A stretch of 64,000 bases of DNA from an uncultured Bacteroidota bacterium (GCA_937867025.1 CALMKH010000048.1:9701-73700); one strand, 5' to 3'; positions 1-64,000 are shown, counted from the stretch's first letter. Notes: generated from the sequence alone by a model not told the origin. Made by a program: numbers and translations.

Positions 1-771
1 GGGTTCCAGCAGGTCGATCTGCAGCATGTTCGCCCCATCGCTCAGGGCTTCTTTTGGTCGCGGGTGGGTTTCAATAAAGAGTCCGTCTGCACCTGTGGCT
101 ATAGCAGCTTTGGCAATGGTTTCTATCATTTCCGGCAAGCCTCCTGTCACTCCACTGCCCTGGTTCGGCTGCTGAAGGCTGTGGGTGATATCCATGATTA
201 CCGGATACCCCATTTGTTTCATCCAGGTGATATTACGGAAGTCAACTATCATATCCCCGTAGCCGAACATGTTGCCCCTGTCTGTGAGCATGATATTCGT
301 ATTGCCGCTATCCACCACTTTCTGTGCGGCATGCTGCATGGCACTCGAAGCAGCGAACTGCCCTTTTTTTATATTTACAGCCTTGCCTGTTTTTGCCGCC
401 GCCACAAGCAGTTCTGTCTGCCGGAATAAAAAGGCAGGTATCTGGAGGACATCCACATATGCGGCAGCCATTTCAGCTTCGCGTGACTCGTGTATATCAG
501 TCACGGTAGGTACCCCAAAATGTTCTCCGACCTTCCTGAGGATAGTCAATGCCTTCTCATCGCCTATCCCGGTGAATGAATCCAGCCGGGAGCGGTTAGC
601 TTTCCGGTATGAGCCTTTGAAAATCCACGGAAGTTGCAGGCGGTCGGATATGCCGTTGATCTTTTCCGCGATTTCAAAAGCGATCTCTTCGCCTTCTATG
701 GCGCATGGTCCGGCCATAATGAAGAAATTATCCGTATGGGTGTATTTGAGGGAAGGTAATTTGGGGAACAT
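1..771 (-). CDS. kdsA: 3-deoxy-8-phosphooctulonate (KDO-8-P) synthase; C-terminus runs off the window
   Basis: Not in the ORF track because there is no stop inside the window. Hand translation from ATG at 771 gives 257 codons in frame to position 1: MFPKLPSLKYTHTDNFFIMAGPCAIEGEE...LPWIFKGSYRKANRSRLDSFTGIG...VTDIHE...LQIPAFLFRQTELL...NIKKGQF...MLTDRGNMFGYGDMIVDFRN...VIMDITHSLQQPNQ...GLFIETHPRP. This is collinear with the KdsA / DAHP-synthase-I family. Confidence 0.88.
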   Translation of the reverse strand, partial: MFPKLPSLKYTHTDNFFIMAGPCAIEGEEIAFEIAEKINGISDRLQLPWIFKGSYRKANRSRLDSFTGIGDEKALTILRKVGEHFGVPTVTDIHESREAEMAAAYVDVLQIPAFLFRQTELLVAAAKTGKAVNIKKGQFAASSAMQHAAQKVVDSGNTNIMLTDRGNMFGYGDMIVDFRNITWMKQMGYPVIMDITHSLQQPNQGSGVTGGLPEMIETIAKAAIATGADGLFIETHPRPKEALSDGANMLQIDLLEP

Positions 772-812
772 GCCGGCAAAATTAATCCTTTTTGGTCAGA
801 ACCGCCTACAGT

Positions 813-2540
813 TCAATAATGAAGATGTATGGTTTTAAGGAAGGATCCGTTTGAAGTTTCTATCGATACAATCAATTCACTTACCTTGTGTTTTCTTTTT
901 TTGCGGCTCTCTTTTTTATAAAGAGACAAGAGCGTGCTGTCATGCAACCATTCTCCCGCCTCCAATACATATGACATCTTTTGGATGCTCTTCAGTCGTT
1001 TTTTCCTCAGCCCTTTTATGGTTATCCTCACTTTCTGACTGGTTTTGCTGCGGAAATGTATCCCCATGTCCTGAAAAAACACTGGTGAAGTCTTGGTATA
1101 CAGGAAATCTCCCGACGTGTCTCTGCCGTCATTAAATTTTCCGAGGATATTCATTGCCAGGTTAAAATCTGCCAAACCATATCCATACGCCGAATCGGGT
1201 TGGGAAAAATGCGTGGCGCTTTGCATCAAGGCGTTCCTGATCTCTTCACGGGTTTTATCCGGAAAAGCGGCCATCAGGCAGGCAACGGCTCCACCGACAA
1301 TCGGTGTCGCATAAGATGTACCATTGCTTTGATAGAACCCTGCCGGAGACGCCACCATGGCTTGTTGGCCAAGTGACAGGAAATCCGGCTTTACACGACC
1401 ATCAGCGCTGGGGCCGTATGAGCTGAAACCTGCATGGAAGCCATTTTTATCGCATGCTCCGATACCAATGACCCCGGGCGCGTCGGAAGGAGTTCCGATG
1501 CGCCGCCACTTACTGCCCCCTTCGTTACCGGCACTTGTTACCAGCATTATGCCTTTTTCATATGCAAAATTGGCTGCGCGGGCAACAATGGAAGTTTTTC
1601 CGTCGAGTTGTGCATGTGTATGACTGAGGGAAGGATCATCAAATGTGTGATAACCCAGTGAGGAAACAATCAGATCCACTCCAAGGCTGTCGGCAAATTC
1701 AGCCCCAAACAGCCAGTTCACCTCCTCGGTGGGATATTCGCTTGTCGGGTTTTCGGTGCGTACGAGGGTGTACCTGGCAAACGGCGCTGAACCGATATAC
1801 CTGCCGGGACTGAAGGTTTTCATAAATCCCAGGACATTGGCTCCATGACGGTCGTCTTCCCAAACGCTGTTATCATAATCGACAAAATCCCTGATAATGA
1901 CATCCGGCATCAGAAGGTCTTCCATGCCAGGCACCTGGTACGCATTGAAGAAGCCCGCATCAAATACGGCAATATGCACACCGTTGCCATAGGTTTGGCC
2001 ATGGAGGCGGTCGATACCAATCAATTCGGATTGTAATGATGACTTTCCATGGTCGGGGATGGCCATGTTGTTTTCTGTCAGATCGTTTTTTATCTTTTGT
2101 AAATTCCTGGCCTTTTCATGATAAGATGGGGCCACCGGTTCAATCGCGGGCTTGTGCCGGTCTTTAATGCGTCCTAAAAATTCAATCCCCGAAACACAGG
2201 ACAAAGCGCGTATGGAATCGATTGCAGAGGATTTCCCTTTGCTGCTGATCTCTATGGCGTTCAGCCATTTTGATTGATGAATGATGCGGACACCCCGGAC
2301 GGCTGATACCTGCCTGATGTAGGCCCCGGAAACGGGCAGGTCGCTGTACTGGATGGAAATATTTTTTTTAATGCGTCTTTGAATGGCTTGTTGGGAAAGG
2401 AACTCACCAGGCCTGCTGATATGGTATTCAGACAATTGTTTATCCTTCAGGTAAATGAGGTAATAAGACGTGGAATCATGCGCACGTGAGGCATAAGAAA
2501 GAAAAAAGACGCAAGCCAGCAGGGAAATTCTAAGAACCAT
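813..2540 (-). CDS. Secreted subtilisin-like serine peptidase (S8 family) with I9-like N-terminal propeptide
   Basis: 575-aa ORF with signal peptide MVLRISLLACVFFLSYASRA. Catalytic triad contexts are HIAVFDAGF (Asp), DRHGANVLG (His) and NGTSYATPIVGG (Ser). The beta-rich C-terminal ~100 aa may be a divergent T9SS sorting domain (uncertain). The start overlaps the upstream gene stop by 11 nt. Confidence 0.85.
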   Translation of the reverse strand: MVLRISLLACVFFLSYASRAHDSTSYYLIYLKDKQLSEYHISRPGEFLSQQAIQRRIKKNISIQYSDLPVSGAYIRQVSAVRGVRIIHQSKWLNAIEISSKGKSSAIDSIRALSCVSGIEFLGRIKDRHKPAIEPVAPSYHEKARNLQKIKNDLTENNMAIPDHGKSSLQSELIGIDRLHGQTYGNGVHIAVFDAGFFNAYQVPGMEDLLMPDVIIRDFVDYDNSVWEDDRHGANVLGFMKTFSPGRYIGSAPFARYTLVRTENPTSEYPTEEVNWLFGAEFADSLGVDLIVSSLGYHTFDDPSLSHTHAQLDGKTSIVARAANFAYEKGIMLVTSAGNEGGSKWRRIGTPSDAPGVIGIGACDKNGFHAGFSSYGPSADGRVKPDFLSLGQQAMVASPAGFYQSNGTSYATPIVGGAVACLMAAFPDKTREEIRNALMQSATHFSQPDSAYGYGLADFNLAMNILGKFNDGRDTSGDFLYTKTSPVFFQDMGIHFRSKTSQKVRITIKGLRKKRLKSIQKMSYVLEAGEWLHDSTLLSLYKKESRKKRKHKVSELIVSIETSNGSFLKTIHLHY

Positions 2541-3219
2541 GTTTGTATAATCGGTATTTTATCTTGAAGCCCCTAAGCACAGGTCCCGGCGATTTATCCA
2601 CGTGGACATGGTTTTTATATACAAGACCGACATGTTTTGCATACACTTCTTCAAAAACACGTTCGGTGGTGCTGTTGATCCTCGGCGTATTTTTTACACT
2701 GACAGCGCTGTCAAAACTAAATGTATTGATCTGGTAACGCTGGTGCATAAGGCCATAGAATACATTATTGGCATTATCAGCATTATAGGCGTTGGCATTC
2801 CAGACGGCTTCGTTGCTTATAGGGAAGGACAATTTTACCAGGCGCTTGTTTTCTTCGACCCGTTCCAGCATGGCCTGGTCAAGCACGGCGTACCATGTAT
2901 TGAGATAGGTCCATGAAGATGTATCGCTTGCCCTTACATGCCTGTCGATACGCACAGCCGGTCTTCCGAGATTATCCTTAAAAACCGATTCATTCAATTC
3001 ACGCAACTGGTAGTTCAATGTGTCTGACGTATTATTAAAATCGTTGAAAATAATCTCATTCACCAGGTATATGGCATAGTGGCCTGTGTTGCCGTTAAAA
3101 TATTCCTTGCCGACGGGTTTGTGGACGGTATCATACTCGTCTTTACGACAGTTTACGAGCACTAGCATGCACAGTATAGAAATTGCTACTCTCAAAATTA
3201 TATTATTCAACTCTGACAA
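2530..3219 (-). CDS. Hypothetical lipoprotein, paralog of the adjacent upstream gene
   Basis: 229-aa ORF with signal plus Cys (ISILCMLVLVNC). Shares collinear blocks with the 3203-3877 product: EYF, YLV, V.RI, L.FPI, WN.N, EEVYAK..GLVYK and G..I..R near the C-terminus. Overlaps both neighbours, giving an operon-like arrangement. Confidence 0.6.
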   Translation of the reverse strand: MSELNNIILRVAISILCMLVLVNCRKDEYDTVHKPVGKEYFNGNTGHYAIYLVNEIIFNDFNNTSDTLNYQLRELNESVFKDNLGRPAVRIDRHVRASDTSSWTYLNTWYAVLDQAMLERVEENKRLVKLSFPISNEAVWNANAYNADNANNVFYGLMHQRYQINTFSFDSAVSVKNTPRINSTTERVFEEVYAKHVGLVYKNHVHVDKSPGPVLRGFKIKYRLYKHGS

Positions 3220-3877
3220 AGATCCTGTAACCGGACAGGTGAGAAGGATTCATGAGATAATCCGTTGAATCTGTAAACTTGTACACCAGTCCCATATTTT
3301 TGGCGTACACTTCTTCCCTTACATTATTTACCAGTCCGGTCTGGGGTTTATTCAGGTGAACGCTGACACAGTCGTTATAGGGATTCCTGCCATTGTGGAA
3401 GGATTTGAAAACGCTGGAATACTTTACCATGGTCGGTTCCTTCGAATTGAACATATTTGTATTCCACGTGTATGACGATCCCTTGGTCTTGTATTCAGCG
3501 ATAGGGAACAGCATTTTGACCTCCTGGATATTGTTCATTTTCTCTAAGGCGTAATTGTCGTAGATCTTTCTTTCGAACGATTTAAAAGGTATCCATTGAA
3601 ACTTTGCATCGTTGTATGTGCTCAGCTCTATACGATAGACGGTGTCACCCGGACCGTGAGCGATCTTTTCAACGACCTCTTCCATAATACGGTTGTGGAT
3701 TGTATCGATGCTTGGCAGGAAGGGATTAAATAAAACAGTGTCGACCAGATAGATTTTTTTGGTACCCGGTATTATCGGGAAATATTCTTCTCCCTTTAAC
3801 ACCCTTTCCTCCTTGTCATTTCTGCAGGCACCCATGAGAACTGCGCAGAAAATAAGGACGGCCTTATACTTCATCAT
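3203..3877 (-). CDS. Hypothetical lipoprotein, paralog of 2530-3219
   Basis: 224-aa ORF with lipoprotein signal MMKYKAVLIFCAVLMGAC. Carries the motif REEVYAKNMGLVYK, matching FEEVYAKHVGLVYK in the neighbour. Confidence 0.6.
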   Translation of the reverse strand: MMKYKAVLIFCAVLMGACRNDKEERVLKGEEYFPIIPGTKKIYLVDTVLFNPFLPSIDTIHNRIMEEVVEKIAHGPGDTVYRIELSTYNDAKFQWIPFKSFERKIYDNYALEKMNNIQEVKMLFPIAEYKTKGSSYTWNTNMFNSKEPTMVKYSSVFKSFHNGRNPYNDCVSVHLNKPQTGLVNNVREEVYAKNMGLVYKFTDSTDYLMNPSHLSGYRIFVRVE

Positions 3878-3942
3878 AATAATTTGTTACAAATTTAAGC
3901 ATAAACGGCGAATTCATCTTAATATTGCAGTATAATTTTACC

Positions 3943-4824
3943 ATGATCTTACTTGACGGGAAAACGACAGCGGAATCTATTAAGGAAAATATAAGAGAAG
4001 AGCTTGATACACACATACATAATGGTTTAAGACGACCTCACTTGGTCGCTATATTGGTTGGAAACGATGGAGCCAGCAAAACCTATGTTGACAGCAAGGA
4101 ACGAAATAGCAGGGCATTAGGGTTCAATTCAACAGTTTTGCGTTTGCCGGAGGACACCACACAGCAATTTCTTATCGACAAGATCAATACATTCAATTCC
4201 GATCCTGAAGTTGACGGAATCCTGGTGCAGTCACCGCTTCCCGGGCATATCGACGAAAGGGTCATTACCCAAACCATTGTTCCGGAAAAAGATGTTGATG
4301 GTTTTCACGATATAAACATGGGTAAACTGGCAAAGGGCGATGAAGGATTTGTTTCAGCCACGCCTTTGGGGGTTGTGATGATGCTGAAAGCTTACCGGAT
4401 ACCTACTTCCGGCAAGCACTGCGTTGTGGTTGGAAGAAGCAATATTGTTGGCCGGCCTATGAGTCTGCTGATGTCGAACAACAGCGAATACGGTAATTGC
4501 ACGGTTACCTTATGCCATAGCAGGACCACTGATCTTGGCCATTTCACCAGGCAGGCGGATATTCTGATTGTTGCGCTGGGCAAGCCCGGCTTTATCACTT
4601 CCGATATGGTAAAACCCGGGGCAACCGTCATTGACGTAGGCATAACAAGGATAGAGGATCCGGGAAGGAAAAGCGGGTATTACCTGAAAGGTGATGTCGA
4701 TTTTAACGGTGTCAAGGAAGTGGCAGGTCACATCACACCGGTTCCGGGCGGGGTGGGCCTAATGACTATTGCGGCGCTGCTTAGCAATACGTTCAGGGCA
4801 TATAAGTTGAATATGGGGTTATGA
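3943..4824 (+). CDS. folD: Bifunctional methylenetetrahydrofolate dehydrogenase / methenyl-THF cyclohydrolase
   Basis: MILLDGKTTAESIK..., ILVGNDGASKTYV, DGILVQSPLP, VVVGRSNIVGRPM, PVPGGVGLMTIA. I prefer the ATG at 3943 over the track's TTG at 3925, because FolD proteins typically start M.xLDGK. Confidence 0.92.
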   Translation: MILLDGKTTAESIKENIREELDTHIHNGLRRPHLVAILVGNDGASKTYVDSKERNSRALGFNSTVLRLPEDTTQQFLIDKINTFNSDPEVDGILVQSPLPGHIDERVITQTIVPEKDVDGFHDINMGKLAKGDEGFVSATPLGVVMMLKAYRIPTSGKHCVVVGRSNIVGRPMSLLMSNNSEYGNCTVTLCHSRTTDLGHFTRQADILIVALGKPGFITSDMVKPGATVIDVGITRIEDPGRKSGYYLKGDVDFNGVKEVAGHITPVPGGVGLMTIAALLSNTFRAYKLNMGL

Positions 4825-5435
4825 CACTTGAACTACAAACAAAGTACCCTGTCATGGAACATTTCTATACCATACAGGGTGAAGGCTATTACAGTGGTAA
4901 AGCCGCATATTTTATAAGGCTTGGGGGATGTGACGTAGGATGCGTCTGGTGTGATGTCAAGGACAGCTGGGATGCTTCTGCACATCCCTTGATGAGCGTG
5001 GAAAAACTGCTCGGTTTTGTCAAAGAAGCAGGCGCTAAATTATGTGTTATTACAGGAGGCGAGCCAGCCATGTATGACCTGGAGCCCCTGATACATGTAC
5101 TAAGGATGAACGGGATTCAGGTTAATATTGAGACCTCCGGGGCTTATCCGGTACAGGGGGAGCCAGATTGGATCTGCCTGTCACCCAAAAAGTTTAAATT
5201 CCCCATAAAAGAATCATTGCATAAAGCCGATGAATTTAAGGCAGTTATTTATCATCCAAGTGATATTAAATGGGCCGAAACCTTTTTAGAGGATCTAAAG
5301 CCGGGGTGCAAACTCTATCTTCAGCCTGAATGGAGTAAATCCGAAACCATGCTTCCCCTTATCATTGATCATGTCAAACGCCATCCCGAATGGCAAATTT
5401 CCCTGCAGACCCACAAGTTCCTGGGGATACCTTAA
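4821..5435 (+). CDS. queE: 7-carboxy-7-deazaguanine synthase (radical SAM, queuosine pathway)
   Basis: FYTIQGEGYYSGKAAYFIRLGGCDVGCVWCD radical-SAM cluster motif and ITGGEP. The ATG overlaps the folD stop (ATGA). Confidence 0.85.
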   Translation: MTLELQTKYPVMEHFYTIQGEGYYSGKAAYFIRLGGCDVGCVWCDVKDSWDASAHPLMSVEKLLGFVKEAGAKLCVITGGEPAMYDLEPLIHVLRMNGIQVNIETSGAYPVQGEPDWICLSPKKFKFPIKESLHKADEFKAVIYHPSDIKWAETFLEDLKPGCKLYLQPEWSKSETMLPLIIDHVKRHPEWQISLQTHKFLGIP

Positions 5436-5477
5436 TGGCATCCGGGGTCGAGGTTAAAAACAGGCCCTAAGCCATGC

Positions 5478-5861
5478 TCAATGTTCATAAAGTTCTATCG
5501 GCAACCCGTCGGGGTCGCTGAGAAAAGCAAAGCGTTTACCTGTTGTTTCATCAAGTTTTATCGTCTCGGTCATCACTCCTCTCTCGCCCAAGGTTATCAC
5601 AGCTTCCTCCAGGTCGTCCACTTCAAAGGCTAGATGCCTCAGGCCTGTAGCTTCGGGCCTGGAAAGCCGTTTTGGCGGAACAGGGAATGAAAACAATTCT
5701 ATTGTATAAACACCGTTCAGGGCCAGGTCCAGTTTGAACGATTTCCGTTCTTCCCTGAAAGTTTCCTTAATAATTTCCAAACCCAGCACATCCGTATAAA
5801 ACCGTTTCGAGCGCTCATAATCCGAACAGATAATGGCTATATGGTGCACATGCTTTAACAT
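5478..5861 (-). CDS. VOC / glyoxalase-bleomycin-resistance family protein
   Basis: 127 aa with HHIAIICSDYERSKRFYTDVLGL and RHLAFEV..DPDGLPIELYE, typical VOC fold repeats. Confidence 0.75.
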   Translation of the reverse strand: MLKHVHHIAIICSDYERSKRFYTDVLGLEIIKETFREERKSFKLDLALNGVYTIELFSFPVPPKRLSRPEATGLRHLAFEVDDLEEAVITLGERGVMTETIKLDETTGKRFAFLSDPDGLPIELYEH

Positions 5862-5978
5862 TAAGATTTACAAACATACACAATAAATATAATAAATTAC
5901 CGTATAGGGAATCAGGGGGAAAGTATTCAGCATGCCATTTTTTTTATACCGATAAATTCAGCATTTTTGTATCTTTAA

Positions 5979-6593
5979 ATGTTTAAGGGAGTCACCACGC
6001 AACAAATCCTGAAGACCTTAGGTCTTGCCATTCTTGCATTTATAGCCTACCTGGTAATAGCCATGCTCTTTACCGGCTGGTATACCCGTCACGGGCAGAG
6101 CATTAAAGTTCCCAAAGTTGAGGGCATGCCTGTTGAAAATGCGTTCACCCTGCTTGACCAGAACGACCTGGAAATGGTGGTGATCGATTCGGTTTACAAA
6201 GAAGATCAGAAACCCATGACCATTGTTGAACAGGATCCTCTTCCGGATATGAATGTAAAGCCCGGCAGGCTGATTTATGTTATTGTGAATACAGGTATAA
6301 AGCCTAAGGTGAGGATGCCGAGACTGACAAATGGCTCGTCAAATCTGGCCATAGTGCTCCTGGAGAATGCAGGTCTGAAACTTGGCCGTATCGATTCGAT
6401 CAAAAGTAAATTCGGATCCGGACTGGTCATCAGGCAAAAATACAAGGACCGCGACATTCCGGTGAATACCCTGCTGGAGAAAGGTTCTGTTATTGATATC
6501 GTGGTGTCCAAGCAGATATCCATGGTAGACAGCAATGCATTAAAATCCATGGAGGATGGTGTGGTACCGGAAACCGCACCTCCAATAGAATAA
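5979..6593 (+). CDS. Membrane-anchored PASTA-domain protein
   Basis: N-terminal TM segment (LGLAILAFIAYLVIAMLF) followed by two PASTA-like units (VPKVEGMPVENAFTLL...; MPRLTNGSSNLAIVLLENAGLKLG...). Confidence 0.7.
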   Translation: MFKGVTTQQILKTLGLAILAFIAYLVIAMLFTGWYTRHGQSIKVPKVEGMPVENAFTLLDQNDLEMVVIDSVYKEDQKPMTIVEQDPLPDMNVKPGRLIYVIVNTGIKPKVRMPRLTNGSSNLAIVLLENAGLKLGRIDSIKSKFGSGLVIRQKYKDRDIPVNTLLEKGSVIDIVVSKQISMVDSNALKSMEDGVVPETAPPIE

Positions 6594-6639
6594 TGACAAA
6601 CGTCTTGAAAATAAGCGGTCTCATACAATAAAAATTTTG

Positions 6640-6647
6640 TAATTTTG
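6640..6647 (+). promoter_or_regulatory. Candidate Bacteroidota -7 promoter box (TAATTTTG)
   Basis: Exact match to TAnnTTTG, 14 nt upstream of the ATG at 6662. Confidence 0.4.
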
Positions 6648-6661
6648 TTCTTTTCTTATAT

Positions 6662-8578
6662 ATGAAAATCTTTGGCACTCTCTTGTTTTTACTTTTTACA
6701 GCTTCTTTGTATGCGCAAGGCCCGGTTATTACACCTTTGAAAAGCAACAGCCAGCTGAGGCATGCACATGTCAAGGTGTCCGCCAAACGCGCATTGAATG
6801 ACACTCTGAAACTGCCATTCTTTGATGATTTTACAACCACTGTTGTCTATCCCGACATGCGGATATGGACTGACAGCCATGTATATGTAAACAGCCATTT
6901 TCCGATATCACCTCCCAGCTATGGGGTTGCCACTTTTGATAACCTGAATAAAAAAGGAGCTCCCTACAGGCCTTTAAGCGGCGCCAATGGTGGCGCTTCA
7001 GACAGTCTGACCAGCCGTTTGATTAACCTTGAAACATATACCAGTGGCGTGAACACGCTTAAATACACCATCGCTGATTCTATTTATCTCAGCTTTTTTT
7101 ATCAGACCCAGGGACTGGGTGATCCACTGGACGTTACTGATTCACTGGTATTAAAGTTTAAGGATACAGGCGGTGACTGGAGAACCGTATGGAAAGGCCG
7201 GGGAACCTCCGTGAAGCCTTTTCAGCAGGTGATGGTGGCAGTGAAGGACGCCCGTTATCTGTGTTCAGATTTCCAGTTCAGGTTTATCAACTTCGGCAGG
7301 AATACCGGGAATATGAACCAATGGCATGTAGACTACATCAGGATGAAAAGCGGAAGGAATATATCCGATACTGCCATCAATGATGTTGCCATCAATACCG
7401 TTCCGATCGGTCCGTTGAGCGTATACGAAAGTATGCCGTACAGTCACTTTAAGGCCAACCCTGGATTCAATACGCTGGATTCGCATTACCTGATCTTCAG
7501 AAATAACAACACTGTTGATGTCAACGTATTCTATGGAGGAGAGGTGAGAAATACATATAATAAAGTCATCAGGAGTTATCCCCTCAGCCTCGGAATCAAT
7601 TCAAAAGCCTTTTCCGATAATACGATAGCCTATGAACAATTCAGGCTGGATACATTTGCCGCTAAAGAACCTGTTGTAAGGATCAAATACAGGATAAATG
7701 CCGGAGCCAATGATTTCACCCCGACAAACTACAACGCCCTGGGGAATAACAACGAATATGTAAAAACAGTTTACTTCAGGAATTATCTGGCGTATGACGA
7801 CGGCTCTGCAGAAGGGGGATATGGTCTCGACTATGGTTCGCTTCCTTCCGGACCGGGATATGCAGCAATTAAATTCCAGCTTTTCAAGCCGGATACATTG
7901 AGGGGACTATCGGTCTTTTTCAACCGTGCTGTGGCCGATGTCAGCTTTAAACCGTTCACAATGATGGTATGGCAATCCATTACTGAGCCACCTGCCAACA
8001 ATACGGCGAATGATGTCATTCTGAAAAGGGTGAATATGGTCACTACCCGTTATGCGGACTCAATCAATGGTTTTATCAACGTCATTTTTGATACGGCCGT
8101 TATCATGCCCGCCGGTTTTTTCTATGTTGGGTGGCAGCAAACAAGCAATTATATCCTTAACGTCGGTTATGATAATAATTATAAATATGCACATTCAGGC
8201 GGAAGGAATCCCAACCTGTTTTTCAATCTGAACGGATACTGGGAGAAAGTTAGCAGCCAAATAACCGGGGTGCCGATGATAAGACCCCTGGTGGGCGGCA
8301 AGATAAGCAATCCGGCCAGCATCGTCCGGACTGCCGCGGGAACAGCGAAAGTCTTCATTTATCCCAATCCTTCAGGCAACAGCAATACCCTGATGCTGGA
8401 CAGCGACAGGGAACTTACATCCGTAAGAATATTTGATGTGTCAGGCAAGGTTTGCCTGGATATTCATGAAACGGGTATAAGGGAACTTGACATATCCATG
8501 CTGCCTGCAGGTTTTTACCAGGTGCTGGTCACCAATTCGGACAGGCAGGTAGCCATTCAAAAATACATTAAAAATTAA
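6662..8578 (+). CDS. T9SS-secreted protein (type-A C-terminal sorting domain), function unknown
   Basis: Signal peptide MKIFGTLLFLLFTASLYAQ. The C-terminus VFIYPNPSGNSNTLMLD...VRIFDVSGKV...LPAGFYQVLV is a classic Por/T9SS type-A CTD. The N-terminal LPFFDDF... region resembles choice-of-anchor-J / MAM-like modules (weak). Confidence 0.8.
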   Translation: MKIFGTLLFLLFTASLYAQGPVITPLKSNSQLRHAHVKVSAKRALNDTLKLPFFDDFTTTVVYPDMRIWTDSHVYVNSHFPISPPSYGVATFDNLNKKGAPYRPLSGANGGASDSLTSRLINLETYTSGVNTLKYTIADSIYLSFFYQTQGLGDPLDVTDSLVLKFKDTGGDWRTVWKGRGTSVKPFQQVMVAVKDARYLCSDFQFRFINFGRNTGNMNQWHVDYIRMKSGRNISDTAINDVAINTVPIGPLSVYESMPYSHFKANPGFNTLDSHYLIFRNNNTVDVNVFYGGEVRNTYNKVIRSYPLSLGINSKAFSDNTIAYEQFRLDTFAAKEPVVRIKYRINAGANDFTPTNYNALGNNNEYVKTVYFRNYLAYDDGSAEGGYGLDYGSLPSGPGYAAIKFQLFKPDTLRGLSVFFNRAVADVSFKPFTMMVWQSITEPPANNTANDVILKRVNMVTTRYADSINGFINVIFDTAVIMPAGFFYVGWQQTSNYILNVGYDNNYKYAHSGGRNPNLFFNLNGYWEKVSSQITGVPMIRPLVGGKISNPASIVRTAAGTAKVFIYPNPSGNSNTLMLDSDRELTSVRIFDVSGKVCLDIHETGIRELDISMLPAGFYQVLVTNSDRQVAIQKYIKN

Positions 8579-8579
8579 C

Positions 8580-8879
8580 ATGACAGATATTACAGCTACA
8601 GAATTAAAAGAAAGGATGGACAGGGGGGAGCGCCTTCACATCATAGATGTCAGGGAGCCATGGGAATATGAAGAATACAATATAGGAGGAAAGCTGATCC
8701 CCCTGGGCGATCTGCAGGGCAAAATCGATGAGCTTGACGACCTGCACGATGCGGAAGTGATTGTTCACTGCAAGTCAGGAGCGCGCAGTGCAGCGGCAAA
8801 AGCCTTTATGGAGCAGAACGGTTTTAAGAACGTCAGGAATCTGGTAGGAGGCATTCTTGCCATGCAGGCCCTGAATTAA
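8580..8879 (+). CDS. Single-domain rhodanese-like sulfurtransferase
   Basis: 99 aa with LHIIDVREPWEY and active-site loop HCKSGARSAAA. Starts 1 nt after the upstream stop. Confidence 0.85.
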   Translation: MTDITATELKERMDRGERLHIIDVREPWEYEEYNIGGKLIPLGDLQGKIDELDDLHDAEVIVHCKSGARSAAAKAFMEQNGFKNVRNLVGGILAMQALN

Positions 8880-8891
8880 AGGACGGAAGCT

Positions 8892-10769
8892 TTGAAAATT
8901 AAATTTTACGCCATTGGCCTGGGTTTAATTTTAACGTTTACGCTAAGCCTGTGCAAACAGGCGGCAAAAAAGGATGGTGAAACGCTTGCATTTCTGAATC
9001 ACCATGATACGGTCAGCTACACCGGGGTAAAATCATGCGAGCCTTGTCATTCCGATATATATAAGACCTTTCTTGAAACAGGCATGGGCAAGAGCTTTGA
9101 CGCAGCTTCCCTGAAAAAAACTTCCGGCGATTTCAAAAACGTCAAACCTGTTTATGATGCATACAAGGATATGTATTATCTGCCGTTTTTCAGTAATGAA
9201 ACCCTCTACCTGAAGGAATACCGCCTTGAGGGACATGATACTGTATATTCGAGGACTGAAAAGATATCATATATTGTCGGTTCGGGGCATCACACAAACT
9301 CTCATTTTACAGAAGAGAACGGTTATGTATTCCAGGCTCCCATAACGTTTTATACGCAAAAAGGCCAGTGGGACCTGCCCCCTGGTTTTGAGCAGGGGAA
9401 CAATACGCGTTTCAGCCGCAAGATCGGCATGGAATGCATGAGTTGTCATAATGCATTGCCGGCCTATGTTGAAGGGACGGACAACCGGTATACCCATCTG
9501 CCGCATGGCATCAGTTGCGAACGTTGTCACGGACCGGGCGAACTGCACATACAGGAAATGCAGAAGGGCAAGCCGGTCGCTGGGACGATTGTAAATCCGG
9601 CTAAATTGCCGTGGACAAGACAAATCGATGTTTGCCAGAGGTGTCATTTGCAGGGGAACGCCGTATTGAAACCCGGCAAGGATTTCACCTCTTTCAGACC
9701 AGGGATGAAACTCTCGGAAACATTCGACCAGTTTTCACCGGAATACGCGGGAGGCGAGGATTTTGTGATGGCAGCGCATGCCGAACGCTTCCAGCTGAGC
9801 AAGTGTTTCATAGAAAGTGTCAAGGGGGATCTCAATTCCGCAGATGCCAGAATAGGGTTCACCTGCATCAGTTGCCATGATCCGCATGTCACAGTCAGGA
9901 ATGTCAACAATGAACACTTCAATTCGACCTGCAGGAGCTGCCATGATCAACCGAAGCTGGCAGACTGTTCCGATACCAGGCAACACCTGATGGCTGCGGA
10001 ATATAATTGTGTCAAATGCCATATGCCTTCCTCAGGCACTGTGGATATACCACATGTTTCGGTGCATGACCACTATATAAGAAAACCCCGGCCAAGGGTT
10101 AAAAATACCGGGAAACTGCTCGGACTAAGATGTATCACCAATAAAAATCCTGACAGGTTAACCGAAGCTAAAGCTTACATAACCTATTACGAAAAATTCG
10201 ACCAGAATCCGCTCTACCTTGAAAAGGCAAGGGAGAAAAGCAAATCGCTGGATGAAACAGAGAAAGAACACCTTCAAACACTTGTACATTTATATTATAT
10301 AGGCAGGGAATATAGTAAAATTACCGGCCTCATGAAGGACAAGGATGGTGATCATGATGCCTGGACATGTTACCGCGTCGCCAAGGCATACGAACACGAA
10401 GGAGCTATGGAAAAGGCGGTGGAATGGTTTGAAAAAGTGATAGGGAAGGAACCTGCCAACCTGGATTTTCTTTTGCAGTACAGTGTTATCCTGATCAGAC
10501 AGAAACAGTATAAGAAAGCCGGAGACATGCTTGAGAAACACAACAGGCTGTATTCAAAAAGTGCAGAGGGATGGGCATACCTCGGTATGGTCAAGCTTCA
10601 ACTGAATGAGCTCGCTCTCGCTAAAAAACATTTCCTTAAATCATTAACCCTTGACCCTGATCTGATGGTTGCTTTGCAGAACCTTAAAACGCTGTATGAG
10701 TTTTCGGGCAATACTGAAGAAGTAAACAAACTGGAGAAGCGGATCAGGAAATTAAGCGGCGGCGCTTGA
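8892..10769 (+). CDS. Heptahaem c-type cytochrome fused to C-terminal TPR repeats
   Basis: Seven CxxCH motifs (CEPCH, CMSCH, CERCH, CQRCH, CISCH, CRSCH, CVKCH) in the first ~400 aa. N-terminal hydrophobic signal/anchor. C-terminal ~200 aa of TPR-like helices (AWTCYRVAKAYEHEGAMEKAVEWFEKVI..., GWAYLGMVKLQLNELALAKKHFLKSLTLDP). TTG start; there is no in-frame ATG near the N-terminus. Confidence 0.85.
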   Translation: MKIKFYAIGLGLILTFTLSLCKQAAKKDGETLAFLNHHDTVSYTGVKSCEPCHSDIYKTFLETGMGKSFDAASLKKTSGDFKNVKPVYDAYKDMYYLPFFSNETLYLKEYRLEGHDTVYSRTEKISYIVGSGHHTNSHFTEENGYVFQAPITFYTQKGQWDLPPGFEQGNNTRFSRKIGMECMSCHNALPAYVEGTDNRYTHLPHGISCERCHGPGELHIQEMQKGKPVAGTIVNPAKLPWTRQIDVCQRCHLQGNAVLKPGKDFTSFRPGMKLSETFDQFSPEYAGGEDFVMAAHAERFQLSKCFIESVKGDLNSADARIGFTCISCHDPHVTVRNVNNEHFNSTCRSCHDQPKLADCSDTRQHLMAAEYNCVKCHMPSSGTVDIPHVSVHDHYIRKPRPRVKNTGKLLGLRCITNKNPDRLTEAKAYITYYEKFDQNPLYLEKAREKSKSLDETEKEHLQTLVHLYYIGREYSKITGLMKDKDGDHDAWTCYRVAKAYEHEGAMEKAVEWFEKVIGKEPANLDFLLQYSVILIRQKQYKKAGDMLEKHNRLYSKSAEGWAYLGMVKLQLNELALAKKHFLKSLTLDPDLMVALQNLKTLYEFSGNTEEVNKLEKRIRKLSGGA

Positions 10770-10783
10770 GCGCTTCAGAACAT

Positions 10784-11215
10784 TTAATGCTGTTCAACAA
10801 ACTCCCTGAGGGACTTGCCTATCAGGGCTGTCCAGCCGGCTTCGAAATTCTTGCGTGCAAAATCCGGTTCATCCGCAGGGAATGTCTCCAGTCCTTTATG
10901 TATGAGCCTGAGCCTGGTTTGGTCACCTTCTTCAAACAGTTCAAAGGTAACATAAGACATACCCGGGTACCCGTCATATTTCCAGCTATACGTGAGCTTT
11001 TTCCCGGGGATCACCTCTGTGACTTCGCAAAGATGTAGGTATTGTTTATGTTCCGTACCTCCATAAAATTTAAATGTAAAACCCGGTTCCGGTCTGAATT
11101 CAGCCAGGTCGAAATACCACTCGCTCATGGCCTCCCGATCGGTGATGGCGTGCCACACCTCTGATGCTTTCGCACGATACATGCGTTCAATTGTAAATGC
11201 TGTTTCTGTTTGCAT
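10784..11215 (-). CDS. SRPBCC-superfamily protein (AHSA1 / START-like)
   Basis: 143 aa with RMYRAKASEVWHAITDREAMSEWYF...YSWKYDGYPGMSYVTFELFEEGDQTRLRLIH, typical of the Aha1-domain family. Confidence 0.75.
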   Translation of the reverse strand: MQTETAFTIERMYRAKASEVWHAITDREAMSEWYFDLAEFRPEPGFTFKFYGGTEHKQYLHLCEVTEVIPGKKLTYSWKYDGYPGMSYVTFELFEEGDQTRLRLIHKGLETFPADEPDFARKNFEAGWTALIGKSLREFVEQH

Positions 11216-11243
11216 AATATTAGAGTTGAATTTTTAGTGCCCG

Positions 11244-11271
11244 CAAATATATGTAACTATTTGGTTACATA
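11244..11271 (-). promoter_or_regulatory. Candidate -7 box (TATATTTG on minus strand, 11244-11251) overlapped by an 8-bp-arm palindrome TATGTAAC-N6-GTTACATA (11250-11271)
   Basis: Read directly from the sequence. The palindrome lies 35 nt upstream of the SRPBCC ATG (11215) and abuts or overlaps the -7 box, which is operator-like geometry. Confidence 0.35.
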
Positions 11272-11321
11272 AAAAATAAAATTACAAGCTTGTATTGATT
11301 TGTTTATTTGATTTATTAAGG

Positions 11322-11329
11322 TAATTTTG
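11322..11329 (+). promoter_or_regulatory. Candidate -7 promoter box (TAATTTTG) for nnr
   Basis: Exact TAnnTTTG match with only 7 nt between its G and the ATG at 11337, implying a very short or absent leader. Confidence 0.35.
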
Positions 11330-11336
11330 ATGAGTT

Positions 11337-12869
11337 ATGGCGGGTTTACTTAAAATCTTATCCCCTGAACAGATAAAGGAAGCAGATGAATTTACCATTA
11401 AGCATGAGCCTGTCAGTCCGGTCGATCTGATGGAGCGTGCCGCGGGGAAATGCGTTGAATGGCTGACGGGACACTTCAGCACAGACCGGCATATGGTTAT
11501 ATGTTGCGGTTTGGGCAACAATGGCGGTGATGGCCTCGTAATAGGAAGACGTCTCAAACAGCTGGGTTATAATGTAAGGGTATATATCCTTCGTCACAGC
11601 GAGCAGCTTTCATCCGGTTTCAGTGTAAATGAACAGCGACTCAGAAGAGCGGCAGGGGATTGTGTGACAGATCTGTATAAAGAAGAAGACTTTCCTCGAA
11701 TCTTTAAAGAGGATATTGTTATCGACGCCCTGTTCGGGATTGGCCTTACAAGGCCGCTGGAAGGCTTGCCTGCGAGTTTATGTCACCATATAAACACGTC
11801 AGGTGCGACGATTATTTCGATAGACATGCCTTCGGGATTGTTTGCCAGTGCCCATACCCCTGATATCTCCGCTGTTATCCATGCCTCCTGTACGCTGACC
11901 TTTCAATGTCCCAAGCTTGCTTTTATGTTTCCTGAAAATGAGGAAAGGGTAGGAAAGTGGGTTATACTGGATATAGGTTTATCGCCTGCCTTTATAAAGG
12001 AACTGGATGCGGATGCTTTTTTGCTGTCGCAATCATACATTTCAGGCTTTATAAAACCCAGAAAAAAATTCTCGCATAAGGGAACCTTTGGTCATGCCCT
12101 TCTTATAGCGGGGAAATACGGCAGCATGGGAGCTGCGGTTATGGGCGCCAGGGCTTGTTTGAGGAGCGGTGTGGGCCTGCTGACAGTGCATGTGCCTTCA
12201 TCAGGCGTCAATATTATACAGACGAGCGTTCCTGAAGCCATGGTATCTGCGGATGAGCATGATCAGGAATTTTCATCCCTGCCGGACATTTCGCGATTCA
12301 GAACCATTGGTATAGGGCCCGGCACTGGCACTTCCGTATCTGCTACCAAAGCGTTGGAGCAATTGCTGGACCAATCTCCGGGGCCTATGGTATTGGATGC
12401 AGATGCAATTAATATCATCAGCAGGGACCGCCATTTGATAGGCAAGATCCCGGCAGGGAGCATACTAACGCCTCATCCCGGCGAATTTGAAAGGTTGATC
12501 GGTCAATCCGTCGACAATTTCGAAAGGCACCACTTGCAGAAAAAATTCTCTGCCGATCATGCATTCTACATGTTGCTGAAGGGCGCACATTCCTGCCTTA
12601 CCACACCTGAAGGCAAGTCGTATTTTAATTGTACGGGTAATCCGGGCATGGCCAAAGGGGGCAGCGGAGATGTGCTGACCGGCATCCTTACAGCATTAAT
12701 GGCACAAGGTTATACGTCATTGGAAACAGGTCTTTTGGGCATGTATGTCCACGGCCTGGCCGGCGACCTGGCAAAAGAAAAGACAGGTGAAATATCCATG
12801 ATAGCCTCGGATATTATTGAAGCGTTGCCCGAGGCGTTTATAAGGGTAGCAACTTCGCAGGCTCTCTGA
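11337..12869 (+). CDS. nnr: Bifunctional NAD(P)H-hydrate repair enzyme (epimerase + ADP-dependent dehydratase)
   Basis: YjeF-N motifs (CGLGNNGGDGLV; IDALFGIGL) and a C-terminal carbohydrate-kinase part (HKGTFGHALLIAG..., GMAKGGSGDVLTG). Confidence 0.9.
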   Translation: MAGLLKILSPEQIKEADEFTIKHEPVSPVDLMERAAGKCVEWLTGHFSTDRHMVICCGLGNNGGDGLVIGRRLKQLGYNVRVYILRHSEQLSSGFSVNEQRLRRAAGDCVTDLYKEEDFPRIFKEDIVIDALFGIGLTRPLEGLPASLCHHINTSGATIISIDMPSGLFASAHTPDISAVIHASCTLTFQCPKLAFMFPENEERVGKWVILDIGLSPAFIKELDADAFLLSQSYISGFIKPRKKFSHKGTFGHALLIAGKYGSMGAAVMGARACLRSGVGLLTVHVPSSGVNIIQTSVPEAMVSADEHDQEFSSLPDISRFRTIGIGPGTGTSVSATKALEQLLDQSPGPMVLDADAINIISRDRHLIGKIPAGSILTPHPGEFERLIGQSVDNFERHHLQKKFSADHAFYMLLKGAHSCLTTPEGKSYFNCTGNPGMAKGGSGDVLTGILTALMAQGYTSLETGLLGMYVHGLAGDLAKEKTGEISMIASDIIEALPEAFIRVATSQAL

Positions 12870-12874
12870 CCATT

Positions 12875-15800
12875 TTACCTGTTTATGGCAAGAATAATGG
12901 CTTGTGTCGAACCATCAGTCCTTTTCCATCTGAGTGTATAAACGCCCTGGCTGTAAGCACTGATATCCAGTTGCATTTTATCTTCCAGCAACTGACTGGT
13001 TAGCTCTTTGCCGGATACATCGTACAGCATAACGGTTAAGTTCTCTCCACCAAGGTTTTCGAGGGTAACGGAATTAATGGCGGGATTCGGATATACCTTA
13101 ATTAATGGGGCAAATTGTTCATTTATTCCAACCTTTTCATGCACGAACGGATCGGAACCCGTCTCACAACCTTCCGAAGTAACTGCTGTCGCCGTGTAAG
13201 TGCCGCTTTCCGCGTCCGATAGTGTATTGCCTGTCTGACTGAGGAGCATGCCATCACGATACCATTTCACGGTTCCTGTATGAGCAATGCTCAGAGTGTT
13301 CTTATTCTGCACGACAACCGGTTTGGAAGGCAATGGATTGACAATAACCATCAGGGTGTCGCTTGTGCCGATGCAACCGTTGTCGCCGTTGCCTGAAACG
13401 GAGAAAACAGACATGCCGGAAAGCTTTACGTTCATTGATGAGTCCTTTGTCTGGTTCAGGATAATGTTCGCGTTGTTAAAATATGTGTAAAAAATGCCGC
13501 CGCTTGCTTTAAGAACAATGTCTTCGCCGGCACAATACCTGCTTTTCCGTGCGGGGATATATGCGCCGACCGGGGGCAGTTTCAAGACGTTCAGCATGAG
13601 ATCAGTGGTGTCTGTACAAAGGTTTACCAGATCCCTGGCGACTACGACTATTTTGTCCCCTTCATTGAGTTCGAGATTATATTTTTTTGTTGAATTGAAA
13701 TCACTGAGCTGTGTTCCGTTCTTCAATAGTTTATAAGTATAGCCATTGTTCATGATTTCCAATCTTAAGGTATCCTTGCTGCAGAGGCTGTAATTATTCA
13801 GATTGGAGCTGATGATCAGTCTTGGTTTGATCAGGGACTGGAAATCAACCACTCCGGATCCGGGTACACTGACAGTGGCTGGGTTGCTTGTCCTGATCCT
13901 GAGTTTATAGTTGCCGGAAAGGGTTTGAGGTGGGAAGAATACAAAGCTGTCCGAACTGAAAGAAGAGCTTATTGACGTCAGAGTCAGCGGGGAACCGAAA
14001 TCGCCGTTCATATCGGATTGTTCTAGTATGTACGTGTTGCCGCTTCCGATGCTTATATTGCTTTTAAACCTGATAACAGTGGCTTTGCTGCCGCAAATGG
14101 AAGGTGTACTGAGGCCTGTTATCGAGACAGGACTGAGCAATTCCGTACGGGCTTTGTTGGTCTGGATAGGATCTTCAAAATCGAAAAAGATGGATACCCT
14201 GTTATCAAATGCCTGTTCTGTTTTGAAACCCTGCTTCAGGCCGAGGGAGAAATTAAAACTGCCAATGCTCTTGTCGCCTGCCACACCGAAATGCGGCAGC
14301 ATGATATCGTCAAATGTAAAATGGAGAATATTGCCCGTAATGGCTACGTCGCATGGTGCATCGCTCCAGTTGAGTTCGAAGCCGGAAAGGTCGAGGTACC
14401 GGGTATCCACCGTATCCGTAACAACAATACGGGTAGCTGTATCGGTACCTGTGTTCTGGAATCTCACAGTATAAGAAATGCTATGATCATTGACGGTTTT
14501 TATATCCGGATCACTGACAGATTTGTCATTTGGATCATATGGTGCATCAACAATACCACATACTTTATAGGTATTATTCGATTTTACAGAATCATCCGCT
14601 TGCGTGAGGCTGTCAGTCCATACATTGAAGCATATCTTGTCATTTGCATTAAACTTGGAAGCCGAAATGTTATACTTCAGGTCAAAGGAAAGCGATTGTT
14701 TGGGGAATATGGAATCGATGGTAATAGCAGCGGTGCTCCCCGCATTAAATGTGGTTGAACCGAGTTTCATGCTGAAGTTGCTGTTAACTGGAACATATAG
14801 GATCACATTCCGCATGATTTTATTTCCCTTGTTAGTACAATTGACCTTGACATGTGAATCAAACCCTCTTCTCATTCTGCCCATAGATATGTTAACCATT
14901 ATATCACCGAAGTCAGGATTTTCACTAATGCCGAAATCATTCTCCTCATATATGGAATCCTTTGTAACAGTGATGCTCCTGGTTGTTCCCGAAGGACAAT
15001 TCACACTCATATAACCTGGCCTGAAAAAACACCTGAGGGTATATGTTCCGTTCGGAACTTTGAGATAATATATACCTTCAGCATTAGATATTCCGGTATA
15101 TGTATTGCTGTCTGTGGTGACTTTAATACCCTTAAAGACCTGTTCCCCATTATCATACTGGCAATTGGCATTTTCATCCTTGTAAATACGGCCGTAAATG
15201 CCGTTCTTTCTATGCATGCCAAATGCCAGTTTATATGTACTGTCAAATTCAACCGTGAAAGAACTGTCCTTGTTTGACGACGTGTAATAAGGATGGCTGG
15301 CAAGCCCCACTGTTAAAGCCCCAAGGCCGATCATATCCTTGAACTGGCCCTGGCTATTGGTATTGATATAATACGCTGAGGTGCTGTCCTTGAAGCTAAG
15401 TTTTGCCCTTTTAAGGGGCTCCATGCTGTCTTTCAGGCCATTTCTATTATTATCACTAAAGGTGGTAATATCAAGATGACCCACAGAATCGGGAGGCTGA
15501 ACTGTTATAAAGAAGGTTTTGCGCAGATACCCGGGTCTGGGGCAATAATTGTCTTTTACTTCAAGCAAAATAGGAATGGATTTGCTTATATTTTGTAACT
15601 GCAGGTAAACGGAATCGTGCACAGTCCAGCATAATTCTGCGGTTTTGGATGCCGCACCTGAATCTTTGTATCGGAATTCAATGCCTGCAGGTTGATTTAG
15701 TAATTTGATATATGTCGTATCACCGCGGTTACTTTGACTGCCCATTGGTGCAATGGAGTCCCTGGTAACAATATCAATACATTGTTTTTCCCTGGTTTTA

Positions 15801-16780
15801 AAGACATAATTGTCTGCTATGACAACATGGGGAACATGATTTGCAGCGGTGTTGATCTGTTTGACATTAATCTGTATGTCCTTGCATACCCATCCAAGTA
15901 TTTTCCATGTGCCATTAATTTTCCTGTATTCGCTGACCTTGATAGAAATGACTCCCACTTCATCGCATTTTGTAGGAGTGAACACCATATCGCCGTTGAG
16001 TACATTAAAGAAAAATCCTCTGGGAGGCTTCGCATTCGGCAAAGCCCTGCAATTAACAACCCCGGGATTCGGAGGACAATACGGGGTCATAGGAATGGCA
16101 GCATTAAAGTTGGCTGTATAGGTTTCATATGAGCCCGCAGCATTCATTGGTACAACAAGTTCGTAAGCCAATGAATCAAAATCCTCGACATCGAAAGCGC
16201 CAATATTATATTTTAATCCCTGATTGCATCCTATGTAAAGATGACCAGAATTAACGAATTGTGGTGAAGAATTCTGAAAATTGGAATTGCATATATTCAT
16301 CATACTTTCCACGTAAAAATTTCCAGGATTGATGGTTGTAATCGCCCCATTCCTGCAGCATTGTTCCAGTTTAATCCTGATTTCACAGTATCCATTATCC
16401 ACAAACGTTTTGTATGGACTGGTTCCGAAATCAACAATTGCCTTAAATATGTGCAATTCAACACCCTCATCTGAAACCGTCTGATTGGCAGGGCTGCACG
16501 GACCGCTAAGGGTATTACAGACAGGTGTCAGATCTTCTATCGAGGTGCGTGTATAATTAACCGTTACACTTGTATTGTTTCCGGCATCGAACATGCTGAT
16601 TGTGGGCGAGTTAAAAGGTATTCCCCTACAATCTCTGTAAACACTAAATATCAGTTCATATTCCTTTCCACCCAGCCATTTGTAAGTAATCTCTCCGCCC
16701 ATCATATGGCTGGCGAAAAGGCCCGGAAGTGTTAAAATAGAAAAAAGAAAAAGTGCGGTGCTTTTTTTAAAGATATTCAT
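12875..16780 (-). CDS. Giant T9SS-secreted surface protein / adhesin (type-A CTD)
   Basis: I prefer the start MNIFKKSTALFLFSILTLPGLFA (16780); the track start 16813 is an alternative. Cys-rich N-terminal ~400 aa. SdrD-B/CnaB-like units (DNNRNGLKDSMEP...; GRIYKDENANCQYDNGEQ...GTYTL). DUF11-like repeat (ISYTVRFQNTGTDTATRIVVTDTVD). Ig-like modules. C-terminal KVYPNPAINSVTLENL...VMLYDVSGKEL...QGVYTLR sorting domain. Confidence 0.85.
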   Translation of the reverse strand: MNIFKKSTALFLFSILTLPGLFASHMMGGEITYKWLGGKEYELIFSVYRDCRGIPFNSPTISMFDAGNNTSVTVNYTRTSIEDLTPVCNTLSGPCSPANQTVSDEGVELHIFKAIVDFGTSPYKTFVDNGYCEIRIKLEQCCRNGAITTINPGNFYVESMMNICNSNFQNSSPQFVNSGHLYIGCNQGLKYNIGAFDVEDFDSLAYELVVPMNAAGSYETYTANFNAAIPMTPYCPPNPGVVNCRALPNAKPPRGFFFNVLNGDMVFTPTKCDEVGVISIKVSEYRKINGTWKILGWVCKDIQINVKQINTAANHVPHVVIADNYVFKTREKQCIDIVTRDSIAPMGSQSNRGDTTYIKLLNQPAGIEFRYKDSGAASKTAELCWTVHDSVYLQLQNISKSIPILLEVKDNYCPRPGYLRKTFFITVQPPDSVGHLDITTFSDNNRNGLKDSMEPLKRAKLSFKDSTSAYYINTNSQGQFKDMIGLGALTVGLASHPYYTSSNKDSSFTVEFDSTYKLAFGMHRKNGIYGRIYKDENANCQYDNGEQVFKGIKVTTDSNTYTGISNAEGIYYLKVPNGTYTLRCFFRPGYMSVNCPSGTTRSITVTKDSIYEENDFGISENPDFGDIMVNISMGRMRRGFDSHVKVNCTNKGNKIMRNVILYVPVNSNFSMKLGSTTFNAGSTAAITIDSIFPKQSLSFDLKYNISASKFNANDKICFNVWTDSLTQADDSVKSNNTYKVCGIVDAPYDPNDKSVSDPDIKTVNDHSISYTVRFQNTGTDTATRIVVTDTVDTRYLDLSGFELNWSDAPCDVAITGNILHFTFDDIMLPHFGVAGDKSIGSFNFSLGLKQGFKTEQAFDNRVSIFFDFEDPIQTNKARTELLSPVSITGLSTPSICGSKATVIRFKSNISIGSGNTYILEQSDMNGDFGSPLTLTSISSSFSSDSFVFFPPQTLSGNYKLRIRTSNPATVSVPGSGVVDFQSLIKPRLIISSNLNNYSLCSKDTLRLEIMNNGYTYKLLKNGTQLSDFNSTKKYNLELNEGDKIVVVARDLVNLCTDTTDLMLNVLKLPPVGAYIPARKSRYCAGEDIVLKASGGIFYTYFNNANIILNQTKDSSMNVKLSGMSVFSVSGNGDNGCIGTSDTLMVIVNPLPSKPVVVQNKNTLSIAHTGTVKWYRDGMLLSQTGNTLSDAESGTYTATAVTSEGCETGSDPFVHEKVGINEQFAPLIKVYPNPAINSVTLENLGGENLTVMLYDVSGKELTSQLLEDKMQLDISAYSQGVYTLRWKRTDGSTQAIILAINR

Positions 16781-16880
16781 ACGGTTAATTTTGTTGATAG
16801 ACGTTATAAGCACAAAAAATGTGACTATAAGTCTGATTCAAAAATAACTATATTCTTTACTTTATCAGGAAAATTAAGGT

Positions 16881-16911
16881 AATAAAATGGTCAGATGACA
16901 ATAATATCTGA
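16881..16911 (-). terminator. Possible intrinsic terminator for the 16971-17603 gene
   Basis: Inverted repeat TCAGAT-N9-ATCTGA (16891-16911), followed on the minus strand by CCATTTTATT. The stem is short and AT-rich. Confidence 0.3.
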
Positions 16912-16970
16912 TAAAATCGTCTGTATATCAGTCTAATAGCTTATAGAAAAAATCGACTTTTGAAAACCGT

Positions 16971-17603
16971 TTACCAGGTTATGATATGCGTATTCTTGGC
17001 GTTCGGGATCACATTTTCAAGGGTATCACCTATTTCCTGGTCGATAGAATCCTTGTTGATGCCGTAAGTGATCAGCTGGATGGTTTTGTCGTCAATCCGC
17101 GTAAACCTGTAGTTGTTATCTTCGGTACACTGATAGGTAAGACCGTTATACTTTTCCACCCAGTTATCGAGGTATGAATACAGCTTTACCTCATCCCAGC
17201 AGCTCTGTTCTGCCTGAAGGGTCATCATGATTTCATGTTTGCCGTCTCCGTTCAGGTCGCCTATATCCTTAAGCCTGATCCTCTGGCTGTTTTTTTCAAG
17301 GATGGAACCCGGCATCCCGGAAAAAGTGATCAAAGTCTGTTTGCTGTTAGTGTTGTGGACCATGAACGCAGTGTCGGGTATCCCGTCCTTATTTAAATCG
17401 CTGAATGCCACAGATGATATCTCAATGGAATCCTTTTTTTTCGTTTTTTTTGATTTTTTGGCGGAAAAATTGTCATCCGGATTCAGCAGTTCAAGCTTCT
17501 CCGAATCGTTGTTTGCCGCAGCAACAGTAGCTTTATTGTTCTTATGGCATGAACAGAAAGATAAAATCAGGGTCAGAATCGTAAGTGTACGCATTGAATT
17601 CAT
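16971..17603 (-). CDS. Hypothetical secreted protein / lipoprotein with two DxNxDG (FG-GAP / Ca-loop-like) motifs and a Lys-rich linker
   Basis: Signal MNSMRTLTILTLILSFCSC. Linker SAKKSKKTKKKDS. Motifs DLNKDGIPD and DLNGDGKHE. Confidence 0.55.
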   Translation of the reverse strand: MNSMRTLTILTLILSFCSCHKNNKATVAAANNDSEKLELLNPDDNFSAKKSKKTKKKDSIEISSVAFSDLNKDGIPDTAFMVHNTNSKQTLITFSGMPGSILEKNSQRIRLKDIGDLNGDGKHEIMMTLQAEQSCWDEVKLYSYLDNWVEKYNGLTYQCTEDNNYRFTRIDDKTIQLITYGINKDSIDQEIGDTLENVIPNAKNTHIITW

Positions 17604-17776
17604 CGCAAATGTAAAATCAAGTTTTGATTTAACAATAAAAAATTTATATTTTTTTTAACAAGTGTTTATAGTGTGCAAAAAAGTGGACAAAAGGTGATTT
17701 TTGAATAGATTTTATGATGTGTGCGTATCATGTGAAGAGGCAAAAAATTTACAGTGAAATACGCTAATTTCGCGCC

Positions 17777-19357
17777 GTGAATTTAACGGACGAGATACAT
17801 AAACGGAAGACATTTGCAATTATCAGCCACCCCGATGCGGGAAAGACCACTCTGACAGAAAAATTCCTCTTGTTCGGGGGAGCCATACAGACTGCAGGAG
17901 CGGTTAAATCGAACAAAATCAAGAAAGCGGCCACCAGCGATTTCATGGAAATAGAGAAACAGAGGGGAATCTCCGTTGCCACTTCTGTCATGACATTCGA
18001 ATACCATGGCAAACTGGTGAATATTCTCGATACGCCCGGTCACAAGGATTTTGCCGAAGATACTTACCGCACCCTAACAGCCGTGGACAGCGTCATTCTT
18101 GTTATCGACTGCGTAAAGGGTGTAGAGGAACAGACGGAAAGACTGATGGAGGTGTGCAGGATGCGCAACACGCCAGTGATCGTTTTCATAAACAAAGTGG
18201 ACCGCGACGGCCGCGATCCGTTCGACCTGCTGGACGAACTGGAACAGAAGCTGAATATAAAAGTCAGGCCGATGAGCTGGCCGATCAACGGAGGGCGCGA
18301 CTTTAAAGGCGTTTACAAGTTGTACGACAAGAGCATCAACCTGTTTGAAGCCAATAAGACCAAAATAAGTAAGGATGTCGTGAGTATTGATGACCTTCAT
18401 TCACCCTTGCTTGATGAACTGCTTGACAAGGATGCTGATAAACTGAGACAGGATGTGGAACTCATAGACGGGGTATATGGTGAGTTCAAGGTTGGAGAAT
18501 ATCTGGCAGGGCATGAGGCGCCTGTTTTTTTTGGTAGCGCCCTCAACAACTTCGGGGTGCGTGAACTGCTTGAAAAATTCCTGGAGATCGCTCCGTTCCC
18601 GCAGCCAAGACAGAGCAGCGACAGGACTATCAGTCCCGACGAAAGCAAATTCTCGGGATTTGTATTCAAGATACATGCCAATCTGGACCCCCGCCACCGC
18701 GACCGGATAGCCTTCCTTCGCGTATGTTCGGGCAAATTCGAGCGCAATAAGTTCTTCCATCACGTAAGGCTTGACAAGGATATGAAGTTCGCCAGCCCAT
18801 TCACTTTTATGGCTGACAGCAAGGCGCTCCTGGAAGATGCCTACGCAGGTGATGTGGTGGGATTGTACGACACGGGCAACTTCAAGATAGGGGATACCCT
18901 GACGGAAGGCGAGAATTACATGTACAAGGGTATACCTTCGTTCTCCCCGGAAATATTCAAAGAGCTCATCAATATGGATCCCATGAAATCAAAACAGCTC
19001 GAAAAGGGAATCGAACAGCTTACGGATGAAGGTGTCGCACAACTTTACAGGCAGGAGCCCGGCAACAGGAAGTTCATCGGAACTGTTGGTGAGCTCCAGT
19101 TCGAGGTGATCCAATACAGGCTTGAGAATGAATATAACGCCAGGTGCCGCTTTGAGCCCAGGCCCTTTTACAAGGCATGCTGGATGACAGGTGACAAGCA
19201 AGCCATAGATGATTTCTGCAAATTCAGGCAGAAAAACATAGTCAGGGACAAGGACGACAATATCGTTTTCCTCGCAGAAACATCCTGGATATTAAATACG
19301 GCCATCCAGCAAAATCCGAAAATCACTTTTCACACGACATCCGAGTTTAAGGTATAA
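17777..19357 (+). CDS. prfC: Peptide chain release factor 3 (translational GTPase)
   Basis: [21 protein letters not shown] (G1), LDTPGHKDF (G3), FINKVDR (G4), collinear with RF3 throughout. GTG start. Confidence 0.93.
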
Positions 19358-19483
19358 TGGCCCGGAAATTGAATAAATAAAACTGACTGAGGCAACCACG
19401 GAGTGGAAAAAATCATCTACCGATGGGGTCATGAAGATACTGCAGGGAATTTTGCAAAGTATTGTAAATAATAAAAAATGTTA

Positions 19484-19491
19484 TACATTTG
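19484..19491 (+). promoter_or_regulatory. Candidate -7 promoter box (TACATTTG)
   Basis: Exact TAnnTTTG match 8 nt before the ATG at 19500. It lies inside the track's longer ORF (19431), which argues for the 19500 start. Confidence 0.4.
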
Positions 19492-19499
19492 AAGTGAAA

Positions 19500-20417
19500 A
19501 TGGATGGTCTTAGACAGAGTATATTGAGTGCCGTTTTTTTTGTTTATTCCACTGTTTCGGCACAGGAACAGGCCAAGGTGGATTTTATTCCCAATTTTAA
19601 GACCGGCGACCGGCTTGTCTATCAGCTTGTCGAAACCAGTTTCCGCCAGAACCCCAACGGTCATTACCTGTATCTGATGTATGATACGAGTTATATGGTT
19701 TTTAACGTGAAGGAAAAGAACGACAGCCAGACACTGATCGATTTCAATTATGCCGACGCCATCATTAATGACAAATTTTACGTTGAGGAAACGAAATACC
19801 CCAATTACCTGAAAACGGAAACTTACAAGCTTGTGCTGGATTCAAAGGGCGAATTCCTGGAGCTTAGCAATTGGGAGACATTTGCCTCCATAGTACTTCA
19901 GAACATCAAGATGTCCTACATGCAAAAGAAGCTCGATTCCAATTCCCTGAAATATTATTATTTGTATTATCATAATCAGGAAAATGTGGAGAAGGCCGTA
20001 CTGCCAAGGGTACTGGAGCTTTTTGATCTTTTCGGAAAGTCGTGTGAACTGGGTAGCACTTACAGTTTTGCCAGGGAAATCGTCAATCCCTTTAATGGAA
20101 CAGGCTTGCTCAAATCCTGCGCATTCAAGCCCTCCAAGTCACCCAAATACCCCAATTCCATATTCTTTTCAGGGTCGGTCAAAACCAATGCGGAAGATAA
20201 TGACTGCCTGCAGGAAGACTATTACGCCAAGATCAATGAAAAGAAACCGGATGTGGACTCGGACATAGCTGCACCCTATATATATATTGTCGATTCCTAC
20301 AATTACCAGTGGGGAGTTATCAATAAAAGAATCCTGAGCTATACGACAACCCATACCGTTTACCTGGGCGAGGATAAACAAGGTCTTGACAGGATCTATT
20401 CGTTATACGCCTTGTAG
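19500..20417 (+). CDS. Hypothetical secreted protein
   Basis: Start chosen at MDGLRQSILSAVFFVYSTVSAQEQ (signal peptide). No motif recognised. Confidence 0.55.
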   Translation: MDGLRQSILSAVFFVYSTVSAQEQAKVDFIPNFKTGDRLVYQLVETSFRQNPNGHYLYLMYDTSYMVFNVKEKNDSQTLIDFNYADAIINDKFYVEETKYPNYLKTETYKLVLDSKGEFLELSNWETFASIVLQNIKMSYMQKKLDSNSLKYYYLYYHNQENVEKAVLPRVLELFDLFGKSCELGSTYSFAREIVNPFNGTGLLKSCAFKPSKSPKYPNSIFFSGSVKTNAEDNDCLQEDYYAKINEKKPDVDSDIAAPYIYIVDSYNYQWGVINKRILSYTTTHTVYLGEDKQGLDRIYSLYAL

Positions 20418-20422
20418 AAGCT

Positions 20423-21862
20423 TTGATAAAAGGGGGCATCAATAAATCAATTCTTGCAAGCCTGTTTTTTTGCGCATTCCCCGTAGTCGCTCTATATATT
20501 CAGGCCGAAGGGGTAGAAGGCGGCCAGGACAGCTGGAACCATTACCTGATTTCGCGTTATTCTCTCAAATACCCCGAGCTGCTGCTCGATCAATGGAACA
20601 AACCTGTCTTTACTTGGTGCACGGCCTTTATCTGCCAGATGGGAATTCAGGCGCTTATACTGTTCAATATTTTCTGTGTCCTTCTCAGTGCTTTACTGCT
20701 GGCCATCGGCATGCAGAAGCAGGGCTTTAAACATGTCTGGGTGCTCATACCTTTCGTGGTTTTCACCCCCGTGCTTTTCCATAATACGATATCCGGGCTT
20801 ACGGAACCATTGAATGTGCTCTTCCTTTCGCTGGTCCTGTACACCTGGTGCATAGGGAAACGAAATCTTTCAGTTGCCCTGGCTTCGTTCCTTCCATTTG
20901 TGCGCACAGAAGGTTTTGTGATCTGCGGTGCTATTTTCATCATGATACTGGTAAGGAAAGAGTACAAGCTGTTGTTCTGGCTGTTTCTCGGCAGCGTGGT
21001 GATGAATCTAGCCGGTTTTGCCATCACCGGAAAGCCTCTCTGGATAATCACTGAGAACCCTTACTGGAAGCACGAAATGGAAGGCACTTTTGAGGCAGGA
21101 AGCGGCAGTTTTCTGCATTACATGCGCATCGCACGGAACCTGTTCGGATTACCGATGCTGTTATTATTTGCAGCCGGAAACCTGCTGTGGGTATATCTGC
21201 GGATAAAAAAGGAAAAGGTGAATGAGATATTCACCATGTCTTTGCTGATCTTCCACTTCTACTTTTTTGCACATACCCTCATCTATTATTTCGGGATCTT
21301 CGGATCGCATGGCTTACCCAGGGTAATGGCAGTGGTGGCTCCTGTCCTGGCCATTGTGAGTTATTATACCCTGGATTACTTCATCGCTACCCTGCACCAC
21401 CGTTACCGGATTGCCATACATGTTCTGGTTGCCGGACTTGTCATATGGGTAGCCTATCATGAGACGAAATATCCCAAGCCGCATAAATTCCGGGAAATCA
21501 GTGTGAAGCCCGACAAGGCGCATACCAATTTCATAAAGGCAGGAGAATGGCTGGCGGAACACAAATTGATGGACCGCACCATCGTGCATCAGTACCCGTA
21601 TTTTAATGTAAGGTTCAACAAGGACCCTTACGATGTCAAATCTTCATACATGGTGTGGTCTATTGATCAGAAAAACGACTGGGCCACGGTGGGGACTATT
21701 GTTATATGGGATGGTTTTTCGGCCGTCAGGGAAGGCAATATGAAACTCGAATGGTTGCAAAACAACTCTCATTATCAGGAGGTTCACTATATAGAAGGCT
21801 TTGAAAAGCCTGCAGATAATCCTCAAATGTATGATATACATATTTTTGAAAAGGTGAATTGA
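20423..21862 (+). CDS. Polytopic membrane protein with C-terminal soluble domain; weakly GT-C-glycosyltransferase-like
   Basis: 479 aa with roughly 10 hydrophobic segments by eye. The first loop, GGQDSWNHYLISRY, resembles the acidic first-loop motif of GT-C enzymes (weak). The last ~130 aa are hydrophilic. TTG start 5 nt after the upstream stop. Confidence 0.5.
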   Translation: MIKGGINKSILASLFFCAFPVVALYIQAEGVEGGQDSWNHYLISRYSLKYPELLLDQWNKPVFTWCTAFICQMGIQALILFNIFCVLLSALLLAIGMQKQGFKHVWVLIPFVVFTPVLFHNTISGLTEPLNVLFLSLVLYTWCIGKRNLSVALASFLPFVRTEGFVICGAIFIMILVRKEYKLLFWLFLGSVVMNLAGFAITGKPLWIITENPYWKHEMEGTFEAGSGSFLHYMRIARNLFGLPMLLLFAAGNLLWVYLRIKKEKVNEIFTMSLLIFHFYFFAHTLIYYFGIFGSHGLPRVMAVVAPVLAIVSYYTLDYFIATLHHRYRIAIHVLVAGLVIWVAYHETKYPKPHKFREISVKPDKAHTNFIKAGEWLAEHKLMDRTIVHQYPYFNVRFNKDPYDVKSSYMVWSIDQKNDWATVGTIVIWDGFSAVREGNMKLEWLQNNSHYQEVHYIEGFEKPADNPQMYDIHIFEKVN

Positions 21863-21902
21863 CTATATTTGAACATTGAAGTGACGGTAATGTAGATTAC
21901 GC

Positions 21903-24038
21903 ATGGAGATAAAGATGGGGATAAAATTTTTTGCTCTTTTTATTCTGGGATTCAGCCTTTGCGCACAGGCGCAGCCATACTACATGCCTGATGAATTCGG
22001 CTATGTGCAGGATTCAGGCTTCAGGAAACTTATCAAAGAGCGGCATTACGATTTCGTTTTCCCATACCATAAATGCAGTCGGGACGGAAAATATTATGCA
22101 CGGATATTAAAGAAAGACATGTACGGCATACTGGATCAATCCGGGAATGAAGTACTGCCGGCCAGGTTCCTCAATGAGCTCATTATACAGGACGAAATCG
22201 ATGTAAACGCTATTTACAGGGAAGACAGCAAGCTGCTTGGGAAAAAAAACAGGTTGATATTGCTTGGAAAGGGCAATGGATATATTACGGGAAGGAATAA
22301 GATCATCCTCTGGGACTCTAACGGAAGAAGAAAAGCGAAACTTAAATACCTGTATGTAAAAGCTTTTCCCTACAGGGTGAAATTCCTTGTTGTAAGGGAT
22401 GAATATGGTACCGGCCTGATCGACTACAGGGGGCATGAGGTCCTGAGGCCCATATACAGGAAACTTGAGATCATCCGTGGCAATGGGTATTACATGTTGA
22501 GGCTGAATAAAAAATGCGCTGTAATCGATTCCACCGGTAAATTGCTTACAGATACCATTTATGAAGACATTTACCCGTTATCCATTCCTAATAAGGGCAT
22601 ACCTCTTTTTGTCGTCAGGCTTAAAGGAAAATGGGGACTTGTAAGCAGGAATGATACGTCCGTAACAGGCATGAAATACAGGTATATCAGAAATGCAGAC
22701 AACAGGTTTTACACAGTGGCAGAAGGCTCTAAGCACGGTGTTATCGGCACGGACGGCAGGATACTCATACCTTTGATCTACGACTCCATACGCTTTTTGC
22801 CGGAACAGAATGTGTTTATTGCCGGAACGTATCATAGCCGTGCTGGCAAAGGCAAATATATGCTCTACGGATTAATAAGCTCCCGTGGTGATACGCTGAG
22901 CCCGATAAGATACCATTATGTGGATTTCGACGCGGGTTATGCAAGCAGCCTGGGCATAATAAGGATCGACTCGGCATACGGCATAATAAACAAAAAAGGC
23001 GAAGAAATAACACCTTTGGCGTATGAGCGGCCCAGGAAAATAGCAGAATCCGGCATGCTATACTACAGGCTTCAGTCAGGCAGCCCCATGATCAGCGGCG
23101 ATTACAGGGTGTTTGAACACGCGCTACTGACCCAGAACAGGCTGGTATACCAGCTGAACTATAAAATGGGTATGACCGATCTTGAAGGCAGGCCGTTGCT
23201 GGATCCGGTTTACGACAGTATAATAATACTGGAGGACAAGGCTTATAAGGTAAAATACAAGGGTTGCTGGGGCATTGTGGACCGTGACGGAAACGAGCTG
23301 GTCCCTAAAGTGTATGACAGGATATACTGGGATAATATGAACGCAGGATCGTATTATTTAAGGAACGGAAACAAAACAGGTTATATAAGGGATTACAGAA
23401 GGTTTGTATTTTATCCCGTCTATAACCAGTTGTGGGTGGGCGATATGGGCAGGTACAACTTGGCTATAGCCGGTTTCAGGGAGATATACGGAGTGGTTGA
23501 TTCATGCGGAAATGCCCTGGTGCCGTTTGTCTTTGAAACCATGATGCGCAAAGGCTTTATGTTGTCCGATCGCCGCGATCCGGCGGACTCCGGCGCTGTT
23601 TACAAATACTCCCATATCAGGCCTTTCAGGGACGGATTTGCCGTGGCATTTGATGATTCGGGAGCCATTATTATCGATAGCACCTTCCATGAAGTCAGCC
23701 AGGTTCATTACCAGGATATTTACCATCACCACATCGGGTATTACAGGACGTTCAGTAATGGGTTATATGGCATTCTGAACGGGCAGATGCAGGAATTGCA
23801 TCGTCCGGCTTTTGAAGCAACCGAAGGCGTGAGCGGATATAATTCAATCATCTATACCATAAACGGTTTGCAGGGAATTATGGATATGAAAGGGGTAATT
23901 ATATCACCCGCGGTCTATGAAAAGATATGCGAAGACCGGGAATCAGGTTTGTGGAAGGCAAAATACGAAGGAAGGGCCTATCTTGTCGACAGGTATGGCA
24001 ACAGGACAAAATACAACGGCCACCATGTCTGTTGGTAG
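21903..24038 (+). CDS. WG-repeat (KWG-type) containing secreted protein
   Basis: Signal FFALFILGFSLCAQA. About 12 repeats of the pattern [WY]G[ILV][ILV]D..G..[ILV].P..Y[DE].I, for example KWGLVSRN, CWGIVDRDGNELVPKVYDRI, YGIINKKGEEITPLAYE, HGVIGTDGRILIPLIYDSI. Confidence 0.8.
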   Translation: MEIKMGIKFFALFILGFSLCAQAQPYYMPDEFGYVQDSGFRKLIKERHYDFVFPYHKCSRDGKYYARILKKDMYGILDQSGNEVLPARFLNELIIQDEIDVNAIYREDSKLLGKKNRLILLGKGNGYITGRNKIILWDSNGRRKAKLKYLYVKAFPYRVKFLVVRDEYGTGLIDYRGHEVLRPIYRKLEIIRGNGYYMLRLNKKCAVIDSTGKLLTDTIYEDIYPLSIPNKGIPLFVVRLKGKWGLVSRNDTSVTGMKYRYIRNADNRFYTVAEGSKHGVIGTDGRILIPLIYDSIRFLPEQNVFIAGTYHSRAGKGKYMLYGLISSRGDTLSPIRYHYVDFDAGYASSLGIIRIDSAYGIINKKGEEITPLAYERPRKIAESGMLYYRLQSGSPMISGDYRVFEHALLTQNRLVYQLNYKMGMTDLEGRPLLDPVYDSIIILEDKAYKVKYKGCWGIVDRDGNELVPKVYDRIYWDNMNAGSYYLRNGNKTGYIRDYRRFVFYPVYNQLWVGDMGRYNLAIAGFREIYGVVDSCGNALVPFVFETMMRKGFMLSDRRDPADSGAVYKYSHIRPFRDGFAVAFDDSGAIIIDSTFHEVSQVHYQDIYHHHIGYYRTFSNGLYGILNGQMQELHRPAFEATEGVSGYNSIIYTINGLQGIMDMKGVIISPAVYEKICEDRESGLWKAKYEGRAYLVDRYGNRTKYNGHHVCW

Positions 24039-24074
24039 TATTTGAAACGCCGGAATGCGCTGATTAATAAATAT

Positions 24075-24935
24075 TCAGATGCCGAACATATCCGCGTGGA
24101 TCTTGTATGTCTTGGCAAAAGCGTAATGGCTGCCTTTATAGCTTTCCACCCATACCATGCCCCTGGTAGCATTTGTCAGAAAAACCTCTTCAGCGTTCAG
24201 CAGGTCTTCCTCGGTAATGGCAGTTTCCCTCACAACACAACCCAGGTTTCTCAGTTTATGGATGATATAATGCCGCATTACCCCGTCCAGACAATATTCA
24301 GATAGGGCAGGAGTCAGGACTTCATCATTGGAAATAATGAAAATATTGGCATTAAATGTTTCAGCCACATTGCCTGCCTCATTGTAAAGGATCACTGACC
24401 CGAATTTATTTTCTGCCGCGTAGATGCCCGCTAAAACATAGTTAATCGCAGATAACGGTTTAAAGAAGCTGATAAAGTTCGATGCCTTTAATATCTGGCC
24501 GTAATCCCCCAGCTTAAGGCCTACATCATTAATCGGATAATTTCCACCCGATTCACTCATTTCGATCAGAAAGCAGCAACGGTTTCTTTCGGGGACGTAA
24601 AAACCTTCGCTTTCCCTGTAGAATATGATACGGCACCTGGAGTTCAGCCAACCGTTTTTGAGGCACATGAGCTCGATCTGATCCTCAAAAAATTTCTGGC
24701 TCCATTTTTCCTGCAGAGGCAGGTGGAAAAGTGTTGAAGCCCTCTTTATCCGGTTGTAATGGAGATCGAACAGCTGAGGTTTTTTATTGATAACTTTTAT
24801 GCTCTCAAAAAAACCGTCCCCATACTTGTAAATACGGCTGTGTGAGCTGAATATCTTATCATCAGCATCTGTCAATACGCCATTGAAACTGATTAACACG
24901 GTTGCAATATAATATGTTTTTTGATTAACTGTCAA
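24075..24935 (-). CDS. Class IV aminotransferase family (branched-chain aminotransferase / aminodeoxychorismate lyase-like)
   Basis: FNGVL...YGDGFFESIKV, NANIFIISNDEVLTPALSEYCLDGVMR, NATRGMVWV. The track start is TTG at 24935; GTG at 24899 (MLISFNG...) is an alternative. Confidence 0.75.
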   Translation of the reverse strand: MTVNQKTYYIATVLISFNGVLTDADDKIFSSHSRIYKYGDGFFESIKVINKKPQLFDLHYNRIKRASTLFHLPLQEKWSQKFFEDQIELMCLKNGWLNSRCRIIFYRESEGFYVPERNRCCFLIEMSESGGNYPINDVGLKLGDYGQILKASNFISFFKPLSAINYVLAGIYAAENKFGSVILYNEAGNVAETFNANIFIISNDEVLTPALSEYCLDGVMRHYIIHKLRNLGCVVRETAITEEDLLNAEEVFLTNATRGMVWVESYKGSHYAFAKTYKIHADMFGI

Positions 24936-24941
24936 TATTTT

Positions 24942-24949
24942 TATATTTG
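24942..24949 (+). promoter_or_regulatory. Candidate -7 promoter box (TATATTTG) for the 2292-aa gene
   Basis: Exact TAnnTTTG match with 6 nt between its G and the ATG at 24956, inside a 20-bp divergent gap. Confidence 0.35.
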
Positions 24950-24955
24950 TAAAAT

Positions 24956-27900
24956 ATGAAAAGAAGAATACTCGTTTTCTCTTTTATGACGTTGTTTGGC
25001 ATTGGTCTGCGGGGCCAGTCTGCCAGCGATACGGCCAATGTGCCTTATTGGATCGATATGATGCAGGATCGAAGTATTAATTTCTACAGGACGCAAAGAG
25101 CATTTAACATATACTGGCAAAACCGCCCGGTTCAAAAAGGAAGCGGCTGGAAAGCCTTCAAACGCTGGGAATGGATGTCCATGAAAATCATCGATAGCCT
25201 GGGTAATTTTCCCAATGAGGAAATGCAGTTTAACGACGTGCAGGACCGTATCAGGAAAGATGATGTATTTCTTCCCGGTCTGGGTGCAGGAAGCGTGGCC
25301 TGCAAGACGCAGGGCGACTGGAAACCGATTGGGCCAACCGTACTGCCTGTAAACAACACAGGTCAGATCAATGGCATGGGCAGGGTCAATGCCATTGCAT
25401 TGCATCCAACCGATACCAATACCTATTTTGTCGGTTCCGCGGCAGGAGGAATATGGAAAACCGTTAATAATGGTGCCACCTGGTCGGTCAATACCGATTC
25501 ATTGCCGACCCTTGGGGTATCAGCCATCGCCATTACTGAAGGCAATCCGAATGTCATGTATTTCGGGTCAGGAGACAGGGATAACAGTGACGCAACAGGG
25601 TATGGGGTTTTCAAAAGCACCAACGGCGGCGCAACCTGGACCATCAGCAATACAGGGATGGGTAACAGGACTGTAGGACGCCTTATTATAGACCCGAACA
25701 ATGCCAGTGTATTGCTGGCTGCATGCAACGGGGGCATTTACAGATCCGCCAATGCAGGTTCATCATGGACCCAGGTGGTATCAGGAGGTTTTTTTAAGGA
25801 TATTATATTCAAGCCGGATAACAGCAATGTTGTTTACGCCACATCAGGCGGTTTTCTTTACCGCTCGCTTGATAACGGGGTCAACTGGTCCAGCATCACT
25901 TCCGGCCTTCCAACCACCGGTTTGTCACGTGCAGTGATTGAGGTCAACGCTCTCGATCCTTCGCTGGTCTATTATTGGATTGCCAATGGAAGCGTCAATA
26001 AAGGGTTTTATCTTTCCAGGGACAGCGGTACGACCTTCAGGACACAATCCACCACCCCTAATATTCACGATTATTCAACTACGGGAAGCGGTTCCGGCGG
26101 TCAGGCCTGGTACAATATGGATATGGTGTCCGATCCCGCAAATGCAGGTATTGTTTACTGTGGCGGGGTGAACATCTTCAAATCAACGGATACGGGAAAG
26201 AACTGGACCATTGCAGGTTACTGGGTAAACCAGGTACATGCCGATCAGCATGAATTAGCGGCCTGTCCTATCACAAAACGCATATTTACAGCTAATGACG
26301 GGGGGCTTTATTATTCGCGTTCCAAAGGAGCGCCCTGGATACAGGTAAAAAGCGGTCTTGGCATAGCGCAGGCATATCACATGGATGCTTCCAGGACCCA
26401 AAAGGATATATTGATAAACGGCTGGCAGGATAACGGCACGGGAAATTATAATTCAGGATGGTATACCACATACGGCGGTGATGGCATGGATTGCGAGATC
26501 GACCAGACGGATAACAGGTATAGTTACGGTGAATTGTATTACGGAACCATTTTCCGCATACAGGATGTAAATGCCCAGGCTACAATTGCGGGGAACGGGT
26601 ATATAGCAGCCGGCAGCGATACCATTAATGAATCCGGCGGATGGGTGACACCAATCACCCTGAAAGAAGGTAGCGGCACCACCATGTATGTCGGCTACAA
26701 AAACATATGGAGAAGCAATACCATACGCAACAGCCCCGTCACCTGGAAGAAGATATCCAACAATCTCGGAGGGACCAATGCGTATAATTTTACTGAAATT
26801 GAAAGCAATATTGCCAATCCGGACATCCTGTATGTTTCCAGATCAAACGGCACTTTCTTCAGAAGTGACAATGTCAACGCCACCACACCTTCATGGTCTT
26901 CGGTTACACAACCGGTTTCAGGTGTGATACAGGCGATTGAAACCGATCCTAAAAACGCTTCGGTCGTATACGTTGGCATCGGCCCGTATGTTTACAGGTC
27001 TACGAATAAAGGTTCTTCATGGACACAGGTGGGAAGCACATTTGCACACAATGTCGGCACGCTCCTGCTCGATACATCGAGCAAGCTGAAAGGCTTATAT
27101 GCAGGAACACTGGGAGGAGGCGTATGGTATACCGACACGACGCTCAGCTCATGGCGTTACTTCAGCAAGGGTTTGCCCAACACAGTGAGAGTTACCGATC
27201 TTGAGATGTATTACGAGCCTGCCAGGAAATGCAACTGCAATGTACTGTACGGGGCTACCTATAACAGGGGCAACTGGTATTCCATCATTTACAATGACGG
27301 CACCAAGAAACCCGTAGCCATGCTCGAACCCTATGACTCCATTATATGCAAAGCGTCATCTGTATCGTTCAAGGACAAATCATGCTTCGGTCCCGGCCGT
27401 TTCAAATGGGAATTCAGTCCCGGCACAATAAGCTATCTTAACGGCACCGATACATTCAATCCCCAGGCCGTTGTGGCGTTTAACAGCAAAGGAACTTACA
27501 GTTTCAAATTCATGGCTGAAAATTGCGCCGGTATAGATACCATGAGGGGTACCATTACTGTAAGCGATTCGGTACGTTCCGCCTGCACAACTTCCACTTC
27601 AAACAATGTAAGCGGTCTTGGCATATTCAAGGTAGATATGAACGGCTTTACAAGAAGCTCAGCCGGAAGAAACCCTGAAGGGGCTTATATCGACCTGTCG
27701 TGTACAAAAGTCATCAAGGTGAAGCGGGGGCAGACATATGCCCTGAAAGTTACCACAGGGTCAACGTATGCCGAGCAGGTGAAAGCATTCATAGATTTTA
27801 ATGATAACGGTTCATTGTCTGATGCAGGTGAACTGGTGTACCAGCCTGCTGCAGCACTTGCCAACCACAGCGACTCAATTGCGATTCCATCCACAGCCAC

Positions 27901-30900
27901 CATCGGAAAAATATTGCGTTTCAGGATCAAAAGCGATTACCTTAGCATTGGAACCAATCTTTGCAGCAACCTGGCTTACGGACAGACAGAAGATTACGGA
28001 CTCATGGTAGAATCGGGCATACTTATTCCCAAATTTGTTGTAAATAAAACCACCCTGTGTCAGAATACTAAGGTGCTGGTGACGGATTCCACTGTAGGAT
28101 CAGGAGCTTCATATTCCTGGAACTTCGGATCGGGAGCGGTTCCGTCCACAGCGAGCGGCAAGGGTCCTTACAATGTCACTTACAGTACACCCGGCTACAA
28201 GACCATTACGCTGACCGTTGATGGTAAAACATACAAAAAAGACAGTGCGGTGCTGGTAAATATAGCCCCGGACATCAGTATCAGCTTTACAAAAGGCGAC
28301 AGCTCCATTTGTGAAAGATTGTCAATCACCATGAAAGCGAATGATGCCAATTCCTCCGGGTCTTCCTATCAATGGAGGTTTAATGGCAACAATGTGACAG
28401 ATTCCACCTTTGATGTATTCAGGATAAGCAATGCAGCTTTAGCAAGGACGGGCACATATTCGGTGATGGCGTTCACAGCCTTATGCCGTGATACCGCTTA
28501 CAGGAATGTATTTATTAGACCTGTGCCTGTCGCAAAATTCACGGTGAATGACAGCGATCAATGTCTTACAGGGAATGGATTTGTTTTTACAAACGGTACA
28601 ACCCTGGCCAGCGGCACGTACAGGAATTTCTGGTATGCAGGTGACGGAACGGTCGATTCCACATCGGTATCCAAAAACAAGACATATTCATCCTTCGGCG
28701 CCTATAGTGTGAAACTGCGCTCTGTCAGCTCTTATGGGTGTAAAGACTCCACTAGCAGGCAGGTGGTGGTTTATGAAAATGCCGTCCCTCAGTTTACTAT
28801 CAACGCGGCATCACAGTGTTTCCGGAACAACAGTTTCACCTTCAGCAATACCACAACCTTAAGCGCAGGGACATATTCAAATCTCTGGCGCTTCGGCGAT
28901 GGCAGCACTGACCTGAATAAGAATCCTTCAGCAAAATCTTATCCTGTTTTCAGCGCTACTTATAAAGTCCGGCTGATAGTCAATACCAGTAATAACTGCA
29001 GGGACAGTATCGAAAAAACCATCACGCTGAACCCGCACCCTGTTGCTTCATTCAGCATTAACGATACCGATCAGTGTCTTACAGGCAACAGCTTCGTATT
29101 CACCAACAATACAACCATTTCAAGCGGAAGCTTCAAAAACTTCTGGTATCCTGGAGATGGTACGGTTGATTCCGCTTCAAGCTCCAAGACCAAATCATAT
29201 TCAGCCTATAACACTTACAATGTCAAACTCAGGGCTGTCAGCACCCTGGGTTGTAAGGATTCTGTAACCAGGCAGGTAAAAGTGTATGAAAATGCAGTCC
29301 CCCAGTTCACCATCAACAACAATACACAATGTTTCAGGGGCAACAGTTTCCTGTATACCAATACAACCACTCTGAATGCAGGTGCTTTTACCAGTTTATG
29401 GTCATTCGGCGACGGCTCAACGGATGTGTCCAAGAACCCTTCAGCAAAAACATATGCCGTTTATGCCCCTTCCTACAAGGTAAAACTGGTTGTAAACACC
29501 GATAAGAACTGCAGGGACAGTATTGAAAAAATCATAGCCATCAATCCGAATCCCAAAGCGCAGTTTACCGTAAACGATACCGATCAGTGCAGGAATATCA
29601 ATAATTTCCTCTTTACCAATACCGGCACTATAGTGAGCGGAATCTTCAACACGTTCTGGGATTTTGGTGATGCAAGCCAGTCTTCCCAGGTTTCGCCAAC
29701 GCATATTTACTCAGCAGCAAATTCGTATAATGTCAAACTTAAACTCATCAGCAACAGCAATTGCACAGATAGTGTGATAAGGACTGTCATTGTGTATCCC
29801 AATCCGACAGCCGGTTATACGGTGAATGACAGCACCCAGTGTATCAAAGGCAATTCTTTTGCATTTACCAATACCGGCGCCATCAGCCAGGGTAGTTTCT
29901 CCTCACAATGGACTTTTGGCAACGGCTCCTCCACCCCAGTTACATCTCCAGTATATACCTATTCAAAAGACAGTGTTTATTCCGTAAGGCTGTTGCTAGT
30001 CAGCAATAAAGGATGCAGGGATAGCGTATCCGGTAAGGTATGGGTTTACCCTCAGTCAGCACCGGGCTTCACCGTCAATTCAAAAACCCAGTGTTTTACA
30101 GGGAATAACTATGTCTTCAGCAATACCACTACCCTGAAATCAGGTACCTTTACATCAGGCTGGACGTTCGGCGATGGTACATCATCCGCTCTGAAAGATC
30201 CGCTGGGCAAATCCTATTCCGCCTACGTGGATTCATCCCTGGTTAGACTAATTACAACAACGAATTTCAATTGTATAGATACCTTTTCGCGTTACATAAC
30301 GCTGCTGACAAGTCCCAGGGCGGATTTTACTATCAATGATTCAGCACAATGTCTCAGGGACAACAGGTTTGACTTCACGAACACCAGCACCATTATCAAG
30401 AATGCCATAAGTTCTGAATGGTCATTCGGAGATGGCAATACTTCCAATGCTACAAATGCCTCACATTCCTATAATCTGCACAATACCTCATATGCCGTGA
30501 AGCTTGTTACCACAGCTAACGCTGTCTGCAAAGACAGTATCACAAAACTTGCGGTGGTGCATCCGATGCCTGATGCCGTTTTCAGTATAAATGATGCCAC
30601 CCAGTGTCTGAATGGGAACATATTTGATCTGACCGATAACGGAGGCATAGCGTATGGCACGTATCAGAACAGCTGGAACATGGGTAATGCTGTTGTGCTC
30701 ACAGGGTCTTCGGTTACACATTCGTACAATGCGAAAGGCAATTACCTGATCCGCCTGGTGAGTTCATCCGATATGGGGTGCAATGATACCGCGAGCTTAC
30801 CTGTGGAGGTATTTGAAAGTCCAAGGGCGGATTTTATTATCAACGATACCATGCAGTGCCTGAACACAAATAACTTTACATTTACGGATGCCACAGTATC

Positions 30901-31834
30901 AACGCCTGCCTATACGCGCAGGTGGAGCGAACCTCCTTTGCCGGTGTTCGGAACCTTGCCGGCGGAAAACAAAGTGTTTACAGATACGGGATATCACACA
31001 ATAAAACTTCATGTAACCACTTCGGACCTTTGCGTTGACAGTATACTGAGATCGGTTTACCTGGCGCCAACCCCTGAGTTCAGTGTAAACGGTGATAAAA
31101 AAGTGTGTATAGGCGGACAGATCAACCTGAATGCTGTCTCGGCAAAACCGCTGGTGTATGAATGGCGCATGAACGGAGGAACTCCGTTTAACGGCAATCC
31201 TTTCCTGCAGAATACGAATACCTCCGGGCCTGTGAACTTCACTGTAAAGGGCACCAATACATATGGATGCGAGCACACACTTTCATTGCCTTCAAGGGTA
31301 ACGGTGTATGATCTCCCGATAGCAAAGATGGATACAGTGGTACTTGAAACACTGAACGGCATAGACATTGAATTCACGGATGTCAGCAATATACCTGTGA
31401 ACAGCAGGCAATGGCAGTTTTCCAATTTGCAAACCGGGAACAACCAGAAAGAGATCGTCCGCATGGGTGACACCGGCAGCCTGGTTGCCACCTTGTCTGT
31501 AACGGATACGAATAATTGCCAGGGAAGTGTGCAGAGAAAGTTCTTTTTCATTATAGAAAATTCCTATTACATGCCTAACATTTTCTCGCCGAATGGGGAT
31601 GGACATAATGATTCGTTCAGCATGAAAGGATACCTGAAGATGAAAAGATTCTCCATTAAAATATTCAACCGCTGGGGCGAAATGGTATTTGCCAGTGAGA
31701 ATCCCCTGGAAGGATGGGATGGAAAATCAGGAGGGGAGCTTGTTCAGGACGGCAGTTACATGTATTTCCTTGAACTGGAGGATCTCAATGGCCGCGTGAC
31801 CGAGAAAAAGGGTATGATAACACTGATCAGGTAA
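24956..31834 (+). CDS. Giant surface protein: BNR/sortilin-like beta-propeller + GEVED-like domain + ~11 PKD-like domains + T9SS type-B (gliding motility-associated) C-terminal domain
   Basis: 2292 aa with signal MKRRILVFSFMTLFGIGLRGQ. Repeated S.D.G.TW BNR-type motifs (TNGGATWT, ANAGSSWTQ, LDNGVNWSS, RDSGTTF, TDTGKNWT, TNKGSSWTQ). YGQTEDYGLMV is a GEVED signature. PKD-like modules each begin F[TS][IV]N...QC. The C-terminus YMPNIFSPNGDGHNDSF...IKIFNRWGEMVF...WDGK...GSYMYF is the type-B CTD pattern. Confidence 0.88.
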   Translation: MKRRILVFSFMTLFGIGLRGQSASDTANVPYWIDMMQDRSINFYRTQRAFNIYWQNRPVQKGSGWKAFKRWEWMSMKIIDSLGNFPNEEMQFNDVQDRIRKDDVFLPGLGAGSVACKTQGDWKPIGPTVLPVNNTGQINGMGRVNAIALHPTDTNTYFVGSAAGGIWKTVNNGATWSVNTDSLPTLGVSAIAITEGNPNVMYFGSGDRDNSDATGYGVFKSTNGGATWTISNTGMGNRTVGRLIIDPNNASVLLAACNGGIYRSANAGSSWTQVVSGGFFKDIIFKPDNSNVVYATSGGFLYRSLDNGVNWSSITSGLPTTGLSRAVIEVNALDPSLVYYWIANGSVNKGFYLSRDSGTTFRTQSTTPNIHDYSTTGSGSGGQAWYNMDMVSDPANAGIVYCGGVNIFKSTDTGKNWTIAGYWVNQVHADQHELAACPITKRIFTANDGGLYYSRSKGAPWIQVKSGLGIAQAYHMDASRTQKDILINGWQDNGTGNYNSGWYTTYGGDGMDCEIDQTDNRYSYGELYYGTIFRIQDVNAQATIAGNGYIAAGSDTINESGGWVTPITLKEGSGTTMYVGYKNIWRSNTIRNSPVTWKKISNNLGGTNAYNFTEIESNIANPDILYVSRSNGTFFRSDNVNATTPSWSSVTQPVSGVIQAIETDPKNASVVYVGIGPYVYRSTNKGSSWTQVGSTFAHNVGTLLLDTSSKLKGLYAGTLGGGVWYTDTTLSSWRYFSKGLPNTVRVTDLEMYYEPARKCNCNVLYGATYNRGNWYSIIYNDGTKKPVAMLEPYDSIICKASSVSFKDKSCFGPGRFKWEFSPGTISYLNGTDTFNPQAVVAFNSKGTYSFKFMAENCAGIDTMRGTITVSDSVRSACTTSTSNNVSGLGIFKVDMNGFTRSSAGRNPEGAYIDLSCTKVIKVKRGQTYALKVTTGSTYAEQVKAFIDFNDNGSLSDAGELVYQPAAALANHSDSIAIPSTATIGKILRFRIKSDYLSIGTNLCSNLAYGQTEDYGLMVESGILIPKFVVNKTTLCQNTKVLVTDSTVGSGASYSWNFGSGAVPSTASGKGPYNVTYSTPGYKTITLTVDGKTYKKDSAVLVNIAPDISISFTKGDSSICERLSITMKANDANSSGSSYQWRFNGNNVTDSTFDVFRISNAALARTGTYSVMAFTALCRDTAYRNVFIRPVPVAKFTVNDSDQCLTGNGFVFTNGTTLASGTYRNFWYAGDGTVDSTSVSKNKTYSSFGAYSVKLRSVSSYGCKDSTSRQVVVYENAVPQFTINAASQCFRNNSFTFSNTTTLSAGTYSNLWRFGDGSTDLNKNPSAKSYPVFSATYKVRLIVNTSNNCRDSIEKTITLNPHPVASFSINDTDQCLTGNSFVFTNNTTISSGSFKNFWYPGDGTVDSASSSKTKSYSAYNTYNVKLRAVSTLGCKDSVTRQVKVYENAVPQFTINNNTQCFRGNSFLYTNTTTLNAGAFTSLWSFGDGSTDVSKNPSAKTYAVYAPSYKVKLVVNTDKNCRDSIEKIIAINPNPKAQFTVNDTDQCRNINNFLFTNTGTIVSGIFNTFWDFGDASQSSQVSPTHIYSAANSYNVKLKLISNSNCTDSVIRTVIVYPNPTAGYTVNDSTQCIKGNSFAFTNTGAISQGSFSSQWTFGNGSSTPVTSPVYTYSKDSVYSVRLLLVSNKGCRDSVSGKVWVYPQSAPGFTVNSKTQCFTGNNYVFSNTTTLKSGTFTSGWTFGDGTSSALKDPLGKSYSAYVDSSLVRLITTTNFNCIDTFSRYITLLTSPRADFTINDSAQCLRDNRFDFTNTSTIIKNAISSEWSFGDGNTSNATNASHSYNLHNTSYAVKLVTTANAVCKDSITKLAVVHPMPDAVFSINDATQCLNGNIFDLTDNGGIAYGTYQNSWNMGNAVVLTGSSVTHSYNAKGNYLIRLVSSSDMGCNDTASLPVEVFESPRADFIINDTMQCLNTNNFTFTDATVSTPAYTRRWSEPPLPVFGTLPAENKVFTDTGYHTIKLHVTTSDLCVDSILRSVYLAPTPEFSVNGDKKVCIGGQINLNAVSAKPLVYEWRMNGGTPFNGNPFLQNTNTSGPVNFTVKGTNTYGCEHTLSLPSRVTVYDLPIAKMDTVVLETLNGIDIEFTDVSNIPVNSRQWQFSNLQTGNNQKEIVRMGDTGSLVATLSVTDTNNCQGSVQRKFFFIIENSYYMPNIFSPNGDGHNDSFSMKGYLKMKRFSIKIFNRWGEMVFASENPLEGWDGKSGGELVQDGSYMYFLELEDLNGRVTEKKGMITLIR
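28526..29551 (+). repeat. Tandem duplication of a two-PKD-domain unit (2 x 513 nt) inside the giant gene
   Basis: Unit 1 is 28526-29038 and unit 2 is 29039-29551. Equivalent Phe codons sit at 28538, 29051 and 29564, an exact 513-nt period. By hand alignment 115 of 171 residues are identical (~67%). Confidence 0.8.
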
Positions 31835-31845
31835 AAGCAGTATTT

Positions 31846-32085
31846 TTGCGGCAAGTGAATAATCAACTCCGACCTGAACTTTTGCCAGAGCTTGTTAAAA
31901 TGAAAATGCCTTTTGGCAAGTATAAGGATACGGTGCTTTGCCATTTACCTGTTTCTTACCTGGAATGGTTTCACAGAAAAGGATTTCCGGCAGGGAAACT
32001 CGGCATGCTTCTCCAAACCATGTACGAGATAAAGATCAACGGCCTCGAATTTCTTCTTGAACCGTTGAAGAGATCCCCGCAGTAG
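31846..32085 (+). CDS. DUF3820-family small protein
   Basis: PELLPELVKMKMPFGKYKDTVLCHLPVSYLEWFHRKGFPAGKLGMLLQTMYEIKINGL matches the conserved DUF3820 core as I remember it. The start is uncertain (TTG 31846 or GTG 31855). Confidence 0.6.
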   Translation: MRQVNNQLRPELLPELVKMKMPFGKYKDTVLCHLPVSYLEWFHRKGFPAGKLGMLLQTMYEIKINGLEFLLEPLKRSPQ

Positions 32086-32091
32086 TATATT

Positions 32092-32117
32092 TCCGGAAAA
32101 ACAGACACTTTTCCGGA
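32092..32117 (+). terminator. Perfect 9-bp inverted repeat TCCGGAAAA-N8-TTTTCCGGA (terminator or protein-binding site)
   Basis: Read directly. It lies 6 nt after the DUF3820 stop and 30 nt upstream of the -7 box at 32147. There is no U-run after the stem, so it is not a canonical terminator. Confidence 0.35.
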
Positions 32118-32146
32118 GGCTGGTATTATTCTTAACAGTAAATAAA

Positions 32147-32154
32147 TAGTTTTG
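32147..32154 (+). promoter_or_regulatory. Candidate -7 promoter box (TAGTTTTG) for the two-component cluster
   Basis: Exact TAnnTTTG match, 43 nt upstream of the ATG at 32198. Confidence 0.4.
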
Positions 32155-32197
32155 TAAATTATCGCACGGTGTGCGTCAAATACAAACAGGTCAGGTT

Positions 32198-33730
32198 ATG
32201 AAAAAAAAGTTCAGGATACCCAGGTTAGGAGACATTTCTGTCAGAAAAAAGGTGTATTTTGTTGTAGGAACCATGGCGGTTCTTATTGTCATTGAGCTGT
32301 TCGCCCTTTGGTTTTCCATACATACCCTTTCTTCAGTAAGGGCTTTTGTCGGAGGCGAAGGATTATGGTCAAAATCGCAGAAGGATGCCTTTTATCATCT
32401 GAGAAAATATTACACGGGGCAAAATGAAGAGGATTACAGGCTTTTTCATAAATTTATGTCAGTGCCTTTGGGCGATCATAAGGCCCTAGTCGCCCTGTCT
32501 CAGCAGCCGGTAGACCTGGATGGCGCTCACCGTGGGTTTCTTGAGGGAAGGATTCATGAGGATGATATCGACGGCATGATACAACTGATCACCAGATTCC
32601 ATAAGGTGTCCTATATCAGCAAGGCGATAAGCATATGGGCTGAAGCTGACTCAACAATTGCCAAACTTTTGCCGGTGGCGGAGCAGATGCATGCCGAGAT
32701 CCAATCGGGCCATCCGTCGAAGGAAAAACTCGACGGGCTTATGGCAAGCGTTGATCCTGTGAATTCTCAGCTGACCATACTCGAGGATAACTTTTCCTTC
32801 ACGTTGGGGGAGGGATCGAGATGGCTGGAGAACCTTATCCTGAAACTGTTGCTCATTGTTGCCCTGACAGTGGAAATAACAGGGTTGTTACTGAGTATCT
32901 CCGTAAGCCGCTCCATTACCAGGGGCCTGAATGAAATCAATCGCGCAGCCGATAAGATTACCAAAGGCGATCTGAGTGTAAGGGCGACCATTTTTTCTGA
33001 AGATGAGATCGGGCAGATCGCGGAAGCCATCAACAGGATGACGGAGCAGCTTATCCATTCGAATAAGGAGCTCAGCCAATTTGCCTATATAGCATCTCAT
33101 GATCTTCAGGAACCATTGCGGATGGTGAGCTCATTCCTGTCGCGGCTCGAGCAACAATACAGCGACAAGCTTGATGACAAGGCCAGGCAATATATTCATT
33201 TTGCCACGGACGGCGCAAAACGTATGCGTACGATGATACTGGATCTGTTGGAGTATTCAAGTCTTGGTAATACCCAGTATGAATTGGAAGTTATCGATAC
33301 GGACACACTTGTATCAGATATTATCAGGCTAAACAAGGAACTGATAGAAGAGAATAATGCCATAATCACATGGGACAAGCTTCCTGCTATAAGGGCTGCA
33401 AAAACGCCAATGCAGCAGCTGTTTCAAAACCTGATTGCCAACGGCATAAAGTACCAGAGACCGGGATCTGAACCAAAAATACATATTTCAGCGAAGGAAA
33501 CCGATACGCATTGGCAGTTTTCGGTAAAGGATAACGGTATCGGTATCGATCCGCAATTTCACGAGAAAATATTCATCGTGTTCCAGCGCCTTCATCACAA
33601 ACATGAATATTCAGGAACCGGTATAGGTCTGGCCATCTGCAAAAAAATTGTTGAAAATCACAATGGAAAGATATGGATAGAATCGGCGCTGGATCAGGGC
33701 AGTACTTTTTATTTCACAATTAGTAAATAA
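32198..33730 (+). CDS. Sensor histidine kinase (TM - periplasmic domain - TM - HAMP - HisKA - HATPase)
   Basis: ATG at 32198 (MKKKFRIPRLG) preferred over the track's GTG at 32171. Two TM segments flank a ~190-aa extracytoplasmic domain. HAMP region (SRSITRGLNEINRAADKITKGDLSVR). H-box FAYIASHDLQEPLR. N-box FQNLIANGIKY. DNGIGID and [13 protein letters not shown]. Confidence 0.88.
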   Translation: MKKKFRIPRLGDISVRKKVYFVVGTMAVLIVIELFALWFSIHTLSSVRAFVGGEGLWSKSQKDAFYHLRKYYTGQNEEDYRLFHKFMSVPLGDHKALVALSQQPVDLDGAHRGFLEGRIHEDDIDGMIQLITRFHKVSYISKAISIWAEADSTIAKLLPVAEQMHAEIQSGHPSKEKLDGLMASVDPVNSQLTILEDNFSFTLGEGSRWLENLILKLLLIVALTVEITGLLLSISVSRSITRGLNEINRAADKITKGDLSVRATIFSEDEIGQIAEAINRMTEQLIHSNKELSQFAYIASHDLQEPLRMVSSFLSRLEQQYSDKLDDKARQYIHFATDGAKRMRTMILDLLEYSSLGNTQYELEVIDTDTLVSDIIRLNKELIEENNAIITWDKLPAIRAAKTPMQQLFQNLIANGIKYQRPGSEPKIHISAKETDTHWQFSVKDNGIGIDPQFHEKIFIVFQRLHHKHEYSGTGIGLAICKKIVENHNGKIWIESALDQGSTFYFTISK

Positions 33731-33762
33731 TAAATTACTTTTGAAAACTTATAGTAAAGAAA

Positions 33763-34188
33763 ATGAACAAAGCGCATGTTTTATTAGTTGAAGATAATGA
33801 AGGAGATGTAATGCTGACGAAGGAGGGTTTCAGTAAATCCAATATAGAGACGAATGTTTCTGTTGCGATGGACGGTTGGGAAGCCCTGCAGTTTTTTGGA
33901 AAGATTGGCACTGTAATGCCCGACCTCGTATTATTGGATATCAATCTGCCCAAGATGAATGGGCATGAAGTGCTTAAAGCCATCAAGACCAACCCTGTGA
34001 CCAAGCATATTCCTACCATAATTTTCAGTACTTCATCGCATCAGAAAGATATAGAGAAATCGTATGCGGGAAATGCAAATTGTTTTATCACCAAACCCTT
34101 TGATGCCGATGAATTCATAGATGCCATAGGGTCGATTGCCGATTTCTGGCTGGGACTGGCGAAACTGCCGGCCAGGATCAAGAATTAA
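33763..34188 (+). CDS. Stand-alone response-regulator receiver protein
   Basis: 141 aa with VLLVEDNEGD, LVLLDINLPKMNG and ITKP. No output domain. Confidence 0.88.
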   Translation: MNKAHVLLVEDNEGDVMLTKEGFSKSNIETNVSVAMDGWEALQFFGKIGTVMPDLVLLDINLPKMNGHEVLKAIKTNPVTKHIPTIIFSTSSHQKDIEKSYAGNANCFITKPFDADEFIDAIGSIADFWLGLAKLPARIKN

Positions 34189-34191
34189 TCT

Positions 34192-35679
34192 ATGGTTCTC
34201 TCATCGAAGGAAATATCTATACTGGTGGTTGAAGATAACCCCGGTGATTTTTTTCTTATTCAGGATATGCTGAAGGAGGAATTCAGGCTCGTGTCCATAC
34301 ATGAGGCCAGAACATTTGCAGAAGCCAGAATGCAGCTTGAAAGCCCGACTCAGTTTGATACCATATTGCTCGACCTTTCCCTGCCGGATGCAAGCGGCGA
34401 AAAGCTTGTGGAAGGTGTACTGCAACTGGCAGGACATACACCGGTTATCGTGCTGACAGGTTATGGAGATAAAGGTTTCGGCATCAAAACCCTTACACTC
34501 GGCATTGCGGATTATTTATTCAAGGACGAACTGACAGGAGCGCAGCTGTACAAGAGCATTGCCTATTCCATAGAACGTCGTCGCGTCATTAATGAGCTTC
34601 AGGACAGCAACAGGCGTTACGAAGCGGTTTCCAAGGCCACAAGCGACACGGTATGGGATTGGGATATTACCAATGACAGGATTCAATACAGTACAGGGCT
34701 CGACCATATGTTCGGCTATGCCTCGGCGGAAGTAAGCAATATCCAGTCGTGGTGGAAGCAGAAGATCCATCCTGAAGACCTTGAAAAGGTGATGAATGCC
34801 CTGGACGAAGTATTTGAGAAGAACGCCACCCAGGTGCAGCTCGAATATCGTTTTCAGTGTGCCGACGGTACATACAAATACATCCTGGACAGGGCTGTAC
34901 TTATTCTGGATAATAAAGACAATCCGGTTCGCATGATCGGAGCCATGCAGGATATCTCGGAAAGGAAAAAACACGAAATACAACTGGAAAACCTTCTGAA
35001 TGTAACGCGTTACCAGAATAAAAGGCTGCAAAATTTTGCCTATATCGTGTCGCATAACATACGCTCGCATAGCGCCAATATTATAGGACTGGTTGATTTT
35101 ATAGGCGAAAGCAAGAATGAAGATGAAAAAAGGGTGTTTTTCGACATGCTTAAAACCAGTACGGACAAGCTTGCCCAGACCATTGAAAATCTGAATGAGA
35201 TCATCACGATCCAGAATGATACCATGCAGAAGTCGCCGGTGAATTTATATGAAGAGGTAAGAAAGACAGGTGATGCCGTCAATGTTATGATTTCCCAGAC
35301 GCAGACCAGACTGATTAACGAGATTGATAAAAGCATTGAAGTTATGGTAGTGCCCTCTTACCTGGAAAGCATATTGCTCAACATGATCACCAATGCCATT
35401 AAATACCGGTCGCCCGACCGTGACCCGGTCATACACATGTACACTCACCGCGAACCCGGTTACCTGGTTTTATCTGTTCAGGACAATGGCCTGGGGATCG
35501 ACCTTGATAAATACGGCGACCGCATTTTCGGCATGTATGTAACGTTTCACAACCGCAAAGATGCGCGCGGATTTGGCCTGTATATTACTAAGAACCAGAT
35601 AGAGGCGATGGAAGGTAAGATAGAGCTGGAAAGCAAGCCTGGAGAAGGGTCTATTTTTAAAATCTATTTCCAGGAATAA
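34192..35679 (+). CDS. Hybrid receiver-PAS-histidine kinase
   Basis: N-terminal receiver (ILVVEDNPGD; ILLDLSLPDASG), PAS (SDTVWDWDITNDRI...YRFQCADGTYKYI), H-box FAYIVSHNIRSHSANI, N-box LNMITNAIKY, DNGLGID and GFGLYITK. Starts 3 nt after the RR stop. Confidence 0.88.
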   Translation: MVLSSKEISILVVEDNPGDFFLIQDMLKEEFRLVSIHEARTFAEARMQLESPTQFDTILLDLSLPDASGEKLVEGVLQLAGHTPVIVLTGYGDKGFGIKTLTLGIADYLFKDELTGAQLYKSIAYSIERRRVINELQDSNRRYEAVSKATSDTVWDWDITNDRIQYSTGLDHMFGYASAEVSNIQSWWKQKIHPEDLEKVMNALDEVFEKNATQVQLEYRFQCADGTYKYILDRAVLILDNKDNPVRMIGAMQDISERKKHEIQLENLLNVTRYQNKRLQNFAYIVSHNIRSHSANIIGLVDFIGESKNEDEKRVFFDMLKTSTDKLAQTIENLNEIITIQNDTMQKSPVNLYEEVRKTGDAVNVMISQTQTRLINEIDKSIEVMVVPSYLESILLNMITNAIKYRSPDRDPVIHMYTHREPGYLVLSVQDNGLGIDLDKYGDRIFGMYVTFHNRKDARGFGLYITKNQIEAMEGKIELESKPGEGSIFKIYFQE

Positions 35680-35697
35680 AAATATAAATATTGTCGA

Positions 35698-36069
35698 TCA
35701 ATCAATTCTTGAATACCTGAATACCGTGTTTCCTTCATGGAATTCAAGGTAATGCTTCGTGAGCACATCCACTTCAAAATGCCTTATTGTATCAGGTTTT
35801 TCGTAATGCAGGTGCAGGGTGTGATCACTGTAATCCCATTGACCTTTCATATACTTTTTCGCATATTCAAGCGAATAATAAAAACTGCTGTCCTTGTCCA
35901 GATGCAGAAAATCGTTGTCAGAAATTTCTATGGTCATGACATTGTCGCGGGTGATAGACCTGTTTTTCCAGTTGCCGGTGATCATGTCCCGCTCTGACCG
36001 GTAGGTACAGGCAGAAAACAATAGAATAACAATAGCCCAGGAGGACTTATTTGCGCCGGTCGATCTCAT
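35698..36069 (-). CDS. Small lipocalin-like lipoprotein
   Basis: Start chosen at MRSTGANKSSWAIVILLFSAC (lipobox). ITGNWKN is a lipocalin-like GxW motif. The track start 36102 would overlap the upstream gene by 56 nt. Confidence 0.55.
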   Translation of the reverse strand: MRSTGANKSSWAIVILLFSACTYRSERDMITGNWKNRSITRDNVMTIEISDNDFLHLDKDSSFYYSLEYAKKYMKGQWDYSDHTLHLHYEKPDTIRHFEVDVLTKHYLEFHEGNTVFRYSRID

Positions 36070-36637
36070 CCCTGATCTGTGCTGCTTTAAGATAATCTTC
36101 ATTCCTCAATGCTGCCTCAAGCATTTCCTCAAGTTCATCAACGGATTTATCCTTGTACTTGTCGCTGGCATTCTTTTCACTCAGGGGAGGCTCATCACTG
36201 TTGTCCCTGCCCGGTTTCTGAATGGATGTATCTTCTATTTCTATTCCAGCCTGCTCCAGGATGGTTTCGGTGGTATAGATAGGACAATTGAACCTTACTG
36301 CGATTGCTATGGCATCACTTGTTCTGCAGTCAATGCTGATCTTTTCATCGGCACTTTCACAAACCAGGGACGCATAAAAAACACCTTCTTTCAAAAGGTG
36401 AATAAATACTTCGGTAATGGTAAAATTGAGTTTTTTGGCAAATACCATGAACAGATCGTGCGTCAGCGGTCTTTCGGTATTAATGCCTTCAAGCGGTATG
36501 GCAATGGCCTGGGCTTCGAATTGTCCGACAATGATAGGCAGTTTGCGCACACCTTCAACCTCGCTTAGAATGAGGCTGTATGATCCTTTGATCTGGGAAG
36601 GCGCTATGCCATATATGTCTAATTCTACTTTTTTCAA
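36047..36637 (-). CDS. Bifunctional nuclease (DUF151/BFN) with C-terminal UVR motif
   Basis: LILSEVEGVRKLPIIVGQFEAQAIA...RPLTHDL...DCRTSDAIAIAVRFNCPIY, then a C-terminal DYLKAAQIRDEIDRR UvrB/C-like helix. Confidence 0.8.
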   Translation of the reverse strand: MKKVELDIYGIAPSQIKGSYSLILSEVEGVRKLPIIVGQFEAQAIAIPLEGINTERPLTHDLFMVFAKKLNFTITEVFIHLLKEGVFYASLVCESADEKISIDCRTSDAIAIAVRFNCPIYTTETILEQAGIEIEDTSIQKPGRDNSDEPPLSEKNASDKYKDKSVDELEEMLEAALRNEDYLKAAQIRDEIDRRK

Positions 36638-36645
36638 GCTGTGTT

Positions 36646-37590
36646 TTAGTTTTTGGAAGCCCTGGCTGCTTCAATAAGTTGCGGCAACACGTCAAATGCA
36701 TCGCCGACAATCCCGTAGTCTGCCGCTTTGAAAAACGGCGCCTCCGGATCTTTATTGATGACAACGATAACCTTGCTGCTGCTCACGCCTGCTAGGTGCT
36801 GTATGGCGCCGGAGATGCCTATGGCGATGTACAGGTTGGGCTTGATGGTGATACCCGTCTGGCCCACATGCTCGTTATGCGGCCTCCAGTCCATGTCCGC
36901 AACAGGTTTTGAACAGGCTGTTGCTGCCCCTAAAAGCTCCGCCAGTTCCTCTACCATTTTCCAGTTTTCAGGACCTTTCATACCTCTTCCTGCCGAAACA
37001 ACAACCTCTGCTTCCGTCAGTGGTATTTTTCCGGCGGCCTTTGATGTGGCTGTAATCTCTGTGTTAATCTGGTGTGCTGCTGCCTGCGAATGTTCTATGG
37101 AAATAGTCACAGGGTTTTGTTTAAGCTCCGTACTGTTAGGCGTAATGGCTATAACCTTGTTGGTCTTGTTAAGCTCAACAATTGCAAAGCCTTTTCCGGA
37201 AAATACGCCGCGTCTGATCCTGAAGCCGTTGGAGGTGTCAGGGAAATCAACCACATTTGTGGCAAGGGATGCATTCATGGCAACGGATATGCGCGGAGCC
37301 AGTGTTTTTCCCTCATATGTGTTTGCCAGCACGATATGCTGTACCTGGTTGGCCGAGAATATTTTTGTTATTTCGGCTGTATAGGCCTGTGAGTCGAATG
37401 CCGGAATGCCGTCAACAACAATAAGCTTTGACACGCCGTACTGCGCAAGTTTGTCAGCCTCTCCATCCTTTGGCTGACCAATGCATACCGCCAACACACC
37501 GCCATTGCTGATGCGCGAAGCGTATGATGCTGCTTCAAGAACTGATTTCTTAAATATTCCTTCTGAGTTTTCCGCGTATATTCCCGTCAT
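36646..37590 (-). CDS. etfA: Electron transfer flavoprotein alpha subunit
   Basis: VVSAGRGMKGPENW, GQTGITIKPNLYIAIGISGAIQHLAG and VINKDPEAPFF. ATG at 37590 preferred (1 nt after the etfB stop) over TTG at 37599. Confidence 0.92.
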   Translation of the reverse strand: MTGIYAENSEGIFKKSVLEAASYASRISNGGVLAVCIGQPKDGEADKLAQYGVSKLIVVDGIPAFDSQAYTAEITKIFSANQVQHIVLANTYEGKTLAPRISVAMNASLATNVVDFPDTSNGFRIRRGVFSGKGFAIVELNKTNKVIAITPNSTELKQNPVTISIEHSQAAAHQINTEITATSKAAGKIPLTEAEVVVSAGRGMKGPENWKMVEELAELLGAATACSKPVADMDWRPHNEHVGQTGITIKPNLYIAIGISGAIQHLAGVSSSKVIVVINKDPEAPFFKAADYGIVGDAFDVLPQLIEAARASKN

Positions 37591-37591
37591 C

Positions 37592-38332
37592 TTATGCAAT
37601 TATTTTAGCTTCATTCCTTAGTAAATCGATCAATTGGCCTGCATTTGCAGCATCTATCAGCTTCACAGCCTGCTTGGGCGCAGGAGTTTCAAACTGCCTG
37701 TAAGTACTTGCAAACTCTACTGCAACAGGCTCCACAACAGTAAGAGGTTTGGTCCTGGCAGCCATAATGCCTTTCATATTGGGTATCCTGGGCTCGCAAA
37801 GGTCTTTTTGCGCACTGGCGACAGCAGGAAGGCTGCTGGTAACAGTTTGCCGTCCTCCGTCAATATCCCTTTCAAATATGGCTTTCCCGTTCTCCAGGTC
37901 GATCCTTGTGCATACATTGACTGCAGGCCAGGAGAGCAATTCGCCCAAAAGCCCGCATACCTGACCGCCATTATAATCGATGCTTTCCCTGCCGGTGAGC
38001 ACCAGGTCGTAGCCCCCTGATCTGATAACATGAGCCAGTTGTTCCGCCACATACTGGCCATCCACCGGGTCTGCGTTGATCCTGATGGCATCGTTTGCGC
38101 CAATGGCAAGAGCCTTCCTTATCACGGCATCCGCATCTGCTTTTCCAACATTGGCTACAGTTACAGTGCCGCCATGTTTTTCCGTCAGTTCAATGGCCCT
38201 TGTCAGGGACAGTTCATCATAGGGGTTAATTATGAATTGAACCCCTTGTGTATTGAGCTTCGTATTGTTGTCCGTGAAGCTGATTTTCGTAGTGGTATCA
38301 GGCACTACGCTCATGCACACTAAAATTTTCAT
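37592..38332 (-). CDS. etfB: Electron transfer flavoprotein beta subunit
   Basis: MKILVCMSVVPDTTTKI, NPYDELSLTRAIEL and DLVLTGRESIDYNGGQV. Confidence 0.92.
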   Translation of the reverse strand: MKILVCMSVVPDTTTKISFTDNNTKLNTQGVQFIINPYDELSLTRAIELTEKHGGTVTVANVGKADADAVIRKALAIGANDAIRINADPVDGQYVAEQLAHVIRSGGYDLVLTGRESIDYNGGQVCGLLGELLSWPAVNVCTRIDLENGKAIFERDIDGGRQTVTSSLPAVASAQKDLCEPRIPNMKGIMAARTKPLTVVEPVAVEFASTYRQFETPAPKQAVKLIDAANAGQLIDLLRNEAKIIA

Positions 38333-38352
38333 CCCGCTAAAAAAATATTTTG

Positions 38353-38360
38353 CAAAATTA
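38353..38360 (-). promoter_or_regulatory. Candidate -7 promoter box (TAATTTTG on minus strand) for etfBA
   Basis: The plus strand reads caaaatta. It lies 20 nt upstream of the etfB ATG (38332) and sits within the palindrome TTTTGCAAAA. Confidence 0.35.
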
Positions 38361-38423
38361 AGTATAAAATGTGCTAAGAAAAAATGAGTTTTGCAAAGAA
38401 ATCAAAATTTATCCCGAACCGGA

Positions 38424-38735
38424 ATGGACAGACTCGAAAGCCTGAGAAAAATGCTGGAATCCAATCCATCCGATCTTTTCCTTCATTATGCTCTCGCCAT
38501 GGAGTACCTTTCGGCAGGCGATGATATTCCTGCGCTTGAAAAGCTTGAGGAAATAAGACATGATGCGCCTGAATACCTGCCGACATATTACCAGCTTGCC
38601 AAACTCTATGAAAAAATGAACGACAATGCATCGGCAATAAGGATTTACGAACAAGGCATTGAAGTTGCCAGGAACCAGAATGAGACAAAGACCATGAATG
38701 AACTGCGCAGCGCGCTGGATGAACTGATATTTTAA
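38424..38735 (+). CDS. Small TPR-repeat protein
   Basis: MDRLESLRKMLESNPSDLFLHYALAMEYLSAGD...PTYYQLAKLYEKMNDNASAIRIYEQGIEVA. ATG at 38424 preferred over TTG at 38391. Confidence 0.65.
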   Translation: MDRLESLRKMLESNPSDLFLHYALAMEYLSAGDDIPALEKLEEIRHDAPEYLPTYYQLAKLYEKMNDNASAIRIYEQGIEVARNQNETKTMNELRSALDELIF

Positions 38736-38737
38736 AA

Positions 38738-39184
38738 ATGAATTACGAATCTAAAAACCCGAATTACAAACACATCATTCTCGCAAAATTTGAAAAAAAC
38801 ATCTTTTCTCACCACATCGGGTTTAACCTCACAAGGGTCGATCCGGGTATAATCGAAGGGGAGCTGCATATTCAGAAAATACATGAGCAGCAGAACGGGA
38901 TGATACACGGCGGCGTTACTTCAACGCTGGCTGATATTGTCATGGGTTTTGCGGCCTATTCGCTTGTAGCCGAAGGAGAAGGCACTGTAACGTCCGATTT
39001 GAAAGTAGCCTACCTCCGGCCCGGTAAGGGTGTAAAACTGCTGGCAAAGGGGAGGGTTATCAAACCGGGAAACATGCTTTATTATTGCGAGTCGGATATC
39101 ATTTGTATCGATCAACTGGGTACGGAAACCCTAATTGCAAGGGGATATTCGACCATGTGCGCGATAAAAAGCAAGGGTGATTAA
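38738..39184 (+). CDS. PaaI-family hotdog-fold thioesterase
   Basis: NGMIHGGVTSTLADIVMG...VTSDLKVAYLRPG, the PaaI/YbgC-type signature. Confidence 0.8.
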   Translation: MNYESKNPNYKHIILAKFEKNIFSHHIGFNLTRVDPGIIEGELHIQKIHEQQNGMIHGGVTSTLADIVMGFAAYSLVAEGEGTVTSDLKVAYLRPGKGVKLLAKGRVIKPGNMLYYCESDIICIDQLGTETLIARGYSTMCAIKSKGD

Positions 39185-39215
39185 ATAACCCAAGACCTTA
39201 CCCTTCAGCTGTTTC

Positions 39216-40838
39216 TTACCATTTACTTACCAGGGGTATGATTCTTCCCCTGCCGAAAGCTTTGGATGTAACCCTTAAGATGGGTGGAGCCTGGTATCGT
39301 TTGTATTCATTCCGGTTAACCATTTGTATGGTTTTTTCAACCGTCTGTTTTTCGAACCCTTTTTTAACAATACCGGCGGGCGACATACGACCTTCAATAT
39401 ACAGTTCCAGAATGGCGTCCAGGATGTGATATTCAGGCAGGCTGTCGCTGTCTTTCTGGTCAGGCCTTAGTTCGGCGCTGGGGGCTTTACGAATGATCTC
39501 TTCAGGTATGATTACGCCTTTACGGTTGATGTAAGCAGCAAGCCGGAAAACATCTGTTTTATAAACATCACCCATCACACTCAGGCTTCCGCACATGTCA
39601 CCATACAAAGTCGTATAGCCTACAGACATTTCACTTTTATTGCTTGTGTTGAGCAGTATATCCCCGAATTTGTTGCTTATGGCCATCAGCAGCACTGCGC
39701 GGCTCCGGGCCTGTATGTTCTCCTCGGCCACGTTGAAGGGTAAATCCCTGAAGAGGGGTTTTAAGCTTTCCGCAAAGGCGTGAAAAATGCCTTCAATGGG
39801 GATAACATGGTATGGATTTCCCAACGTTTCCGACAATTTCCTGGCGTCATCCACACTGCCTTTACTACTGAACTGCGATGGCATCAATACGGCAGTGACA
39901 TTATCTGCTCCCAACGCTTCGCTTGCAAGGGCCTGGACCACCGCTGAATCAATGCCTCCCGAAGAGCCTATTACAGCTTTTTTGAAACCCATTTTCCGGA
40001 AATAATCGCTCAGGCCGAATACAAGGGCTCTGTGCAGGAGTTCAGTATCGTCATCTTCCCTCAATTCGTTTCCCGGATAATTCAGTTCTGTATCATAAAC
40101 GGCAATGGACTCGGCAAAGGACGGCATTTCCATGGCCACAGTTCCGTCATTATTCAGCACCAGGGAATGGCCGTCAAAAATCAGGTCGTTGTGAGCCCCC
40201 ACCTGGTTGACATATACCAGAGGCATTTTAAAGGTGGCCGCATCATGCCTGAGCACTTTATACCTGTCGTCTTTCTTGTTCTTGTTGAAAGGCGATGCAG
40301 AAATATTGATGATCAGATCAGGGGATTGATTTATTAAAAATTCAAGCGGGTCAGATTTATAATTAAAACTGTCCATACTGTCCCAAAGGTCTTCGCAAAT
40401 CGTGAGTGCGATTTTCTTACCATTCAGGCTGACAAGATCAAATACGTCATTCTGTTCAAAATACCTCGCTTCATCAAATACGTCATAGGTGGGCAGCAAT
40501 GTTTTGTGAACAACCTGGCTGATCCTGCCATTTTCCAGGACAAAGGCGGCATTATACAATTTTCTTCCCTTTTCGCTCCTGTTGCCTACAGGGCATCCCA
40601 CAATCACGGCAATACCGGCGGCGTGGGAACAGATCCTGTTCAGGCTGGCTTCACATTGTTCGATAAAATGAGGGTAGTCCAGCAGGTCGTCCGGAGGATA
40701 GCCACATATTGCCAGTTCACTGAATACAACCAGGTCAGCTCCGTTGTCCTTAGCCTTGCCGATGGCCTCTGTTATCCTGGATGCGTTGCCTTCGAAATCA
40801 GCAATGGTGTAATTCAGTTGTGCAAGTGCTATTTTCAT
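39216..40838 (-). CDS. nadE: Glutamine-dependent NAD+ synthetase
   Basis: N-terminal CN-hydrolase domain (MKIALAQLN...VVFSELAICGYPPDDL...LTICEDLW) and C-terminal synthetase with SGGIDSAV PP-loop. Confidence 0.92.
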   Translation of the reverse strand: MKIALAQLNYTIADFEGNASRITEAIGKAKDNGADLVVFSELAICGYPPDDLLDYPHFIEQCEASLNRICSHAAGIAVIVGCPVGNRSEKGRKLYNAAFVLENGRISQVVHKTLLPTYDVFDEARYFEQNDVFDLVSLNGKKIALTICEDLWDSMDSFNYKSDPLEFLINQSPDLIINISASPFNKNKKDDRYKVLRHDAATFKMPLVYVNQVGAHNDLIFDGHSLVLNNDGTVAMEMPSFAESIAVYDTELNYPGNELREDDDTELLHRALVFGLSDYFRKMGFKKAVIGSSGGIDSAVVQALASEALGADNVTAVLMPSQFSSKGSVDDARKLSETLGNPYHVIPIEGIFHAFAESLKPLFRDLPFNVAEENIQARSRAVLLMAISNKFGDILLNTSNKSEMSVGYTTLYGDMCGSLSVMGDVYKTDVFRLAAYINRKGVIIPEEIIRKAPSAELRPDQKDSDSLPEYHILDAILELYIEGRMSPAGIVKKGFEKQTVEKTIQMVNRNEYKRYQAPPILRVTSKAFGRGRIIPLVSKW

Positions 40839-40886
40839 CCGGCGAGCTTAAAAACAAGGCCTGAGCCCTGTGAAAAAAGTTCAAAT

Positions 40887-41627
40887 TTAAAAGAAAAGGC
40901 CGATCTCCAGTCCAAGAACATTGTTGATCACGTTCGATTTCTTGTTGTCGCGGATATCGGTGAAACCGTTGTTAAACCTTAGGCCTGTATAGAAGCTTGT
41001 GTTTTCGCTGAGGTTGTATTCAATGCCGAATCCAAGAATCATGGCAGCCCTGAACACGTTGATATCATCCTCGTTATCTACAAAGTCAAATTGGTCGTTG
41101 CTCTGGTCATTTGCCGGATATTTGTCACCCATGGGGAATGCAACGGGATTACCGGCAGACTGGGAGGCTGCAGTTGAAACGTTGTGATCGATCAGAAAGC
41201 CGGGCGCAATGCCGAATTGCCCCCAGTAACGAATGCCTCCGCTTTCATTTGTCCTGAATTTAAGGGTCAGCGGTATTTCAATGTATTTGAGGTTGTACCT
41301 GTGTGAAATATTATTGTAGTACCTGCCGTTTCCTGACAGCTGGAGATTCTGGGTATCCTTAAATTTTATCCTGTTGGTCATGGACGTAATATTCAATTCG
41401 GGAGTAAAGAAATAATTATCCATCATTCTCACATCGGACATCAGTCCAAACGAAAAACCGATGCCTGAACCGTCACTCTGCATATTGCTTGTTTTGGGTT
41501 TAATCCAATTGAAGCCTGGTATGACTTTAAAACCTATTCGGAAATCCCTATCATCCTGAGCCTTAATTGTTTGAGTGAAAAAGACAAATCCAACCAATAA
41601 AAGTGAACACTTTGTCGTTAAATTCAT
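40887..41627 (-). CDS. Outer-membrane beta-barrel protein (OMP_b-brl_2 / PorT-like porin family)
   Basis: Signal LLLVGFVFFTQTIKAQ. Alternating beta-strand pattern (FRIGFKVIPGFNW, GIGFSFGLMSDV, YIEIPLTLKFR, ILGFGIEYNL). C-terminal LGLEIGLFF aromatic terminus. Confidence 0.65.
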   Translation of the reverse strand: MNLTTKCSLLLVGFVFFTQTIKAQDDRDFRIGFKVIPGFNWIKPKTSNMQSDGSGIGFSFGLMSDVRMMDNYFFTPELNITSMTNRIKFKDTQNLQLSGNGRYYNNISHRYNLKYIEIPLTLKFRTNESGGIRYWGQFGIAPGFLIDHNVSTAASQSAGNPVAFPMGDKYPANDQSNDQFDFVDNEDDINVFRAAMILGFGIEYNLSENTSFYTGLRFNNGFTDIRDNKKSNVINNVLGLEIGLFF

Positions 41628-41654
41628 AATTTTTATTATTTTATTTGCACAAAA

Positions 41655-42668
41655 ATGAAGAAATTTTTCCAGAATCCTGCTACGATATTTGCACTATTTT
41701 TAATTTTATTTTCTGTTTCCTGTAAGAATAATCAACTGGATGTAGACGTGTCGGATATAGAGGTGAAGCTTGATATCAGGCGTTTTGAAGAGGACCTTTT
41801 TGAAAACCGTCTCACCGATTATTCGGGATTTTCAGCCAAATACCCCAATTTTTTAAATGCGTATACCCAGGCGATCCTCGGCTTTCCAGGGAATGATACC
41901 GAAGCATTCAACCAGCTGATGCTCTTCAAAACAGATGTGAATGCAAAAAAAATGTACCAGTTTGTCAAGGAGAAGTATCATGATTTTACTCCATATGAAA
42001 ACGACCTGACAAAGGCCTACCGATATTTCAAGTATTATTTTCCGAATGAAAAAATCCCTGCCGTCATAACCTACACCAGCAATTTCAGCTTTTATATGAA
42101 CCCGATTGGCGAAGATTACATAGGCATTGCCCTGGACATGCATATGGGGCAGGGTTTTGTGCCATACAAGTACACAAACATCGAAAATTACTGGAAAAAA
42201 GTGCTGGAACCGGCCACCATCGTTCCGCTGCATATGCTTGCTCATGCCAATGGGCTGTTCAGCGGCACTAATCGCAAAGAGAACTTTACCGATGAAATGA
42301 TATACTGGGGAAAATTGCTGTATTTCCTTGATGCCACCACGCCATGGGTTGAAGATCACCTGAAAATAGGGATGACAAAACAGGAGCTGGAGTGGTGCAG
42401 GAATGAAGAATCGAACATATGGGCGTTTTTTGTCAAGGAAAAATACCTGTATGAAACGGACAGCCGGCGGTTTGACCGCCTGTTCAGGGAAGGCCCGAAA
42501 ACCGTCGCCAGCGGTGTGCCTGAAGATACCCCGGCCATGATAGGGAAGTTTGCAGGCTGGATGGCTGTCCGGAAATACATGGAAGAGAACAGGAAGGTTA
42601 CATTGTCCGAGCTGATGAATGACAGCAATGCCAAAGGCATTCTCGACAAAAGCGGGTATAAGCCTTAA
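41655..42668 (+). CDS. gldB: Gliding motility lipoprotein GldB
   Basis: Lipobox LILFSVSC. RRFEEDLF near the N-terminus. EWCRNEESNIWAFFVKEKYLYETD...IGKFAGWMAVRKYMEEN..VTLSELM...AKGILDKSGYKP is collinear with Flavobacterium GldB as I recall it. The neighbouring nadE is consistent with known synteny. Confidence 0.8.
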   Translation: MKKFFQNPATIFALFLILFSVSCKNNQLDVDVSDIEVKLDIRRFEEDLFENRLTDYSGFSAKYPNFLNAYTQAILGFPGNDTEAFNQLMLFKTDVNAKKMYQFVKEKYHDFTPYENDLTKAYRYFKYYFPNEKIPAVITYTSNFSFYMNPIGEDYIGIALDMHMGQGFVPYKYTNIENYWKKVLEPATIVPLHMLAHANGLFSGTNRKENFTDEMIYWGKLLYFLDATTPWVEDHLKIGMTKQELEWCRNEESNIWAFFVKEKYLYETDSRRFDRLFREGPKTVASGVPEDTPAMIGKFAGWMAVRKYMEENRKVTLSELMNDSNAKGILDKSGYKP

Positions 42669-42677
42669 AATAAAAGT

Positions 42678-42700
42678 GAGACAATCCGAAGTGTCTTTTT
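42678..42700 (+). terminator. Possible intrinsic terminator after gldB
   Basis: GAGACA-N8-TGTCTT stem (one G:U pair) followed by a T5 run, starting 10 nt after the stop. Confidence 0.35.
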
Positions 42701-42707
42701 ATTTGCT

Positions 42708-44507
42708 TTAACCGATCATCATATGTGTGGTGGCATATTTGTAATCCGCCTGTAGTGATCGCGAGCTGAGCGAGTATGCCAATGTTACGATGCCGACCCT
42801 GCCCACGAACATGGTAATGGTAATGATCACCTTGCTGACGTCGCTGAGGCCGGATGTTATTCCGGTGGAGAGACCAACCGTTGCAAATGCAGAAACCGTT
42901 TCATAAGCCAGCCTGATTATTTCAGTGCCCGGTTCGGTGAAGGAAAGGATGGTTGTGATGACCAATACAAACATTCCTGAAAAAATTACCACGGCAAATG
43001 CTTTATATATTAACTCGATCGCAATTCCACGATTGCCAAGGCTCATCTCTTTTTTACCCCTGATGGTACCGATGAGCGCCACCATCATGACTACGAACGT
43101 GCTGGTTTTAATACCACCACCTGTCGATACGGAAGAAGCGCCGATGAACATCAGAAAGATAGAAATAAGCAATAAAGGCACAGGCAGATGTTCCAGGCTT
43201 ATGCTGGAAAAACCGCAGGTCCTGAGGCTCACCGACTGAAAAAAACATTTGGCAAAATCACCCAGCCTGGAATGTTCACCCGGAAGGTATCTTACATGAA
43301 GAAAGTAAAATGAAAGTCCGCCGATCGCGATCAGGATAAGGCTGGTATAAATGGCAACCTTGGAACTTAGTGTCCAGTCTCTCCAAGGCTCAAGAAGCCT
43401 TTGCCTTAACCTTAAGGGAGAGAATACGTCCCGGATGACAGGGAAACCCAGGCTGCCAAAAAATATGATCACACCCATAAAGATATGCATCATATAGAGT
43501 TCCGTTATGATGGGGGTTTCAAGACTATATTCAAACGTGCTGAAGCCCGCATTGCAAAATGCGGAAATGCTATGGAAAACGGATTGATAGATCTTGTCCG
43601 CAGGACTCGAAAAATGGTAGTCGCCCCACAATATGTAAAGCCCCATCGCTCCCAGCCCTTCAATTACAAAAGTCATGATCAGTATCCGTTTGACCAGGAA
43701 AAGACTACCGCTGAGACTCTCGGCATCCAGCAGTTCGTTCATGGCGATGCTCTGCCTGATGCCAATACCCTTTTTTATAAACGATGCAAAAAAGGCAGCA
43801 AAGGTCAGAATGCCAATCCCACCGAGCTGTATAAGGGTAATAATAATAATTTGCCCTTTGATATTAAAAAAAGTGCCTGTGTTGACTACGGTAAGCCCGG
43901 TTACACAGCTGGCACTGCCACTGGTAAATACTGCATCGATAAAGTTCAATGGAAGTCCTGTATTGTTGAATCCGGGCAATGTTAATAAAGTTCCGCCACC
44001 CAGTATCAGCAATACAAAAGAAATAATGAAAAGGGTAGTGGGCTTCATCTTGCCTGTATATAAGAAATTGACTGATTTTACCAGGTCGATGAAAACAAAA
44101 AACAGCAGGCAAAGCTGTATGCAGAAATGATATATGGCCCGGTAGTTCTTGACATGCATCTGTATGAGTATTTTCTCAAGAACAGGATGTTGGAAAAGGG
44201 CGTAACTTATTCCATCGTATATCAGCAAAAGAAGAAGTATAGCTTCCAGGGAATTGCTCGCCAGAAACTGTTTCCTGTCCTTGGACAGCAGGAGGCGTAT
44301 GATGTACGAGATAATAAACACCAGGTAGAACAGCCTGGTGCTGAACAGCATCATATCAATATCTTCCGGAAGATGAATGAAACCGTAGCGGTATACCATG
44401 CCACCCATTACCAATAGGGAAGAAGCGATGGTGAGGTAACGGAGTATGCTGAGTATTAAGCTTTCGTACCTGAACAGAAACAAAGATATTTTTTGTTTTG
44501 AGTTCAA
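42708..44507 (-). CDS. trkH: TrkH/KtrB-family potassium uptake membrane protein
   Basis: 599 aa and polytopic. Repeated selectivity-filter-like segments (SASCVTGL, SAFCNAGFS, LRTCGFSS, FATVGLSTG). The ATG overlaps the upstream stop by 4 nt. Confidence 0.8.
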   Translation of the reverse strand: MNSKQKISLFLFRYESLILSILRYLTIASSLLVMGGMVYRYGFIHLPEDIDMMLFSTRLFYLVFIISYIIRLLLSKDRKQFLASNSLEAILLLLLIYDGISYALFQHPVLEKILIQMHVKNYRAIYHFCIQLCLLFFVFIDLVKSVNFLYTGKMKPTTLFIISFVLLILGGGTLLTLPGFNNTGLPLNFIDAVFTSGSASCVTGLTVVNTGTFFNIKGQIIIITLIQLGGIGILTFAAFFASFIKKGIGIRQSIAMNELLDAESLSGSLFLVKRILIMTFVIEGLGAMGLYILWGDYHFSSPADKIYQSVFHSISAFCNAGFSTFEYSLETPIITELYMMHIFMGVIIFFGSLGFPVIRDVFSPLRLRQRLLEPWRDWTLSSKVAIYTSLILIAIGGLSFYFLHVRYLPGEHSRLGDFAKCFFQSVSLRTCGFSSISLEHLPVPLLLISIFLMFIGASSVSTGGGIKTSTFVVMMVALIGTIRGKKEMSLGNRGIAIELIYKAFAVVIFSGMFVLVITTILSFTEPGTEIIRLAYETVSAFATVGLSTGITSGLSDVSKVIITITMFVGRVGIVTLAYSLSSRSLQADYKYATTHMMIG

Positions 44508-45487
44508 TGGCTGCTATACGTTAGGTATTGTGCTTCCTTTTTCAGTTTTTCAACGTCAATGGGAACAACCCCTGTTTCTTCGCATACAAGCCCGCCGGCC
44601 AGGTTGGCCAGATCGGCTATTAGCCTGCGTTCCACTCCCGTGGCCAGGCAAAGGGAGGCTACGCTGATAACGGTATCGCCGGCACCGCTGACATCAGAGA
44701 TATGACGTACATGAGCCGGAATAAAATCGTATTGATTGTGGTCAGTGATCATCACCCCGTCCTCGCTCAGGGTCACCATAGTGTAGGTATTGTTGAGTAT
44801 GCGGTGAAGTTCCTCAACGACGGTTTCGAGGTTATGGTGATCCTTCAGGTTCAGGTCGCTGTTCAGGCCTTCCCTTATTTCTTTCAGATTGGGTTTAAAA
44901 AGGGTGACATGTTTGTAACTGAGGAAATTCTTCTTTTTGGGATCAACAGCCACAGGTTTACCGGCTTTAAGGGCGATATCGATCAGCATGGGAATATTGT
45001 TCTCTGTCAGCACGCCCTTGTTATAATCTTCCAGGATGACGACATCACATGCATCTATATATTTACGATAAACATTTATCAGTGCATCATTTTCCTGCTC
45101 GTTGATGTCGGTTGTCACTTCATTGTCCAGTCTCAGCAGCTGATGCTTGTTGCCTAATATCCTGGTTTTGGTGGTAGTGCGTCTTTTTGCCGATTCCACA
45201 ATGCCTTTGGTAAGCATACCGCGGTCATCCATGAGCCTTATGAAATCTGTGCCTTCCTGATCCTGGCCGATGACAGAGCACAAAATGGGTTCGGCGCCCA
45301 GGGCAATGATGTTCAAAGCCACGTTGGCTGCTCCTCCGAGCCTGCTATCCTTATCCTCGATATTGACTACAGGCACTGGAGCTTCCGGAGAAAGTCTTTC
45401 CACCTTGCCCATGATATAGGCATCTACCATCACATCGCCGACTATAAGTACTTTTTTCCCCCTGAAGGAATCTATGATACTATCCAT
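44504..45487 (-). CDS. PfkB-family sugar kinase, RfaE-domain-I-like (D-glycero-beta-D-manno-heptose-7-phosphate kinase-like)
   Basis: KVLIVGDVMVDAYI.GKV.RLSPEAPVPV, GGAANVALN and DVSGAGDTVI. There is no adenylyltransferase domain. Confidence 0.7.
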   Translation of the reverse strand: MDSIIDSFRGKKVLIVGDVMVDAYIMGKVERLSPEAPVPVVNIEDKDSRLGGAANVALNIIALGAEPILCSVIGQDQEGTDFIRLMDDRGMLTKGIVESAKRRTTTKTRILGNKHQLLRLDNEVTTDINEQENDALINVYRKYIDACDVVILEDYNKGVLTENNIPMLIDIALKAGKPVAVDPKKKNFLSYKHVTLFKPNLKEIREGLNSDLNLKDHHNLETVVEELHRILNNTYTMVTLSEDGVMITDHNQYDFIPAHVRHISDVSGAGDTVISVASLCLATGVERRLIADLANLAGGLVCEETGVVPIDVEKLKKEAQYLTYSSH

Positions 45488-46675
45488 TTAACTCAATTTC
45501 ATTAATGCATCCTTAATCCTGTTCATGGCCTTGGTGAGGTTATCTTCGCTCGTGGCATAAGAAAAACGGATGCAGTCATCATTGCCAAAAGCACTTCCGG
45601 CAACAGTCACTACATACACTTCATTCAACAGGTACATGCACAGGTCCTGTGAATTACGGATGGTTTGCCCATTGTAGGACTTGCCGAAATATGCGCTGAT
45701 ATCCGGAAAAAGATAAAAAGCTCCGTCAGGCATATTCAGTTTCATTCCGGGAATGGATTTCAGGATATCGAAACACAGGTTCCTGCGTTTTCTGAATGCG
45801 TCGCGCATGTCGTATGTCGGCTTCATATCACCAAGCAATGCCGCAAGGGCTGCCCTCTGGGCAACCGAATTGGTGCCGCTTGTAAACTGGCTCTGTAATT
45901 TTTCGCATGCATATGCTATGGCTTTTGGTGCGCCGATGTAACCGATACGCCAACCGGTCATGGAAAATGCCTTGGAAAGTCCATTTACAGTAACGGTGCG
46001 GTCGAACAAAGTGCCGTAATTTGCAATGCTGGCATGTCCGCCAATAAAGTTGATATGCTCATATATTTCATCGCTGATGATATAGACATGCGGATGGCGG
46101 TCGAACACTTCCGCCAGGGCCTTTAATTCATCTTCGCTGTATACCATGCCGCTCGGGTTGTTAGGACTGCTGAACATGAACAATTTGGTCTTGGGAGTAA
46201 TGGCTTCCTCGAGCTGGGCGGGACTTATCTTGTAGTCGGTTTCTACCCTCGTGTCGAGGAATACGCATGTGCCTTCTGCCAGGTAAACCATATCCGCATA
46301 ACTTACCCAGAAAGGTTTCGGGATAATCACTTCATCTCCCGGATTAACCAATGAAAGCACGGCGTTGACAATGGAATTCTTGGCCCCGGTGCTTACCACA
46401 ATCTGGTCGGTCTCATAATCCAGGTTATTGTCCCTTTTGAATTTGGTCCTGATAGCTTCCTTCAATTCCGGAATACCTGCCACCGGGGTATAAAACGTAA
46501 AGTTCTGATTGATGGCGTCAATGGCGGCTTTCTTGATATGGTCGGGAGTAAAAAAGTCGGGCTCGCCGAAACTGAGGCTTATGATGTCCTTGCCTTCGGC
46601 TTTGAGAGCTCTCCCGAGCTTGGCCATAGCGATAGTTTCTGATTCCGAGATGCGGTTCAGGCGGTCCGCGATCAT
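45488..46675 (-). CDS. aspC: Pyridoxal-phosphate-dependent aspartate aminotransferase (class I)
   Basis: Start at MIADRLNRISESETIAM (46675) preferred. GEPDF.TP, SNPNNPSG and LSKAFSMTGWRIGY (PLP-Lys). Confidence 0.88.
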   Translation of the reverse strand: MIADRLNRISESETIAMAKLGRALKAEGKDIISLSFGEPDFFTPDHIKKAAIDAINQNFTFYTPVAGIPELKEAIRTKFKRDNNLDYETDQIVVSTGAKNSIVNAVLSLVNPGDEVIIPKPFWVSYADMVYLAEGTCVFLDTRVETDYKISPAQLEEAITPKTKLFMFSSPNNPSGMVYSEDELKALAEVFDRHPHVYIISDEIYEHINFIGGHASIANYGTLFDRTVTVNGLSKAFSMTGWRIGYIGAPKAIAYACEKLQSQFTSGTNSVAQRAALAALLGDMKPTYDMRDAFRKRRNLCFDILKSIPGMKLNMPDGAFYLFPDISAYFGKSYNGQTIRNSQDLCMYLLNEVYVVTVAGSAFGNDDCIRFSYATSEDNLTKAMNRIKDALMKLS

Positions 46676-46901
46676 CTTTTTATCTTCAGTTGTGATCAAA
46701 ATATGGAAATAAAAATGCAAACCTACTGTTTATTCGCTAAAACCGGAAATTTAACTTATCGAAACTTGGCGGGAAGTGCATGGTTTTTTGTACAATTGAC
46801 GAAAGAAATGAATAATTTGATATTCATCAGCCTGCCGGATCAGAAACGGAAGTTTAATGGCAGTACTTTAGCGGTTTCCGGCAGAAAACCATTACCACCG
46901 G

Positions 46902-47522
46902 TTATTTCCTTTCGTATTTCCAGTTTTTGTTCTTCCCCTCCGTCATCCACTCGATCGCCGTACTGATGCGTTTTTGCCTTGTGGCTTCGGTTTTTGCTTC
47001 CTGTATCCATTCAAGGTACTCCCGCTTGTGTGAAGGACTGAATGCTTCATAAGTGGCAAGAGCTTTCCTGTTTTTCTTTAAAGCTGTTACCAGCTCTTCA
47101 GGCATGACCAGTTCTGTCTTTTTCTTTTTAGGTTCGGCCGGCAGTTTGATACCTTCATCATTCAGCTTTTTGGCCTGGGCCAGAAAGTCCAGGATGACCT
47201 TATCCGGGGGAAGGTCATTCAGAGAGGTTATGCGGCCCATCTGGTACATGGCTTCGCCACCGTCGGCGGCACGGTCTTTCAGGTATCCTTCAGGATCGTT
47301 TATAAGCTTGGCTTTCCAGAAGCCGAATACAGCATGTTGCTTAAAAGCGGCCATTCCGCAATATGGGCCTTTGTAATCGAACGAAGGCATTCCCCATTTT
47401 ATAGTTTCCTGCACATCCGGGCAAGCCTTGTGCACCAGCTGGCGAAGGTGTATCAGGACCGGCTGCGCAAATTCCTGTGCCTGATCGATGTAATCGTCAA
47501 TGCGTATATCCTTTTTTCCCAT
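46902..47522 (-). CDS. DUF1801 (YdhG-like) + YdeI/OmpD-associated family protein
   Basis: IKWGMPSFDYKG...AAFKQHAVFGFW in the N-terminal half, and AFSPSHKREYLEWIQEAKTEATRQKRI in the C-terminal half. Confidence 0.7.
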   Translation of the reverse strand: MGKKDIRIDDYIDQAQEFAQPVLIHLRQLVHKACPDVQETIKWGMPSFDYKGPYCGMAAFKQHAVFGFWKAKLINDPEGYLKDRAADGGEAMYQMGRITSLNDLPPDKVILDFLAQAKKLNDEGIKLPAEPKKKKTELVMPEELVTALKKNRKALATYEAFSPSHKREYLEWIQEAKTEATRQKRISTAIEWMTEGKNKNWKYERK

Positions 47523-47586
47523 GTTTGTAGGGTTTTATCGTACAAATTAAAAAGGTTTGGGTGTAATCACAATACAATTGCGCAAA

Positions 47587-50500
47587 TTATTTTCCGGGCA
47601 GGATAATAAAAAACTCGGAGCCTTCTCCCAGTGTGCTTTCCGCAAGAATAAACCCATTGTGATTTTCAATGATTTTCCGGCAAATGGCCAGGCCGATACC
47701 GGTGCCTTCAAAATTGTTCCCGTGAAGTCTTTGGAAAATTCCGAATATCTTGTCCCTGTATTCCTCTTCAAAGCCGATGCCATGATCCCTGACACTTATG
47801 CAAATATATTCCCTTGGATCGATATGGAGTCTTTCGACCTGTTCATTTGTAAGGTGTTTTTCGGAAATTATGATTTCAGGATGTTTTTCCCCTGAAAATT
47901 TGATGGAATTGCTGATGAGATTCTGGAATACCTGGTGCATCTGCCCCGGCACTGCATTGATAATGGGTAACTGGTCAACCTTGATGACTGCGTTCTTTTC
48001 TTTTATCGTGATTTCAAGGTCGTCTATGATGTGGTGGATCACCTCGTTGAGATCAACTACCTCAAGAACCTGGTCGCGGTTGGAAAGTTTCGACAGGGTC
48101 AGAACATCCTCTATCAGTTTTTGCATCCTGTGCGAGGAATTGACAATTTTGTCGAGATGGTTGATCTCGTCCCTTTCAAGTTTATGCCTGACCTTGTTCA
48201 TCAGTATATTCCCAAAGGCCTGGATTTTCCTCAAGGGCTCTTTGAGATCGTGAGAGGCCACCGAGGCGAACTGCATAAGGTCGAAATTGGTTTGTTCCAG
48301 CTTTTCATTGCTAAACTGCAATTGTTCGGAAGCCATTTGCAGCTCCTCGTAACTTTTTCTCACCAGATCCGAGGCCGTTTTTTGCTCGGTAATGTCCGTC
48401 AGCATGATTACCAAACCGTCCCCAAGCCTGGCCATGTGTGTATCATACCATTTGCCGGACATGGAATGTGACTCAAAATGGATATTCCTGCCGTTTTGAA
48501 CCACTTCGCAGAAATTATCAAAATACTTTTCAAAATATTCCGGAAAACTGCTCATCTTCCTGCCGATGACCTGCCCGTTTGAAGAGTTCATCTCAGCTTC
48601 AAAAAGGCTGTTGGCCATTACAAACCTGAAATCTTTAATAGTGCCGTCACTGTTGCGGATAGCGTTGAGTGCGCTGATACTGCTTGGTGAAACATTGAGG
48701 ATGGCTTCTAGTAAATTGTTAAGCTTTTTCTGTTCCGTTATATCAATGAAATTCACAACAACCCCGTCTGTTGTTTTATCCTGGCGCACATACGGCAGAA
48801 TGCGTAGCAGGAAACAGGATTCGCCAATGACGACTTCTTTCTCCAACGGGGTTCCTTCAATGATCACCTGCCTGATGTCACCGACAAAATCGGAATGTTT
48901 GAAACGCGTTGTAATATCAATGATGGAGCGGTTGATATCGCTTGGAATGAGGTTGATCATCCTGGTCACCGCCGGACTGAACCTCCGTATGAACATCTTG
49001 TTGTCTACCAGTATCTGCCCGATGTCCGAGTTGTTGAAGTAATTGTTCATGTCATCGTTCAGGTCGAGCAGTTCCTTTATTTTTTGCTGATGTTCGGCGC
49101 TTACCGTATGAAGTTCTTCGTTCAGGGATTGCAATTCCTCATTCGTACTTTGCAGCTCTTCATTGGTAGATACCATCTCTTCATTGGCGCTCTGCAATTC
49201 CTCATTTGACGTTTCGATCTCCTCAATCACCGCCTGCAGGTTTTCACGGGTTTCCTTTAGCTCTTTTTCAAGCTCTTCAATTTTATGAAGCCCGGCCGTG
49301 TCGGTAATGGCAGCCTCTTCAGCCTTTCCTGACCCCGGTCCCTGTTCTTCATTGAGAACGATGAACAGGAAAGGTTCCTGGTAATCCTTATGTTTCAGGT
49401 AAGGTTTTACAGTAATATTTATAAGCCTTCCGTTCTTCCCGCCTTTGATGTTGACCTTGCGCATTATAACGGTCTCATCATTTTTCATCGCTTTGCGTAT
49501 TGCCACGTTAAGGGCGATGCCGAGATCGTTAGGCACCAGCTTCATCAGGTTGAACTGAAGTCCGGACTCGGGAAATTCAATATATTTCTTGTAATTTCCT
49601 GCAGTTTGTTTCACCTCAAGAGAAGTATCAATGAAAATCCCGGCAAATTCATAGGTCTCCAATAATGTCTCCCTGAACAGGTCCGAGATATGGTTTAGAG
49701 GGTTCTTGACCTTGGGGGCGCTCGACTCCAGGTTCATTTTTCTCTCGATCGGGAGAAACATGCTTTCCCTGCTTTGAAGCCTGATTTTTGATGCAGTTTT
49801 ATATATACGCCATTTCTTGTCTATCTCATCAAGAGCGCCGCTGAGCCGGCCTGTATACTCGCTTGGCCCGAGGAACAGATAACCTCCTACATTGAGCGAA
49901 AAAAGCAGTTTGCGGATCACATCTTTCTGTGAAGAAGCATTGATATAGATCAGCATATTCCTGCACAACACCATATCCATGCGACTGTACGGCGGATCTT
50001 TTAAAAGGTCGTGATTGGAGAACACGATCTGTTTCCTTATTTCGGGTATAACCTTATACTGATTGCCCTCGGGAGTGAAATATTTCTCAATCATGGAAGG
50101 CATCATTTTTTCGATCGAGGACTTGCTGAAAACGCCCCTTGACGCCGTTTCAAGCGCTTCCCGGTCAATGTCCGTAGCGAATATTTTCATATGGACGTCA
50201 TGCAGTTTATTCTTTGTAATATATTCATAGAATAAAATGGCAAGACTGTAAGCTTCTTCACCGCTGCTGCAGGCAGCAGACCATATTTTGACGGTATCCC
50301 CGGGTTTTTTGTCTTTCATGATATCGGGGATCACGCGCGTTTCAATGATGTGGAAGGCTTCGGGATCCCTGAAAAAGTAGGTTACATTGATAAGGAAAGC
50401 CTGACTCAGGTTGACCACTTCCTCGGGATGATAATTCAGATACTCAACGTATTCACGTATGGTAGGTATATTCAGTTCCATGAGCCTTTTGGCAAGTCTC

Positions 50501-51222
50501 CGGAACAGGGTTGGACGCTTATAATAACTGAAGTCGTTTCCGGTCTCCCTCTGTATAACCTGGAAGATGTCCTGCATGAGCAGTTCGTCGCGGTGGGTAT
50601 CGTAATGAAAGGCCTTGACTTCTTCAGGTTCATTGATGAACTCAATAAGGTCATGAATAATGTTTTCAGGCGGCAGGATAAGATCGGCCACCCCGGCATC
50701 GATAGCATTGGCCGGCATGCCGTCAAATGCGGCGGTTACAGGATCCTGGACAACGGCAATCCCCCCGTGTTTCTTGATCGATTCAAGTCCGCTTGTTCCA
50801 TCCGTACCGGTTCCCGATAAAATGATGCCTACGGCATGGGTTCCGTATTCTTCTGCCAGGGAATGAAAAAAGGTATCAATGGCGTTGTTGGGCAATGATG
50901 ATTTGGTTTTGTCATGTAAAAGCAGTTTGCCATTTCTGACAGTCATCAGTTTTTTGTTCGGGAGAAGGTAAATGCAATTGCTGACCAGGGGGATCTGATC
51001 TTCCGCTTCATATACCTTCATGGACGTGTGTTTGGAAAGCAGTTCAGACATCAGGCTCTTGTGATCCGGCGACAGATGCTGCACGACAACAAATGAAAAA
51101 CCGGTATCCACCGGTGTGTTATGAAATAGATCATTGATGGCTTCGAGGCCACCGGCTGAAGCACCTATTGCAACAAGATATTTGTGTTCTTTATCACTTT
51201 TGGACCTGCGTTTGGTTGCCAT
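47587..51222 (-). CDS. CheB methylesterase - CheR methyltransferase - coiled coil - PAS x2 - HisKA - HATPase fusion sensor kinase
   Basis: 1211 aa. CheB: [29 protein letters not shown]. CheR: [33 protein letters not shown]. Coiled coil with NEELQS heptads. H-box [15 protein letters not shown]-box [17 protein letters not shown] and [13 protein letters not shown]. Confidence 0.9.
49114..49225 (-). repeat. Five 7-aa / 21-nt heptads ([35 protein letters not shown]) within the kinase coiled coil
   Basis: Hand translation of the minus strand. The repeats differ at synonymous positions (GAG/GAA, TTG/CTG, AGC/AGT/TCC), so conservation is at the protein level. Confidence 0.85.
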
Positions 51223-51235
51223 TGCAAAATAGTAT

Positions 51236-51243
51236 TATCTTTG
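51236..51243 (+). promoter_or_regulatory. Candidate -7 promoter box (TATCTTTG) for the response regulator
   Basis: Exact TAnnTTTG match 24 nt upstream of the ATG at 51268, in the 45-bp divergent gap. Confidence 0.4.
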
Positions 51244-51267
51244 TTTTCCAATCTTAGAAACTAAGAC

Positions 51268-51675
51268 ATGTCTGCAAATATAAGAATATTATTAATTGAG
51301 GATGACCAGGATGATATCGATCTGCTAATGGATGCCGTTAAGGAGAACGGGATACATGCTGAATTCGAAATACTGATGCAAGGCAACCGTATCATCTCCT
51401 GGTTAGAGGAATCCAAGGCAATTCCCGATATTATTGTGATGGATCTCAACCTTCCCAAAATGCATGGCAGGGAAGTGCTTAAGCATATCAAACAGCACTA
51501 CAAGACAAGGTTGGTGCCTGTTCTGGTGCTCACGACTTCATCCCAGCCGGAAGAGAAACAATACTGTTTGCAGCATGGCGCCGGACAGTTTATTACCAAG
51601 CCTGCCACTACGGATGGTTTTGCTTCGCTGGTGGAAACTATTTCACGCATGGCCCGCACTTCTGTGGCCGGATAA
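51268..51675 (+). CDS. Stand-alone response-regulator receiver protein
   Basis: 135 aa with ILLIEDDQDD, IIVMDLNLPKMHG, VLTTS and ITKP. Divergent from the CheB-CheR kinase. Confidence 0.88.
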   Translation: MSANIRILLIEDDQDDIDLLMDAVKENGIHAEFEILMQGNRIISWLEESKAIPDIIVMDLNLPKMHGREVLKHIKQHYKTRLVPVLVLTTSSQPEEKQYCLQHGAGQFITKPATTDGFASLVETISRMARTSVAG

Positions 51676-51682
51676 AAAATTT

Positions 51683-51704
51683 ACTGATTGGTATCAGTTT
51701 TTTT
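51683..51704. terminator. Weak bidirectional hairpin terminator (ACTGAT-TGGT-ATCAGT + T run, A run upstream)
   Basis: Lies between convergent genes (51675 and 51741). 6-bp stem, flanked by A5 and T6 runs. Confidence 0.35.
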
Positions 51705-51740
51705 CGATGCTGAAGATAACCGGCTTCTTACCGAACTGGT

Positions 51741-51977
51741 TCAGGGCTCCAGCTTTTCAAAATGATCCCTTACTTCAGGATGTTGGGAAATATATGTGCT
51801 TAAACCTTCACCCTTCAATGCCAGTTTTTTCATGGTTTCGATATGCCGTTTGCTGATGGATTTAATTGAATAGCGATACCAAGACGGTTGTGACTTAAAC
51901 TTTATATCGATATGCCCCTCCGATATGTTGTAAAACGCAATTCCGGAAGTTCCGCTATGGTCGGCATACTTTTTCAC
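51741..51977 (-). CDS. Small KTSC-domain-like protein
   Basis: SGIAFYNISEGHIDIKFKSQPSWYRYSIKSISKRHIETMKKLALKGEGLSTYI resembles the KTSC pattern (beta-beta-Y.Y...helix). The start is uncertain (GTG 51977 or TTG 52007). Confidence 0.4.
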   Translation of the reverse strand: MKKYADHSGTSGIAFYNISEGHIDIKFKSQPSWYRYSIKSISKRHIETMKKLALKGEGLSTYISQHPEVRDHFEKLEP

Positions 51978-52087
51978 ATATAACAGATCACAATACGCGC
52001 ACCACAAATGCAGGATTGATGAAAGTCAGCAGGGAAAACCTTAGACGCGGATCCTTATTAAACCGTATTCCGCATACTGATCTGATC

Positions 52088-53908
52088 CTACCTTGCATAT
52101 TTCCATCGCCTGTAAAAGGTGTTGAGAATACCGAATAAAATCACCGCCAATACCGGCACTACAGTATTGATCAGTTGCCAGAATGTTTTTTCCCTTAACC
52201 ATTCTCCTTCGGCGGCCGGTTCTGATATCCTTGCCCTGTCCAGAAGGCGCAGGTTAATCTCTTTGGTTCGTATTTCTATCAGTCCGCTTTCATCGAACAG
52301 GTAGTCAAAACAATTCAGGAGGAATTTTTTATTGGCAAACTGCCTTCCGGTTTCCCTGTCGTAACCCAGAGGAAACACCTCACCGGTGTTGCGCTTGACA
52401 AAATTCAATCCTATATCACCGTCTGCGATTACGATCATGCTGTTCTTCTTAACACTCTCCCTGACCGGCATGTCATAAACCTTATCGGGTCTTCGGAAAT
52501 TGGATTTGAATTCGCCTTCCAGGAGTACTCCCGCTACCTGTGTTCCCGATTTGAAGGATTTCAGATAATCCCTGTTCCCCAGATTATTAATGATATCCAG
52601 CTGCACATAGGCAGGCGCGTCATGAAGCTTGGTGCGGTCGGAGCTCAGCAGCAGGTTCGTTACCTGGAGGTTTTTCCTGGACATGGGTTTCAGCGTGCCG
52701 CTGTAGCGCCCCCAAACCACCTCCAGGTTTTTAACTATGGGATGATCGTTCCCCTTAAAACCGAACAGCGGATAATATACCCATGGGAAAGGCACAAGCT
52801 GTCCTGGTCGTTGCGGATCATTCAGCCGGATATTATTGCATACCAGGTCCATCAGCAGGTTGGAATTCAGCCTGACCCCGTAATTAAAGAGCAGGGTTCT
52901 AAGGTTTTCGTTGTTATAATCCGGAAAAAACGCTTTAGGGTTGAGCCTCAGGCTATCGTGTTCAGCCATCAGAGGATCTATCATCCACACAGTCTTGCCG
53001 CCATGCATGATGAACTGGTCCAGTATATACGCTTCCTCTTTCTGCAATGGCTCAGTGGGTTTTATGACCACGACGCCGTCGTATTGCCTCAATATGTCAA
53101 GCGTCTTGAGCACGATAAGTTTTCCGAGCGTGTCGTGGTTTTGGGTGACAGTGGTCAGACCTGTGAACTGTCTGAGGAAATTTGTATCGCCGAGGTCGAA
53201 CATCACCCGGTCGATATTGTAATTTTCATTCAGGGATGCAAGAAGGTCATCCATAGCCATGGCATCAGGCTCGCCGTGCCCGAAGAGAAAGGCAATTTTT
53301 TTAGGGGTCTTGTTAAGGCATTTGCGTATGACATTGGCGATTTCGTATTCAAGACCTTCAATGGATTTATTAATGGAAGTTTCCTCGGCTCTGCCGAAGT
53401 CAGTGCTCAGGAGGTTGACAACATATTCCTTATTGGCTCCGTAACTCACCTCTGCAGCAGGGAGTATCAGGTTGCGTTTCTGCTGTTCGGCGCCGATCTC
53501 CACATCATTGAAATACATGACGCCTTTCTGGCTGAGCTGTTTGATGATTTCGGCTTTTTCCTTGTCGGTTTTGTCTTTGAACACATTCTCGAATTCAAAG
53601 TCGATCTTGTTGCCGCTCAGGTCCCTGAACTCCCTCAGTATGTCAATTGTCGCAGTCCTCAGGCGCTTGAACCTCGACGACAGGTTGTCGCCCTCGAGGT
53701 ACACCTTGAAATACATCCGGTCATCCACCTTTTGTGCAAGCTGTTTGGAAGTTTCCGATAAGGTGAAACGTTTCTCTTCTGTCAGATCGAACTTCTTGTA
53801 GTATTGTCCCGCCAGCACATTCACTATGACAATCACAGCCATTAGCAGCACCAGCTCGATAAGCGACTGTTGCCTGTATCCTCTTTTGTTTTTCACTTTC
53901 TTTACCAT
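52088..53908 (-). CDS. gldG: Gliding motility-associated ABC transporter substrate-binding / accessory component GldG
   Basis: N-terminal and C-terminal TM anchors around a large external domain. Lies immediately downstream of the gldA-gldF pair. The ATG at 53908 overlaps the gldF stop (ATGGTAA); the alternative ATG at 53941 is the track start. Confidence 0.8.
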   Translation of the reverse strand: MVKKVKNKRGYRQQSLIELVLLMAVIVIVNVLAGQYYKKFDLTEEKRFTLSETSKQLAQKVDDRMYFKVYLEGDNLSSRFKRLRTATIDILREFRDLSGNKIDFEFENVFKDKTDKEKAEIIKQLSQKGVMYFNDVEIGAEQQKRNLILPAAEVSYGANKEYVVNLLSTDFGRAEETSINKSIEGLEYEIANVIRKCLNKTPKKIAFLFGHGEPDAMAMDDLLASLNENYNIDRVMFDLGDTNFLRQFTGLTTVTQNHDTLGKLIVLKTLDILRQYDGVVVIKPTEPLQKEEAYILDQFIMHGGKTVWMIDPLMAEHDSLRLNPKAFFPDYNNENLRTLLFNYGVRLNSNLLMDLVCNNIRLNDPQRPGQLVPFPWVYYPLFGFKGNDHPIVKNLEVVWGRYSGTLKPMSRKNLQVTNLLLSSDRTKLHDAPAYVQLDIINNLGNRDYLKSFKSGTQVAGVLLEGEFKSNFRRPDKVYDMPVRESVKKNSMIVIADGDIGLNFVKRNTGEVFPLGYDRETGRQFANKKFLLNCFDYLFDESGLIEIRTKEINLRLLDRARISEPAAEGEWLREKTFWQLINTVVPVLAVILFGILNTFYRRWKYAR

Positions 53909-54630
53909 TTTCTGCTGTTGAATATGATTTTTGTAAGCCATATGAAAAGTACGATGAGGCTTAGAAAGTACACCACATCGCGTGTATCGATAACACCCCT
54001 GCTGATATTCCTGTAGTGATAATTAATGCCAAACCATTCGATGAAAAAATCGCTGTCCCTGAACAGGGAAAATGATCCGAGGTAATCGAAGGTTGAATAG
54101 AAAAAGAAACAGAGGAACATGCTGACAATGAATGAAACGATCTGATTGTCGGTTATGACGCTGGCAAAAAGCCCTATGGATACATATCCGGCGCTGAGGA
54201 GTATCAGTCCCATGTAGCTGCCCCACAGGGCACCGGTATCCACATTGCCTTTCGGAACTGCAAGTTGCGAGACTGTGTAATAGTAAATCAGGGTAGGGAG
54301 TATGGCAAAAATAACGATGATAAGCCCTGCAAAATATTTTCCCAATATGATGGAAAGATCCGTGATAGGCTTGGTGGTCAGTGTTTCAAACGTGCCTGTC
54401 TTCTTTTCCTCGCTGAAGGAGCGCATTGTAATGGCCGATATGAGGAATATGAAGATGATGGGTGCCAATTCAAAGAGCGGGTCGATATTGGCATAACCCA
54501 TATCCAGGATGTTGGTTTCCTTGAATACCCAGAGGAATAATCCGTTGGCAACAAGGAACACTACGATCACAATGATGGCGATCAGTGAACTCAGGAAGCT
54601 TCGTATTTCTTTTCTTAATATGCTGAACAT
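53902..54630 (-). CDS. gldF: Gliding motility-associated ABC transporter permease GldF
   Basis: 242 aa, six-TM ABC-2-type permease, located between gldA and gldG. Confidence 0.8.
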   Translation of the reverse strand: MFSILRKEIRSFLSSLIAIIVIVVFLVANGLFLWVFKETNILDMGYANIDPLFELAPIIFIFLISAITMRSFSEEKKTGTFETLTTKPITDLSIILGKYFAGLIIVIFAILPTLIYYYTVSQLAVPKGNVDTGALWGSYMGLILLSAGYVSIGLFASVITDNQIVSFIVSMFLCFFFYSTFDYLGSFSLFRDSDFFIEWFGINYHYRNISRGVIDTRDVVYFLSLIVLFIWLTKIIFNSRKW

Positions 54631-54639
54631 GTCTCGTTA

Positions 54640-55548
54640 TTATTGTGTAACATTTTTAAAGATGTCTTCCAGTGAATGCTCTATAAGTTTCATTTCGGTC
54701 AGCATAAGCCCGTTGTCCACGGCAAACTGGAATGTTGAGGATTTGAGCTTTTCATCGTCTGATTGCGAAATGATTGAATACGTGCTGCCGCCAATGTGGG
54801 TGACAGTTCCATATTCGCTGAGCTTCTGCAGCTGATAATCATTCAGGACCGCATTGAATGTTACCTGCAGGGAAGCGCCGGCAGAAAACTGTTGCTTCAG
54901 TTCGGAAGGCTTGCCATTTGCTACGATACGTCCTTTGTTGACTATCATAACGTGGCTGCACATGGCTTCCACTTCCTGCATGATATGCGTTGAAAGCAAT
55001 ACGGTTTTGTGTTTTCCGATATTGATGATAAGATTCCTGATCTCTACTATCTGGTTCGGGTCGAGACCGCTTGTGGGTTCATCGAGAATAAGCACTGAAG
55101 GGTCATGTATCATGGCCTGGGCCAGCCCCACCCGTTGCCTGTACCCTTTCGACAGCTGCCCGATCTTTTTTCTCTGTTCCACTTCAAGGCCTGTCAGTGC
55201 AATCATTTCATTCACCCTTTGGACTTTATTTGGCAAATGATAGACCGATGCGGCAAACATAAGGTACTCCTTGACATACATGTCGGTGTACAATGGATTG
55301 TGTTCAGGGAGGTAGCCGATCTGTCTCCTTACTTCGATGGATTTTTCTTCCACGTCCAGATCATTCACAAAGGCTTTGCCAGATGTGGGCGGCAGGTAAC
55401 ATGTTAGGATTTTCATGGTCGTGGTTTTACCCGCGCCGTTAGGGCCAAGAAATCCTACGATCTCGCCGCTGTTTATCTTAAAGGAGATATGATCGACAGC
55501 ATTTTGTTTTCCGTAGGTTTTGGTTAGATTTTCAACTACTATTGACAC
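54640..55548 (-). CDS. gldA: Gliding motility-associated ABC transporter ATP-binding protein GldA
   Basis: MSIVVENLTKTYGKQNAVDHISF.I..GEIVGFLGPNGAGKTTTMKILT.YL..TSG...V...D........R..IGYLPEHNPLY.DMYV.EYL is closely collinear with Flavobacterium GldA as I recall it. Also LSKGYRQRVGLA and ILDEPTSGLD. Confidence 0.88.
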   Translation of the reverse strand: MSIVVENLTKTYGKQNAVDHISFKINSGEIVGFLGPNGAGKTTTMKILTCYLPPTSGKAFVNDLDVEEKSIEVRRQIGYLPEHNPLYTDMYVKEYLMFAASVYHLPNKVQRVNEMIALTGLEVEQRKKIGQLSKGYRQRVGLAQAMIHDPSVLILDEPTSGLDPNQIVEIRNLIINIGKHKTVLLSTHIMQEVEAMCSHVMIVNKGRIVANGKPSELKQQFSAGASLQVTFNAVLNDYQLQKLSEYGTVTHIGGSTYSIISQSDDEKLKSSTFQFAVDNGLMLTEMKLIEHSLEDIFKNVTQ

Positions 55549-55676
55549 GTTATACAGCTTATTATGGTTTGCGAAATTAACGACTTATGTTTACATTTTA
55601 TTGCAGGGTTGTAAACAGGAATCAAATTTATACAACACCTTGCCTGCCGGGTGTACCACAACCCACCATTGTTCTG

Positions 55677-57113
55677 TTAATCAAGACCGTATACATAAAA
55701 ATTCCCTACACGCTTTAACAGTCTCAGGCCTTCCAACTGGTCAAAGGCTGGGGGAAAGCCGGCCTCACGGCGGAAGACCAGGTGCCTTACGCCATTTTGT
55801 TTCATGACATCAAAATACCTGCCGTCCCTTGTCATCCTGAGCAGCTCTGCCGGATTTTCAAAGGAATAACCTTCGGTATCCAGGAAGTAAAAAAAGATGC
55901 AACCCGATACATCAGGCCCGACAACAGATTTCGCATCTTTGGGTATGCAGTCCTGCAATGCCTTGCGCATATTTTTATCGGCAAATTCACGTGGAATGCC
56001 GCTGACCTTGTACCATCTGTCGGGTATAATCCTTACAAATGCCCAGATAAAGTTACACACAAGAAGGGCAATGAGGAGAGGTTTAACTTTTGGAAACGTC
56101 CTTAAGCATCGCAACAGGACAATGACAAAAAGCGGTATCAGGGCCATAAAATAATAGCTGTGGTGCATCATCCGCTCGATCGCCATGATATAGAAGCAAG
56201 CAAATCCTGCGAGCCACAACAGGATAAAGATATTCTCGCGACGCATGCTGAACGATCGTAAAAAAACTACAAGGCTGATGACAAGCACCGCGAAAAGGGG
56301 CCATCCTGTAAGTATTTCTGGCAGATCCGAAACAAGGTTGTTAAAGAATGTCAGCAGTTTTTTTTCGGTGCCTATAGGCTGTATCCACAATCCGAATTCC
56401 CGGAGATTGTTCAGCTTTGTAAGACTGAGCGCATAGCGGTACCATGCCACCACAGGCACGACAACAATCATTGCAGATAGAATGGAAACTAATATGTTCT
56501 TCTTGTTTGATTGTAAAAATGCTATTGAGGAAAACGGGATGATCAGGAACTGGAACTTGACAAGTCCCGCTGTCATGGCCATCAGTACGGCTGCTACCAG
56601 GGAACCAGATTTATTGTCCTTAAAATATCCGAGGAAAAAATAAAGTGATCCCAGGGCAAGGCATAATGCCAGTATGTCGGGCATTGCATTGATGCTGTCG
56701 TAATACATCTGGGGAACGGACAATAGCAGCAAAGCCCCGCAGGTAGAAGAAAAAGCCGGAACGTTCAGTTTTCTCAACGCCTTGTAAAAGAACAGCATGC
56801 CAAATGTAAAGATCAGCAGGCTATAGATTCTGGTAGCCGTTTCGGAAAATCCCGTTAGTCTGGAAATGGCGGCAAATCCCCACTCATACAATGGGAAATG
56901 AGAACCTGTCAGGCCGTCTGTTTCGTTGCTGCGGTCAATGCGCGGTTCCAGGATATTCATATTTCCTTCTGCGAAATTCCTCGACATGCCCAGCGTGTTG
57001 CATTGTCGCCATACATGCTGCCCGCAGGGAGGAAGCTGAAGAAAAGGTAAATGGACAACCAGGTTGACTAAAAAGAAGATCAGGAATTTTTTAAAGGAAT
57101 CCGGTATCCTCAT
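55677..57113 (-). CDS. GT-C fold glycosyltransferase (family 39/83, ArnT/PMT_2-like) membrane protein
   Basis: Start at MRIPDSFKKFLIFFLV (57113; ATGA overlap with the upstream stop). First loop HVWRQCNTLGMSRNF...LEPRID...GSHFPLYEW is typical of ArnT-like enzymes. About 12 TM segments plus a C-terminal soluble domain. Confidence 0.75.
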   Translation of the reverse strand: MRIPDSFKKFLIFFLVNLVVHLPFLQLPPCGQHVWRQCNTLGMSRNFAEGNMNILEPRIDRSNETDGLTGSHFPLYEWGFAAISRLTGFSETATRIYSLLIFTFGMLFFYKALRKLNVPAFSSTCGALLLLSVPQMYYDSINAMPDILALCLALGSLYFFLGYFKDNKSGSLVAAVLMAMTAGLVKFQFLIIPFSSIAFLQSNKKNILVSILSAMIVVVPVVAWYRYALSLTKLNNLREFGLWIQPIGTEKKLLTFFNNLVSDLPEILTGWPLFAVLVISLVVFLRSFSMRRENIFILLWLAGFACFYIMAIERMMHHSYYFMALIPLFVIVLLRCLRTFPKVKPLLIALLVCNFIWAFVRIIPDRWYKVSGIPREFADKNMRKALQDCIPKDAKSVVGPDVSGCIFFYFLDTEGYSFENPAELLRMTRDGRYFDVMKQNGVRHLVFRREAGFPPAFDQLEGLRLLKRVGNFYVYGLD

Positions 57114-57727
57114 GATTTCAGTTTCAATTTCAACCTGTTTACGAACTGCCTGAACGTTTCGCTGGTATCCAGCATTTCCTTGAACTGTTCTGACGGGGTA
57201 TAAGCCTGTCTTTTGGTGTCTGCCTTTTCGTCGATACGTATTTGCAGGACAATGGACGGATCGCAAAAATATTCTCTGAGGAACGCCTGCCACTGGATCT
57301 TGATGTCCCCGATGAATTCCTCCTGCTGGCGGGTCATTGTAACAATAACTGTTTGCCCCTCAATAGTGGGTATAAGGAGTTTGATAAGGGAAATGACAGA
57401 TACTTTTTGTGTCCCCGCAAACTGGGCAAATGCTTTAAGCGTATTTTCGGAATTGAGGTCGGGGCCTGTTTGTGAAATGGGCTGGGTTGCCTGAGTCTCC
57501 TCATCTTCCTGTTCCTGAAGTTTTTTGTATTCTTCATCGGCCTCTTCCACAATTTCTGCCATGGACAATTGTGTGGCCGGCGGATAGGCTTTATTTTTTA
57601 AAGGTATTTTGGGAAGGACAAAAGATTTATCAGCCAATTCCGGCGGTTTGATCGCGTGTTTGGGGAGTATGGCTTCCTTCCTGGCTTCCGACTTTTCCGC
57701 CAGGCGTTTCTTTATGAAGTCATCACT
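57110..57727 (-). CDS. dnaX: DnaX tau-specific C-terminal region, open in the -1 frame from the A10 run (no ATG of its own)
   Basis: The -1 frame reads AAA AAA AAA AGT GAT GAC... = KKKSDDFIKKRLAEKSEARKEAILPKHAIKPPELADKSF... without a stop, into track ORF 57110-57637. An acidic/Q-rich linker (EEADEEYKKLQEQEDEETQATQP) is followed by a globular C-terminus ending ...TPSEQFKEMLDTSETFRQFVNRLKLKLKS, as in long Bacteroidota DnaX proteins. Confidence 0.6.
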   Translation of the reverse strand, partial: SDDFIKKRLAEKSEARKEAILPKHAIKPPELADKSFVLPKIPLKNKAYPPATQLSMAEIVEEADEEYKKLQEQEDEETQATQPISQTGPDLNSENTLKAFAQFAGTQKVSVISLIKLLIPTIEGQTVIVTMTRQQEEFIGDIKIQWQAFLREYFCDPSIVLQIRIDEKADTKRQAYTPSEQFKEMLDTSETFRQFVNRLKLKLKS

Positions 57728-58821
57728 TTTTTTTTTAGTTCTTCCAGCGTCAGGGCCGAATTCAGGATGCTGCGGATATGGCAGAGCTTCATTAATGCCA
57801 GCTCGATATGAAGGCGCGGATTCCTGCTGCTTTTATATTCCACGTCAAACTGGTTGTTGATGTTGAGTGCATTGAGAAGGAATGACAAATCTGTCAGCTT
57901 GCTTTGCGCTTCGTATTTGGTCTTATGGTTTTCCCCCACATCAAGAAGCCTGACTGTGGAAGCATCCTTGCACACCATCAGGTTCCTGAAGTGTTCGCTC
58001 AATCCGTTCAGCAGCAATTGCCCGTCAAATCCCTTATTCAGTACTTCATCAAACAGGTTCAGCACTTCCCCGATATTCTGGTTGAGGATACTCTCAGTGA
58101 TCCTGAAATAATAATCCTTATCCAGTATGTTGAGGTTTTCAACCGCTTTTTCATAGGTGATGCGCCCGTTACAATAACTCACCATCTGGTCGAACAGCGA
58201 AAGGCAATCCCTTAATCCGCCGTCCGCCTTTTCCGCTATCAGGTGCAGGGCTTCCTCGTCGGCTTCCACATGCTCCTTGTCTGCGATTTTACGCAGGTGC
58301 TGAACCATGTCCTTTACCTGTATACGCTTGAAATTAAATATCTGGCAACGGGAAAGAATGGTGGGAAGTATCTTGTGTTTCTCAGTGGTCGCAAGAATAA
58401 AGATCGCATATTTAGGCGGTTCCTCCAGGGTTTTCAGGAATGCGTTGAATGCAGCCTGCGACAACATGTGAACCTCGTCGATGATATATACTTTGTAGTT
58501 GCCTACCTGCGGTGGAATCCGCACCTGTTCGTTCATGTTGCGTATATCTTCAACCGAGTTATTGCTGGCGGCATCCATCTCAAAAATATTAAACGCGTAA
58601 TCCTGGTCGGGATTATCATTTTCCTTCTGGTTTATCACTTTGGCCAATATCCTGGCGCATGTGGTTTTTCCCACACCCCTGGGGCCGGTAAACAGGAAAG
58701 ACTGGGCGAGATGGTTGTTATTGATCTCATTCAGCAGAGTTTCTGTAATATGCTGCTGGCCCACGACGTCATCAAAGACTGATGGCCTGTATTTTCTTGC
58801 AGATACAATGAAATTCTCCAA
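57712..58821 (-). CDS. dnaX: DNA polymerase III clamp-loader subunit DnaX, zero-frame (gamma-like, 369 aa) product
   Basis: TTG start at 58821 gives (M)ENFIVSARKYRPSVFDDVVGQQHI, the canonical DnaX N-terminus. FTGPRGVGKTTCARILA (Walker A), IIDEVHMLS (Walker B), TLEEPP and ILSRCQIF (SRC). Ends ...LEELKKKVMTS*. Confidence 0.9.
   Translation of the reverse strand: MENFIVSARKYRPSVFDDVVGQQHITETLLNEINNNHLAQSFLFTGPRGVGKTTCARILAKVINQKENDNPDQDYAFNIFEMDAASNNSVEDIRNMNEQVRIPPQVGNYKVYIIDEVHMLSQAAFNAFLKTLEEPPKYAIFILATTEKHKILPTILSRCQIFNFKRIQVKDMVQHLRKIADKEHVEADEEALHLIAEKADGGLRDCLSLFDQMVSYCNGRITYEKAVENLNILDKDYYFRITESILNQNIGEVLNLFDEVLNKGFDGQLLLNGLSEHFRNLMVCKDASTVRLLDVGENHKTKYEAQSKLTDLSFLLNALNINNQFDVEYKSSRNPRLHIELALMKLCHIRSILNSALTLEELKKKVMTS
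57727..57736 (-). other. A10 homopolymer (T10 on plus strand) at the dnaX frame break: candidate slippage / recoding site, or homopolymer error
   Basis: Counted directly: plus-strand t at 57727-57736. The minus strand reads GAA CTA AAA AAA AAA GTG ATG ACT TCA TAA. Confidence 0.6.
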
Positions 58822-58843
58822 AACTGATGTAAGATAAAGGTTG

Positions 58844-58851
58844 CAAAAGTA
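58844..58851 (-). promoter_or_regulatory. Candidate -7 promoter box (TACTTTTG on minus strand) for dnaX
   Basis: The plus strand reads caaaagta. It lies 22 nt upstream of the TTG start at 58821, inside the track's N-terminal extension, which supports the shorter start. Confidence 0.4.
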
Positions 58852-59109
58852 AATGATTTTGATCCGAAATGAAAACCATGTTGATAAAATGCCGGGACGG
58901 CCGGACATTGGTCGGCAAAAATATATACCTTCGGCGAAATTGGCACTGTATCATGCGTTCATCTGTTGCGACGACACTAAAAACTGATATATGTTAGAAC
59001 AAATAATAATTGCCTGTAAGTGAATCTTCTATACTGCCGGATTTGTGTGTAGGACAAACAGAACAGGGTTAGTTGTTAAAAGTATTTGGAAATAATTAAG
59101 GCTGCTTTC

Positions 59110-59117
59110 TAAGTTTG
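59110..59117 (+). promoter_or_regulatory. Candidate -7 promoter box (TAAGTTTG)
   Basis: Exact TAnnTTTG match 10 nt before the ATG at 59128. Confidence 0.35.
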
Positions 59118-59127
59118 CCGTATCAGT

Positions 59128-59430
59128 ATGAGGATAACCACCAGTGTTGATCAAAACATCGCAAAGGTCAATAATATATCGGGCGTTTATAATTTAGGTG
59201 AGCCGATCCCGGTTCCCGCAGGAAAGGATATTTATATCCAGGTTCCCGCAGGCGTATACCGGTGCAACTTCAATGAAGGCATTTTTCCCGAAGACAGGCG
59301 TTTTCTGCAGCCCTCGGAAGTTCCACATGTGGTGAAGTATGACGAAATAGCGCATCTCCATTCACCCACACTTTCGATTAAAACACATTACCCGGGAGAA
59401 GACAAGGATATCATTGTTGAGTTCAAATAA
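59128..59430 (+). CDS. Hypothetical 100-aa protein
   Basis: ATG-initiated ORF with a candidate promoter. Internal mini-repeat PVPAGKDIYIQVPAGVY. No family recognised. Confidence 0.4.
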   Translation: MRITTSVDQNIAKVNNISGVYNLGEPIPVPAGKDIYIQVPAGVYRCNFNEGIFPEDRRFLQPSEVPHVVKYDEIAHLHSPTLSIKTHYPGEDKDIIVEFK

Positions 59431-59475
59431 ATCCTCATTCCGCAAGATCCGGATTTTCTCTTCTATGGACGTTTG

Positions 59476-59483
59476 TATCTTTG
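59476..59483 (+). promoter_or_regulatory. Candidate -7 promoter box (TATCTTTG) for alkB
   Basis: Exact TAnnTTTG match 10 nt before the ATG at 59494. It lies inside the track's longer ORF (59473). Confidence 0.4.
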
Positions 59484-59493
59484 CAGGCGTTCT

Positions 59494-60096
59494 ATGGACC
59501 TTTTTAAACAGAACCCGCTTTCCAACTTGTTGCCCTATGATGGCGAGGCGATATATTATGGAAGAGTGCTGTCGCCTGGCGACTCCGACGCGTATCTGCA
59601 AGCATTACTGCATTCCATAGCGTGGAAACATGATGAAGCCGTGATCTTCGGACGTCATTTTATCACCAAAAGAAAGGCGGCCTGGTATGGTGACGAAGCC
59701 TTTGATTATACGTATTCCAATACGACCAAAAGGGCGTTGCCGTGGACGCGTGAACTTCTGGAACTGAAAGAACTGTCAGAAAAGGTCACAGGCATTACCT
59801 ATAATTCGTGCCTGCTGAACCTGTATCATACAGGCGAAGAGGGTATGGCCTGGCACAGTGATGATGAAAAAAAGCTGGCCAGGGGAAAAGGAATCGCTTC
59901 ACTGAGCTTTGGCGCGGAACGGAAATTCGCCTTTAAGCACAAGGACAGCAAACAACTTGTTTCCCTTATTCTGGAGCACGGGAGCATGCTGTTAATGAAA
60001 GGGGAAACGCAGACCCACTGGTGGCACAGGCTGCCTCCATCGACCAAAGTCAGAACACCCAGGGTAAATTTGACTTTCCGAACCATTCTCCCGTGA
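59494..60096 (+). CDS. alkB: Fe(II)/2-oxoglutarate-dependent DNA/RNA dealkylation dioxygenase AlkB
   Basis: LLPYDGEAIYYG, NSCLLNLYHTGEEGMAWHSDDE (HxD), SLSFGAERKFAFKH, HGSMLLMKGETQTHWWHRLP and RVNLTFR. Confidence 0.88.
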   Translation: MDLFKQNPLSNLLPYDGEAIYYGRVLSPGDSDAYLQALLHSIAWKHDEAVIFGRHFITKRKAAWYGDEAFDYTYSNTTKRALPWTRELLELKELSEKVTGITYNSCLLNLYHTGEEGMAWHSDDEKKLARGKGIASLSFGAERKFAFKHKDSKQLVSLILEHGSMLLMKGETQTHWWHRLPPSTKVRTPRVNLTFRTILP

Positions 60097-60172
60097 CAAA
60101 CCAACTAATTCCTTGCCTGTCAATTTGTTTAATTATTTTTAAACAAAATCTTTTTTAATTGGATTTTAGTCC

Positions 60173-60180
60173 TATATTTG
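60173..60180 (+). promoter_or_regulatory. Candidate -7 promoter box (TATATTTG) driving the riboswitch leader
   Basis: Exact TAnnTTTG match immediately upstream of the riboswitch 5' end. Confidence 0.45.
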
Positions 60181-60185
60181 CACCC

Positions 60186-60372
60186 GATAACGGTTCCTCG
60201 CTTAAGTAATTCTTAAGCCCGGATTAATAGGGAACGGGGTGCGAATCCCCGACATTTCCCGATGCTGTGATCTCCTGCACCCTGGGTGCGTTTTTTGATA
60301 ATTCATACCACTGTACGCTCAGGCGTATGGGAAGGTTCAAAAAGGATAGGAGTAGTCAGAAGACCTGCCATT
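60186..60372 (+). promoter_or_regulatory. Cobalamin (B12) riboswitch
   Basis: Conserved elements in canonical order: GGTTCC (60192), AATAGGGAACGGGGTGCGAATCCCCGAC (60226-60253), CCCGATGCTGTGA (60258-60270), CCACTG (60308), GGGAAGG (60329), and B12 box AGTCAGAAGACCTGCC (60354-60369). It sits upstream of a TonB-dependent receptor. A T8 run at 60438-60445, preceded by an imperfect hairpin, may be the expression-platform terminator. Confidence 0.9.
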
Positions 60373-60467
60373 ATCAGACGTTTCAAAGCTTTCGGAGAAA
60401 AAGCCTGGGATATACTGATTTTTCAGCTGTCATTCCATTTTTTTTCCGTTGCTGCAAGTGTAGAAAA

Positions 60468-62360
60468 ATGAAAAGCTTCGTGCTCATAATGCTTTGCGTA
60501 TGCAGTGTTTTTTTCCTGTCCGCCCAGGAAGGGAAGGAGGACACAACCGTGCTGAAAAAGTTTGAACTGATATCCCAAAAGCCGGGCAATGAGAGCACAG
60601 GTTCGGTTAAGATCAACCTGCCTTCCGGCAGCAGTCATTCACTTGCAGATATACTTAACCAGTACAGCGCTTTGTTTGTAAAATACTATAGCCCGGTAAG
60701 CCTGGCTACGGTGTCGATGAGGGGCATGGGGGCCCAGCATACGGCAGTCCTATGGAACGGCATCAATCTGCAAAGTACGATGAATGGTGTGATGGATTTT
60801 AACCTTCTGCCGGGTTTTTTTATTGATCAGGCCGAACTTCATACCGGTGCCAATGCCACATCATCCCCTAACGGTGCTATAGCCGGGGCTATTTACCTCG
60901 ACAACAAACCTGTAAGGAACAATACGGTTTTCACCGAGCTGCAGGCCGGCAGTTTCCAGGCAAGGAGTTATGCCGCGGGAGTTACTTATGATATCAGGCG
61001 CTGGACATTCCGGAGCAGGGCTTTATATAAGGAATCAGCCAATGATTTTGAATATGTTGATTATTTCAAACCCGGGAAACCGCTTGAAAAGCTTGAACAC
61101 AGCCGCTTCAGGCAATATGGCGGCATGCAGGAAATATGGTTCAGACCCGCTAAGCGGCATCAGCTTTACCTGAACGCCTGGGGACAGGCCACCGAAAGGC
61201 AGTTGCCGCCGGTCATGGGAGCAGCGCTCTTTCATGAAAGGCAGGATGACTACAGCCAGAGGATATTGTTGCAGCATGAATGGAAAGTGAATGCCGCTCT
61301 CGCGGTAAAAAATAAGGCCGCCTATATTGATGAACGCCTCAACTATTTTAACGATAACCTTGCTCCGGCATATAACCATTCAAGGACCACATTTGCGGAA
61401 AGTGAATTAAAATACCGTGCAGCGGAAAGAGTGGTTATCTCTGCCTCGCTCAACTACACTTTGCAGCAAGCCGTAGCCGACGGATATAAAGACGGGCGGC
61501 AAAGGCACATATGGTCGCAGTGCACAAGGATTGACTGGAAAAGCCGGAATGAAAGACTGAAGCTGAGCCTGGCGAATCGTCAGCTGATTGCCGGTCGTCA
61601 TATGGCGCCTTCAAGTCCTGATTTTGGATTTGAATACCAGGTCGGGAAGAAACTGAAGTTGAAAGGAAATGCCGCATACAGTTTCAGGATTCCGACATTC
61701 AATGACCTGTACTGGATTGGAGGAGGTAACCCGAACCTCTTGCCAGAGAAAGGCAGGAAAGCAGAGTTGAGCCTGGAATTCAGGCATAAGGAATTAAAGG
61801 TGAGCCCGACAGTTTTTTATCAGCAGGTCAGCAACTGGATTATCTGGATGCCGGACACGGGTTCGAGCCTGTGGAGGGCTGTTAATGCCCGGCAGGTAAA
61901 AAGCCGCGGACTGGAGCTTGCCGCAGAGTATGCCAAAACCATATTAAAACATCATTCATTCAAGGTGTTTGGCCGGTACCAGTTTGTTCAAAGTATAAAT
62001 ACGAAGGTATATGACAGGGATAGTACAGCCCTTGGCAAACAGCTGTTCTATACGCCTGTGCATACAGGATTTGTTCAGCTGCGGTACACTTATAAACGGT
62101 TCCAGTTCTGGCTGGGATCTGTTTATACGGGAAGCCGTTTCACCACATCCGATAACGATAGGGATTATATGATGCCTGCTTACAGGATCATGAACGCAGG
62201 CATAGCTTATATGTACGCCTACAAAAAACACGAGGCTGTGCTTGGATTCCTGGTCAATAACATTGGAAATACCACGTACCAGGTCATCGAAAACAGGCCT
62301 ATGCCAATGAGAAATTATCAAGTAACTTTAAAAATAAATATTCATTATGAAAAAAATTAA
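60468..62360 (+). CDS. btuB: TonB-dependent outer-membrane cobalamin receptor
   Basis: ATG at 60468 (MKSFVLIMLCVCSVFFLSAQE signal). The track's 60267 start would translate the riboswitch. Plug motifs SLADILNQ..., VSMRGMGAQHTAVLWNGINL. BtuB-sized barrel of 630 aa. Under a B12 riboswitch. Confidence 0.85.
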   Translation: MKSFVLIMLCVCSVFFLSAQEGKEDTTVLKKFELISQKPGNESTGSVKINLPSGSSHSLADILNQYSALFVKYYSPVSLATVSMRGMGAQHTAVLWNGINLQSTMNGVMDFNLLPGFFIDQAELHTGANATSSPNGAIAGAIYLDNKPVRNNTVFTELQAGSFQARSYAAGVTYDIRRWTFRSRALYKESANDFEYVDYFKPGKPLEKLEHSRFRQYGGMQEIWFRPAKRHQLYLNAWGQATERQLPPVMGAALFHERQDDYSQRILLQHEWKVNAALAVKNKAAYIDERLNYFNDNLAPAYNHSRTTFAESELKYRAAERVVISASLNYTLQQAVADGYKDGRQRHIWSQCTRIDWKSRNERLKLSLANRQLIAGRHMAPSSPDFGFEYQVGKKLKLKGNAAYSFRIPTFNDLYWIGGGNPNLLPEKGRKAELSLEFRHKELKVSPTVFYQQVSNWIIWMPDTGSSLWRAVNARQVKSRGLELAAEYAKTILKHHSFKVFGRYQFVQSINTKVYDRDSTALGKQLFYTPVHTGFVQLRYTYKRFQFWLGSVYTGSRFTTSDNDRDYMMPAYRIMNAGIAYMYAYKKHEAVLGFLVNNIGNTTYQVIENRPMPMRNYQVTLKINIHYEKN

Positions 62361-63372
62361 AAGCGCGTCCTGGCTGATTGCAGCCCTTTTTGTTTCCGTA
62401 TTTTCTGCCTGTAAGCCGGATGAAGATGTGAAAGTGGAAACGGAGAATTTTGAAGGTGTGATCGTTGTGAACGAAGGCGGTTTCGGAAAGTCAAATGGCA
62501 GTGTCGGGGTGTTTAAACCGGGAACTGGGGATTATTTTGACGCATTCAGGAAAGCCAATGGAAGACCTCTTGGCGACGTGGTGCAATCCGTTACCCTGAT
62601 CAATGACAAATTCTATATAGTGGTGAACAACAGCAACAAGATTGAGGTGGTGAACAAGAGCGATTTCAAATCTGTGACCACCATAACCGTTACCCAGCCG
62701 CGTTATGTCCTGCCTGTGGGATCCGGCAAAGCCTATATCAGCCAGATGAATAGTCAGGTCATAGCCGTATTAAATACCAATACCAATACGATTTCTAAAA
62801 ACATAGATGTGAAGTCTGCAACCGACAACATGGCGGTGATGAACGGAAGGGTTTACGCCGGAAAGGCTTTTGGCGACAGGATATATGTGATCAATGATAC
62901 AACGGATGTAGTGGTAGATTCCATCATTGTCGGAAAAGGTGTCAGCAACATTGTCAATATCAGTTCCGACAGGATCGCCGTTCTATGTTCCGGCCTTCCA
63001 AGTGTTGAAAATGGAAAGATCGCATTTATCAATAAGGATTCCGCAAAGGTGGAGAGAAAGGTCGATTTCACCAGTGGGTCATACAGCGGTGTGATGGATT
63101 ATTACAATGGCAACCTGTACTACAGTTTCGGCGACGGTAAGGTTTACAGCATTGCTTCAACTGCAACAGCCCCTGCTGCCAGCCCGTCCATAACGCTTTC
63201 TTCAGGCTCGGTCTATGGTTTGAACATTGATAGATCCAATGGCGATCGTTACATTTGCGATGCCACGGATTTTAACAGCGCAGGCAAAGTGTATATTTAC
63301 AACAACTCTGATGACCTTGTGAGACAATTCTCTACAGGCATAGCCCCGAGCAAAGTCATATTCAACAAATAA
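62347..63372 (+). CDS. Surface lipoprotein, YncE/DUF5074-like beta-propeller, B12-locus associated
   Basis: Lipobox LFVSVFSAC. Begins VIVVNEGGFGKSNGSVGVF and repeats blade-like motifs (KFYIVVNNSNKIEVVN, KAYISQMNSQVIAVLN, GRVYAG..DRIYVIND, GKIAFINKDS, GNLYYSFGDGKVYSI, GKVYIYNNS). Overlaps the btuB stop by 14 nt. Confidence 0.65.
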   Translation: MKKIKSASWLIAALFVSVFSACKPDEDVKVETENFEGVIVVNEGGFGKSNGSVGVFKPGTGDYFDAFRKANGRPLGDVVQSVTLINDKFYIVVNNSNKIEVVNKSDFKSVTTITVTQPRYVLPVGSGKAYISQMNSQVIAVLNTNTNTISKNIDVKSATDNMAVMNGRVYAGKAFGDRIYVINDTTDVVVDSIIVGKGVSNIVNISSDRIAVLCSGLPSVENGKIAFINKDSAKVERKVDFTSGSYSGVMDYYNGNLYYSFGDGKVYSIASTATAPAASPSITLSSGSVYGLNIDRSNGDRYICDATDFNSAGKVYIYNNSDDLVRQFSTGIAPSKVIFNK

Positions 63373-63377
63373 CAGGT

Positions 63378-64000
63378 TTGAGATATCAAAGGACTAACAC
63401 TAGCAAAACACTATTCTCCGGTTTGATTGCTGCTATCCTGATAACGGGTTGCGGCAATCCATCCCGGAAATTTACAGGACCGGTCAAAAGTTTTCATGAG
63501 ATAAAATATTCACAGCTGTTCGGGATAGCGCATTTCGAAGCCTACGACCAGTTGTTCTATCTAGATGGCGGGGATACACTATGGAGCCTTAAAAGCACTG
63601 AACTTCCGAAAGGGATGCCGCGTGTAGCCGTAACATCTTCAGTGTTTGCCGGATTTATCGAGGCACTTGGTCTGCAGGAAAGCATTGTTGGGGTTGATAA
63701 TGACAAATATTTTAATGATCCGGTGATGCTTGAGCGGATTGGCAAAGGCCAGGTTGGCATAATAGGAGAGGAGGGACAAATGCAGACCGAAAAGTTGGTA
63801 ACTCTTCGGCCTGACGTACTTATCGCCAGTTCGCACGGATTTAACAATACGACCTTGAAAAATCGCCTGAAACAAGTGAACGTCCATGTGTTGATGTGTG
63901 ATAATTTTAAGGAACAACATCCGCTGGCCAGGGCCGAATGGATCAAGGTTTTTGGCTTTATATACGGACGCCCGGTTCAGGCCGACAGCCTGTTTTCTAT
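63378..64000 (+). CDS. Periplasmic-binding-protein (BtuF/FecB-like) lipoprotein of an ABC importer; truncated by the window end
   Basis: Not in the ORF track because it runs off the edge. Hand translation from TTG at 63378: (M)RYQRTNTSKTLFSGLIAAILITGCGNPS...PRVAVTSSVFAGFIEALGLQESIVGVDNDKYF...LRPDVLIASSHGF...ARAEWIKVFGFIYG. This is the typical class-III PBP (cobalamin/siderophore binding) pattern. Confidence 0.7.
   Translation, partial: MRYQRTNTSKTLFSGLIAAILITGCGNPSRKFTGPVKSFHEIKYSQLFGIAHFEAYDQLFYLDGGDTLWSLKSTELPKGMPRVAVTSSVFAGFIEALGLQESIVGVDNDKYFNDPVMLERIGKGQVGIIGEEGQMQTEKLVTLRPDVLIASSHGFNNTTLKNRLKQVNVHVLMCDNFKEQHPLARAEWIKVFGFIYGRPVQADSLFS

What the first reader, a model, noticed from the sequence alone, without database searches (positions are those of the whole stretch)
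57110..58821. dnaX is interrupted exactly at an A10 run: zero frame stops 4 codons later, -1 frame stays open ~205 codons into a tau-like tail
On the minus strand the clamp-loader ORF starts at TTG 58821 and carries Walker A GPRGVGKTT, Walker B DEVHML and the SRC motif. It reads ...GAA CTA AAA AAA AAA GTG ATG ACT TCA TAA (ELKKKVMTS*), with the stop at 57712. The run is 10 A (plus-strand T10, 57727-57736). In the -1 frame the same run reads AAA AAA AAA AGT GAT GAC TTC... (KKKSDDFIKKRLAEKSEARKEAILPKHAIKPPELADKSF...). There is no stop across the 74-nt apparent gap, and the frame continues into track ORF 57110-57637. That ORF has no ATG of its own, and its acidic linker plus globular end look like the tau-specific domains of long DnaX proteins. 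Three events would fuse the parts into roughly 570 aa: one extra A in the mRNA, two fewer A, or a -1 ribosomal slip. E. coli (-1 ribosomal shift on A AAA AAG) and Thermus thermophilus (transcriptional slippage on an A run) both make two DnaX products at A-rich sites. In those cases the unshifted product is full-length tau. Here the polarity would be inverted: the default product is short and gamma-like, and the recoded product is tau. A 1-nt homopolymer assembly error is an equally simple explanation.
Basis: partly seen in the sequence, partly recalled or inferred. Interest (0 to 1): 0.72.

Follow-up and report, generated by a model that had tools for sequence, protein, structure and literature searches.

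The report
Split dnaX rejoined by poly-A slippage
The replication clamp-loader gene dnaX of this Bacteroidota genome really is broken at a run of ten A's, and relatives keep the same break, so the full-length tau protein is most likely made by programmed slippage; this layout was already described in 2013.

Summary
On the minus strand dnaX starts at TTG 58821. It reaches an A10 run (57727-57736) at the end of clamp-loader domain III and stops 4 codons later (TAA 57712-57714). The -1 frame then runs 205 codons to TGA 57110-57112.

It is not an assembly error. All 18 species-level genomes of the window's own clade carry the break, 17 as A10/-1. So does an independent assembly of a strain 97.6% identical to the window, and so do 8 metagenome contigs. 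More distant Bacteroidota, including four Echinicola isolates, carry A9-A12 breaks that need a -1 or a +1 shift.

Of 14 uninterrupted relatives, 11 keep an in-frame A9-A11 run at the same KKK site, with stops close by in both other frames. The break has been gained or lost at least 7 times.

No conserved RNA structure, in-phase A_AAA_AAG heptamer or conserved start codon for the tail exists. The tail is under purifying selection from the first codon after the run. Transcriptional slippage is therefore the best mechanism: A11 or A8 mRNA gives tau of about 570 aa, and A9, A10 or A12 gives gamma.

Antonov et al. 2013 (NAR 41:6514) described exactly this two-ORF, A10 dnaX in Flavobacterium, Cytophaga, Capnocytophaga, Chlorobi and others. 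This is a new member of a known kind. It remains untested experimentally and is mis-annotated in databases, where the tail is a "hypothetical protein", DUF8439.

The parts
57712..58821 (-). dnaX zero-frame ORF, the gamma-like product (369 aa: AAA+ domains I-III plus KKKVMTS), from TTG start to TAA stop
   Evidence: Searches give the sequence. Pfam finds DNA_pol3_delta2, DNAX_ATPase_lid and DNA_pol3_gamma3. NCBIfam TIGR02397 dnaX_nterm scores 394 bits against a cut-off of 250. E. coli gamma/tau structures match at E 1.5e-58. The start position is shared with relatives.
57727..57736 (-). A10 slippery run, read in the zero frame as CT[A AAA AAA AAA]; the recoding site at the domain III/linker boundary
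   Evidence: locate it. It is invariant in the alignment of 13 close relatives. A9-A12 runs sit at the homologous site in 41 of 45 Bacteroidota genomes.
57712..57714 (-). Zero-frame stop TAA, which ends gamma on A10 (or A13) mRNA
   Evidence: One search shows it. A stop at this exact distance (12 nt after the run) is kept in all 17 A10 loci of the clade, although the overlapping -1-frame codons vary.
57723..57725 (-). +1-frame stop TGA directly after the run; it ends gamma (…ELKKK*) on A9 or A12 mRNA
   Evidence: One search shows the sequence GTGATGA. One search finds the +1 frame closed 3 codons from the start of the run in every close relative.
57110..57727 (-). Tau-specific extension in the -1 frame: 205 codons from AGT (its first base is the last A of the run) to TGA
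   Evidence: define it. The tail alone hits positions 435-613 of the 614-position PRK14971 model, E 1.7e-9. It is collinear with the C-termini of uninterrupted DnaX. It is conserved, with excess third-position change, from the first codon after the run.
57113..57451 (-). Globular C-terminal domain of the tail (tail residues 93-205), catalogued as Pfam DUF8439 (PF28557); predicted alpha-alpha-beta-beta-alpha-alpha-beta core followed by two helices
   Evidence: The AlphaFold2 model has pLDDT about 90 over residues 90-170. The best compact Foldseek matches are DnaA domain I (4tps) and DciA.
58844..58851 (-). TACTTTTG, a match to the Bacteroidota -7 promoter motif TAnnTTTG, 23 nt upstream of the TTG start (inferred only)
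   Evidence: The sequence is. The motif is recalled from my own knowledge and was not tested here.

Best explanation
This is one functional dnaX gene whose DNA encodes the short gamma-like clamp-loader subunit in the zero frame. It yields the essential full-length tau only from mRNAs in which RNA polymerase has slipped on the A10 run.

The products by mRNA run length would be:
- A11 (one extra A) or A8: these join the tail frame and give tau of about 570 aa. That protein has AAA+ domains I-III, an acidic linker and a KH-like C-terminal domain.
- A10 or A13: gamma ending KKKVMTS.
- A9 or A12: gamma ending KKK.

The run is therefore a built-in divider that makes both subunits from one gene, as in Thermus thermophilus dnaX, but with the DNA frame set to gamma.

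What is shown:
- the anatomy of the locus;
- conservation of the run, of both early stops and of the tail frame;
- absence of an independent start for the tail;
- absence of a conserved RNA stimulator;
- repeated switching between the interrupted and in-frame states.

What is inferred:
- that the slip happens in RNA polymerase rather than in the ribosome;
- its efficiency;
- that the tail binds Pol III alpha or DnaB as tau does elsewhere.
For: 1. The break is real and selected.
- In the window's clade of 18 species-level genomes (81-89% aa identity), 17 have A10 with the tail in -1. They share the zero-frame stop at +12 nt and a +1-frame TGA right after the run.
- A strain 97.6% identical at the DNA level, from an independent ENA assembly, has A10.
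- All 8 dnaX-bearing metagenome contigs have A10. Four of them are independent assemblies of species already in the genome set.
- Four Echinicola isolate genomes have A10/-1.

2. The tail is coding from the run onward.
- The motifs SD[DE][FY][IL] and LPVHAIKPPEL lie upstream of the only candidate start, TTG 57637.
- Pairwise differences at codon positions 1/2/3 are 0.40/0.40/0.58 in that stretch and 0.38/0.29/0.61 in the rest of the tail.
- The first ATG/GTG/TTG in the tail frame wanders from -58 to +386 nt relative to the run.

3. Transcription is favoured over translation.
- Run lengths and required shifts vary between lineages: A9/+1, A10/-1, A10/+1, A11/+1 and A12/-1.
- The phase of the run relative to the codons takes all three values.
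- Eleven of 14 uninterrupted relatives keep an in-frame A9-A11 run at the same KKK site, with stops 3-12 codons away in both other frames. This is the Thermus layout.
- At least 7 switches between the interrupted and in-frame states are needed on an NJ tree.
- RNAalifold finds 0 conserved pairs within 50 nt upstream and 80 nt downstream of the run, and the window's fold has z = +0.68.
- All 10 A's are invariant, although a ribosomal heptamer needs only 7.

4. Precedent.
- Antonov 2013 proposed programmed transcriptional realignment for the A10 two-ORF dnaX genes.
- The Thermus A9 run gives about 50% slipped product.
Against: - There are no transcript or protein data for this or any Bacteroidota dnaX. 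No experimental test turned up in the searchable literature.
- In the zero frame the run contains A_AAA_AAA, a legitimate though weak -1 ribosomal shift heptamer. One relative (L029) has A_AAA_AAG in phase. A ribosomal contribution therefore cannot be excluded for the A10/-1 class.
- An essential protein that depends wholly on polymerase infidelity needs a high slippage rate, and that rate is unmeasured in this phylum.
- There are anomalies among relatives. L010 has an in-frame TAA 9 codons into the tail. L046 has a 1-nt C-run difference in the linker, at 3.9x coverage. L013 has A9.
Confidence: 0.72

Rival explanations
1. Tau is made by programmed -1 ribosomal frameshifting. [quoted passage not shown]
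For: In-phase A_AAA_AAA heptamers exist in the window (CT[A AAA AAA] AAA). L029 carries A_AAA_AAG in phase. The Atkins et al. 2016 review words the reversed dnaX cases as ribosomal frameshifting and mentions E. coli-like signals in Chlorobium phaeobacteroides.
Against: No conserved downstream stem-loop or upstream Shine-Dalgarno-like element was found. Relatives with A9, A10 or A11 that need a +1 shift cannot be rescued by a -1 slip. All 10 A's are conserved, not only 7. The run's phase varies among lineages. Uninterrupted relatives keep the run with stops in both alternative frames, which fits mRNA length heterogeneity.
Confidence: 0.15
2. A homopolymer sequencing or assembly error: the true genome has A11 and one uninterrupted dnaX.
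For: Homopolymers are error-prone. One A10 in 64 kb is not improbable by count alone. One relative shows A9 (L013), and a low-coverage contig shows a nearby C-run indel.
Against: The same A10 break appears in 17 of the 18 species-level genomes of the clade. It also appears in an independent assembly of a strain 97.6% identical to the window, in 8 metagenome contigs and in four Echinicola isolate genomes. Complete genomes in Antonov 2013 show it too. The zero-frame and +1-frame stops right after the run are themselves conserved.
Confidence: 0.02
3. A genuinely split gene: gamma and a separate C-terminal protein (DUF8439) are translated independently, from TTG 57637, from ATG 57561 or by reinitiation, and associate in trans.
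For: Gene callers annotate the tail as a separate 126-226 aa 'hypothetical protein' in every database entry found. A TTG and an ATG exist in the window's tail frame.
Against: No start codon is conserved. The first one lies anywhere from -58 to +386 nt relative to the run, and in L002 it is 128 codons into the tail. Conserved, purifying-selected coding sequence begins at the first codon after the run and precedes every candidate start. The tail frame is open exactly from the run in every genome. The minus-strand gap between the run and TTG 57637 shows no sigma-70-like promoter, intrinsic terminator or, by eye, TAnnTTTG motif.
Confidence: 0.04
4. DNA-level phase variation or decay: the run length flips in the population (A10 to A11), or dnaX is becoming a pseudogene.
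For: Long A runs are hypermutable. Run length differs between lineages, from A9 to A12.
Against: Every consensus assembly of the clade shows the out-of-frame state. Tau is essential in studied bacteria (established knowledge), so an out-of-frame majority could not survive without recoding. The tail is under purifying selection.
Confidence: 0.03

Closest known systems
Two-ORF dnaX with a poly-A recoding site (GeneTack dnaX cluster; Antonov, Coakley, Atkins, Baranov and Borodovsky 2013, NAR 41:6514)
   Same: The same gene, the same position at the gamma/tau boundary and the same A10 followed by G. The tail has the same -1 relation at the DNA level. Gamma is the default product, and recoding is needed for tau. 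Members come from the same phylum: Flavobacterium johnsoniae, F. psychrophilum, Cytophaga hutchinsonii and Capnocytophaga ochracea.
   Different: Nothing in kind. This is another, uncultured freshwater Bacteroidota lineage. The survey here adds three observations: in-frame relatives keep the run, +1-type and A11/A12 variants exist, and the two states have switched at least 7 times.
Thermus thermophilus dnaX transcriptional slippage (Larsen et al. 2000, PNAS 97:1683, as summarised in PMC1088944)
   Same: A homopolymeric A run at the end of the gamma portion. Stops lie close by in the two frames that do not encode tau. The proposed mechanism is an mRNA population with variable run length.
   Different: In Thermus the DNA frame encodes tau and slippage gives gamma; here it is the reverse. 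Thermus has A9 and the window has A10. Eleven of the 14 uninterrupted Bacteroidota relatives do have the Thermus layout.
Escherichia coli dnaX -1 programmed ribosomal frameshift (A_AAA_AAG, upstream SD-like element, downstream stem-loop)
   Same: The same gene and the same boundary, with two products from one gene and an A-rich lysine-codon site.
   Different: No in-phase A_AAA_AAG, no conserved stem-loop and no conserved SD-like element. The polarity is reversed. Related lineages need shifts in either direction.
Shigella flexneri mxiE and Citrobacter rodentium tssM (transcriptional slippage needed for the longer product)
   Same: Two overlapping ORFs are joined only in slipped transcripts, and the longer product depends on slippage (PMC4256274, listed).
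   Different: These are different genes, and mxiE slips on a U run in the mRNA. Neither is an essential replication protein.

Membership tests
DnaX (bacterial clamp-loader gamma/tau, AAA+) | Walker A, Walker B and the SRC arginine finger in an AAA+ module, followed by the lid and domain III | tested here: met
   GPRGVGKTT, DEVHML and LSRCQ are read directly in the sequence. PF13177, PF22608 and PF12169 all score above their cut-offs. TIGR02397 scores 394 bits against 250, and PRK05563 scores 415.9 against 400. E. coli gamma/tau chains match at E 1.5e-58.
DnaX tau form (long product) | A C-terminal extension beyond domain III that is collinear with full-length DnaX of related bacteria | tested here: met
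   The tail alone matches positions 435-613 of the 614-position PRK14971 model, E 1.7e-9. The fused protein aligns end to end with uninterrupted DnaX, for example 2-566 against 1-574 of L026.
DnaX tau form (long product) | The C-terminal domain has the tau domain V fold (type-II KH-like; E. coli 2AYA) and binds Pol III alpha | tested here: inconclusive
   The AF2 model is confident over the globular part. Foldseek gives no hit at E <= 1e-3, and 2AYA is not in the top 50. The best compact hits are DnaA domain I (4tps, target-normalised TM-score 0.64-0.68) and DciA. Marsin et al. 2021 place both in the same type-II KH fold class as DnaX domain V. The tail profile has no sequence hit in the PDB. 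Binding is not testable here.
Two-ORF poly-A dnaX (Antonov 2013 type) | A run of about 10 A at the gamma/tau boundary, with a zero-frame stop just after it and the tau tail in another frame | tested here: met
   A10 at 57727-57736, TAA 12 nt after the run, and a -1 frame open for 205 codons.
Two-ORF poly-A dnaX (Antonov 2013 type) | The frame break and motif are conserved across species and genera | tested here: met
   Thirty of 45 species-level Bacteroidota genomes are interrupted at the homologous site, and 25 of them are A10/-1. Eight metagenome contigs also carry the break.
Programmed transcriptional slippage (realignment) | The mRNA population is heterogeneous in run length while the DNA is homogeneous | not testable with these tools
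   No transcript data are available. The indirect support is variable direction and phase, in-frame relatives that keep the run, and no RNA stimulator.
E. coli-type -1 programmed ribosomal frameshift | An in-phase X_XXY_YYZ heptamer of the efficient kind (A_AAA_AAG) | tested here: not met
   The zero frame reads CTA AAA AAA AAA GTG. Only A_AAA_AAA is in phase, and no AAG codon is.
E. coli-type -1 programmed ribosomal frameshift | A conserved downstream stem-loop or pseudoknot, with or without an upstream SD-like stimulator | tested here: not met
   RNAalifold on 13 relatives predicts 0 pairs. The window's minimum free energy is -25.6 kcal/mol against a shuffle mean of -27.65, z = +0.68. The upstream GAGG/GAAG element is not conserved.

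The most novel reading that the evidence does not exclude
Across Bacteroidota the conserved feature may be the slippery A9-A12 run itself rather than either reading frame. RNA polymerase would spread transcripts over all three frames, so any DNA state would yield a workable tau:gamma mix. The 'default' product would then flip almost neutrally by single-base changes in the run (at least 7 switches among 45 species). That would make dnaX a frame-agnostic essential gene, and the tau:gamma ratio would be tuned by run length. The reversibility idea is already voiced in the Atkins 2016 review. A quantitative demonstration, and the DnaA-domain-I/DciA-like fold of the Bacteroidota tau C-terminus (DUF8439), would be the new parts.
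Probability: 0.4. Interest if true: 0.45.

Novelty: new member of a known kind. Interest (0 to 1): 0.27.

Why it matters
The biological surprise is an essential replication subunit that exists only through deliberate mis-copying of a poly-A run. It was published in 2013, so this window adds another lineage rather than a new principle.

The practical value is in annotation. Pipelines call a truncated 'DNA polymerase III subunit gamma/tau' plus a separate 'hypothetical protein', and Pfam has even registered the orphaned tail as DUF8439. Recognising the recoding site restores a complete tau and gives that DUF a function.

The wider survey shows the run retained whichever frame the DNA encodes, and repeated polarity flips. 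This makes Bacteroidota dnaX a good natural system for measuring RNA polymerase slippage rates, and for asking how the tau:gamma ratio is set. No experiment has yet been reported for this phylum in the searchable literature.

Tried and rejected
- Assembly error: rejected on conservation across independent assemblies.
- Independent initiation of the tail: rejected, because no start codon is conserved and coding sequence upstream of every candidate start is conserved.
- E. coli-type stimulators: searched for and not found.
- Promoter and terminator scan of the locus: counts were at shuffle level, and nothing fell in the minus-strand gap between the run and TTG 57637.
- Sequence search of the tail against Pfam (local copy) and against PDB sequences: no hit.
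- Foldseek of the tail model: no hit at E <= 1e-3 and no direct hit to E. coli tau domain V.
- Exact-protein look-ups of the window's own products to find its source contig: failed for the 150-aa, 369-aa and 398-aa versions. The cluster look-up showed only that the 398-aa and 150-aa calls exist in NCBI/ENA on an 82,547-bp contig.
Of 120 hits, 112 were unrelated, for example in-frame small lipoprotein genes. The 8 dnaX hits were all A10.
- tRNA scan of the window, to find the tRNA-Lys set: no tRNA genes.
Full report
**1. The observation**

Read on the minus strand, the window shows ...CTG GAA GAA CTA AAA AAA AAA GTG ATG ACT TCA TAA. The run is exactly ten A's (plus-strand T10 at 57727-57736), and the zero frame stops at TAA 57712-57714.

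The -1 frame reads KKK SDDFIKKRLAEKSEARKEAILPKHAIKPPELADKSF... It stays open for 205 codons to TGA 57110-57112. Inserting one A gives a 570-aa protein, and deleting two gives 569 aa. Walker A (GPRGVGKTT), Walker B (DEVHML) and the SRC motif are present.

The TTG at 58821 is the right start. In 43 of 45 relatives an ATG, GTG or TTG sits at exactly that codon, before ENF[IV]VSARKYRP.

The run is the only homopolymer of 9 or more in the window. One A10/T10 in 64 kb is what shuffles give, however: 1.23 expected. The case therefore rests on position and conservation, not on the count.

**2. What the two parts are**

The upstream ORF is an unambiguous DnaX.
- Pfam finds DNA_pol3_delta2, the DnaX lid and gamma domain III.
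- NCBIfam dnaX_nterm scores 394 bits against a cut-off of 250.
- E. coli gamma/tau structures match at E 1.5e-58.

The 205-aa tail has no hit in the local Pfam copy. On its own it matches positions 435-613 of the 614-position Bacteroidota DnaX model PRK14971, E 1.7e-9. The fused protein aligns end to end with uninterrupted DnaX proteins of 560-633 aa from other Bacteroidota. The tail is therefore the tau-specific C-terminal third of DnaX.

**3. Is the break real?**

A scan of one genome per species returned 45 Bacteroidota dnaX loci.

- The window's own clade comprises 18 species at 81-89% aa identity, mostly freshwater metagenome-assembled genomes. Seventeen carry A10 followed by GTGA[TC]GA. 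In these the zero-frame stop lies exactly 12 nt after the run, a +1-frame TGA lies directly after it, and the -1 frame is open for about 200 codons. One of the 18 (L013) has A9 with the tail in +1.
- L046 is an independent ENA assembly of a strain 97.6% identical to the window at the DNA level. It also has A10.
- A metagenome scan recovered 8 dnaX contigs, all with A10. Four of them are independent assemblies of species already in the genome set.
- Four Echinicola isolate genomes and several Cytophagales have A10/-1.

The assembly-error explanation is therefore excluded.

**4. Is the tail translated on its own?**

No.
- Conserved motifs begin at the first codon after the run. SD[DE][FY][IL] and then LPVHAIKPPEL both precede the TTG at 57637 that the ORF finder used as a start.
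- That stretch shows the excess of third-position change expected of coding sequence: 0.40/0.40/0.58 against 0.38/0.29/0.61 for the rest of the tail.
- The first canonical start in the tail frame lies anywhere from 58 nt before the run to 386 nt after it, depending on the genome.

**5. Mechanism**

Several observations point to RNA polymerase rather than the ribosome.

- The required shift differs between lineages. A10 needs -1 in most. A9 (L013), A10 (L019) and A11 (two Paludibacteraceae) need +1. A12 (a third Paludibacteraceae) needs -1.
- Within Paludibacteraceae, the A11 and A12 genomes both need A10 or A13 in the mRNA to make tau.
- The run occupies all three codon phases in different lineages.
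- Eleven of 14 uninterrupted relatives keep an in-frame A9-A11 run at the homologous KKK site, with stops 3-12 codons away in both other frames. This is the Thermus thermophilus arrangement, in which slippage makes gamma.
- On an NJ tree of the N-terminal domains, the interrupted and in-frame states have interchanged at least 7 times.
- No conserved RNA structure flanks the site. RNAalifold predicts 0 pairs in 13 relatives, and the window's fold is no more stable than shuffles, z = +0.68.
- The efficient ribosomal heptamer A_AAA_AAG is not in phase. Only A_AAA_AAA is.
- All ten A's are invariant, including the third base of the preceding Leu, Ile, Thr or Val codon. That is more than a heptamer would require.

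The most likely reading is as follows. A11 (or A8) transcripts give tau. A10 or A13 transcripts give gamma ending KKKVMTS. A9 or A12 transcripts give gamma ending KKK. A minor ribosomal contribution on A_AAA_AAA cannot be excluded.

**6. Comparison with what is known**

This arrangement is published. Antonov et al. [quoted passage not shown]
- They found 17 genes in 12 genera, with -1 at the DNA level.
- Nine had A10, and they proposed programmed transcriptional realignment.
- Their Supplementary Figure S3 lists Flavobacterium johnsoniae, F. psychrophilum, Cytophaga hutchinsonii, Capnocytophaga ochracea, several Chlorobi and Coraliomargarita.

The Atkins et al. 2016 review repeats the point. 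[quoted passage not shown]

I found no experimental test in Bacteroidota in the searchable literature. The window is therefore a new member of a known kind.

What this survey adds is modest:
- the Thermus-type layout is common among in-frame Bacteroidota;
- +1-type and A11/A12 variants exist;
- the polarity flips repeatedly.

**7. Side findings on the tail**

Every database protein matching the tail is a separately called 'hypothetical protein' of 126-226 aa. These carry Pfam PF28557, which is named DUF8439. That DUF is thus very probably the C-terminal domain of Bacteroidota tau.

An AlphaFold2 model built on 39 sequences is confident for residues 90-170 of the tail (pLDDT about 90). It has an alpha-alpha-beta-beta-alpha-alpha-beta core followed by two helices.

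Foldseek finds nothing at E <= 1e-3. The best compact matches are DnaA domain I (4tps; target-normalised TM-score 0.64-0.68, rmsd 2.7-2.8 Å over about 82 residues) and DciA. Marsin et al. 2021 state that DciA, DnaA domain I and E. coli DnaX domain V (2AYA) share a type-II KH fold. The model is therefore consistent with a tau domain V-like module, but the link is indirect. 2AYA was not among the top 50 hits, and there is no sequence-level match.

**8. Caveats**

- No RNA or protein data exist for this locus.
- L010 has an in-frame TAA nine codons into its tail.
- L046 differs from the window by one C in a C-run 64 nt after the A-run, in a 3.9x-coverage contig end.
- L013 has A9.

These three may be assembly errors or real variants. 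None changes the overall picture.

**9. Verdict**

Transcriptional slippage is the favoured mechanism, at about 0.7. The finding is a new member of a kind described in 2013. Interest is low to moderate. Its main value is in correcting annotation and as an untested natural system for studying polymerase slippage.

Noticed in passing
window 58822-58908 (-): The public call for this gene is a 398-aa product starting at ATG 58908 (P0041, held by NCBI and ENA). Homologues all begin at the codon equivalent to TTG 58821, and a TAnnTTTG promoter-like motif (58844-58851) lies inside the extra 29 codons. The annotated start is probably too far upstream.
   Followed up: partly
window 57113-57451 (-); proteins P0001-P0039: The tau tail is called as a separate 'hypothetical protein' in every database entry found. 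Those entries carry Pfam PF28557, named DUF8439. This DUF appears to be the orphaned C-terminal domain of Bacteroidota DnaX tau.
   Followed up: partly
window 57113-57451 (-), model m2102b2a8c57f: The predicted fold of the tail's globular domain best resembles DnaA domain I (4tps) and DciA. Both are type-II KH-like modules that contact the DnaB helicase. E. coli tau domain V did not appear among the top 50 hits.
   Followed up: partly
window 57110-57113 (-): The tail's stop codon overlaps the start of the next gene in an ATGA. That gene is a 478-aa PMT_2-family membrane glycosyltransferase (55677-57113). The overlap suggests translational coupling with ribosomes reading the tau frame.
   Followed up: no
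window 60174-60386 (+): A cobalamin riboswitch (Rfam RF00174, 88.9 bits) lies in front of, and overlaps the listed start of, a TonB-dependent receptor ORF (60267-62360). A DUF5074 protein follows at 62347-63372. This looks like a B12-uptake locus, and the receptor's true start is probably downstream of the riboswitch.
   Followed up: no
window 52088-55548 (-): Three genes encode an ABC ATPase, an ABC-2 permease and an ABC_transp_aux protein. This resembles the gldA/gldF/gldG gliding-motility transporter typical of Bacteroidota.
   Followed up: no
window 59473-60096 (+): An AlkB-like 2OG-Fe(II) oxygenase (PF13532, E 7e-34) is transcribed divergently from dnaX.
   Followed up: no
L010 3586-3625; L046 60-100; L013 1349-1357: Three relatives show anomalies. 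L010 has an in-frame TAA nine codons into its tail. L046, the 97.6% identical strain at 3.9x coverage, has CCC where the window has CCCC, 64 nt after the run. L013 has A9 instead of A10, while its 87.6%-identical sister contig L146 has A10. It is not resolved whether these are errors or real variants.
   Followed up: partly
L036 3600-3611; L041 and L045 3600-3610: Paludibacteraceae dnaX genes carry A12 (tail in -1) or A11 followed directly by TAA (tail in +1). Both need A10 or A13 in the mRNA to make tau, so two different out-of-frame DNA states occur within one family.
   Followed up: partly
L076 and L111 (minus strand), L156 (minus strand), L113 (plus strand): Many marine metagenome contigs matched the loose search pattern through an in-frame ...SKKK(G/N)SDEFL[VI]EKK... 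segment of small lipoprotein genes of about 110-150 aa. These are unrelated to dnaX.
   Followed up: partly
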